64,000 nucleotides of DNA, taken from NCBI RefSeq assembly GCF_009914755.1, contig NC_060937.1; one strand, 5' to 3'. The position numbers and the translations under genes are program-made. The DNA comes from the human T2T-CHM13v2.0 reference genome, Homo sapiens. The notes beneath the pieces were generated by a model, which saw only the letters and a list, made by a program, of their open reading frames with translations, was not told the origin of the DNA and made no database searches. Below are positions 1 to 64,000 of this stretch, one piece after another. Positions within the stretch are counted from its first letter, which is position 1; every line of letters starts with the position of its first letter.

Positions 1-130
1 GTAAGTATGTGAGATAATGCATATTTTAATTAGCTCAACTGAGCCATTCCACAATGTATACGTTTCAAATCATGTTGTACACGATAACCAGATATAATTT
101 TATTTATCAATTTAAAGTAAAATAAAAGAA
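1..130 (+). mobile_element. L1MA-type 3' end
   Basis: gtaagtatgtgag...gccattccacaatgtata...tcaatttaaa resembles the L1MA 3'UTR terminus. Confidence 0.65.
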
Positions 131-223
131 AACTGATGTAATATTTCCAATAAAGACGACCTTTTTTATGAGCTTTTTAAATAAATAGATAAATAGATGA
201 TGGTAGATATTAAATTAATATGA

Positions 224-538
<315 letters not shown>

Positions 539-1012
539 CACTAGATACATTTTAAGAAAATATATAATCATTTAATTTTTCAGCAAAAGCAATACATTTT
601 ACAATATATAGAAAGTTAATTCTTTACAACTACTAATGATAAAATTTAGAAGTCCATTTAAAAATGGTAAGAATTGTCACTATTAATGCCATGGAAATTA
701 AAAGGACAATAAAGGAATGTTATGAAAAATTTTATGCCCACAAACTTGATAACTTAGATGAAATGTACCAATTCCTTAAAGACACAAACTATCATATTTC
801 ACAAAGGAGAAACAGATAATCTGAATACATTTATATCTATAAGATAAATTGAATAAATAATTAATAACCTTCTACAACGAAAGCACTAGGCCCAGATGGT
901 GAATTCTACCAAACATGTCAGGAAGAAATGATATTAATTCTCCACAATCTCTTCCAGAAAAACTGAAGCAGAGAGAACACTTCCTAACTCATTCTAAAAA
1001 GTCAACATTACC

Positions 1013-1260
1013 TTAAGGAGGAATAAGTTCTAGTATTCTCTAACACTGTAGGATGACTATAGTTAACAATAATATATAGTTTAAAATAGCTAGAAGGAGG
1101 ATATTGAAGGTTCCCAATACAAGGAAATGATCTTTGAGATAATGGAATGCTAATTACCCTGATCTGATCATTATATATTATATGTATTGCAACTTCAATA
1201 TGTAGCCCATAAATATGTATAATTATTATTGTCAATAAAAAAAATTTAATGAAAAAAATA
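1013..1260 (+). mobile_element. Nested L1MA 3' end fragment
   Basis: ggaataagttctag...gctaattaccctgatctgatcatta...caataaaaaaa, inside the ORF2 of the older L1. Confidence 0.7.
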
Positions 1261-2261
1261 TATTACCAGAAAGGAATACAGATTACCAGATACAGACCAG
1301 TATCTCTCATGAACACAGATGCAAAAATCCTCAATAAAACATTAGTAAATTGAATTCGACAATGTATAAAAAGGATTATAAACCATGGCCAAGTGGGACT
1401 TCTTCCTCCAGATATGCAAGGCTGGTTCAACATTCAAAACTCAATCAATGTAATTTACCATATTAACAGACTAAAGAAGAAAAATCATAAGATTTTATTA
1501 ATTGATGGATAAAAGTCATTTGACAAAACCCAACACTCACTTATGATTTTTAAAACTCTCAGCAAACTGGGAACAGAGAGAAACTACCTCAACTTGATAA
1601 ATAAAAAAAAACCCTCAAAAATCCTGCAGCTATTATATTTAATGATGAAAAACTAGACACTTTCCTCTAAGTACCTTGGGAACAAGGTAAGGGTGTCCTT
1701 TCTCATTACTCATAATCAGCATTGTACTAGAAGACTTAGCTAGTGCAATAAGACAGGCAAAGGAAAGAAAAGGTATGTAGAATATGAAGGAGGAAATAAA
1801 ACTGTCTTTGTTCACAGATGACATAATTGTCTATACAGAAAATCCCAAAGAATCACTAAAAATCTCTTAGGACTAACAAGCTAATATAGCAAGTTTGCAG
1901 ACTTACTATAGAACAGTCCATTGTTTTTCTATACCAGCAATTAAAAAATCATAATTTGAAGTTGAAAAAAACAATATAATTTACAATAGCACTAAAAAAA
2001 AGAAAATTTATGTATAACTCTGACAAAATATGTACATAGTCTATATGCAGAAAACTATAAAACTGTGATGAAAGAAATCAAAGAGAAAAATAAATGGAGA
2101 GATTCCATGTTCACAGATTGGAAGACTCAATATTGTTAAGATGTCAATTCTTCCAAACATGATCTATAGATTTAATGCAATCCCAATCAAAAATTCCCAG
2201 TAAGCTACTTTGTAGATGTTGACATAATGATTCCAAAGTTTATATGGAAAGGCAAAGACCT

Positions 2262-2584
<323 letters not shown>

Positions 2585-3055
2585 CTAGAAGGAAGACTAA
2601 TTGGGAAAACTCACACAACCTGATTTCAACATTACTTTAAAGCTACAGTAATGAAGACAGCATGGTATTGGCAAAAGAGCAGAAACATAGATCAATAGAA
2701 CAGAATAGAGAGCCCAGAAATAGATTAACACAAACATAACCAACTGATCTTTGACAAAGGAGCAAAGGCAGTTCAGTAGAGAAAGGATAGTCTTTTTGCC
2801 AAATGGTGCTGGAAAAAAATGAACATCCATATGCAAAAACATGGACCTAGATCTAATACCTTTCATGAAAATTAACTCAAAATCAATTAGAGACCTGTAT
2901 CTAAAATGAAACTAAAAAAAATCTAGAAGGAAACATAGAAATAGTCTAGGTGATCTTGATTTTGGCAATGAGTTTTTAGATACAACACTAAAAGCATGAT
3001 CCATGGGGAAAAAATAATAAATTAGACATTTTTAAAGTTAAAAACTTCTGTTCTA

Positions 3056-3409
<354 letters not shown>

Positions 3410-3827
3410 CTAGGAAAAAATATTTGTAAAACACATATCTGATAACAGTCTTACATGCAAACATACAAAGAACTCTAAAAACTGAACAATAAGAAAATAA
3501 ACAGCCCAATTTTTAAAATGGCAAAAAATCTGAACAGACTCCCCACTAAAGTAAATATATACATGAAAAATAAGCAAGTGAAAACATTATAAACATCATT
3601 TGTCATAAGGGCATTGGAAATTAAAACGAGATACTACTACATACTTATTAGAATAGCTAAAATTAGAAAAAAAACTGAACTAATTGTTGATGAGCATGTG
3701 AGCAATAGGCACTCTCATTCATTGCTGCTAGGAATGCAAAATGGAACAGACACTTTCAAAGATAGTTGGGCAAGTTCTTAAAAATCCAAACATAGTCTCA
3801 CCCAACAATCCAGCAACTGCACTTCTA

Positions 3828-4147
<320 letters not shown>

Positions 4148-4420
4148 GACAACTTATATCCACACAAAAATGTGCATGTGAATGTTTATAGCAGCTTTAT
4201 TCATAATCACCATAAACTGGAAGCATCCAGTATGTCTTTGAATAGTGAGTGCATAAACAAACTTTTGCATATCCATGCAATGGAATATTATTCAGCGCTG
4301 AAAAGAAATGAGATATCAAGCTACAAAAAGACATGGACAAATCTTAAGTGCATATTGTCAAGTGAAAGAAGCTAGTTTGGAAAAGGCAAATCTATAAATG
4401 CAATAAAAAGATTAGTGGTT

Positions 4421-4736
<316 letters not shown>

Positions 4737-6213
4737 TCAGTGGTTTCCAGAGGTTTAGTGTAGGAAAGGAGGGATTAATAGGTGTTGCACAGGAGATTTT
4801 TTTTTAGAGTGGTGAAACTACTCTGTATGACACTGTAATTGTGGATACATGACCTCATTTATCAAGACCCACTGAACTTAACAGCACAAAGAATAAGCCT
4901 TAAGGTATGAAATTTTTAAAATATCATTTAGGAGCCTGGGGAATTCTTGGATGGAATGCAGTAAGTGACAAAAGAATCTAACTGTATTAAAAATGCATCA
5001 AATGACCTCACTGAAGTAGATGTGGGAAAAAGTTGTTGTCCTAAAAAACTTTGGAAATGAGTGGAATCTGTAAGACTAACAGCAAAGAAACTACACATAA
5101 GCACTGTATTCTGGCTGATAAAGTTGCTTCCCACATGCATGCTGGTTAACAATTCTGATAGTGCTATGCATGTATACTGGAAATGAATAAGCAAATGGAT
5201 GGCTGGTGTAGTGGGAGATTACAGACAAGCAACAGGAGGATGCTGGAATGATCTGTGTGTGTGGTAATGGCTAGAGTTGGAGAGGTGTGTATGAATCCAT
5301 GTTTAGCTTAAAATGAACACGTGGTTACATAAAGAATTATTTAATAGATGTTCTTATATACACTGGTTAGTGTACACATGTATTTCCTTGCTTTGTCAGC
5401 TGAGAAAAGTAATAACACACCAGAATCAGTAAGCACACCTATTGCCTAGGTATTGGTTTCTAATACCATTCTCCAATAAATAGAACCAGTGTTTCTTAGA
5501 AAAATGGCTGATTGTAGAACTGGAGCAGGAAATAGATGAGATGAACCTGGACATTTTATAGTGCCATTGAGTAAGGAAGCGCTTTTAAAAAAATGACTGG
5601 GGTATGTCAAAGGGACATAGAAGCCAAGTGAAAGAGCTCCCAACAGCCAAAGCTGAAATAATTTGAGCAACAAAATAAATAAAATAGTACTGATTATAAT
5701 CCAAAGTATAAAAGAAATATCTATCAGTCCATTCTAATATAGATAAATGACTAAATGAATAAATGGAGAGAAGAGAGAAATCTCCTATGCAGAATAATTT
5801 AATAATAACTTATGTAGATATTCCACCCTTAAAGACATGGAGCATCACTCTCCACTCCTTATGTGTGGACTGTACAGAGTGACCTCCTTCTAAAGAACAC
5901 AGTATAGAAAACAGGGGGGGTAGGAAGAGTAGCTTTACTGTGGAAAAGCCTGACAAACACTATCTCAGTTAGGTCACCAAGGTCAAAATCAACAGTGATA
6001 ATTCCTGTTGCTAGTACATACCCTTGATATGATGTGATGAGAATGGCACTTCTGTGGTTTTCCTCTCCAAACCCATAATCCCATAATCCCAGTCTAAACA
6101 TGAGAAAAACATCAGACAACTCCCAAGTGAATAACATTTTACAACCTTACTCGTACTCTTCAAAGCTGTCAACGTCTTAAAAACAAAGAAAGTCTGAGAA
6201 ACTGTCGCGGTCA

Positions 6214-6567
<354 letters not shown>

Positions 6568-6958
6568 TCATATGATATGCTGAATGGGATCCTGGAACAG
6601 AAAATGTACTTTAGGTAAAAACTAACAAAATCTGAATAAAGTTTGGACTTCAGCTAATGATACTAATAGTATACCAATATTAGTTCACTAATTATAACAA
6701 ATGTGCTACGCGAATGTAAGGTGTTAATAACAGGGAAAACAGGGTGTGGGGTATATGGAAGCTCTCTGTACTGTCTTCTCAACTTTGCACTAGAGGTTCT
6801 AACCAGTGTAATGAGGCAAAGAGATAGAGAAGGAGGGAGGAGGAGAGAAGGGCAGCCGAGAAGGGTACAGAAGGAAAGAAATTAAAGGCATGTACGCTGG
6901 GGAGGAAGAGGTAAAACTGTTTTTTATAGTCAATACAGCCTGTATAGAATTCTAAGGA

Positions 6959-6960
<2 letters not shown>

Positions 6961-7006
<46 letters not shown>
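6961..7006. repeat. (CA)n microsatellite
   Basis: About 23 perfect AC units. Confidence 0.98.
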
Positions 7007-7008
<2 letters not shown>

Positions 7009-7871
7009 CTACTAGATTTAATAAACAAGTTCACCAAGGTCACAGAATATGATCAATATACAAAAGTCAGTTGTATTTCTACATACTAGGAACCATCTGA
7101 AAATAAAACTAAAAAAACTGTTATATTCACACTAGCATGAAAAATGAATAAAATAGGAATAAATTTAGCAAGAAAGTTCAAGATGTGTACACTAAAACTA
7201 TGAAATATTGCTGAGAGAAATCAAAGAAGGTCTAAATAAATGGAGAGGCATTACATGCTCATGGATAGGAAGACTCAATATTGTTAAGATGGCAACACTA
7301 CCTAGTCATCTCAGATTCAATGCAAACCCTAGCAGAAATCCCAGCAGACACTTTTGCAGAAATTGTCAAGCTGATTTTAAAACTTATATGGAAATGCAAA
7401 GGATCTGGAGTACCCAAAACAACACTGAAAAATAACAAAGTTGAAGACTTACATCTCCCATTTTCAAAACTTATTATGAAACTGTAGTAACCAAGATAGG
7501 TTGGTGTAAAAATAGGACTAAACATGAATGAAGGTAAATTAAGAGTCAAGAAATCCTATGCTCATGTTCAATTAATTTTCAACAAAAACACCAAGGCAAT
7601 TCCATTGGAAAAAGATGGCCTTTTCAGCAAATGGTGCTGGGTGCTTTTGGGGGCAATGGAAATGTTCAAAATCTAATTCTGGTGATGGTTGTACCACTCT
7701 ATTAAGTTTATTAATAGTTATTTAACTTAAACTTAAAATGAGGGAATTTATGATGTATAAATTATGCCACAATAAAGCTGTTAAACAAAAAAGGCACTTC
7801 CTAAAAGTTGAAAGTGAACCAAAGCAAACACTGAAACATTTATCTTTAATGATCTAAAACTCAGCGTTGTT

Positions 7872-8010
7872 GCTGGGCATGGTGGCACGTGCCTGTAGTC
7901 TCAGCTACTTCAGGCTGAGGCAGGAAGATCCCTTAAGCCCAGGAGTTTAAGTCCAGCCTGGGCAACAGTGAGACCCCCCATGTCTAAATTTAAAAAACAA
8001 ACACAAAAAA
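7872..8010 (+). mobile_element. Alu monomer (FLAM-like)
   Basis: Single Alu arm with A-rich tail. Confidence 0.85.
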
Positions 8011-8905
8011 CTTTCTGTACACTCCCTAGTAGAAGATCCTGGGAAACAACAACAACAACAACAAAAACCTTTAAAAAGCTTAAACTGTTTTCAGTAAGCA
8101 TATTGTTTGTAGTAGTACCGGTATAGTTTTTCTAAGACTTCTGTGTGTGCTGATCAAGTAAATAAGTGATCATATTGGTGTGGTTGAAAATGAGAACACT
8201 CAAAGTGGAGGACTAGGGTACAAATGTAAGATCAACTGGGCTAAATAAAAACTTATGGTCCTGAATTGGAATCGAAAGTAACAGTATAAACAACTGATGT
8301 ATTTTATCTTAAACATTTTTTCAACTTTGTCTACTAAAAGTCCTAGTGAAAAATGACCTACCCAGTATTTATGAGCCCCCTAGCACCCAAACTGTGGTCT
8401 CTAATACGATTTTCCACTGAAAAGAACCAATGCTTCTTGAAGAAGTGATCGATTCTAGATCTGTGATACAAAATGTACCAGATAAGTCATGAAATGTTTG
8501 TCTAACCACAAAGAAAAGAAACTACCAAAAACTACTAGCGTCATGTCCAAAAGAACTGAGGTGCCACCAACTTGACTAGATTCCCACTGGTCAAAGATGG
8601 AACAACTAAGTAAGCATCAAAAAGAATAATAACCGCAATCGACTGAAACACTTTCAGTATGCTTAAATCTCCGGCTTTATAATGACACTAAAAAACAAAA
8701 CAAAACCCACTGGTTGCCTTGGAACGATGCTGGGAAATCAACTCATTATTTTGAAAAATGGTAGAATTAAACATTCATCTTGCCTTACATATTCAAATTA
8801 AATGTTAGAATAACTGAATGGTTTAAAAGGAGAAGTTTATCTTTAGAGAAATGATCCAGGTAATAAAGCAAGAAGGAAAGGTGAAATTAGAAAATCACCA
8901 TTTTG

Positions 8906-9212
<307 letters not shown>

Positions 9213-9690
9213 TCACCATTTTACAATTTTACAACCCTAATGAAATAATGAATTTGTGCAATAATTATCAAAGACTGCTAACATCCAGAAGAGAGAAATA
9301 ATCACACAACATGGCATCCTATCTGAAGTACACAACACCCTCTATGATGTATGTGCTAAAAAAAAATTTAACCTCAATCTGATCGAGCCTCCAAACCCAA
9401 TTTACAGGAAATAAGGGGCAGAGGGACATGTTAAATAGCACTACAATGATGCAGTTGACAAAATCTAGACTTTTGGAAATTCTAAAGACAAAGACACATT
9501 TCTACACTGAAAAAAAAGCGTGGAAAAATGAGAGGGCAAACCAATAGATTAAAAGAGACTGAAAAGACAACCAATCACAGCCCACGAGCCCTAATAAAAT
9601 TCTGATGCAAACAAACCATTTAAAATACATAAATGCTCTAAACCTGGATTGTGGCGATGTTTGCACAACTGTTTAAATTTACTAACAATA

Positions 9691-9980
<290 letters not shown>

Positions 9981-10328
9981 ATTACTAACAATCAAACGGT
10001 ATATTTACAATGGGTGAAGTTTACAGCTTGTAAATTATACCTCAATAAAACTGTGTCAGGCTATCAGGGAAATATGAAGACTAATGAACAATAAGGAATT
10101 ATTGTTGATTTTTAAGGCATTATCATATTGTGGTTTTTTTTAAAATACTTCTTATCTTTTAAAGACAAATACTGAAGTATTTACAAATATTTGCAGATAA
10201 TTCAAAGCATTTGTTTCCAAACATTCTGGTGTGGAGGCGATGGGGACAAAAGGTAATGAGCACACAGGCATTATTACACTATTCTACATTTGTGCACATT
10301 CGAAATGTTCCCTAATAAAAAGTGGAGC

Positions 10329-10592
10329 GGCTGGGCGCGGTGGCTCACAGCTGTAATTCCAGCACTTTGGGAGGCCAAGGCATGCAGAACATCTGAGGTC
10401 AGGAGTTCAAGACCAGCCTGGCCAACACGGTGAAACCCTGTCTCTAATAAAAATACAAAAATTAGCCAGGCGTGGTGGCACGGCCTGTGGTCCCAGCTAC
10501 TCGGGAGGCTGAGGCAGAAGAATTGCTTCGCCGCACTGCAGCCTGGGTGACAGAGCAAAACTCCTTCTCAAAAATAAAAAAATAAATAAATA
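10329..10592 (+). mobile_element. Alu with right-arm internal deletion
   Basis: gaattgcttc joins directly to gccgcactgcagcc. Confidence 0.93.
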
Positions 10593-11081
10593 ATAGTAGA
10601 GCATTAAAAGACAATTTGAAAACAAGAAAAGAGAAACAGTAAGGAAGAGAGAAAGGCTTTTAATTAATTACTTTGCTCTCTCTTAATTATTTAGCTCTCA
10701 GCTTTCTACCTTTGCTATTAACACAATTGATGTGTGGAAATAGATGGCATATAAATAATAATAAATAAATTTTTATAATAATATAAAAACCAAATAACCA
10801 TAACTTACGTCCCGCGTCTTCAAACCCATACAGAGCGTGGAACTGCTGCCTCCCATCCCTGGGATGTTGCAAAGGAAATGGAAACCAACCACCAACACAA
10901 GGATATGACCCACACATGGGAGAGGACGTGCTGAGCAGGGATCTGGAGGTGTTTTAGTCATGGTTTGTGACCACTGTGGTGCTGCACACAGCCTGTGCCT
11001 TGGCATCCCACCACCATTTATAACAGTCAACCCAGTGAAATCAGATCCATTAAACAGCTTATTTTTAAAGAAAATACTTTA

Positions 11082-11398
<317 letters not shown>

Positions 11399-11649
11399 TG
11401 GTTGCATGAACATCAAAGCTTACATATTCACGAGTAATGTTATTTAAGTTTACACTAAAAATGGGTGAATTTATGATATGTAAATTATACTTCAATAAAG
11501 CTGTTAAACAAAAAAGGCACTTCCTAAAAATTGAAAGTGACACCTGTCAGGTGAGTAACAGGTTTTTTCATATCTGAGTGTGGATATCAGTCGCTTGCTC
11601 TGGACACAGAGCCAAAGAAAATGCTGAACACATTCTCTGGATTTATCTG

Positions 11650-11840
11650 AGTGACGCAACATAGCATGGTGGTAAAGAACGTGGCCTTCGGGGTTGGACA
11701 GATGGGCTGTGTTCAGCAAGCTTAAGTAAATGCTTAACCTTTCCAATCCCAGACTCCTCTTCAGGAAAACAGGAATAAAAACACCTTCCTTGCAGGACAG
11801 ATGCAGGGATTAAATGAGGTAATGCAGTAAAGTTTGGCAT
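11650..11840 (+). mobile_element. MIR
   Basis: atagcatggtggtaaagaac...gggattaaatgaggtaatgca resembles the MIR core. Confidence 0.6.
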
Positions 11841-11958
11841 CTAAGATTTCAACCCAAACCAGTGGCTATGATGGCTTCTAACACCAAGGCTTGCACAAGG
11901 AGACTGAACAAAAGGGGGACTTGCAGTGTGTTTCACTGGCCAAAAAAAATTAAAAATA

Positions 11959-12990
<1,032 letters not shown>

Positions 12991-13246
12991 CCAACTTTCC
13001 ATGAAGGCCTTAGCCCTATTGCATCCCATGGGACCAAGTAAAAACCTTAGGCTCCCAGAAGATCAAGGGGATGTTTATCTGGCATCTAGGGATCAACTTC
13101 TGGAAGAAAAAAATACAGCAATATATCTAAATCCATTTCTTCAGGAAATTAATGAATGGAAGGGCTGCTCTTAGCAGAGTCGCCAGAACTGAATATGCAG
13201 AGGGCTTAAGGGTTCCTTTTCTAAGTAAGAGCTGTCTCACTGCTTC

Positions 13247-13580
13247 CTTTTTTTATTTTATTTTTTTTTTTATTTTTTATTTTTGTGAGACAGGGTCTTG
13301 CTTTGCCACCCAGGCCGGAGTGCAGTGGCACAATCATGGCTCACTGTATCCTGGACCTCCTGGGCTCACACAATCCTCCTTCCTCAGCTCCCAAGTAGCT
13401 AAGACTACAGGCACGTGCCCCCACACCTGGCTCTTTTTTTTTTTCTTTCTTTCTTTCTTTTTTTTTTTTTTTTTTTTTGTAGAGAGGGGGTTTCGCTATG
13501 TTTCCCAGGCTGGTCTCTAATTCCTGACCTCAAGTGATCCGCCCACCTTGGCCTCCCAAAGCGCTGGGGTTACAGGCGTG
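13247..13580 (-). mobile_element. Alu (AluJ-like)
   Basis: Reverse Alu with expanded central T tract. Confidence 0.9.
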
Positions 13581-14776
13581 AGGTTACAGGCCAAGCCCTT
13601 AAATTATTCAAAGCTAAAGTTCTACTCCCAAGACCCCAAGGTTAACCGAAGTCCAGAAGTCCTCTGGTACCTGAAATACCTCACAGCTGCTAGGCTTTAT
13701 GGCTGTTGTCAGACTGTTCAAACACAAACAGAGCCAAATATCCTGCCAGCCAGCACGGACCTGCTCCCAAGAATCATGTGTTATGGTTTCCATCACACCC
13801 AGCCATCAAGTCCTGTTTGAGCTTGTCATCCCTGCAAGCCATGTGACTGCTGGCACCTACCTGGGTCACATTTGCCTCTTCCCTTGGGACACAGCTTTTT
13901 GCAAAAAGGCCATAGCCACTTGCTAGGATGAGTCAGAAGTTCCTCAAATCTCCTGACACAACTCAGGGGCAAAGAGAAAGGGACAGCAAACAGGCCCAGC
14001 AGGGGCTGTCTAGCCATGACATAAGAAGCCAGCACATATCTTTAGAGGAGCGTTCAGCTCCGAATCCCAACCTGCTTCACAAACACCTGGGGCAAACTCC
14101 AGAGATGGCATTTCCACTGGCAATGACAGGAATCGGGCCAAACACCACACATCCCCCTGGACACTCTTGACGTTCAATACATTCACAGAAGCTTCCTTGA
14201 CCACTCCTGGGCCCTGTGACCCTATCAGGCCAAGGAGCTGGTTCACAGAAAGTGAAAGATTCTGACAAGCAGAGTATTTTCCCTCTGAGCAGGTGTGGTT
14301 CCTCACTGAAACAGGAATCCTCTTTATTCCACAAGCGAGACACAGAACAAACAGTGCCCCAGGCCGGAGAACTGAGGCCAGACCTGCTTCCCAGGTGACC
14401 CCGGTGTCCACAAAATAAATGCCCCTGTAGGATGGGGATCATCCGCCTGCCTCTTTGCACACACTAGTCTCCTGGCCATTCTCCTGCGAAGGCCTCAACC
14501 TCCCAAAGCCCTTTAAAAGATAACATTTTTTCCATCCCCTTTTAATTATCTTGAGCCAATGGGGACAGGTTCAGACTCTGTCCCTGATTACTTTGATGGG
14601 TAAATCCCCTGCTGCTCGGCTGAGGAGGGCTCTCAGTAACCTCAGTCCAGCCATCCAGCTCCCCACAGCCCCGCCGCCAGGAAGAGCCTGGCTCCACAAC
14701 CCCGTGCCAGGCCCTTGACTTCCAGCCAAGCGTACCCACTCACTCTTTTCCTGTGCTTTCCTGATTTTTAAAAGAG

Positions 14777-16690
<1,914 letters not shown>

Positions 16691-16742
16691 ATTTCCCTCT
16701 TATGCAATAGAAGAAAAGTAACGGGTAACTATTGTGTATAAA

Positions 16743-16872
16743 CAGGGTGTCCACGTGATTTGTCATTCAAACCAGGACACTTTTGAAAGTGAAAGAGGGT
16801 ACTGTTAATAACTACAGTATGGCAACAAGCGTAAGTTTGTCCTGGGAAAACTGGGATGCACAGTCACTCTAT
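16743..16872 (+). mobile_element. MER81-like hAT-Blackjack MITE
   Basis: cagggtgtccac...caaaccaggacacttttgaaagtgaaagaggg...gtcactcta with degenerate TIRs. Confidence 0.65.
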
Positions 16873-18166
16873 GTGTAAAATTGACTCTCCAGCTCAAAAC
16901 AACAGAGACGGGTCAACATTTACTGAAAGTATCTGTATCTTCGAGAAAATCAACAGCAATCTTTGGTGGGGTTTTGAGGGGAAACAGATCATCTTATAGC
17001 TGAGTTAAATGTGCAAAGGAATAGAAACTGCTGGCTTGTGGAAGATAATTGTGAAAGAGAATCAAGGGCTAGGAAGCAGAAGCCATAAGCAGCCTAATAT
17101 ACAAGAAATAATCCCCCTCGTCCAATCAAGAGAGAATGCAAACCTGCCTATGAACCAGCTGAAAAGTATCTGTTCCTGCGAAAGGGACTAGTATGTCGCA
17201 TAAACTCATTAGTCTTTCAAACCCTAAACACTTTCTTCTCTCATATCAAGGCCAATTTTGAGTATTCTGTTTAATAATTTCCTTCACACATCTAGTCACT
17301 TAGATCATTTCCTTTTAGAAGACACTAAGCCACGAAGAAGGTAAAATGGGGAATCTCACCAGGGAGGGCGTGTTCCCTCTGATGGTGTTCTCCTATATTT
17401 ATTTGGAAAAGGTTTCAGACCCCAGCATCTGCCCAAGCTGTCTCCAGTTGGTCTATAGTGGGAAACACCTCTTTGGCACAAAGTCATGACCCAGTATTAT
17501 TTTTTCCCATTCTACTGAGGAGGAAACGGAGCCTTTGTGAGGGGCAAAGGATCTGTTTAAATTCCTGACTTGACAGAGTAAGCGGCCAGAGTAGGGATGA
17601 CTCATGCTGTAGCTATGGGCCTCCTCTTTCAACTTTAATGGGAATAGTCAACATCCTATTATTTGAATGTTTATCCTGGGTTCATATTATTTCACACAGC
17701 GAAAGGCATTTAATGGTAGAAATATTTTCAAACCTAAAAAGTTAAAGGAGAGGAAAATCTTCCACATATCCATACTGGAGACAATGGCGTGGAAGAAACC
17801 CGTACGGAAGATCAGAGATTGTTTGATAAATCTGTCACCTTATGTGGAAAGCCATAGTGTCTATGAATAATAATTTCCAGCTCAGAGGATCTGATGAGTG
17901 CTTCAGTTAGACCCTGCCCCCAGAGTGCTCAGAACATAATGATTATTTTTCTTGTTGTTGTAAATATTAATAAGCAACAACTGTAGCCTAACACTGTGCG
18001 GAAAACTTAAAAACTAGTGATACAAAGCAGATAAATAACTCTAGAAATTATTCCGGGCATTCCTGGAGCTATTCAAGATAGAGGATAGGGCATCCAAATA
18101 GTCATTTCAAGGAATTATAACCACAAGAGTTTTCAGCTAATGAATTTAGAAGAAATGGTAGAACTG

Positions 18167-19499
<1,333 letters not shown>

Positions 19500-19699
19500 C
19501 TAATTTGTATTAACAAATCATAAGAAAAACCTAAAAAGTAAGTGAGAAAATGTGAACATTGTGCTAACTGGGTATTTGATAATATTAAGAAATTTTATTC
19601 TTTATGTATTATGCTGCGTTTTGTGGTTATGCTTTTCTTGTTGTTGCTTTTTTTAGTTTCTGTGCACATATATAAACACAATGTCATTAGAAGAAAACA

Positions 19700-21011
<1,312 letters not shown>

Positions 21012-21029
21012 TTATTGAGGATGAGGATA

Positions 21030-22346
21030 CAGTCACGTACTGCATAACGTTTTGGTCAGAGATGGACCACACATGACAGTGATCTTACAAGATAATAGAG
21101 CTGAACATTGTCTATCACCTGGTAACATGGTAGCTGTTGTACTGCCCTAGAGCAATGCATACTTGTGTGTTTGTGGTGATGCTTGTATGAACCAACCTAC
21201 CGCACTGCCAGTCATACAAAAGTACAGCACATACAATTATGTACAATACATAATCCTTGATAATGATAATAAATGACCATGTTACTGTTTTTTATGGTTT
21301 AGAGTGTACTCCTTCTACATATATATATATTTTAAATGTTAACTGTAAGACAGCCTCAGGCAGGTCCTGCAGGAGGTATCCAGAAGAAGGCCTTGTTATC
21401 ATAATAGGAGATGACAGCTCTATGCATGTAATTGCCCCTGCAGACCTTCCAGTGGGACAAGATGTGGAGACGAAAGACAGTGATATTGATGATCCTGACC
21501 CTGTGAAGGCCTAGGCTAATGTGTGTGTTTGTGTCTTCGTTTTTAACAAAAACATTTAAAAAGTAAAAATATAGGCCAGGTACAGTGGCTCACACTTGTA
21601 ATCCCAACACCTTAGGAGGCCAAGACAGGAGGATTGCTTGAGGCCAGGAGTTCAAGACCAACTTGGGTAATGTAGTGAGAACTTGTCTCCACCCAAAAAA
21701 AAAGTAAAAAAATTAAACAATTTAAGAATAGAAAAAACCTTATAGAATAAGGATACAAAGAAAGTATTTTAGACAGCTATACAATGTATGCATTAAGTGT
21801 TGTTAAAAGAGTCAAAAAGCCAAAAAAAATTTCAAGTTAATAAAGGTACAGTAAGCTAAGGTTAATTTATTATTGAAGAGGGAAACTATCTGGTACAAAC
21901 GTAGCGTAGCCTAAGTGCACAGCATCTATCAAGTCTCCAGAAGTATACAGTAATATCCCGGGCCTTCACATTCACTCACCACTCACTCACTCACTCACCA
22001 GAGCAACTGCCGGTCCTGCAAGCTCCATGCATGTTAAGTGCCCTATAGAGGTGTACCATTTTTGTCTTTTATACCATATTTTTACTGTACCTTTTCTATG
22101 CTGTGTTTAGATATGTTTAGATAACAAATACCACTGTGCTATAGTTGCCTACAGTATTCAGTACAGTAATATGCTGTACAGGTGTGTAGCCTAGGAGCCA
22201 CAGGCTGTACCATTATACCCCAGGTGTGTAGTAGGCTATACCATCTAGATTTGTCCAAGTGCACTCTACGATGTCCACGTAACAACAGAATTGCTTAACC
22301 ATACATTTCTCAGAACACATCCCTGTTGTTAAGCGACGCTTGACTG
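21030..22346 (+). mobile_element. Tigger3/Golem (Tigger3b-like) DNA transposon with a nested Alu monomer (21574-21703)
   Basis: Termini TA|cagtcacgtactgcataacg and gttaagcgacgcttgactg form degenerate TIRs matching Tigger3. Confidence 0.85.
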
Positions 22347-22402
22347 TGTATGAAGCAAGTTTAGCCATGAGCTGATAATTATTCAACCCAAGTAAGGAGA
22401 AC

Positions 22403-22681
<279 letters not shown>

Positions 22682-22756
22682 TCATGGGGCTTTATTATAT
22701 TTTTAATTCTTTCTACCTTTTTTTTATGTTTCAAATTTTCCATGATAAAGAATAAG

Positions 22757-22872
22757 TGAGAGACAGAGAGAGAGTAGGGAGTTGGAAGGATTGAGGGAGG
22801 AAGAGAGGAAGGAAGGGAGAAAGGGAGGGAAGGAAGGGGGGAGAGGAGAGAGAGAAGGCAAGGGAAGGGGGT
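22757..22872. repeat. GA-rich polypurine low-complexity tract
   Basis: Almost pure A/G over ~80-110 nt. Confidence 0.9.
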
Positions 22873-23844
22873 AGGACAGAGTCCAAAAACAGGAGCGACC
22901 TCCACAGCCCTGAGGACATCGCTGAACACCAACTCTGCGCCATCACAGATGTTCCTAATGACGCCCCTGAGGCATCAGGGAAGGTCAGATTGTATTGGAT
23001 ATGATCCTTGATTCTTTTTGCAACAGAGATTGATTTATGTCCACTTTGGGGGACATTTTACAAACAACATACAAAAAATCCAGGCATCCTCCTTCAAGTG
23101 TTCCTCAGCGTTTGTAGCATGAAACAGAGCTCGGCCTGAGGACACCACCCAAATGAAGTGTCAAAGTGTTATCATCATGGAGTGTCTGGCCCTGCCCCAG
23201 GCGGCTCCCACCTCGGCTGCTGCTCCCTCACCAGGGGTTTGGAAGTTGCCCTGGAGCTGCCTCTGCCCTGGAGTTGGCCTGGAGCAAGGTGGTGTCTGCC
23301 CAGCCTGGAGTATGGGAAACTCATCCCAGCACCAACAACTGGGTCTAGCTTATGCTCCCTCAAAGATCTTGCAAGAGGAGTTGCTTCTCTTTCGCAGCTT
23401 TAAGAAAAGAGAGGCCCATTTCCAATGGAAAACAGACCCTCCGCGGGGGCTGGGTTGTTATTTTCCTCAGACCTGGATGCATTTAACTCAGCCATGTGGT
23501 CCCCCCGGATCAAATAAGCCGGTTTCCAGATCTGCCTTTCGCTCAAACGGTTTCAATGCCACTCCACAGTGTTATTCAGGGATTGATCCTTGTGCTGGCA
23601 AGACCAGAGGAGAGGCCAAAGCAGGCCCAGATGCGCAAGCTCCTGGAGCAGGAGGCCAGGCTGTCCAACTCACTTATGCAGCACCCACAGTAGGTCAGGC
23701 AGGGAAAAGCCTCTGATGAATGATGAGATTTTCAGTTTCATGGCCTGCTATCAGCCCAGTATTTATTTGATCCAAGGAGCCTATTTTTACAGAATACTTC
23801 ATGACATCTTTCTGCTAACCCACACTACACACTAAAGAGCAGCA

Positions 23845-23980
23845 GAAGACTGCAAGCCTCATGAGGAAAGACAGCGCGTCTGTCCCGATCACCACATAGG
23901 ATGTCCCCAGCATCTTGCATAGGGCCTGCTACACAGCGGATACTCAGTAGGTAAATGTAATTATTGAATGAATGAATGGC
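23845..23980 (+). mobile_element. L2 3' end
   Basis: gactgcaagcctcatgagg...ccccagcatct...tactcagtaggt...tgaatgaatgaatg. Confidence 0.65.
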
Positions 23981-24010
23981 AGAAAATATTACAGCATTTC
24001 TGTAGTCTAA

Positions 24011-24195
24011 GAGCAGTTCTCAAATTTCAGTGTTCATAAAAATCACCCGGAATAATTAAAATATAGATTTCTCCACCATCACACCCCGATCCAAGATTCT
24101 GTTTCTCCTTCTCAGAGGTTCTGGAATTTGCATTTTTTACAAATCTTTCCAAGTAATTCTGTTGCCAACAGTTAGTAGCTCACATTTTGAGAAAG
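24011..24195. mobile_element. MER5-like hAT element
   Basis: cagttctcaaa...aatcacccgga...ctggaatttgcattttt...cacattttgagaa. Confidence 0.65.
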
Positions 24196-25394
24196 TCTTA
24201 TCTCTGAAGTTCCCTTACAACAGGTTCCCTCAGGGTCTTGGGTAACTAAACTCCCCCCGCCCAGGGGACTCACTTTTCACTTCTGCATGGTCCACGGCGA
24301 ATAGGTTTGCTCTACTCTTTTAAATTCAAGGAGAGGCTGAGGAATTAGCGTTGGCAGAGGTGGCTGGTATCCTTGGATGGAAGGTATTATAAATGCAAAG
24401 CGCTATTAAAATCACAAAACCTTTTGAATAAAAAGCCTTTCTTAATAATCCATCCACTTTTCTTAATCATAGTTTTTCTTCTACAAGTCTTAGAAGTACC
24501 CTGGAAAAAAAAATCAGCTTATTTTGCAGAGAAACAACAAATTCCAACACTTGCTTTATGCTGGTCAATGTCCAGCCTTGCTGCTTCCAAACATTTCATA
24601 TATGGGGCCTCTATTCTCTATAGTCTACAAGATGACAGGCACCTCCCTGTCAGGGGTAAGCCTGCAGCTCTCTTTCTGGATGACACATTGGAGGCAGTGG
24701 GAAGCTTGGTTTCAGAATGCTTACTAAGGTCAAAGCAGCACCTTTGGGAGCTGATTCAAATGTCTTCTAATCCCAGAGGGGCCATTATTGTCCGTAACGA
24801 ACACAGAACTTTCATTCATACAATTCATAGCAGTCTCCCCAACACTCAGATCCAGCAGGGGGGAACATGGCTGAGTTTTGAGCCAACTCTTTAAGCAAGG
24901 AAAGGTAACTCAAATGCTGGAAGTATTACATGATAGAATGCCCAGGCCTGGAAACATTCTGAAGTCTTTTTTTAGTTATTCAGAAATGACAAAGGAAATT
25001 ATTTACTCCAGAAAGGTTTGCAGATTGGTGTGGCTGAGGGATCCAAGAAAGCATTTTTCCTATGTCTTCCTCCCTCTCCCTACTCCTGCCAGTAACCAAG
25101 TGACAACAATATTGCTAGTCATCTATTTTTTTAATCATGTGATTTTCTTACAAAAGACAAGGACAATTGCTCAGATTGTTGTTTCCAAAAAAAAGGCACA
25201 TGATGGTTAGATGAGATTCCATACAGCTGTTAAATGCTTCCAGCCAGTCCTATCCAGGATTTTGAAAATTATAGCCATGTTTTTAATGGAATAACAATTA
25301 TTGAAGACAGAAAAATGGAGTCAGAGGGGAACTAGAAACTTACAGATAATATTGATTTAAAAAATATAGCTCATAGGGCTCTAAGAACTTTTGA

Positions 25395-25814
<420 letters not shown>

Positions 25815-27041
25815 TGACCTCAGGAGGTCCTCCTTTTCACCAAGACATTGTTTTGGTAGGTGTAGGGAAATAAAACAGGAAAAACTTTTCTGTCTTGCAA
25901 AGGAGAATTAATTATTTTCCTTTCAAAATAATATTTAATTCTAAAATATTTCAAAAATATTTGAATATTTCAAGTGTTTCAAATTAAATTTTTTTTAAAA
26001 GTCAGAACATGAAATCCACATACTTTATCCAATCCCATTAGGCTGGGGAGAGATGGAGACACACCCCCATCACACAACCGAGGCAAAAACTACAAATAAC
26101 ACTGCGGTGTCCTTCTCAGATGAGGTGGCTTGAAAACAAATCACATATCTATTTAATTAAGGGTGGCCAGTTGTCTTGTTAAAAAATAAACGAACAAACT
26201 CAGAGACTATAACTGTCCCAAGATGAGCACATCCTAGCTGTGTCTATAGACATGCAACACTTTCTGGGGGAAAGTAGATAAACTGGCATTTCAGTCTTGT
26301 TAATGGCAATTTTGGAAGTAGGAGCTAAGTGAAAGGGCTGACTCTGTCCCTGGAGCCCAGAGAAAAATCTATATGTAAAGAAAGGATTCTGCAGCCCTGG
26401 AGATGGCTGGCTGGAGGGCAGGCCAATGATCCCTTTTAGACATTTCATCATTGCCCATACCTTTCTCTCTTGCCATTGTACTTGCCTCGGTTGAAGTAAT
26501 AGCAGCTCCAGACTTGTCAAAATACTTGGGGGTTCTTGGTCTGCTTTTAATTTGGTGGAATGTTGGCAGATGTGGGCTGGCTCACCAAAGAAGAATGTCT
26601 TTGGCTGTGTCCAGTGGTCAACTGCACTGGCCAGTTGCTTCAGGCTCAGTGGAAGGCTGTTGATGACCCAAAGTCAGGCAGGCCTGGCTCCAAACTTCTT
26701 GTTAGGATGGCTACAGGGCTGCCTCAGGAGAATTGTTAGTATTTAGCCAGGGCTAAACACAGCCACAAGGCTATATTTGGGAAAGGAGTCTTAAATGCTT
26801 CCAGTTCACCTGTGTAACTACTCTGACACTAGGGGTTGGGGTGGACTTTAATGATAGGGGAAGGCTTTGAGCTGGACTTTGATAAGGAAGGGAGGAGAAA
26901 GACATTCCAGATAAACAGACATTCTGGATAAACAGACCTTCCAGCATGCAAAAAGGCTGGAAGCATAAAAGGGAATGGAGTGTGACTGGTGCATATGGTG
27001 GAGATGCAAAGGCAAAGGTTGGTTGGGAAGGACCTTGCATG

Positions 27042-27387
27042 CTGTCTGAGTACCTTCAGGCTGCTATAATAAAATACCATAATCCAGGTGGCTTAGAAAC
27101 CACAGAAATTTATTTCCCTGTTTTAGAGGCTGGGAAATCCAAGACCAAGGCCTCTCCCTTTCCTGGTTCACAGATGGCACTTTCTAGGAAGAGGTACCTA
27201 GAGCTAGGTACCTCTTTTGGGTTTCTTTTGTGAGGGCACTAATCCCATTCATGAGGGCTCCACTCTCATGACCGAATTACCTCCCAAAGGCCCCACCTCC
27301 TAACCCCATCACCACAAGGGTCAGGATTTCAACATTTGCAACATTTAAATGGGGCGGTAGAGGTACACAAACATTCAGATGGTAGTA
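27042..27387 (-). mobile_element. MaLR LTR (MLT1A/MST-like)
   Basis: caggctgctataataaaatacc...gaggctgggaaatccaag...aatcccattcatgagggctccac...acacaaacattcaga. Confidence 0.8.
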
Positions 27388-27568
27388 TGTGTCATAGATT
27401 CAAGTTTATGCTGAGACACCAGGCTAACATTCCTTTAGAAGAATAACCCTCCAGCCTGTGAAAGATTCTTCCAGGGGGCCTCTGAGTCCTCTCACCCACT
27501 GGGTGCTCTTGGTATGTCCACTGTGAGGTGAGGGTTCCAGGAAGTAATTAAAAAGCAGTCATTTGTTA

Positions 27569-27690
27569 ATAGGGTGAACATATAATTAATCACCCAAACC
27601 TGAACACTTTGAGTAACAAGAGGAACTTAACCATAACTGTGCTGGGACAACATCTTTTCCTAAGCAAATCAGAACATTTGATTGCTCTCA
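27569..27690 (+). mobile_element. MER81-like MITE (second copy)
   Basis: tagggtgaacatataatt...ccaaacctgaacactttgag. Confidence 0.55.
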
Positions 27691-28245
27691 TTTTGTGAGC
27701 CCTTTCTATATGCCAAGCACTACCATAGGGGGTTAACTCAGGTTATTTAATTTCCACAGTAACCCCAGTATGCAGGTATAATTCCTCCCATCAAAAATGA
27801 GTCTAAAAAGCAGAACTGGCATCCTCTGCATTCCTTTTCCAGTTCCAGAATCTTCCTCTTGCACCCTCATGTTAAAAGCTGTATCCATGCTTACAGCATC
27901 AGCCTAACCTGCTGTGTGCCCTTCCCAGTCACTGACATCTAGCAGCTACTGGCTCTGCATTTCTCCCCCAAATTAAAGGCACTGGCACTTAAATGTGACT
28001 CCTCTCCACCCCAAGTCCCTTGGTTAGCTCTGAAATCTAATTTGCATGCTACATTCAATCTTGAGGCCCTATCATCCCCTAACCTCTTCTACTCTAGGGC
28101 CCTGGCCTTCACAGCTTCTCAGACACCTGCTGCCATGACCTCACCCCAGACCCTCCCTCAACCTCCTATTCTATCTTTCCCTTACTCCCATTCTGCCTGT
28201 TATTGTCACCAAAATCATTAGTCCTTTAATGCCTTCATACACCCA

Positions 28246-29380
28246 GTTGGTGATGTGTTGGCCAATGTTTAACAACCTGCTCTGTGGGGAAATAACGTGT
28301 GCCTGTATTTACGTACATAAATTAAGAATTTACTGATATAAAAGATGAGTAACAATTTACAAATAATAAAACATACAATACTCTCTATTGTAAATTATAT
28401 TAGGTCAATTGATTCTCACAGAATTCTTTCACTGATTTTTATGGTCAACTTTTATCCGTAGCCAACATATGGTGGCAATCCAACCAGGACTTGACAAATG
28501 GACTCGCATCCCAATGCATTTTTTTTCTCAGATTTACTTTCTCAATCAACTGATGTGATTTAACTGTTAAACCATTTCTCACTCTCACCCAAATTATATT
28601 AGTGAAGCTGAAACTCTGCTTAGTGTCAGCACAGCAGCAGTGTAACAGTGAAACAGCACAAGAGCTAACATAACTAACTCCATTTTGGTTTAAGTGGCCC
28701 TTACCCATTTCTGCACATAGGCAAGGATAATTTTAGAGTACTATTAATATGCAAAAACAGCAATCATGTAGTTTTAAAAACTAACTCTGGGATTAAAGGA
28801 GAAGTATGTAAACAACTATGTTTTTGTTAAAGATTTATAGGAGCGTTGTGACCTGACCAAGGACAAAGAAGTTCCTTGAACACTTGCTGGCACCCAGATG
28901 TCGGTGGTTATCTGTTACCTCTTGATCTCAATCCCCTCCCCTTCCTTCTGCCCTTAACATAAAAAGAGCCTAAAATTTGTACTGTCTGAAGATGGTACTT
29001 TAGAAGGCTAGTTCCCCATCTTCTCGGTTTCCTGGCTTTCCAATTAATCCTGCTTTTCCTCCCACCAACACTTGTCTCTCGAATCTGGCTTTCAAGCAGT
29101 GAGCAGACACACCTGGGGTCAGTTATGGTAGCACACCATTACACAGCATCCTCACCATGCAACACAGTCGCTGCCAACAACCTCGATGGTGGACAAGACT
29201 AACATGAATACAATAATTACAAAGTGAAGAGTTTTGAGGACTTACTATCTTTGTTTTTAAATATAATAGTTTATCTGACTTGTTGATAATGAAGGTATTT
29301 AAAATTGGCTCACAAAACTTCTGCAAGTTTAACCATTCATTTTTGTGGACCAGGTGACTGGGCTGCAACACACACTACTG
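28246..29380 (+). mobile_element. MER63-like hAT-Blackjack element split by an LTR
   Basis: 5' tgatgtgttggccaatgtttaacaacctgctct and 3' gctgcaacacacactactg resemble MER63 ends. Confidence 0.6.
28642..29126 (+). mobile_element. ERV1 MER4-group solo LTR (MER34/MER39-like)
   Basis: tgtaac start, actccatttt, TATA-like cataaaaagagcc, end gagcagacacacctggggtcagtta. Confidence 0.6.
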
Positions 29381-29724
29381 TGGCCCCATCGACCTCAGGC
29401 TTTTCCTCTCCTCTCCTCTCTCCCTATCTTACAGATGGAGTCCCACAGAGTCTATTCTAGACTGGGATGAGGTCAAGGTCAAGAAAGCTTAAATGTCTGT
29501 AAATTTCCTTAGTACGGGTCCATGTTGGGGAACTTCTTGGGGAATAAATATCAATACTAGTTTTTATTGGGCAGATATAGGTTTACAGTTTTACTACTGA
29601 TAATACTTTAGAGTTGCTGAAGAAAAACAGGCCTATTCACTCTTGGAAATGGCCCTGTAAACTGTCTACACTCTCCTGCTTAAGAAACGAAACACAGCAA
29701 ATACGAAAGCAGAAAAACACTGGC

Positions 29725-30070
29725 GGCCGGGCACGGAGGCTCATGCCTGTAATCCCAGCACTTTGGGAGGCCAAGGCAGGCAGATCACTTGGGAGGCCAA
29801 GGCACGCAGATCACTTGGGAGGCCAAGGCAGGCAGGAGTTTGAGACCATCCTGGCCAACATGGTGAAACACCATCACTACTAAAAATACAAAAATTAGCC
29901 TGGCGTGGTGGTGCATGCCTGTAGTCCCAGCTACTCGGGAGGCTGGAGCATGACAATCAACCAAACCATGGAGGTGGAGGTTGCAGTGAGTGGAGATTGC
30001 ACCACTGCATTCCAGCCCGGGTGACAGAGTGAGACTTTGTCTCAAACAAAACAAAACAAAACAAACAAAA
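29725..30070 (+). mobile_element. Alu with internal 26-bp triplication
   Basis: TSD cagaaaaaca; (CAAAA)n tail. Confidence 0.93.
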
Positions 30071-32649
30071 AACAGAAAAACATTGGGGATGAACCAAATA
30101 GTTCTCTCACTTATCCTGCAGGGAGATGCTGTCAGAAGCCCCACTACGGAAACATCCCAAGGCCTACTATTACCTAAGGTGACACCACTCAGCTGTGCAG
30201 GCTTTCTCCCTGACACAGGAAACCATTCGCAGACATTACCTCATCGCTCTAATCTCCTATCAAACCTGTGAGACAGGTAACAGAAGGTATCCTCAATTTA
30301 CCTGTGGGGAAATTGCTGCCCAAGCATCAGAGCTTCCCACTCTGCAAACACTGCAAGTGTCCCTGACACCAGCACAGACTAAGAAGTGGGCATCTCTGGC
30401 TTATTCTGGGACCAAGTGCTAAACTGCAAATGGACCTCCTCTCTATCCCAATTCATCAGGGGAGAAAAATCTGGTTTAAAATGTGAGCCTTATTCTAAGC
30501 AGCTGTCTCATCTAAGGTCATCCGACTTGGGCAGCAATTTTAGTACTTTACAAGCCAAGTATGTTTGCAGAAACTCTAGCAACTACAAGAACACAGCAGG
30601 GCTCCTATGCTGCCATCTGCAATATGTTTTTGTAGGAATTCTTTCTCAAAGTTGCTTGTTCGGGGATTTAAGCTCACAGAAGTTAATATGTAAAGGACAA
30701 ATAACAAGCGACCTTCTTCCTGAAGGATGTAAATCTCTACTTTCCACCAGTGGCTTCCAAGAAAACAAGAGTCACTTTGGGGAGATATGGCATAAGTAAG
30801 GTACTAAAGGCAAGAAATTTCCTTCAGCCTTGGAGTTCGTGGAAATATGGGGGCCAGGGCCTAGGGGTGGAAAAGTGTCCTGCCACCAGTCAAGGAAGAA
30901 AAGCTGGCCCCAACTGTTTTACTCTGCTTCTTCTAACAGGTGAATGCCTTCTCAGTACAGAGTTCCCTCCTCTCACAGCCACATCACCAAAGCCAAGCAC
31001 TTGAACAGAAAGCCCCCTCTCCCCGTTGGCTTCAAAAGCTCTCTAGCTTTCGGATGCCCCCACGACACTCCATAGCTTCCTCCCAAGGCCTACGGCTCCA
31101 CTTCACGTCTGGTTTCCTGATGTATTACCCACCACCACCCAGGACTACTTGTTCTTCTCCTTTATCCCTGCATATAGTTACCTCCCTTTCCAGTCCACTG
31201 GAAATTCCATTTTTTTCTAGTTAAACTAAAAAACACCCCAGAGTCTATGATTTGAAAAGTGGACTTGTACCCCAATCCGCTTTTTCCCAATAATTTTCTC
31301 AATAAATGTAACTGGTATAATTTAAGTGTTAAACTATTTCTCACCAAAGCAACTTTTATACCAAAACAACAAACTGTAATAAGGAAACCTACCAGGAATA
31401 TACCTTCATACACCTGGGCCCAGAATGAGCACCACTAGATGATACAAGGTTTGATGTGTACGTGATGATGTCTGCTTCAGAGACTGCCACTTTTAAACAT
31501 GGTGTATCCAGCGGAACAGCCCTCCACCTACCTTACCTAACCCACCAACCAGTGTAGTGTCATTGTTATAGGTCACCTGAAACATGGAGAAACAATAGCC
31601 AAGGCAAAGGTCTTCCAGTGTGGCCGATTCACAGATCAAGAAACAAGCCTAGGTACACATCCTGATTCTACTATCAGCTCTGGTCACATCAAGGGCCTAG
31701 ATAACTGTCCAAGGAAGGAAGCCTGTCCGGCTACAAAGTCTAACACTGAGCTCCTCCTATGAGGTCTCCCAGGGAAACCTTCCTGCTATATGTTGCTTAT
31801 CAATTAATGTAAAACTTGGAAACTGGCCTCAAGTAATGACATTGGATGTGCAGTTTTGTATATATGTGCAGAGTTATGAAAGGCTAGCTGGTTAGAGTTC
31901 CAGGGTATAAGCAAGGGGTTTTTCCTCATTTGGACTACATCTACAGTTTTCACACTGAACTGTGCATGAGCCCCAGGGGATGGGGGTAGATACTTTCATC
32001 TCTTCTATACATTGGGCTTCTGGCTATCACGTCTTTTAAAGAAAGGGTTTCCACTTCCAAAAGTGGGTAAATTTTAAAATACTCTGAAAGTGGGATGGAC
32101 CCTCAGTGTCTACACAGATAAACAGAATAATCTTTTTCCTTGCTTCTCCAGCTCATTCACTTGTCTGGTCAGAAAGTCAGAAGTTAGGAGAAAGTGGGCT
32201 TCACAATGATTTTAAAATGCATCTTAACCATCTTAATCTAATCCTGGCTCATTCCTCAGACATCTTCTGAAAAGAGCAAACATAAACTTCCCACCTACAG
32301 CCACTTAAAGGAGGGCTGATCCTCCCCCTTCAGCAAGGTGTGCAGTAGTGACTGGAGGAGCACTTATGACCTTAGCCATGGGGTTCTGCCACTCCATCCA
32401 CCGCATCTGCTCTGTGACCTCCTAGCCAGACCCTCCTAACTTGCCCTCAAGGTGTTTTTACCTTTAGCAGAGTCTGTTCTAACATAAGACTTAATATGCC
32501 TAGTAATTACTGAACCGGATGTACTTTCAGACATTCCAAAGATGAAGTATTCCAGGATTGTTATCAAGGATTGTACTTGTTCCCCATCTCAGGGGACTAT
32601 AGTTTGGTCCCAGAGGGGCTGTTCCCCTTTTCCTCCAAAGGAAATACCA

Positions 32650-32703
32650 GATTTGAACCAATGACAACATTGTGGCTGACAAGACTTAACTCAAGTATTT
32701 AAT
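32650..32703 (-). terminator. FOXO1: FOXO1 distal polyadenylation signal
   Basis: ATTAAA on minus strand (plus tttaat 32698-32703), cleavage ~32670-32680, followed by GU-rich ATGTTGTCATTGGTT. Confidence 0.8.
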
Positions 32704-32782
32704 AGCTTCACAAAAAATTCCTAATAAAGAGCTTATTCTGCATAATTAGAAAAGAAAGACACCAAGCCATTTAAACATAATT

Positions 32783-35725
32783 TATGTACATTTATGGCTT
32801 TATACAATTATAGCAAAGATTGTTCTTGTGTCTGTAAGTACATCAACATCAGGCACTTCTCAGAGTATCGGAACAAGAACGTGGAATCTGCACTGTTACT
32901 AAACTCGGGTAGCGAAATGCAGGAGGCATGACTACGTCCTGATGGGACTTACATGGCCACCCCTGGCCACACTGCCAGGCTGTGCCCACCTCAAGGAGAG
33001 GCCAACTGTAATGCCAGGTTGGTCTGTTCGCATAAACCACAATACATTTTTTTTAATGAATGATTATTCCCAAACTAAAACCAGAAAAGAAACTTCTCTT
33101 TTAAAATTAGTTATAAATTAAGAACTCTTAGGAGCTTGAATGTAAGAATTTTAAGTTGGGGCTGGGGTTATTGGTAGCATATATCCAGCAGTTGAACAAG
33201 TCCAATTTGTATATCGTTGGAGAATGATTTCCATTTTAAGCATCCTTATCCTCTTCTTGGGATGTTCCATTGATTTACTGCTCACTGGGATACATGTGCT
33301 CATTTAGACTTTGTCAGTTTGTCAAAGCAGAACTTTCCAAGTAATACATCTATTACCTAAATATACTCCATACGTCTATATTACGGAAACAATACATCTT
33401 TATATTTAAAATATCTGAATAGCTCTATAATACAATATGCTTTTAATAACAGTACAAACCAGAGAAAATAAATCAAACAAGGCTGCATAGGTGATATCAT
33501 TTGCACATTTCACAAAGCAATCATGTACAATAACTGATATATACTCATTACTCCAGAAAGTCAGTATTCTTACAGGAAAAAAACTACCAGAGGCCACATA
33601 ATGTTTGCTTTCCAGACAGACCAGATGCCTTTCCCTGGACTTCACTGTTCTCAGAGAGCTACCAAGGATTCATGACAGGATTTCAACACACAATGGGGGC
33701 TTGGGAGAGGTATAATTACCCAGACTCAGGAGGAAGATATATTTTCCTAAGAGCTACTCCATGAAGTAGTAAGATTTTAACAGTGATTTTGGCTGTAGTT
33801 GCCTCTTTAATGAACAAATGGGGGCTCTGAGGTTCCTTGTATTATGATGCAGTAATGGCACGGGAGGAAAGTGACAGTACGTAGTAATAGAAATTAGTAC
33901 ACAAGTACTTTGGCACCAAGTTCAGTTACATACCCGGGAGGCTGTGCTTAGAGGAACTTGGGTTTCTAAAACCAGCTATGTCTTGGACTGCCCCAAAATG
34001 AGGATGATAGAGTGGTGGCTGTTCAATGAATCTTCAAAAAAATGATCATCACAGTGGGAAGCTTACAATAGAGCTGGCTTACTGTAGGAAATCTTATCAG
34101 GAACACTTGTGTTCTTGTTAAACATTTAGGAAATACCAAGCCAATGAAGATGCAATTAACATACAAGACAAAGCAAGTGTGATGTGGGCTATATACAGAA
34201 AAATTAGATCCTTCTCAAGAACACAAGAGGAACAGTGCTGTGCACCTGTTCTCTTCATTGTGATGACTTTGGGCTTTCCACATGACTTGAAAATACTGAT
34301 GGACTAAATAGGACACAAAGCCAATTAATTTGGTCTGTCAGTTACAGGTAATTGGAAAGTAATAAAACATAATGATAGGAATTACAGTTTAGGTTGCTAC
34401 AGGCTAAAGAAATTTTCAAATTCTTAAGCCAAGGCTTTTAACATAATCTCAATGCACAACTTACAGCTGGTTTTCAAATAAATCTCCCCAATTTTTAAGT
34501 AAGTTCTATTCCATTTGCTACCCATCTGAACTTATGAACACAAATTCTACAAACCACTCAAGTCCCATTTTTAAATTCCCTCCTTCCACTTAAACTTCCA
34601 CAGTGTGCTAAGTAATCTAATCTGCAGGGCAGAAGGGAGAATGAGATGAAGTATGAGTGTTGACATAATTCCTCAAGGCAGAACTACAAAACCAACCTCC
34701 ACCTGGACTGAAACAAGAGCAAAGAATTATGAGGGGAAACTTTTGCTAAAGCTCAACTCAAAATGGTGAAGTGGATCAAAATCCCTCGTTTGACAAAGGA
34801 CCATTGCTTTAGATGCAGATCTCCCTTTTCTGATCTACAAACATTATGAGGCCTCCCAGGACTACAGAGGTCTCTAGAGAAGACTTGATGCTATGCAGTA
34901 CGCATAGTTCAGTAGAAGCAGATGAAATTTCTTTAAAATACATACATAAAAACATATTAAGTTATCCTAAATAAGAAACGCAAAGTGTCCATAACTATAC
35001 ATCACTTTCCTGCCCAACCAGGGCCTGAAACGTTGAATATGCAAGTACTAATTACAATGATTTAAGATTAGTCAGAAACATCACTAAGTAGCATCCCAAA
35101 GTGTACAAACCAGTTAAGCATGTATAAAATTAGTACTAATCCAGTTAGAATACAAAATGAAAATTATGAATGCTGCCCCAAATACCTGTGGTTCCACAAA
35201 ATTTACAAGCTGACTATGTAACAAAGTAGACTCTAGTTTTAAGAAAACATTATTACAGTTCAATATCTATTCCAAAAATGTTCTTAAGTCCCAACAATAA
35301 CATCAAAAATCATTTATCTGGAAATTAGAACCATTTAAATGTTTGTACAAATTTGCAAATAACAAAATAAACAAAAAAAAATAGAAAAGACCTGTACAAA
35401 GCTGGCATTTAATCTTTTTTTTTCCAAAAGTTTAACAAGTCCATTAATTTAGCAGATTGATAACAGGCTACTTGGTTCTCATGTGAATTCTGTGGCAACG
35501 TGAACAGGTCCAAGGCTGTTCAATGGAGATGCAGAATGGAGATTCAGTTCTTTGTGATCCGTCAGTTCCGCAGAAAACAGGTAGTACAAACAAAAGTTTA
35601 ACTTATCAAGACATGAGGCCCATCACAGTATTACAAAAAGAGTATAAACTTTCCTTGGACCAATTGGATATTTAGAAAAACCAAAAACACACACAAATAC
35701 AATCTGTATCTACTGCTTATATACA
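32783..35725 (-). promoter_or_regulatory. Other 3'UTR elements: miR-27 (35629-35623, 34055-34049), miR-223 8mers (34343-34336, 33319-33312), miR-135 8mer (32800-32793), Pumilio UGUAHAUA (35725-35718, 34197-34190, 32790-32783)
   Basis: Exact motif matches on the minus strand; function of each site not shown by sequence. Confidence 0.6.
33855..33916 (-). promoter_or_regulatory. Second miR-96/182 site (33916-33909) and miR-183 site (33861-33855)
   Basis: Plus-strand tttggcac and atggcac. Confidence 0.75.
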
Positions 35726-35783
35726 AAACTTGAAAGCACACCAGGATCTGAAAATCTTTTCTGCAATTATATGGTGTAGTGAG

Positions 35784-35819
35784 TTTGGCACTTCATTGTA
35801 ATGAAATTTCCAATGGCAC
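35784..35819 (-). promoter_or_regulatory. miR-183 site (GTGCCAT, 35819-35813) and miR-96/182 site (GTGCCAAA, 35791-35784)
   Basis: Seed matches read directly; the miR-183/96/182 cluster is an established FOXO1 repressor. Confidence 0.8.
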
Positions 35820-36040
35820 AGTCCTTATCTACAGCAGCACATAACCTGCACACATTGGGCAAACATCCTGTACAGGAAAAATGTCTTTGCTGCCAAGTCT
35901 GACGAAAGGAAAAAAGGAGGGTTTTTTTTTTTGTTTTTTTTTTTAACCGAGAAAACTAAAAGGGAGTTGGTGAAAGACATCTTTGGACTGCTTCTCTCAG
36001 TTCCTGCTGTCAGACAATCTGAAGTACTTTTAAGTGTAAC

Positions 36041-36514
36041 CTAGGAAAAAACACATACATACGCACACACACATACACACACAATGAAAATATAGCCAAA
36101 TTAAAATCAATTCAACTTAACATGTTAAGAGTGACAGACATACTTAGGGGCAAAAAGCTAGAGCTTTCTCAAACAGCTCTAAAATCATTCAATGGGGAAA
36201 ATTCTACTTTACAAAAAACCCTTCAGCATTTGATTTATATCAAATGTATTCATTTATTGAAGAGCTACTAAAAAGATGCAGCCATCGAACTGTCAAAAAG
36301 AAATCTTTAAAGCAGTTAAAGGAAGCTTCCTTCTGTGTAAGCTCAGAAGGAAAACTGTAAGCTGCAAAAAGGACAGAGAATGAATGATAAAAGATCCCTC
36401 TCTGCAAGGGACAGTCAGTTGACATCAAAGATGTGCTAACCATGGCAAGTTACTGTGTTCCTCGCTTTTAAGTTCTATTTTTCAAAAGGTCTTTTGATAT
36501 TGGGGTGAACTTAC
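36041..36514 (-). other. FOXO1: FOXO1 intron 2 (474 nt, within the 3'UTR)
   Basis: GTAAGT donor at 36514; (GT)n-rich tract then TTTTTTCCTAG acceptor at 36042-36041. Confidence 0.93.
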
Positions 36515-37866
36515 CTGCTCACTAACCCTCAGCCTGACACCCAGCTATGTGTCGTTGTCTTGACACTGTGTGGGAAGCTTTGGTTGGGCAACACATTGTC
36601 AAAGTTAAAATCCAATGTATCTCCATCCATGAGGTCATTCCGAATGATGGATTCCATGTCACAGTCTAAGCGCTCAATGAACATGCCATCCAAGTCACTT
36701 GGGAGCTTCTCCTGGTGGAGAAGGCCCATTCTGCCATAGCCATTGCAGCTGCTCACGGAGGAGTAGCCCCCCAGGGCACTCATCTGCATGGGGTGGGGCA
36801 GAGGCACTTGTACAGGTGTCTTCACTTGGGTCAGGCGGTTCATACCCGAGGTGTGGGGCATGGTGCTTACCGTGTGGGGCAGGGGACGCCCGTTAACTGC
36901 AGATGTCTGCTGAGCATGTCCAGGGTGGGTATGGGAGCTGGGATTCATCATTTTGTTATGAGATGCCTGGCTGCCATAGGTTGACATGACCGAATTAGGG
37001 CCCATCATGACGTTCTGGCCCAGAACCCGGCTGTTGGGCTGGGCTACCCCAGGATCAACTGGTGTCATAATGTCATTATGGGGAGGAGAGTCAGAAGTCA
37101 GCAACTCCTTCAAGAGTCCAGGCGCACAGTTATACTGACTCATACCTCCATAACTCGACTTATTGTCCTGAAGTGTTTGTATAGGCATCTGGGGCAAAGG
37201 GCTCATGCTGGATTGGCCATATGTATATTTTTGGTAGTTTGGGCTGGGTGAATTCAAACTGGTGTTTGGTGGCGCAAACGAGTAGCACGGCGTCTGCTGC
37301 ATCATGGTGCCAGGTGAGGACTGGGTCGAAACAGTTAATGATGTTGGTGATGAGAGAAGGTTGAGATTATCCAAAAGATTTTCCATGTTTTCGGGATTGC
37401 TTATCTCAGACAGACTGGGTAAAGTAGAGGCCATCTTTGCGGCAGATGGCGGGTACACCATAGAATGCACATCCCCTTCTCCAAGATCATCCTGTTCGGT
37501 CATAATGGGTGAGAGTCTCCCACTAATAGTACTAGCATTTGAGCTAGTTCGAGGGCGAAATGTACTCCAGTTATCAAAGTCATCATTGCTGTGAGAGCCA
37601 GGGCTTGCAGGCCATTTGGAAAACTGTGATCCAGGGCTGTCCCCAGCACCCTCCTGGCCAGACTGGAGAGATGCTTTCTTCTTGGCAGCTCGGCTTCGGC
37701 TCTTAGCAAATTTACTGTTGTTGTCCATGGATGCAGCTCTTCTCCTAGGAGATTTCCCGCTCTTGCCACCCTCTGGATTGAGCATCCACCAAGAACTTTT
37801 TCCAGTTCCTTCATTCTGCACACGAATGAACTTGCTGTGTAGGGACAGATTATGACGAATTGAATT
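36515..37866 (-). other. FOXO1: FOXO1 exon 2 (1352 nt)
   Basis: Acceptor AG 37868-37867; donor CAG|GTAAGT with GT at 36514-36513, 14 nt after the TGA stop. Confidence 0.97.
36529..37866 (-). CDS. FOXO1: Forkhead box protein O1, coding part of exon 2 (residues ~211-655; C-terminal half of forkhead domain, NLS, NES, LxxLL, transactivation domain)
   Basis: Translation [34 protein letters not shown]...RRRAAS (Akt S256, codon 37731-37729)...RPRTSS (S319, 37542-37540)...LLKELL...[18 protein letters not shown]...HSWVSG-TGA matches human FOXO1. Acceptor ttacAG at 37868-37867, phase 0; 1338 nt = 445 codons + stop. Confidence 0.99.
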
Positions 37867-38076
37867 CTGTAAGGCAAAACATCTTATTAGAAGTACAATA
37901 CTTCTCTGCTTGCAAAACTTCCTATTCTACATGTATTACATGGAAAACAAGTAAAAAATCTTAAGAGTGTGTGCTACAGATTTCCATCTGAACAGTCCTA
38001 ATGGCTCTGAAGCCACTACAAAAGATCTCAAATAGCACAGGAATAAATAGTATCTTATCTTAAAAACAATATCTGT

Positions 38077-38438
<362 letters not shown>

Positions 38439-38693
38439 TTATACAGCTACATTTTATGGAAAAATCAAAGGAATTGGTTTTAATAACCGCTTAAATTTTG
38501 CTTAGCTACAATAGTACTCTGTATCAAAGTGCTATCAAAAACCCCTTCCATTCTACTATCCTTAAAACTACTGCCAATTCTCTTCAGTTTGAACCTGTGC
38601 CATTTACATAAAGAAGTTTTATATTACTGGGCCCACATACTTACAGAAACAAAAAAGACAAAAGAATATAGAATATATAGAATATAGAATATA

Positions 38694-38969
38694 GGCCAGG
38701 CATGGTGGTTCACACCTATAATCCCAGCACTGTAGGAGGCCAAGGCAGGCAGATCACCTGAGGTCAGGAGTTCAAGACCAGCCTAGCCAACATGGTGAAA
38801 CCCCATCTCTACTAAAAATACAAAAATTAGTCGGGTGTGGTGGCAGGCGCCAGTAATCCCAGCTACTTGGCAGGCTGAGGCAGGAGAAGGAGACTGCGGT
38901 GAGCTGAGATCACTCCAGCCTGGGCAACAAGAGTTAAACACTCTGTCGCCAAAAAAAAAAAAAAAAAAA
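38694..38969 (+). mobile_element. Alu with internal deletions
   Basis: Alu consensus; flanking aagaatatagaa. Confidence 0.92.
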
Positions 38970-39399
38970 GAATATAGAAATATAGAGCTGATCAAGAATT
39001 AAAGGCCCCCAAATTAATAAGACTTGGATTCATTCACACCTTTAAAGCCCATTAAGCAAATACAAGTGAATGTAAGGAAAACAGAGTCATTGCTTTTGTA
39101 TTTGAGAAAGCTGACCTGCCAAAAGAAATTTTTTTTTAATTCAAGTAGTGCCCCTACCCTCCAGTTCTACCAATGACCAGTAGTATGAGCAGGATGCACC
39201 AACTAACTCCATGACACACCTCCACGTAGCCAGGGGCTACACTGTCCAAACAGACAACCTGGGATGGGAAGAAATGACAGAGAACGCAAAGAGCTCTAAC
39301 TCTCAAGCTACCGCAGCTTCATAACTAATCATGCCATGTTTATCATCCCTAGGCCAACTAGGGAAGAAAAACCAACAATCTTTCTTTTGAGTACTTCCT

Positions 39400-39575
39400 G
39401 GGTGGCTCTGCTACTTACTTACCTAGGTGACCTTGGGAAGCTGCCTAGCCCCTAATGTGTCTTAAGTTTCCTCACCTGTAAAGCAGGGCTAAATTACAGA
39501 GCCTTATCAGGGTTGTTACATGTACTAAATGAGATACATAAAAATGCTCAGCGGTGCCTGGCATGTAAGCAGTCA
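39400..39575 (+). mobile_element. MIR
   Basis: gtgaccttgggaag...agtttcctcacctgtaaa...aaatgctcagcggtgcctggcatgta. Confidence 0.7.
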
Positions 39576-41952
39576 CCATGAAGGGAATATTAGACCCCAA
39601 CTTAGAATAGTGGTATCCTGCGCCCCAAAGTCCTGCTTCTCTATTCCTATTCAGTGTGGTATGTATAGGAGCTTAGAAGTAGTACAGATACAAACCCACA
39701 ACTGCAAATATATGGTGAAAGGGGCCAGAGGTGGTCTCTCCAAGTTTCAGCAGAAACACCAGAGCCAGGCTGCAGATGAGAAAGCCATGGTTTGATTCAC
39801 CTCCTCTACAACACAGAGTAAGATGGTGTTCAGGGGAGTCCGTGGGACACGTGGAAAAGGAGACGAGGGAAACGCTGTGAGCTCCCCAGAAGGAAGGGCC
39901 TTGTCTTATAGCTTCTGGCCCCCAGCACAGTACAGGGCACACAGCCACTACACCTTGTTCATTCAGCAGCCTCTTTCCTCAGAGGTCTGCTCCCAAGGAG
40001 TGGGATTCTGGGTGCCCTAAGACCCTGGAATGTGCACAGTCTCCCAGCTTTCTTGGCCTCCTCTGCCAACTGGATGCAAGGCTCAGCTGACCATGCCCCC
40101 TGCATCTCTGCGGCCCCTCTTCTCAACCACAAAAAGGCTCTGGCTGGATTTGTGGTCACCCAGGGGTGCAGCCACAGCGCCCACATCCTCATGCCATTGA
40201 CATGGGACGCCCGGGCCCGAGTGCCAACCACTGCGCCTGAGCAGAGCCTCTGCACAGCAGGATGAGGCCTGGCTCCAACACAAACTGGGAGAGAAGTCTT
40301 CTCTCATTAAAAGGTGGTAGAAGAGAGAAAATGGAGGGGTCTCACTTTCTAAAGGGAGATGCAAAAGTCAGGGTAAGGCCCAGCAGTCAGGGCTGAGAAA
40401 TCCACATTTCAAAACGCCCTCTGACTCTCTGTACTGCATTCCGCCTAAAGATTTCAACACAGCAGCTACGTGACAAGCCCTCCTGCCAGAGCATACAGTG
40501 AAGTGTGAGAGCGGGGAAGACACCACCGGAGCCCCAGATTCCCGGCTGGAACGGAGCAGGTGTGTGGTGATGGCAGTGACTGTCTCCTGTTCCCAAGAAT
40601 CCCCACCTTCCTCCACACCCAAGATCTACCCTCACCTCGAGACACGCTGTGAGGAGGGCCAGGGGCTTAGAGTAGGTACAAGAATCCCTAAAAGAGGCCA
40701 GGGAGTACATTTCCCTCCCATCCTATTGCATTCCCCTAAGATCCCCAAATTCCTATGGGAAGGCGCCACACACACACATGTATGCTCACAGAGCCACAGC
40801 CTTGTCTGCTGTACCCACCAACCCCAGCCGAACCGAGTTCTTAATTCCTCCTTAAGATCAGCAGGCCCGCACTTGGGGTAGCACTGGAATGCAGCCCTGC
40901 AGTCTGACCCTGACATTTTCTATACACTGGAAGTCCAGGCATTTGCACAATATTCCATCATGACAGTTTTGTTCTTTGAACACAATAGACACACAGATAA
41001 GCTCCGATGAAATCTCTGGAGGAGAGGAAGCTTGACTCCTGTCCCTGTCACATTTAGTTAATGATAAAGGGGGAAGAAAGATCTTCCCAGATAGAAGCTT
41101 CCTGGTTGTTGCATTGACTTGGGGAGAGGGGGTGAAGCTCTCTAACATTCATGATAAGCCTGTCAGATCACTGGCAAGCCCAGCTGGGGGTCATTTTTAA
41201 AAAGACTGCAGGAGACATAATAAGGAAATCTTTAAAACATTCAAGAAGCATTCACTAACTCAGGTGGGACATATACTAATTTAGACTTTAAAAAAAAAAA
41301 AGCCACAGCAGTCTCCTACTTATCAAAACATCATATTACATATTTTTCTAAGAGGACATTTCAGGTCGCTCTTTGAGTAACAGAGCTGTTTCCTAACTTT
41401 GCCAACAATTAAAATTTTTTCCGAACAGGAAAAGGTTTGCTGTGCAGGACTTGTTACATAAATTCCTGTTTTTCACACAGCCAGCGGGACATTAAAGAAG
41501 CTACGGTTTCTAGGGGGTGGGGTTTGAAAAGGTAAATTTTGTAAAAATGTGTTGCTATTAACGACGTTGTGTCTGCACTCCCCTACTGGCCACAGGAGAG
41601 GCTGGATGGAAGAGCAGTTCACCAGAAGGACTTCGCAGCAGAGCCGCGTGAGACTGCTGGGCTCTGAAATATTATGCCCTTGAACTCTCAACAAATATTA
41701 CCTGAGGACAGAGGCAGGATGTCAGGACAGAGGTTCATGCCCTGTCAATCACTTGCCCAAATCCAGCGTTTCTACATGACGGCACTAGAGAAACACAAGC
41801 CAGCCAATCTCCTCTCCACTAGCTTGTTTCTCTGCAGCCCCACTCACAAGCCTCTGCACACACCCCATCTGCCATCTGCATGCCTGGCCACCCCAAGCAG
41901 TGCAGCATGTGCTTCCTGGGAAGCCTGACCCAATGAGCTCCACAGATGGGGG

Positions 41953-42001
41953 AGTCGGGGAACCCCGACATGGTGTAGTCGGGGAACCCCGACATGGTGT
42001 A
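41953..42001. repeat. Perfect 24-bp tandem duplication containing a hairpin
   Basis: (agtcggggaaccccgacatggtgt)x2. Confidence 0.97.
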
Positions 42002-43386
42002 CTTGCTTGTTCAACCTGCTCTGCTGGCTGTTCTATGTTCAGATTCTGAGTTCCTTAAAGAGCAAATGGGCTAAAGCTTGTCTTTAATTTCTAATATCAT
42101 AGCCTCAATAACTGTTTGTTGCTTGACCCCCAAAAAAATTACAAGGAAGATATGGTGTCTTACACAATACACATCTTTTAACCATCCATTTGAGTACCAA
42201 TTCATGTCAACTAACATTTACTGGAAACTATTTTGTGGAAGGAGTAGCGAAAGACATGAAGGAATGAGACACAGAACATGCCCTCCAGAAGCTTTTGATC
42301 TACCTGGGGAGAAAATAAGTACACGTAAAGAGCCACTTAATAGGATGACACAACCCATAGACTGTCCAGGAACACGGACCTTTTCTCTCCAAAGGCTGCC
42401 ACCCTGCCCTCCATGCCCCAGCTTCTGTCTCAGCCCAACTGGCCCCTCCAGAAGCATTTCTTGATGACCTCATCCCATCCTGCAGCTCTAACATGGGACC
42501 TTACTTACTCACCCCTCTTTATGATTCCACTATGTCTGATCCCTGGGGCGGTGGGGGGGCATGCCTGACTTCCCACTACACTGTGAGCTGCTCAAGTGAG
42601 CACAGGGACCTTTGTCTGTCTTCTTGTACACTGTATCCTCACAGCACCAACACCATAGGGGCACTCAAGTATCTGTTGAACAGATTAGTATTTCCTACAT
42701 TTACAAAGTTGGTGCAAAGATTAAATGAGATAGTATGCGTGGAAAGGCTTACCTTAATCTCTATTAGCTAATGTTACTGTTATCACTACTGGCATAATAG
42801 CATCCATAAAATAACATATGTCTGTGTTTTACAGACCTATGTATGTCATAAACATTAGTCTTATTTCTTTATAACCACACACTGCACTGCTCTCACTTAA
42901 CATGAGGCTTTTTTATATGTTAATTACTGGAAAGATTGACTGGTTTGGGAAAAACAGTTCATTTTTCTCTTGACACTAGATATTGCCTCAGAACTGATTC
43001 AAATACTAAGGTGAGGCTGTCAGTGCCCTGGTCAGCCAATGTCACTAGAATATTTAAGTCTTCTCAAGGTGCTGCAGCCAAGCCACATGTGCAGGCATCA
43101 CACATTGCTGGGGCCAGGGGCCTCCGAGCTCTGGACACAGCCAGCATGTGCAGAGCAGCAGCAGGGGTTGGCAGAGCAGGGACCTCAACAGGCCAGTTGG
43201 GAAGCTCCATGAAGGATGGTTCTGATGTTCTGTCTCTGTGGCTGGAAGAAGTGAGGTGCTGAGGCTGGTCCCCAGAGACCCCTGAGGACACATGCCCTCC
43301 CCAGGATGCTCCCAGACCCACTGTCTAAGGCAATCATCAGCCACTGAAGTGCAGGATGAAATCTTTACAACTTTCATTGACTTTCA

Positions 43387-43686
<300 letters not shown>

Positions 43687-44694
43687 ACTTTAAATTTTTT
43701 ATCTCATTCTTTTAAAATTCTTATTTGTGAATGTATTATATAATTACACAATATATTTAAAGTGTATAAACAAATACATGTTTTATCAAAAAGGGTATGT
43801 GATTTTTTTAATAAAAACCATTTACAGACCACTAGTCAGTCTATCACGGTAGTCTTCTAGGAGCCTGAAGGCCCAATAAAGATGATCAAGTGAACAGAAC
43901 TAGCTCTAAATCAAGTCTAGGTTGACTTTGCCCCCATCCCTCAAGACTGGGTTGAAAAAAGAGACCTGGTCCCACCCTCTGCTTGCAGCTCTCTGCCTCC
44001 TAAGAGCTGAGCCTGGCTGCCTTCCCAGCCACTTCTCTTCACCCTGGCCTGGACTCTCACATCCCCAACTCCTGTCTTCCAACCTGAGCTGCCACTTGAC
44101 ATGCATCTAGCCTGTCCCTCAGCCTATATGAAGACCACCACCTGTCAGCCACGGGTCTCCACACCACTGCTACATTCTACATTTCTTTCTGCTTGGCAGT
44201 TCTATGATTACCCTGGTCTTTATATTTAACCAAAAATAATGCAAAACCTCAACTTAAGGCTGAATACACCTTGCTCATGAAACCCTTAGATGGCCTTCAT
44301 ACCCCGTGTTTTATATTTTTGTATTTATTTCATAGTTTATTATATAAACTATGTATTTTATAGTTTACTGCTGTCAATACATCTCATTCCATCCTTGCAA
44401 CAGCCCTATAAGGCAGGTATTACTGGCTTCACTTTAGAAATGGAAAAGGAAAAATTAAGACTCAGAAAATGATCTGTCCAGTTAGGGTTCAAAGCAAAGC
44501 TCTGTGATTCTACCTGCAACCCCACTGCTGGCTGAAAAAACTATCCCCTTGCCTTCACCACTGTTAAGAAGAATCAAAGGAACATACTTAAGGCTGAGGT
44601 TACTTGTGTGCACCTTGAGGGAGCAGAAATAATTCTGCTTACTAGTTTACAAAGCTCATTTTCTGCCTTAACAGGTGATAAATTTACACAATGT

Positions 44695-45012
<318 letters not shown>

Positions 45013-46792
45013 CTAGTGGGTTCTTCTTTATGGCAGGAATCCATAGCAGCTGAAGCGTGCATTTCAGATGTGAGCATCATCCTAGGGAAAACCTGTGGGG
45101 ACTCACAGGGAAAGCGGAAAGGTCCCCAGAGACCCCCAGCTACCTAGAACTGCCCACCACCCTGCGTGAAGGTGTGAGCAACAGCCACCAAATCCAACAA
45201 AAAGAACTTCACACTCAGAAACTGGAACATATGATTAAATGAACTCATTGTCCCAGAAATTCTAGAAATTCTTTCAAAATGCTAGACAAACTACATTTTC
45301 CCAAAGCATTTAATCTAATTTCTGTGAACTTTCTCAATGTGTGCGATTGTTATGCAGGCTCCCGGCATGGCCTTTATTCCCTCCCTCCTCCTTCCTCTCT
45401 TTTACACCAGCTCTTCCTGCACTTCCACAAGTGAAAACAAACTGAACTAGGAAAATCTATTCAACAGAGTTCCCATTAAGAGTTACTAATAAAACAACAA
45501 CTTTTAAAAATAATCCATTTTGTTTGCAAACAGAAGGAAAACATGACCTTTTGCCAACCCTTTTTTTACAAGAGTTGTCAGTAGACACACGTTAGCAATA
45601 GACAGTATGTAAATCAATGTTAGAAAGTGTTTAACACAAGATCTGCTGAGAATAGCTAATCTACATGCTTACACCCTAGATCCTTCCATAAGGCTGGTTC
45701 ATTTCCCAGAATCGTTTCCTTCTTGCCCGAATATCCTCAAAGACCACTATACCCCCCACTGCTACCCCCACTGTGCAGAGGTCTTAAAGCATCTCCACTG
45801 ATCCCAGGGCTGTGGACAGAGACTGGCGGCCTGGTAAAACCGGAAGGTACTTCGAAGGTCATCTGGTCTAACGCTCTTGTTTTATGTTAGGGAAACAAAG
45901 TTCAGAGAGATTACAACGCAGATGGGAAACTTATGGGTGTTCATTTACAAAAAATAGAACCACATGGAGCTTTAGTACTGGAAGAAATGTAAAACAAGTA
46001 CCAAGAACATGCAATATTCCTCCCCTAGCCAAGCCAATCCTTACCTATGGTCTCAAACCACTATAGACACAAATTTAGTTACACAGCTTTATCTCTAACT
46101 CTAGTCAGTCATTCCAAAGGAAGGGAAAATATGACTATCCACTGCAAAAGGAATGTAGGAGATTATGCTTGCATGTCAAATAGTACTAAAAAGACAAATG
46201 GAAGAACTCATAGGTGTCAGGAGAAGCTTCATGGACTTGGGAAGTACACTGTGAGGCAGAACCGGAGGTGCCGGCTCTGGAGGCAGAGTTACTGCTGGGC
46301 CCTTCTGAGTAGGTCCTGGATCTCATCACTAAGCCTGTTTTCACATCTGTAAAACAGTTACATGTACGGATGGCATGATATACATGATATACATGAAGTT
46401 GCCTGGTGCATCACCTGACACAATGACAATAAACACTGGCTATTTTGTTTTAGGAAGTGAAAGAATACATAAACAACAATTTTTTAAGCCATTATGAATG
46501 GTTGTAACTTGATTAAAAGTCACTCATCACAAACTTCCTGTTTAAAGGCAGCCAGCCTTCCTCAGGCTTATTTCCAATGTCCTCACAACCGAGCTGCAAT
46601 CCGTCATTTACAGAAAAATTGTGTTTTCTCCCTGTTAAGAAAATTTTAAATGAAAGAATTTGAGCATTTAACTAGCATATTCTGTCGGTTTTTGAGGTGA
46701 CCTATGTCAGAACACGTGTGTCCAGGATGTTGTTCAAGTTAAGGGAGATACAGCAGTTGTCTGATAATAGATTAATTTTTACATTTAAACAA

Positions 46793-46916
46793 TTTTTTAA
46801 ATAGATTGGGTTTTGCTATGCTGCCCATGCTGGTCTCCAACTCCTGGCCTCAACTGATCCTCCCACCTCAGCCTCCCAAAGTGCTGGGATTACAGGCCTG
46901 CACCACTGCACCTGGA
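46793..46916 (-). mobile_element. Alu left monomer (FLAM-like)
   Basis: Reverse single arm ...cctcccaaagtgctgggattacaggc. Confidence 0.88.
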
Positions 46917-47009
46917 CTGATGACAAATTATATCCAGGATGGTGATTATTAGAATGATGTTCTTTCTCATCTCTTCACAAACACTAGTCACCCATGACTA
47001 TTTACTTTA

Positions 47010-47367
<358 letters not shown>

Positions 47368-48196
47368 TCAAGGAGTGTAAGAACGTACTACAGGACAAAA
47401 GAGGTGCGTTACAAGTAAATGGGACTACGGTATTGAGGAACAAAGAAGGAAGAAGGGGGCCACCACTAGCCCACAAGACCGGGGGCAGAAAGCTTTACAA
47501 CGGAGGATGTTCTCTGGTTTGTCTGATCTTTATTAGCCAAAGGTCTAAATATTTCAGAGTAACATTTCAGCCAATAACCTCATACATTTAGGATTGAAGA
47601 AAACCCCTTCAGGGACAGAACAGAAAATGTACTTAATGATATTACACCATACCAAAGCTTTTGCATTTCAGAAGGTAGTAATTAAAAAGCAGCACTACAA
47701 AATTTCACTGTGTCCCACATGAGAACCCTGTATTAAAGGAATCTACAGTTTTGTGAAAGGAAGGGCAAAGCCCTTTAATTTTCAGGAAGTGAAATGGAAG
47801 TCTCCTGTACCATTCAATACTATGGGCTCTATGCACTATCAGAAACAAACTACCCCAAAAAGACAAATCCCAAAACAATCCAGGTGAGGCAGAAACGAGC
47901 AATCCCCTTAGACACCAGCTCCAGATCACAAGGCATTCATCTTAATCACTTTCCTTCTATAACCCCTCTGTATCAGGTGCTAATGTGGACCCCTATTTAA
48001 GCAAAGCCTGGAAAACAGAAACTATCTCACACTGTCATACGCTTGGGTTTAATGATACCACACAACCCAAACAAGGCCAGATCTCAAATGAATGTCATCA
48101 ACCCTAGCTAATAAGGTCCCTGTGGTGGATATCCAGAGACTAAATTTCATCTAGCTAAAATTCTTCTAAATGCCTTGTTTGAAGAGATCTGTAGGC

Positions 48197-48396
48197 GGAA
48201 GGGGAACATCACACACCGGGGCCTGTCATGGGGTGGGGGGAAGGGGGAGGGATAGCATTAGGAGATATACCTAATGTAAATGACGAGTAAATGGGTGCAG
48301 CACACTAACATGGCACATGTATACCTATGTAACAAGCCTGCACATTGTGCACATGTACCCTAGAACTTAAAGTACTATAAAAAAAGTAAATAAAAA
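48197..48396 (+). mobile_element. 5'-truncated L1PA 3' end with 15-bp TSD
   Basis: ggggaacatcacacaccggggcctgt...cacatgtaccctagaacttaaagta; TSD aagagatctgtaggc at 48182-48196 and 48397-48411. Confidence 0.95.
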
Positions 48397-49289
48397 AAGA
48401 GATCTGTAGGCTACCAAGGATTTCAAAGTGGAGCTTGTTTCCCCTAGGATTGATTTAGTTTTGATGCAGCCTGCAGTTACCCCTGGGGACCCTTTAACCC
48501 ACTCACCAGCTCCTCCCCAGGGAGGCACAGAGGCCAGGTACTGCCAAATCCACAGCAGACAGCCACAACTCCCCCATCTTGCCCATCAGTGACCTAAAGG
48601 GGCCTTCCTGAAACTTCGACTGAATTAACTACTGGAATACCCATGCTTTTTGCTGCTTCCGCCTAATGGCTGTCTCAGATGCAAAAGGCCCCACCACAGG
48701 AGAATATTAAGAGGAAACTCATTTGACGCTGAAGTAATTCTGCTGTTCCTAATGAAAATCTTTGTCTGTTTTATAGGCCATACAATTTTTCTAATCTGCA
48801 GTGGTCCTATAAACGCACAGCATTATAACGCAATTAACTACCTTATCTATTTGGCTACCAGAAGACTAAGGCACAACAAAGTTAAAACCAAAAACAAAGA
48901 ACGCATTAGGATCTACTCTCTTCTGATGAAGAATTTAAATTAGGCATAAAATAAAGCATAGCCATACCAATACTTTGATCCATTTTAAAGCTTTCTAAAA
49001 TTTTAAAGGACTAAAGTGAATTTTAAAGTATTTTGTCAGCATTACATTGATGAGCCTGTTAATCCTGTTCATGCTAGGTAAATGTATATTCAAGGTATGT
49101 TCCCGAATTGTTTACAGAAGCCAGTGAAAAACTTTATGGATATAAATTCAGAAGCAAGAACACTGAAACTTTGACAGATTAAAATCCCTAGGACAATATC
49201 CCACCCATAGCATGTACTACGTAGAACTGTTTTTATCCTAAATATGTTTGCTATCTGGAAAATCTAGGGAAGAATTTATCTATTGGATA

Positions 49290-49418
49290 CATAGTCTGTT
49301 TACTAAGAATTCTTAGTAAACAGAGTACAAAGTCTAGATTTATGTGTTTTTTCGCATAGTCTGTTTACTAAGAATTCTTAGTAAACAGAGTACCAAGTCT
49401 AGATTTATGTGTTTTTTC
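49290..49418. repeat. 65-bp-period tandem duplication, each unit with a perfect 30-bp palindrome
   Basis: Units 49290-49353 and 49355-49418 differ at one base; palindrome tctgtttactaagaattcttagtaaacaga. Confidence 0.97.
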
Positions 49419-51140
49419 TATTTTGGGACCTAGATATGATAATCCAGATTACAAAAACAACAGCAAACTGCAATAAAGTGTAACACTCTGAATTACACTA
49501 CCTGCAATGTTGGGTTTTCCTGTAGGGTTTACGTAGAATCTTGACACCAGCTTGCCCATTACTCTGTCTAGGAAGCCTAATGCAACAACGACTCGAGACT
49601 GCCGAATATATATGTTTGTTTATATACCACCCAAATATTATTCAAAGGTTGTCTCAAATCAAATAGCTTCCCAAATGGGTTGACCCAATAATAGCAAAAC
49701 TATTTGGGCCCAGGTTTATGCTAAAGAGAAACTCCCACCATCACAGAGATTGAGCCCAAGTCAGGGCTGTGGCCCAGCTTCCCACAGACATCAGGGATCC
49801 ACCTGAGGAGGCAGAGCACAATTACACTCTAAGACACAGTAGGTCTGCTGCGCAACAGCCCTGCTGTCCACACCTTCCTTCTAAGTAATACAAAAGACAT
49901 GGTCCCCCTCACAAACTGCTGCTCCCTCAGCATCACCAGAAGCCCAGGCGTGTTTGGGGACTCCAAAAGCAGCTCACATAAATGTTTCAGTAATGCTGCT
50001 TTCATTAACATACCTAAAAAGCCTCCATGACTCCTCCTGGCCCTCCTCAATGTGCCCACACTAAAGCCACACATCCCCATCAGCACACACCTAACATGAA
50101 TGAAGCCTACATTTTGCTTATTTGTAAGGCCAAATTTCCACCCCAGTGGAAGCACCTGTGCTGAGAGCTGCATGTTCATGTCTGTTTGAAAACTCAGCAC
50201 CCACTGAGCAGAAAAGAAGCCTGCAGAGCAGCTTTCACCACTGCGCAGTCACTGGCACTCCACCAGATGTGGGCACATCTGTGTCAGAGGTGCCCACCAG
50301 GACTTTCAGCTTAAATGCAGTCTCAGGTCAAAGCAAGCCAGCCCAGGAAGAATGTGCTTCCCCAAGATCACTCCTGGGCTAAAGGAATTCTGGAAGGCTC
50401 CAAGTTGAGTCTGCCCTGGAACCACATTTAGATGACTTGAGGACATCCCACTAGGAATTCTTTGGGCTCCAGAGAGAAGGGAGAATGTCAGGTAGGAAAA
50501 AAGGGATCCCTGAACCACCTGAGGGTCCCCACTTGAATGACTAAGCAAACCTTACCATATGGACAGTGTTCCTTGTATTAAATATTAAATGTTTTATTCT
50601 AATGCTGCAGTTCGAATCATGTCTTTTTTGGAAACATGGATGATATTGTTGTCATACGTTAAGACAAGACTATCTTTATAAACCTCCAAAGACCAAAACA
50701 AAAGAAAACGACAAACAAACAAACAAAACAAAAAAACCTCACAGTTGCCTTTGGAAGTTATCGACATCATTTTAAGAAAAGTCTTGATCTTTTAAAACAC
50801 ACTGGCTATGCGCAATACACATTTGTGTTTGAGGATGAAAACACAAAGATAATCTTAATAACTTCGGGCAAACTAGCAAAGGCAGAAGGAATGAATGATT
50901 AAATGAACCATTTTTTAGGATGACTCAAACCAACAGAAAATTAGAATCTCCCACACAAGCCAATAATTTGCGATGGTACACCTTAAACTCCTCTTTGGAA
51001 TTTTAGTCCTCATTGTTTCAGCGTTTTCACTTTCAATTTCCTCCAAAAGGGAACTGAATATCAACTATTGTGGCTAGAATCTTGCACACAAGTACAAACG
51101 TTTTTTTATCTCTTCCAAGCTACTATTCAAGGATACTCTG

Positions 51141-51183
51141 CACATGTATCCCAGGACTTAAAGTAAAATAAAAAATTTTTAAA
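51141..51183 (+). mobile_element. 43-bp L1PA tail insertion
   Basis: cacatgtatcccaggacttaaagtaaaataaaaaa flanked by TSD aaggatactctg. Confidence 0.85.
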
Positions 51184-52043
51184 AAGGATACTCTGACCTG
51201 CTGTTAGTTTTCCACCACAATGTATGTATTAGCACATTTGGAGATGCCTTTTCTCTACTTCTCTTAAAACTACGAAGTTGCCAATATGGTCCAGTAGGAA
51301 GAGTACTAGAAGTCAGGGCGTGTATGTCTGTGTCCAAGTTAGATCATTACTGCGCGTGTGAATCTGAGCTGTATGATGCCCTGGTGTCTCCGTACCAAAT
51401 AACTGAATGGTGCATTGTGAAGATTAAATGAGAACATGTTTGGAAAACATAAAACAGATTATACATGTGAAGAATGCTACCAATTTCAAGCATATTCGAG
51501 AATTATTCTATAAACTCATGATATTCTAGAACAAAATGCAAGGTTTTTATTAGAAATTATTGGCTCTACTGTCACAGATACTTATATAACAAAGAGATGA
51601 GCAGTAAGGTCAGTCTAACAGATTACTTCAGCATTTCAACTCTCAAAGATCACTTTTCTCTGAACCAACATGTAGTCTCTGGTATTTCAATTTATTTTCA
51701 TTTTGATTACTGAGAAAACTAATTTAGCTAAATTCTGACAGCCTAGTTAAGATTGCAATGGATGACTTAGAACTGCTGTTGACTGAACAAAGTGTAAAAC
51801 AATCATTCTTCAGTGGTACCCTACCACCCCCAAAAAGAAAAGTTTCACATTTTAATCATTTAAAAAATCTATCACACATAATAAATAGCCAAACCTAGAA
51901 AACTCTTTTAAAGAAATATTTTGTTCGAAAATTGCTTGCTATTCCTAGCTTAATTTATAGCTACTTTGAAGACTAAAATGGTTATCCAATATATTGAGGT
52001 CTATCTTCATGAAGTCTCTGACAGAAATATATGATAGACTTTA

Positions 52044-52345
<302 letters not shown>

Positions 52346-55300
52346 GGGACCATTCAGAGAATCAGGACTGGAACTGAACATGTCCAGTTCATCCTGCCCA
52401 AGTCAGTGTTAGAGCACTTGCCAGGGGTGGGGGTAGGTGGAGTGAAGGGCACCAAGGAGGAAGGGTCTCAAAGGACCCTGTGTCAGTTATTTTTATTGGG
52501 AATACAAACCAAAGATCAATTTTTATCTTCATTTTTGTCACTGGAAAATCTGTGGGCCTACCTAATGTAAAGTATTTCAATCAACTGACAATTTCAGAAG
52601 TTAATTTATTTCCATTCACATTTCAATAACATAAATTAGGATCTTTTGATTTGGTCAAATCAATACCGATCAATGTAATTTTCAATGAACAATTATTTAC
52701 TAAGCCCCTACTGTATACTGTGGAAATAACAAGCAGGCATTAAGGCTCAAGGCTCTCCCTGCCTCCCATGGTCTTACACATATGTACGGAAGGCTGACAA
52801 CACAGAAACGTTAAGGTGCAGCACACGCAAAACAAGAAAGGAAAGGCCCTACGCTGGAATTGGGACGTGAAGCAAAGGACGACTTGGATTGCTAGATAAA
52901 ACGGGATGGGAATTCTTGAGGTAGGGCAGAGCATGAACCAATGTTGACAGACAAACTATGTGGTGGTGCAGAACATGTGTGCTAGAACCAGACTGGCCCA
53001 GTTCAAACCCAGTTACGGCCTGAGTGCTCTTGGATAAATGGCTTGCGATCTTTGGGCTTGGTTCCCTTGTCTGCAAGAAGGAAATACTAACAGTACTTAC
53101 TGACCACTGTGCAGAATGTCCGATAAATATGAGCTATTAGTGTTTGTGAGGAAACTTTTTTAAAAACACTAGTAAGGTATGTCTGGAGAAAAGAGAAGAG
53201 GTCAGTATGGCCATGTATGAGTTTAGACACAGAAAGGGAGGAGAGAGAGAGAGGAGGTACGGTGGGTGGGGCCTTAACACAGCAGCATGTTTTTTACCCT
53301 ACATGCAACTCACAGGACAGCCAGTGGAAGATCAGAGGACAACAGAGTAAAGTTATAATGCAGAACCTAGAGCAAAGCGCCAAACCTGTCTTCCCACCTG
53401 GATGATAGGAGGAGAGTTTGGGCTCTGCTGGGAAAGCAGAAAGATATTTCTGATTATCCACAAATGTAACTGTGAGTGGGTGTCTGTATTTTTGCATACA
53501 TCTACATTGCTCTTGATAAGTAAAAGCATCTCCAGGAGCTGCTGTCCTTGGCTGTGGTGCTTCTCCCACCTAACAGGAAGCTGCTGCAGCTAGTGCTGAG
53601 AGAAGGGCCTCCAGAAACAAGTTACCTTCAGGCCCTCCTCCCTGTCTCCCTCGCTGAAAATGACAGGGTTTTCGATTCAAGCTTTGGCTTCTGTCTCATG
53701 ACTTGAAGGATACTTGATTGTTTTCAAACTTACGGCATAATCTGATATTTTCATAGCCAAAGGAGGGCAGGATGCTGGGGCCAGGACCATTTGTTTTGAA
53801 AACAGATTTTAAAAGTCTCCCTCCATGAAGCTGACTGCTTTCATACATTTTATCCATCATTCACAAGATTTGGCATAAAAATTTGGTTCTTACATTTTGA
53901 AGGTTTATTTTTGTTCCTTGATGTCATTGTCTAGGCTCAACTATAACATCTTTCAGGTTGTTTTGAACAGCTAAAAGGAAATTAAAGGAAATAATGGCCT
54001 ACAATGTAACCATGGATTGTTCCACACAAACATGGATAAAGCTGCAACAAAATACTCATGCATTAGTCAGTACCCTGGTGGATGCACAGGAGATTCAGGG
54101 CCAAGGCTGTGGGGTACTGCAGGGGCATGAGGATAAGCTGCAGTGGCATCAGACTCCCCCCACCCACCCACCCCTCCTCCTCAATGTGAAAGGCATGATT
54201 ACCCCCCGCCCACATGCATACTAGAAGACAAGTGGTCCAATTCTTGAAAACTTTTAAAAGGTTGATGAGCACTCCCCACAACAGAATTCGATTATAAACA
54301 TTTTATGTGATGTTAACCTTACCCTCAACAGATCCCATCCTCCTTTCTTCTTCCACCAGCCAGATGCCCTGACCTCTAACTGCTTCCTTTCCTTCCTGTT
54401 ACAAACCAAGTGTGTGCCATGCAACTTAAGACAGGGTCTAAAACTCACAGTTACTAGCAAACAAAGAAACCTTAGCAGACAGTTCAAATATTTTGTAGAA
54501 TGGGTCACAGAGTCTAATACTCTGTCCACTTTAGAAGAACATAAAACCACTTTATGGAGGATAGCTAACAGATACCTGCAGACAGGAACACCACACCTTA
54601 GGTTATTAACTTTTCCTATTTCATAGCACTTCTTCCAGCCACTCCTCCTACTAGGATCATTTTATTCTCCTCACCAGCCCAAACTAAGTAAACTAATCAC
54701 CTCCATTAATCTAAAGTTTTTGTCGTCGGGATTTAAAAATATTATACATGAACTTTTTGATCTATACTCAATGCCTAGAACAGAACAGAGCCAAGCAGAA
54801 CATAACAGAATGAAACAGAATGAACAAGAGGAGAAAAGATAGATCAAGGGTGATATCCATGACCAGTTCTTAGGAGGTTAGACTTGCTTCCTTAGTTTCA
54901 GATATCAATGCAAAATAATTTATCCTTTCTGCTTGGCTGGAACAAACTTACTTCAAAATAAAAGAGTTTTATCAAGTTCTATTTCTGCTAAAAGACAGAA
55001 GAGCTGATTAAGAACATGGATGCAGAATGTGCCCACTGACTGGCACCTTTACCACCAACTTCTCTTCCACCCTTCCCTCAATTGCCATCTAGTAAAAGCA
55101 AAATTGCACGCAAAGTTGAACATTAAGTACTAAAGAAAGGGCAGTGGAGCGGGGGTTGATGCAGATGGCCTCACTCAGGGAATGTGCCTTGTCAAACTTC
55201 AGGCCAAGATGCAGCAGCATGCTGGCTGTACTGGGTCCAAATTTCTTAAGTCCATCCCTAAGCCAATAAACTCTGCAGCTGTCACTCAGGCTACAGTTCA

Positions 55301-57394
55301 TGGAGCTTTACCTAACAAAGCTGACAACTGGTCCTAGAATGCTGATCCTGTAGATTGAGAACTTTTGTGCATTCTGGTTAAATTCCTACTCGGTATGAAA
55401 TCCTGGAGGCATGGTGCTTATAGTGACATTATGACAAAGATTCCCTGCAGCCAGCCTCCCATCCCACTCCACCTTCGGGACAGTCTTTATTCCCAAAGCA
55501 TCCCCAGCCACTGACTGTGTATCAGCATCCTCTGGACTCTTCCCTGCAAGTTCCCTGAAGATCAGATTTTCCTCTAACCATTGAGGTCTCCTGTAGCACC
55601 TCCAAAGTAGCTTCAGGACAAAGCAGCACACTATGGCCTACTAAAGCATTCTTCGGCATGTGCTCTACAAAATAATGGTTCCTTTTAGGGTGATTTGAAT
55701 TCACTGAAAAAATACCTTTGGGACACTCTGGCCACACAGAATTAAACAGGATTCCTAACTGTACAGTTTTTTAGAGCCTTGAGTACACAAAACAACACAA
55801 AACAAACAAGAGCAAAACTGTTCCCTTAGACTTTGTTTTGTTTTGTTGGTGGGATCACATGCATGCACATGCACACCCCTCCACGCACATACACATTTCT
55901 TTGCCCGCGCTTCTTGACAGACTATACCATGAAACTGATGTTCAGCAGCACACATTTTGGAAAATGCTGATCTAATGGCAAGACGGTGGTAATGAGGAAG
56001 AAAATCTAAGTCTGGCTCTATCTTTCTGACTGGACACATTTTTACATCCTTTATGTCTAAGCTTTCTTGTCTATAAAGTAGGAAAACAATGTCTGTCCTA
56101 AATGCCCCACAGAATTGTAATGGGTATAAGTGCTTCAAAAAGCATAAAGGGCTACGTATTGGTGAGATTTTATGATTATGCCAAGGTAGAAGGAGGGGCT
56201 CTCACTGAAAGCCCCAGTGCTGCCCAAACTTCCTACCAAATAACACACCTGCCCTAGGTAGCTCAGAAAGCCCAGGTGTTCTGTGGGACTTGCTGCTAGA
56301 AGTAATTGAACCATGCCTTACTCTTTGATGGATGAAGGAGGAGACCAGACAATCCACGCCAGGTCGGATTACTCCGTGCGAAGCAAGACCCACAGTAGAC
56401 CTCTTTCTCCTACATCCCATTCCCCAACAGTCAACATCATCTTCAGAAATACACAGGCAGAGTTATGACAGGAGAAGAATGGGCCAAATCTTTTCCATCT
56501 CCTTAAATGCTTCTGTAAAAAGACAAGCAAGGTATAGGAAGGAACAAGCAAAGAAGGGGGAAAGAAGACAGGAGAAGAGTGATTCTGAAGTTGACTGCTG
56601 AGAAGGCAGCAGAATGAAAAAAAAAGGGGGCGGGGGCGGTACAATCCTAAGACTTCTCCCAGGCCAGGAAAACACTCTAGCCTTGGCTGTGACACTCCTC
56701 CTCATGCTGTTAGGAGCCATGATGTGAGCACATAGGCAGTTTCTAGGGTCACCACAATAGAGCTTGGAAGATGAGGAACCTGTACACAAGGTTTCCCCAT
56801 TAGTGTAATATGTGGTGGGATCAGTGTAGAACCTAACTAGGCAAAAACACCATCTGGGATTGGAAAGTTTATTTACAACACCTGACAGTGAACATCAATC
56901 ATGACACCCCTGAAACCTATTGCACACTATTTGCAACTAAAATACAGGGTGCTCTTTATTACCAATTATACGAGCTCTGTATGGTCAATTACTTCTTTTA
57001 CAAGACAATTTTGATGAATACAATAATGTTGCTTCCAGGTGGTGAATATAATGGGGCTTTTTACTTTGTAGATTACCTTTGCATGTTGTCTTTTTTGCTG
57101 CTGCTGTTAAAGAAAGAGCATTTTACCTTTCATAATGTTGCTACATTGGGGTAACAAACAAAAACCCAGGCATTTTCCTTTCTCATATATTCATTCAAAA
57201 ACAAAGCAGTTCCTATCAAGTGGAATATATCCAAGTGAAATATATATAATGTTTATACAACACACACACACCTGCATAACCAAATAATAAGTTGTAGTTT
57301 GCAAACTATATGCTAACATTTTTGTTTTTCCAGGAAACAATATATCTTTCCTTAAGCAGGAGACGGGGAAAGAGAACAACAATTTTACACAAAA

Positions 57395-57600
57395 CTAGTG
57401 GCTGAGGAGCGTGGGCTTGCTGTCACACAAACCTGGAATCTACATCCAGTACTGGCACTTAGCAAATGTGAGACCTTGGCTGAGTCACTTTACCTCTCCA
57501 GGCTTCAATCTCCTCATCTACAAAATGGGGATAAACAACTTCCATTCCAAAGCATTTTTGTAAGGACTAAAATGAGATAATCCTACAAAGCACTTATAAA
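57395..57600 (+). mobile_element. MIR
   Basis: tgtgagaccttggctgagtcactttacctctcc...ctcatctacaaaatggggataa...aaatgagataat. Confidence 0.75.
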
Positions 57601-59078
57601 TATTAGATATTATGGGCACAAAATCTCAAGCAAATGTCTAGCCCCTGGCTCCAAGCAAGGCACACCTCATCTGACCTCATGTCACCTCCCTGCACACATT
57701 CAAAGAAAACCCAGTGCTGGCATGTTCCTTAAGCAAAACACATAGAGGACACTTGTCCTCAATGTTTACGCAATCACTATTAGCAGTAGCAACAAAAGAT
57801 GCTGTCATTTGAAGGTGAAAGTCATCCAGGACACAATCAAGCAAAATAAGTTCAAGTCCCTAACATCTCATGGCCAGAAGCTCAAAGACCCTGAAGAACA
57901 AGGTGAGGCTCCAGGAAAGTATCTACAGCACTGCTTAGCCTTCGCCTACACACTTAAATACCCGGCGCTTCCGCTAGCTAGATGTGGGCCTTCTTGGGTT
58001 ATGGTCAGGGCAACAACATTGGAAAGCCTGCCAAGAGACGGAGTTGAGATAAGTAAGAAAAACTACAAAAGGAAATGAAATGCTTGGGCACTTTTCTTGG
58101 AGACAGAAAGAGCTTTAGACTTTTCTGGGACACAACAGGTGTCCAGAGAGCATCACTGAAAATCTGGCCAGGTTTTGTGATCCCTTAACCCCCTTTTTTG
58201 GAAAAACCTGAAGTGACACTGCTTGAAGGCAAAAAAGGGGAGCGAGCACAAACAGGGCCACAACAGCCTTCACACTTGTTGCTGGAACACATGCCTTCAC
58301 CTTTGAAAGATACTCATGAGAACTTGCAGAGGGCTGTCTTCATACAATAGTACAAATTGTGTTTAAATTGAGAAACCAGCTGCTCGCTCCTTGATCAGTC
58401 ATCCTTTTATCATCAACAGAACTTTAATTAGCCCCCATCTGCTTCCTGTTTTATGCTACAAATCTTAACTTTCACCTGTTTGAACCAAACTGCAGTAACT
58501 ACACCCATAGTAAATTAAAACAATTAACTTTCCATACAACATGCAATTAATCCTCATTAAGCTGTTATTAGGCTATTCAAAATAACACAGAATTCAAATC
58601 AACTAGTTTCCCACAAATGACAATGTTCTATACAAAAATTCAACAGAAACTCTATCCCACCCACTTCTTGCATTTTTTTCCATTAAGAAGGTTTTCAAGC
58701 TGTCTGGCTTCAATTTCCTGATTTAACTATTAAGTATGGGGCCATATCTGGTCATGTAAGAACAATACATCTCAAAAATATCATGCTGACTTTTATTAAA
58801 GAAAATCAAGTTACAGAATGGTGTTTACCTTAAATGATAACATTTATGTAAAGCTTTTTTTAAAAAGGGGATCCTACAAAGAATTTGTGGACCCCATCTA
58901 TCAGCACAGCCAGGGTACGGGCTTCTGGCAGGAAAGGTGCCCTTCAACACACAAACTCTGGAATTAGTGGCTACCTCTGGGACAAGGAGGGGAAGAATTA
59001 TATTTATAGCTAAAACAGAGAGGTAGAATATGGGTACTAATTATATTGGTCTCTATGCCTTTCTTCATGTATGAAATA

Positions 59079-61160
59079 CAGGCCTACCTTAGAGATACCT
59101 CAAGTTCACTTCCAGAATACCACAATAAAGCAAATATCACAATAAAGTAAAAACAAATTTTTGTTTCCCTGTGCATAAAAGGTATGCATTATATTGTAGC
59201 CTATTAAGTGTGCAATAGCCATATTTTAAAAAAATAATGTACACATCTTAATTAAAAACTTTTATTGTTAAAATATGCTAATAATCATCTGAGCCTTCAA
59301 CGAGTTGTGATCGGTTGCTGGAGGGCCTTTGCCTCAATGTTAATTACTGCAGTCTGATCAGGGTGGTGGTAGCTAAAAGCTGGGATCGCTTTGGTAATTT
59401 CTTAAAACAACACAATTAAATTTGCCTGATTGATTGACTCTTTCTTTCACGAAAAATTTCTCTGTAGCATGTGATGCTGTTTGATAGCATTTTACTCACA
59501 GCAGAACTTCTTTCAAAATTAGAGTCAATCCTCTCAAACCCTGCCACCGCTTTATGTAATATTCTAAAGCCTTTACTGTCATTTCAACCATGTTCATTCA
59601 CAGCATCTTCACCAGAAGTAGATTCCATCTCAAGAAACCACTCTCTTTGCTCATCCGTAAGAAGCAAGTCCTCATGAGTTCAAGTTTTATCATGAGATTG
59701 CTGCAATTCAATCACATCTTCAGGCTCCACTTCTAATTCTAGTTCTTTTGATGTTTTCACCACATCTGCATCTACTTCCTCTTCTGAAATCTTGAACCCC
59801 TCCCAGGTCATCCATGAAGACTGGAATCAGCTTCTTCCAAATTTCTATTAATATTGCTATTATGACCTCCTCCCATGAACCACAAATTTCTTAATGGCAT
59901 CTACAATGCTAAATCCTTTCTTGAAGATTTTTAATTTTACTTTGCCCAGATCCATCAGAGGAATCACTATGGCAACTTGGGCCTTAATAAAATATATTTC
60001 TTAAATAATAAGACTTGAAAGTCAAAATTATTTCTTGACCCATGGGCTGCAGAACAGATGTTGTGTTAGCAGACAAGAAAACACCACTAATCTGCTTGTA
60101 CATCTCCATCAAAGCTCTTGTGTGAGGAGGTACATTATCATTGAGCAGTTTAATATTTTGAATCTTTCATCCTGAGCAGTAGGTCTCAACTGTGGGCTTA
60201 AAATATTCAGTAAGCCATGCTGTAAACAGATGTGCTGTCGCTCAGGCTTTGTTGTTCCATTTACAGAGCACAGATAGAGTTGATTTAGCATACTTCTTAA
60301 GGGCACTAGAATTTTCTGAATGGTCCATGAGCATTGGCTTCAACTTCAAGCCACCAGCTGCATTACCCCCCTAATAAGAGAATCACAACCTGTTCTTTGA
60401 AGCTTGGCATTAACTTCTCCTCTCTAGCTATGAAAGTCCTAGATGGCATCTTCTTCCAATAGAATGCCACTTCATCTACATTGAAAATCTGTTGTTTAGT
60501 GTGGCCACCTTCATCAATGGTCTTATCTACATCTTCTGGATAACTTGCTGCTCCTTCACTTTGTACTTTCATGTTATGGAGATGGCTTCTTTCCTTACAC
60601 CTCATGAACCAACAACCTCTGCTAGTTTCAAACTTTTCTTCTGCAGCTTCCTCACCTCCCTCAACCTTCACAGAATTTAAGAGTTACGGCCTTGCTCTGA
60701 ACATGGCTTTGGCTTAAAGGAATGTTGTGACTGTTTTGATCTTCTATACAAACCACTAAAACTTTCTCCAGATCAGCAATAAGGCTGTTTTGCTTTCTTA
60801 TAATTTGTGTTCACTGGAATGGCATTTTTAATTTCCTTCAAGAACTTTCCCTTTGCATTCACAACTTGGCTGACTGGCATAAGAGGCCTAGCTTTTGGAC
60901 AATCTGGGCTTTATACATGCCTTCCTCACTAAGCTGAATCATTTCTAGCCTTTGATTTACAGTGAGTGAGATCAGATGGTGTGACTCTTCCTTTTATTTG
61001 AACATGTAGAAGCCATTGTGGGGGTTTTAATGGCCTAATCTCAATATTGTTTTGTCTCAGGGATAGGGAACCCTGAAGAGGGGGAGACAGATGGGGAATG
61101 GCAGGTTGGTGGAGCAGTGAGAACAAACATTTATCAGTTAAGTTTGCAGTCTTATATGGG
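59079..61160 (-). mobile_element. Tigger1 DNA transposon, decayed transposase, 5' end missing
   Basis: TA|caggcctacctt...accacaataaagcaaatatcacaataaag terminus; ORF 60671-60363 [22 protein letters not shown]...[27 protein letters not shown] is pogo/Tigger1 transposase-like. Confidence 0.93.
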
Positions 61161-61346
61161 TATTAGAATTTTTTTTAATAAAAAGCTCCTCAAGTGAGTC
61201 TAATTCCACTCTCTAAAACTCATCCCTTGAGAAAGGCTGAATAACAATCCACATATACCTCCAAGGCAGAGAGACCTTGCTCACCCATCTCAAAACTGCC
61301 CCCACTCACCTACCTAGTCAGTACCTGAAATGTAAATATTATTTGG

Positions 61347-61643
61347 GGCTGGGCATGGTGGCTCACACCTGTAATCCTAGCACTTTGGGAGGTCAAGGTA
61401 GGCATATGGCTTGAGCCCAGGAGTTCAAGACCAGCCTGGGCAACATGGAGAAATTCTATCTCCACAAAAAATGCAAAAAAAAAAAAAAAGCCAGATGCAG
61501 TGGCACGTGTCTATAGTCCTAGCTATTCAGGAGGCTGAGGTAGGAGGATCACCTGAGCCCGGGTAGGTTGAGGCTGCAGTGAGCTGTGATTGTGCCACTG
61601 CACTCCAGCCAGGGGGGCAAAGTGAGACCCCATCTCAAACAAA
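61347..61643 (+). mobile_element. AluJ
   Basis: Diverged dimeric Alu. Confidence 0.92.
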
Positions 61644-62321
61644 CATTATATATATATTTGGATATTATTTGGATGAATCTACAGAGACAATAAGATTTCT
61701 TGTCCTGCTATTAATCAGCCCAATAACCAAGCACATAAATTCCCCTTTCCTGAAGGCAACCGAATAAGCGAGTAGTTATCCCTCCAGTCTAATGGTCCGA
61801 CTCTTCTAGGAAGCTTCGGATGTTATGATTCACTAGGTATGAAGCGCAGCTTGGCAATCTATTAAAGCAGTCATGGTACTGGAGCCAGGTTTGGGAACAC
61901 CTGAACTACTTTCATGTGTAAGATTCTTTTCAGTTCTACTATTCTAAGAAAATAAGGTAACTATGTTATTCCAGGTAGATTCTGATTTAACAAGAGGAAG
62001 ATGAAGTCCCAGAATATTCTTAACAAGTATCTTATATGACAGGCAAGTATGAGAAACACTATGTTAGTGGTACTTTTGGTCATTAACACCAAATAATAAA
62101 AGGCAATTCATTAGATATTTATGAAAGGATGTCTAAAAAACACAACTGTAATCTTACGGATAAAAAGCCAGTTGGTTCTGGGATCAAATTTTAAGTCATC
62201 ATTGTTTTTCAGAAAGAAAAACAGAAGCAAGAGTTAAGAGAATAAGGAATGTCAACCTCACCTTGCAATTTCCTGGAATTTTCCTCCCCCGCTTTCCCCT
62301 TTAGTATGTAAGTATTTCCTC

Positions 62322-62361
<40 letters not shown>
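62322..62361. repeat. (GC)5(AC)n compound microsatellite
   Basis: tgcgcgcgcgcacacac... 40 nt of alternating purine-pyrimidine. Confidence 0.97.
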
Positions 62362-62362
<1 letters not shown>

Positions 62363-63530
62363 CCAACTTCACAATGGAGTTTTGAAAAGATTACTGCTCC
62401 ATATGCCAACAGGCAAGTCAGGGACTCAGTGGAAAGGACACTATTCCAGAGCACAGCCTTCTCCCAGCCAGATCACACCAGCTTCAGCTGTTCCAGCTCT
62501 GCAGAGAAAGGGTAATCACTTCTTATCAAACATTGATAACACCTAAAATTCCTTTACAGTTCTGACTTCAGGGTGGAAGTGCAATTCGTATTTGCCCTGA
62601 AGACATGAAAAGTGGAATGCGCTTTCATGAGATGAAAGCTTCTGCGGAAATAATTGATTCAGGTGAGCCCTACTCAGGTTAATCTCAAAAGAAAGAAGCA
62701 AGAAACCTCATCCAGGAAAGTGGACCCAGCAGCTGCCCATTTTCAAGGGTTGTATACAAAAGCTAAACGACAAGATGTCCAGATGGATGAAAAACCCTAT
62801 CCTAGCTAGTCTGTGCCAGCAAGACTTAAAAAACAAACGGTGTCTTTTGGGTCTGTTTGATTTAGTACGTAAGTTTAACTAGTTCCATGTTTGAGACCAA
62901 TCCAGAGAGGGGCTACTTAAAAACTGGCTCAGCCCAAATCATTGTGTGTTCAAGTGACTGACCTGTGAACTCCCTCCTCATTTCCCATATATGGCCAATT
63001 CTCCATATATGGATTCATCTACCTGTTTCCCCTAACTTCAAGGCTGCTGCCATGACACAAAGGTCTTGAAAGAATGTGGGAAAGCCCTCAGGCTAAAACT
63101 CTGGATCACAATCCATAAAATAGTGAAACCAATTGAGAGGATTGTGGCTAGCATTTCTGTAAATAATAACAAAACAGTCTTACATAAATGGCTAAGCACA
63201 GTACTATTTTGTAAAACTCTTCTATCATTGTGTGCATATGTGCACTGAGTCATACTGTAAAATGGATTTCTCACTATGCATCAAGATGGGAAGAAACTGA
63301 GAAAGCCACAGAAACAGAAGGAAACATACTACTTCCTACAGGATATGCTTTCTCTCTCTAAGAAGGGCTTAATAACAAAAGCCCAATAAAATGGTGGCAC
63401 AGTCCCATCCCCGGGTTTCCAGGGAGACCCCAATCCCATCAAGAACACCTACTCCTCACAGGCAACAGAGGCACCCCCTTGTGAAGCTGTTCAGCAGCCT
63501 GCACAGAAGATATGACTCTTGCAGTCTGGA

Positions 63531-63596
63531 ATAAAAGGCACCAAATGGGAAATAGTGTGTAGGGATAAAAGGTACCAAATGGGAAATAGTGTGTAG
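63531..63596. repeat. 34-bp-period tandem duplication
   Basis: ataaaagg(c/t)accaaatgggaaatagtgtgtag x2, one mismatch. Confidence 0.93.
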
Positions 63597-64000
63597 TATC
63601 AGTTTTGACAATTTTTGTAACCAAGTAACTTTTGAGCAAGTTACTCATTTCTCATTTGCTTATCAACAGAATGATCATGGAATGCTAAACCTCTACAGGG
63701 TGCAATCTTAAGGAAATGTTACTACTTAAACCTTTTACCTGCACAAGACTGCCCCTCTGTCTTTCCTCTCTGATGGGTACGGAAGTTACTGACATGCAAA
63801 GTCAGCACAAGGGAACCGTGGCTCAGGCAAACGAGGAAAAATGAATTTAGATTATGTTTACAGCCAAGGAAAGGAGACACGTTGAACAATCCTCTACTGG
63901 AAACATTGCTAAAGTGTTTTTAAACTGAAGATTATACCACCACTTAAGATATTTTTTGTCTGCTATTTTACCCAGCATATTACAAAACTGCATCTAGGAC

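What the first reader, a model, noticed from the sequence alone, without database searches (positions are those of the whole stretch)
49108..49418. Duplicated perfect palindrome made of inverted FOXO sites inside FOXO1 intron 1: candidate autoregulatory array
Seen: a perfect 30-bp palindrome TCTGTTTACTAAGAATTCTTAGTAAACAGA (49295-49324) recurs 65 bp later (49360-49389) in a 63/64-identical tandem duplication. Each palindrome has TGTTTAC and its inverse GTAAACA 12 bp apart, and a full TTGTTTAC lies at 49108-49115, giving five cores in ~280 bp. Established: (T)TGTTTAC is the DAF-16/FOXO binding element, and spacer-less AT-rich palindromes can extrude cruciforms or form RNA hairpins. Inference: a recent duplication doubled a forkhead site pair within the FOXO1 gene, possibly an autoregulatory enhancer of variable copy number. 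I do not know of a description of it.
Basis: partly seen in the sequence, partly recalled or inferred. Interest (0 to 1): 0.8.

Follow-up and report, generated by a model that had tools for sequence, protein, structure and literature searches.

The report
Duplicated palindrome in FOXO1 intron 1
A 65-base stretch in the first intron of the human FOXO1 gene, holding a perfect 30-base palindrome with two forkhead-type binding motifs, has been copied in tandem; it is real and unique in the genome, but it looks like a by-product of DNA copying errors and nothing yet shows it to be a control switch.

Summary
A 65-bp-period tandem duplication (49290-49353 / 49355-49418, 63 of 64 identical) carries in each copy a perfect, spacerless 30-bp palindrome with TGTTTAC and GTAAACA 12 bp apart. 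A fifth core, TTGTTTAC, lies at 49108-49115. The palindrome is far beyond chance: about 8e-5 expected per window, and the next longest is 14 bp. The unit, the palindrome and both flanks are single-copy in the T2T genome, so it is not a dispersed repeat.

The "array of five FOXO sites" is not independent evidence of function. Four of the five cores descend from one ancestral site through two copying events. The window as a whole holds 11 cores against 10.3 expected. TGTTTAC-N12-GTAAACA is not enriched genome-wide (31 places against 71 for a reversed control). Orientation and spacing do not match the published cooperative forkhead dimer sites (DIV0/DIV2).

My best reading (about 0.65) is a neutral product of replication template switching, which made the palindrome, followed by a tandem duplication. 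Forkhead occupancy or enhancer activity, copy-number polymorphism and age could not be tested with these tools. No chromatin data, primate alignments or population data were available.

The parts
49108..49115 (+). Isolated TTGTTTAC, a full 8-mer forkhead/FOXO-type site, 182 bp upstream (+ strand) of the duplication
49245..49251 (+).
49290..49354 (.). Tandem copy 1 (65-bp period; the last base, G at 49354, is the junction base not shared with copy 2)
49355..49418 (.). Tandem copy 2, 63 of 64 identical to copy 1 (C at 49394 against A at 49329)
49295..49324 (.). Perfect spacerless 30-bp palindrome 1 (36 bp, 49292-49327, with one mismatched pair). It holds TGTTTAC at 49297-49303 and GTAAACA at 49316-49322, with GAATTC at the centre
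49360..49389 (.). Perfect spacerless 30-bp palindrome 2, identical to palindrome 1. It holds TGTTTAC at 49362-49368 and GTAAACA at 49381-49387
49292..49392 (-). Predicted long hairpin in the FOXO1 pre-mRNA sense (also in single-stranded DNA). Palindrome 2 pairs with palindrome 1 over 30 perfect bp plus extensions, with about 29-35 nt between
   Evidence: (I1)

Best explanation
This is a lineage-specific product of two replication errors in neutral intronic DNA, with no demonstrated function.

Step 1 (inferred): a template switch during replication, in which the nascent strand folds back and copies itself, turned a stretch that already held one forkhead-like 7-mer into a spacerless perfect palindrome. 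That automatically created the inverted second 7-mer.

Step 2 (shown as structure, mechanism inferred): a 64-65-bp segment around the palindrome was duplicated head to tail. The junction is blunt, with a one-base filler or mutation. The duplication may have been provoked by hairpin-induced fork stalling.

The result is four forkhead cores that are copies of one, next to two unrelated forkhead-type matches in AT-rich DNA. Purified forkhead domains would very probably bind these cores, since they match the consensus. Nothing shows that they are occupied or regulate FOXO1 in cells.
For: 1. Shape. The palindrome is perfect, has no spacer and is a huge outlier: arms of 15 against a background that stops at 7, and 8e-5 expected per window. 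That is the signature of a copying mechanism, not of point-mutation drift.

2. The mechanism is documented and common. In PMC10710096 (passages read), template switching generates perfect base pairing for whole hairpins in one event. The paper reports 53,666 putative events in genic regions on the primate-to-human lineage, of which 31,007 made a new stem.

3. Both palindromes are identical, and the two copies differ at 1 of 64 positions. This implies palindrome first, duplication second, both young enough that neutral decay need not have started. My arithmetic with recalled rates: the first hit in 60 palindromic bases is expected after about 17-33 Myr.

4. It is not a transposon or dispersed repeat. 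The unit, the palindrome (with up to 3 mismatches) and the 590-bp and 582-bp flanks match only themselves in the 3.1-Gb assembly. A word-7 blastn against the window gives nothing better than E = 0.063.

5. There is no sign of selection for forkhead sites as such. The window holds 11 cores against 10.26 expected, and 9 after collapsing the duplication. TGTTTAC-N12-GTAAACA occurs at 31 genomic places against 71 for the reversed control, and only the 2 here are palindromic throughout.

6. The setting is AT-rich and CpG-poor (GC 0.32, CpG observed/expected 0.26).

7. Short cruciform-forming repeats are reported as intrinsically mutagenic (PMC5295012, passage; PMC7680136, passage). This is compatible with the palindrome having provoked the duplication.
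Against: 1. The coincidence is real. From the base rate (11 per 128,000 strand positions), the chance that a random 15-bp arm holds the exact 7-mer forkhead core in either orientation is about 0.15%. From the RYAAAYA rate it is about 2%. Here it happened inside a forkhead gene.

2. The 320-bp stretch is the densest RYAAAYA cluster in the window: 6 matches, a count reached by only 4 of 6368 sliding windows. Homotypic clusters are a known enhancer feature (recalled).

3. FOXO proteins do feed back on FOXO genes. FOXO3 binds a site in the FOXO1 promoter (Essaghir 2009, as described in review PMC4511623, passage).

4. The template-switch step cannot be shown without an outgroup sequence. No junction microhomology was found to support simple slippage.

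5. About 4 such palindromes per genome are expected by pure chance under an i.i.d. model, so chance origin of the palindrome is not strictly excluded at genome scale.
Confidence: 0.65

Rival explanations
1. It is a forkhead-occupied regulatory element. FOXO1/3, or pioneer FOXA proteins, bind the four or five cores as independent monomers. The element acts as an intronic enhancer or silencer of FOXO1 (auto- or cross-regulation), and the duplication doubled its dose.
For: - The cores match the canonical forkhead motif RYAAAYA quoted in PMC8034652 (abstract). One site is the full TTGTTTAC.
- It is the densest RYAAAYA cluster in the 64-kb window.
- A forkhead core in the arm has a low chance probability (about 0.15-2%, my arithmetic).
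- FOXO3-to-FOXO1 promoter feedback is known.
- Intronic enhancer elements exist in FOXO1 (PMC7226896, passage; no coordinates seen).
Against: - Four of the five cores come from two copying events, so the cluster is not independent evidence.
- There is no window-wide excess.
- The N12 arrangement is under-represented, not enriched, against its control genome-wide (31 against 71).
- Published cooperative forkhead dimers need compact DIV0/DIV2 spacing. Spacers of 1-10 bp cut FOXA1 cooperativity by at least tenfold, and FOXO1 binds DIV1, DIV3 and DIV4 mainly as a monomer. Here the gap is 12 bp and the orientation is the opposite one.
- By extrapolating the window rate, the genome holds roughly half a million such 7-mers, most of them unbound (general knowledge).
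- The FOXO feedback site found in print is in the promoter.
- One cold-shock FOXO1 CUT&Tag differential-binding table has no row assigned to FOXO1 (PMC10991392, supplement 3, sheet 1). This is weak: differential peaks only, one cell type.
Confidence: 0.12
2. It is a structure-prone DNA site. The palindromes form hairpins or cruciforms on single strands during replication. This makes the spot locally unstable (65-bp copy-number change, deletions) and a possible contributor to breaks in FOXO1 intron 1, the region broken in t(2;13) alveolar rhabdomyosarcoma.
For: - Single-stranded DNA folds strongly: -30.7 kcal/mol for 141 nt, z = -9.7, 0 of 200 shuffles as good. Each palindrome alone gives -11.8 kcal/mol.
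- Short cruciform-forming repeats are reported to be mutagenic in mammalian cells (passages).
- A duplication did happen right here.
- FOXO1 intron 1 (104.7 kb) is the ARMS breakpoint region (PMC5470208, section 7).
Against: - It is 30-36 bp long, against the hundreds of bp of the palindromic AT-rich repeats that drive recurrent translocations (recalled). PMC7680136 (passage) ties mutations and instability to palindromes over 50 bp.
- The six mapped ARMS breakpoints in PMC5470208 are described as spread over the intron. No coordinates were readable, and no palindrome link was stated.
- Only one assembly was seen, so instability is not shown.
Confidence: 0.08
3. It is an RNA-level element. In the FOXO1 pre-mRNA the two palindromes pair into a hairpin with a stem of about 34 bp and a loop of about 30 nt, which is pri-miRNA-like. 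It is processed into small RNAs or edited by ADAR, as in young miRNAs born by template switching.
For: - The sense-strand RNA folds to -48.5 kcal/mol, z = -8.9, 0 of 200 shuffles as good. This is more stable than the two local hairpins together (-17.5 and -17.8).
- Template-switch hairpins in introns have yielded at least 18 human miRNA genes (PMC10710096, abstract).
- Generic miRNA covariance models align to 49283-49401.
Against: - All 26 Rfam matches are far below their gathering scores. The best is mir-5014 at 39 bits against 101, and several are plant families, so the models only see a hairpin.
- No miRNA is annotated in the window, according to the hub's gene table.
- FOXO1 is absent from the three supplementary files of PMC10710096 that were held as text.
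- Only 18 of 6,054 miRNA-sized template-switch stems became genes in that paper.
Confidence: 0.04
4. It is an assembly or sequencing artefact: a false duplication around a hairpin-forming sequence.
For: Palindromes can disturb polymerases and consensus calling (general knowledge). Only one assembly was available.
Against: The two copies differ at an internal base (49329 against 49394), which a simple stutter artefact would not produce. The 129-bp array is far shorter than the long reads behind a T2T assembly (general knowledge). Reads could not be inspected.
Confidence: 0.02

Closest known systems
Template-switch mutation (TSM) hairpins of the primate lineage (PMC10710096; bioRxiv 10.1101/2021.04.15.439925 seen in a listing only)
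   Same: Perfect reverse-complement arms that appear in unique, transcribed intronic DNA. It is a one-step origin of a whole stem. Arm length (15-18 nt) and, after the duplication, a stem in the miRNA size range.
   Different: The ancestral state was not seen, so the one-step origin is inferred. Here the hairpin was then tandemly duplicated, giving two palindromes that can also pair with each other. There is no evidence of small-RNA production.
DIV0 / DIV2 palindromic forkhead dimer sites (FOXA1: PMC6009666; FOXO1: PMC8034652)
   Same: Two forkhead half-sites in inverted orientation on one short palindromic DNA. FOXO1 is one of the proteins shown to use such sites.
   Different: DIV sites are compact: D0 has overlapping cores (AAATATTT) and DIV2 has no spacer. 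They run RYAAAYA first, then its complement. Here the order is TGTTTAC first and GTAAACA second, which is the opposite (CON-like) orientation, with 12 bp between the 7-mers. Spacers of 1-10 bp abolish or strongly reduce cooperativity in those papers.
FOXO-responsive site in the FOXO1 promoter (Essaghir et al. 2009, known to me only through review PMC4511623)
   Same: A forkhead site at the FOXO1 locus that would let a FOXO protein raise FOXO1 transcription.
   Different: That site is in the promoter and was tested experimentally. This one lies in intron 1, about 11.4 kb from exon 2, and is untested.
Palindromic AT-rich repeats (PATRRs) and short mutagenic inverted repeats
   Same: An AT-rich (73% A+T) spacerless palindrome able to form hairpins or cruciforms, sitting at a spot that has undergone rearrangement (a duplication).
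   Different: PATRRs are hundreds of bp long (recalled). This one is 30-36 bp, at the bottom of the range reported as destabilising.
Two-copy minisatellite-type tandem duplication
   Same: Period 65, 2.0 copies, 98% identity, no indels.
   Different: The unit contains a perfect palindrome. There is no junction microhomology and no decayed third copy. Polymorphism is unknown.

Membership tests
Forkhead (FKH) / FOXO DBE binding site | Match to the core RYAAAYA (GTAAACA) | tested here: met
   Exact TGTTTAC or GTAAACA at 49109, 49297, 49316, 49362 and 49381, plus TGTTTGC at 49245. The consensus is as quoted in PMC8034652 (abstract).
   Met at 49108-49115. The four palindrome sites read CTGTTTAC, a 7 of 8 match.
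Forkhead (FKH) / FOXO DBE binding site | Occupancy by a forkhead protein in cells | not testable with these tools
   No ChIP or accessibility data were available. The only table seen (PMC10991392, supplement 3, sheet 1) has no differential FOXO1 CUT&Tag row assigned to FOXO1.
DIV0/DIV2 cooperative forkhead dimer site | Diverging orientation: RYAAAYA followed by its reverse complement (D0 core AAATATTT) | tested here: not met
   Here TGTTTAC precedes GTAAACA. The orientation of D0 was read from the passage.
DIV0/DIV2 cooperative forkhead dimer site | Compact half-site spacing (overlapping, or no spacer) | tested here: not met
   There are 12 bp between the 7-mers. Spacers of 1-10 bp reduce FOXA1 cooperativity at least tenfold, and FOXO1 binds DIV1, DIV3 and DIV4 mainly as a monomer.
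Template-switch (TSM) generated hairpin | Perfect reverse-complement arms adjacent to each other in otherwise unique sequence | tested here: met
   15 + 15 perfect bases with 0 spacer. Unique in the genome.
Template-switch (TSM) generated hairpin | Outgroup or ancestral sequence lacks one arm, which is replaced in one step | not testable with these tools
   No primate or other mammalian genome could be searched. states that the genome has no relatives held.
Interspersed repeat / transposon (including MITE-like palindromic elements) | Multiple dispersed copies in the genome | tested here: not met
   The unit, the palindrome (with up to 3 mismatches) and both flanks match only this locus. No similarity elsewhere in the window better than E = 0.063. 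Caveat: very old repeats (below about 70% identity) could escape these searches, and no repeat-consensus library was available.
microRNA precursor (any Rfam family) | Score at or above the family's gathering threshold | tested here: not met
   The best match is mir-5014 at 39 bits against 101. None of the 26 listed matches reaches its threshold.
Tandem repeat (minisatellite-size) | Head-to-tail copies detected by TRF | tested here: met
   Period 65, 2.0 copies, 98% matches, score 251.
Tandem repeat (minisatellite-size) | Copy number varies between individuals | not testable with these tools
   Only one haploid assembly is held.
PATRR-type fragile palindrome | Long (hundreds of bp) AT-rich near-perfect palindrome (definition recalled) | tested here: not met
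   30 bp perfect, 36 bp with one mismatched pair.

The most novel reading that the evidence does not exclude
Two primate-lineage copying errors turned a single forkhead site into a four-site array inside FOXO1. In some tissues the array is occupied by FOXO or FOXA proteins and tunes FOXO1 output. It would also tune the PAX3-FOXO1 fusion whenever the break lies upstream of it, because the site stays with exons 2-3. A 1-copy versus 2-copy polymorphism would act as a natural dose series. This would be a worked example of template switching plus duplication creating a transcription-factor feedback element de novo.
Probability: 0.07. Interest if true: 0.6.

Novelty: new member of a known kind. Interest (0 to 1): 0.3.

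Why it matters
As it stands, this is a clean, well-delimited example of how replication errors can multiply a transcription-factor motif without selection: one site becomes four. That is a useful caution against reading motif clusters as regulatory arrays.

If the site proved to be forkhead-bound and dose-sensitive, it would show de novo birth of a feedback element in a gene central to insulin signalling, ageing and rhabdomyosarcoma. It would also offer a natural 65-bp copy-number allele to test it with. If it proved unstable, it would be a candidate local fragile point in the intron that breaks in t(2;13).

Tried and rejected
- **Dispersed repeat or MITE: rejected.** Only self-matches for the unit, the palindrome and the flanks.
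- **Decayed third tandem copy or junction microhomology: none found.** Alignment of the unit against the flanks is no better than shuffles (205 of 300 and 80 of 300 shuffles score as well), and no in-register identity continues beyond 64 bp.
- **Known RNA family: rejected.** All Rfam hits are sub-threshold hairpin look-alikes.
- **Bacterial-type promoter/terminator scan.** It is irrelevant to a human intron and gave nothing (1 promoter-like site against 3.6 expected, 0 terminators).
- **CpG island or GC-rich promoter-like context: no**.
- **DIV-type forkhead dimer site: rejected** on orientation and spacing.
- **Literature.**
  - The 28-base core string occurs in 0 papers.
  - Searches on FOXO1, autoregulation, intron 1 and enhancer, on FOXO1 intron 1, breakpoint and palindrome and on the FOXO1 super enhancer turned up no description of this element.
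  - The rhabdomyosarcoma papers read in passages (PMC5470208, PMC7226896) give no coordinates in their text that could be compared.
  - Lu et al. 2015 (PMC6013304) is not held.
  - The supplements of PMC10710096 held as text do not mention FOXO1. They may list only miRNA loci, so this does not exclude the site from that paper's 53,666 events.
- **FOXO1 CUT&Tag table of PMC10991392.** No row is assigned to FOXO1. It covers differential peaks only, so it is not informative about constitutive binding.

Full report
**What is there.** Reading the window at 48900-49700 confirms the finding base for base.

- A 64-nt direct repeat occupies 49290-49353 and 49355-49418, at 98% identity with start-to-start spacing of 65 (D1). 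TRF gives period 65, 2.0 copies, 98% matches, no indels and score 251.
- Each copy holds the perfect, spacerless 30-bp palindrome TCTGTTTACTAAGAATTCTTAGTAAACAGA, at 49295-49324 and 49360-49389. It extends to 36 bp with one mismatched pair (I2 and I3).
- TGTTTAC or GTAAACA occurs at 49109, 49297, 49316, 49362 and 49381. 49108-49115 reads TTGTTTAC.
- A sixth match to the degenerate forkhead core RYAAAYA, TGTTTGC, lies at 49245.
- The copies differ at one internal base (A at 49329, C at 49394) and at the 65th base (G at 49354, T at 49419). In-register identity stops exactly at the 64-nt borders. There is no junction microhomology. No decayed third copy is present: alignment of the unit to the flanks scores no better than shuffles, with 205 of 300 and 80 of 300 shuffles scoring as well.

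**Context.** The hub's table places the site in intron 1 of FOXO1 (minus strand), about 11.4 kb from exon 2. I checked the host gene. The annotated coding part of exon 2 (window:36529-37866, minus strand) is an open 445-codon frame. It carries the Pfam domains FOXO_KIX_bdg, FOXO-TAD and the C-terminal part of Forkhead. The site sits in an AT-rich trough (GC 0.32) with CpG observed/expected of 0.26.

**Is it more than chance?**

- The palindrome: yes. Spacerless perfect palindromes in the window have arms of 6 (10 cases) and 7 (5 cases), and then jump to 15 (these two). An i.i.d. model expects 8e-5 arms of 15 or more per window. It also expects about 4 per genome, so at the scale of a whole-genome scan chance is not strictly excluded.
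- The tandem duplication is unambiguous.
- The motif cluster needs care. The window holds 11 exact cores against 10.26 +/- 2.79 in dinucleotide shuffles, and 44 of 100 shuffles reach 11. It holds 9 once the second copy is removed.
- The 320-bp stretch is the densest RYAAAYA cluster in the window: 6 matches, a count reached by 4 of 6368 sliding windows. But four of those six are one ancestral site multiplied by an inversion and a duplication. Three independent sites in 320 bp is unremarkable: about 5% of windows have 3 or more.

**Is it a repeat family?** No.

- The 65-mer finds only this locus in the 3.1-Gb assembly. It gives four matches: the two copies, plus their palindromic reverse hits.
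- The 30-mer with up to 3 mismatches finds only the two copies here.
- The 590-bp left flank and the 582-bp right flank each find only themselves.
- A word-7 blastn of 48900-49800 against the whole window gives nothing beyond self-hits better than E = 0.063.
- Caveat: the genome search scores only the best candidates, and no repeat-consensus library was available. A very old, highly diverged repeat cannot be excluded.

**Structure potential.**

- As single-stranded DNA, the 141 nt around the array fold to -30.7 kcal/mol. Shuffles give -8.65 +/- 2.28, z = -9.7, and 0 of 200 fold as well.
- As RNA in the FOXO1 sense the value is -48.5 kcal/mol (z = -8.9).
- In both cases the minimum-energy fold pairs palindrome 1 with palindrome 2. 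This gives a stem of about 34 bp with roughly 30 nt between.
- Each palindrome alone forms a 13-bp stem with a 4-nt loop. The energies are -11.8 kcal/mol as DNA and -17.5 and -17.8 kcal/mol as RNA.
- Rfam gives 26 matches at E up to 10, and all are far below their gathering scores. The best is mir-5014 at 39 bits against 101, and several are plant miRNA families. The models only recognise a hairpin.

**How it most likely arose.** A spacerless perfect palindrome in unique DNA is what replication template switching produces.

- PMC10710096 (passages) describes intra-strand fold-back or inter-strand switches that create perfect base pairing for whole hairpins in a single event.
- It counts 53,666 putative events in genic regions along the primate-to-human lineage. 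Of these, 31,007 made a new stem, 6,054 were of miRNA size, and at least 18 became miRNA genes.
- If the ancestral stretch already held one forkhead-like 7-mer, the switch necessarily created the inverted partner at a spacing set by the fold-back point.
- Because both palindromes are identical, the palindrome came first and the 65-bp duplication second.
- With one difference in 64 bases and recalled neutral rates of 0.5-1e-9 per site per year, the duplication's point age is about 8-16 Myr. The Poisson range is about 0.2-87 Myr. So 'recent' is plausible but not established.
- At those rates the first substitution in the 60 palindromic bases is expected only after about 17-33 Myr. Their perfection therefore needs no selection.
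- Reviews state that short cruciform-forming repeats are intrinsically mutagenic in mammalian cells (PMC5295012; PMC7680136). The hairpin may have provoked the neighbouring duplication. That step is inference.

**Does it look like a forkhead regulatory device?**

- The cores match the canonical motif, and forkhead domains would be expected to bind them in vitro.
- The arrangement is not one of the documented cooperative forms. The FOXA1 DIV (D0) element has overlapping cores, AAATATTT, with cooperativity of about 56. The converging CON element gave only 1.8. Spacers of 1-10 bp lowered cooperativity at least tenfold (PMC6009666).
- FOXO1 dimerises on DIV0 (cooperativity 54) and DIV2 (two motifs with no spacer, 4.5), but binds DIV1, DIV3 and DIV4 mainly as a monomer (PMC8034652).
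- Here TGTTTAC comes first and GTAAACA second, the opposite orientation, and 12 bp lie between them. Independent monomer binding is the expectation.
- Genome-wide, TGTTTAC-N12-GTAAACA occurs at 31 places against 71 for the reversed control pattern. Only the two here are palindromic through the spacer. The arrangement is not a selected class.
- The FOXO feedback on FOXO1 that I could find in print acts through a site in the promoter (Essaghir 2009, as described in review PMC4511623).
- An 'intronic enhancer element' of FOXO1 is mentioned in PMC7226896, but no coordinates were readable.
- A FOXO1 CUT&Tag differential-binding table (PMC10991392, supplement 3, sheet 1) has no row assigned to FOXO1. 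This is weak: differential peaks in one cell type.

**What speaks for function.** By my arithmetic from the and base rates, a random 15-bp arm would hold the exact forkhead 7-mer with probability of about 0.15%, and the degenerate core with about 2%. That this happened inside a forkhead gene is a genuine coincidence. Two things discount it: the story was chosen post hoc, and roughly half a million such 7-mers sit in the genome (extrapolated). I therefore keep a forkhead-occupied regulatory element as the main rival (0.12). Below it I place a structure-prone or fragile DNA site (0.08), given that FOXO1 intron 1 is the 104.7-kb breakpoint region of t(2;13) (PMC5470208, section 7). After that come an RNA hairpin or young miRNA (0.04) and an assembly artefact (0.02).

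**What could not be done.** No chromatin, ChIP, conservation, primate-genome or population data are reachable with these tools. Occupancy, age, ancestral state and polymorphism are therefore all open. On whether the element is in print:

- The 28-base core string occurs in 0 papers of the searched library.
- The topical searches returned no description of it.
- Subscription journals, and supplements not held as text, were not covered.

**Verdict.** The 'autoregulatory array' reading rests on motif copies that are not independent and on an arrangement that no known forkhead binding mode requires. The most economical account is a neutral product of two replication errors. I rate interest as modest (0.3). 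It is a new instance of known kinds: a template-switch-type palindrome and a tandem duplication.

Noticed in passing
window 45521-45532: A 12-bp perfect palindrome, TGTTTGCAAACA, made of two overlapping inverted forkhead-type half-sites (TGTTTGC / GCAAACA) and preceded by TT. It is a compact inverted forkhead pair about 3.8 kb from the finding, also in intron 1.
   Followed up: no
window 57295-57308: A 14-bp perfect palindrome, TAGTTTGCAAACTA. It is one of five 14-bp palindromes, the longest in the window apart from the finding.
   Followed up: no
window 49762-49778 and 49847-49863: An inverted repeat with 17-nt arms at 88% complementarity, 68 nt apart. It sits in a GC-richer (about 50%) but CpG-poor stretch, 49750-50250, just beyond the AT-rich trough that holds the finding.
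   Followed up: no
window 49526-49542: GTTTACGTAGAATCTT resembles the left arm and centre of the palindrome (15 of 17 with one gap). However, 80 of 300 shuffles of the flank score as well, so this is probably chance.
   Followed up: partly
window 36529-37866 (minus strand): The annotated coding part of FOXO1 exon 2 is an open 445-codon frame with FOXO_KIX_bdg, FOXO-TAD and Forkhead Pfam domains. This confirms the host gene.
   Followed up: yes
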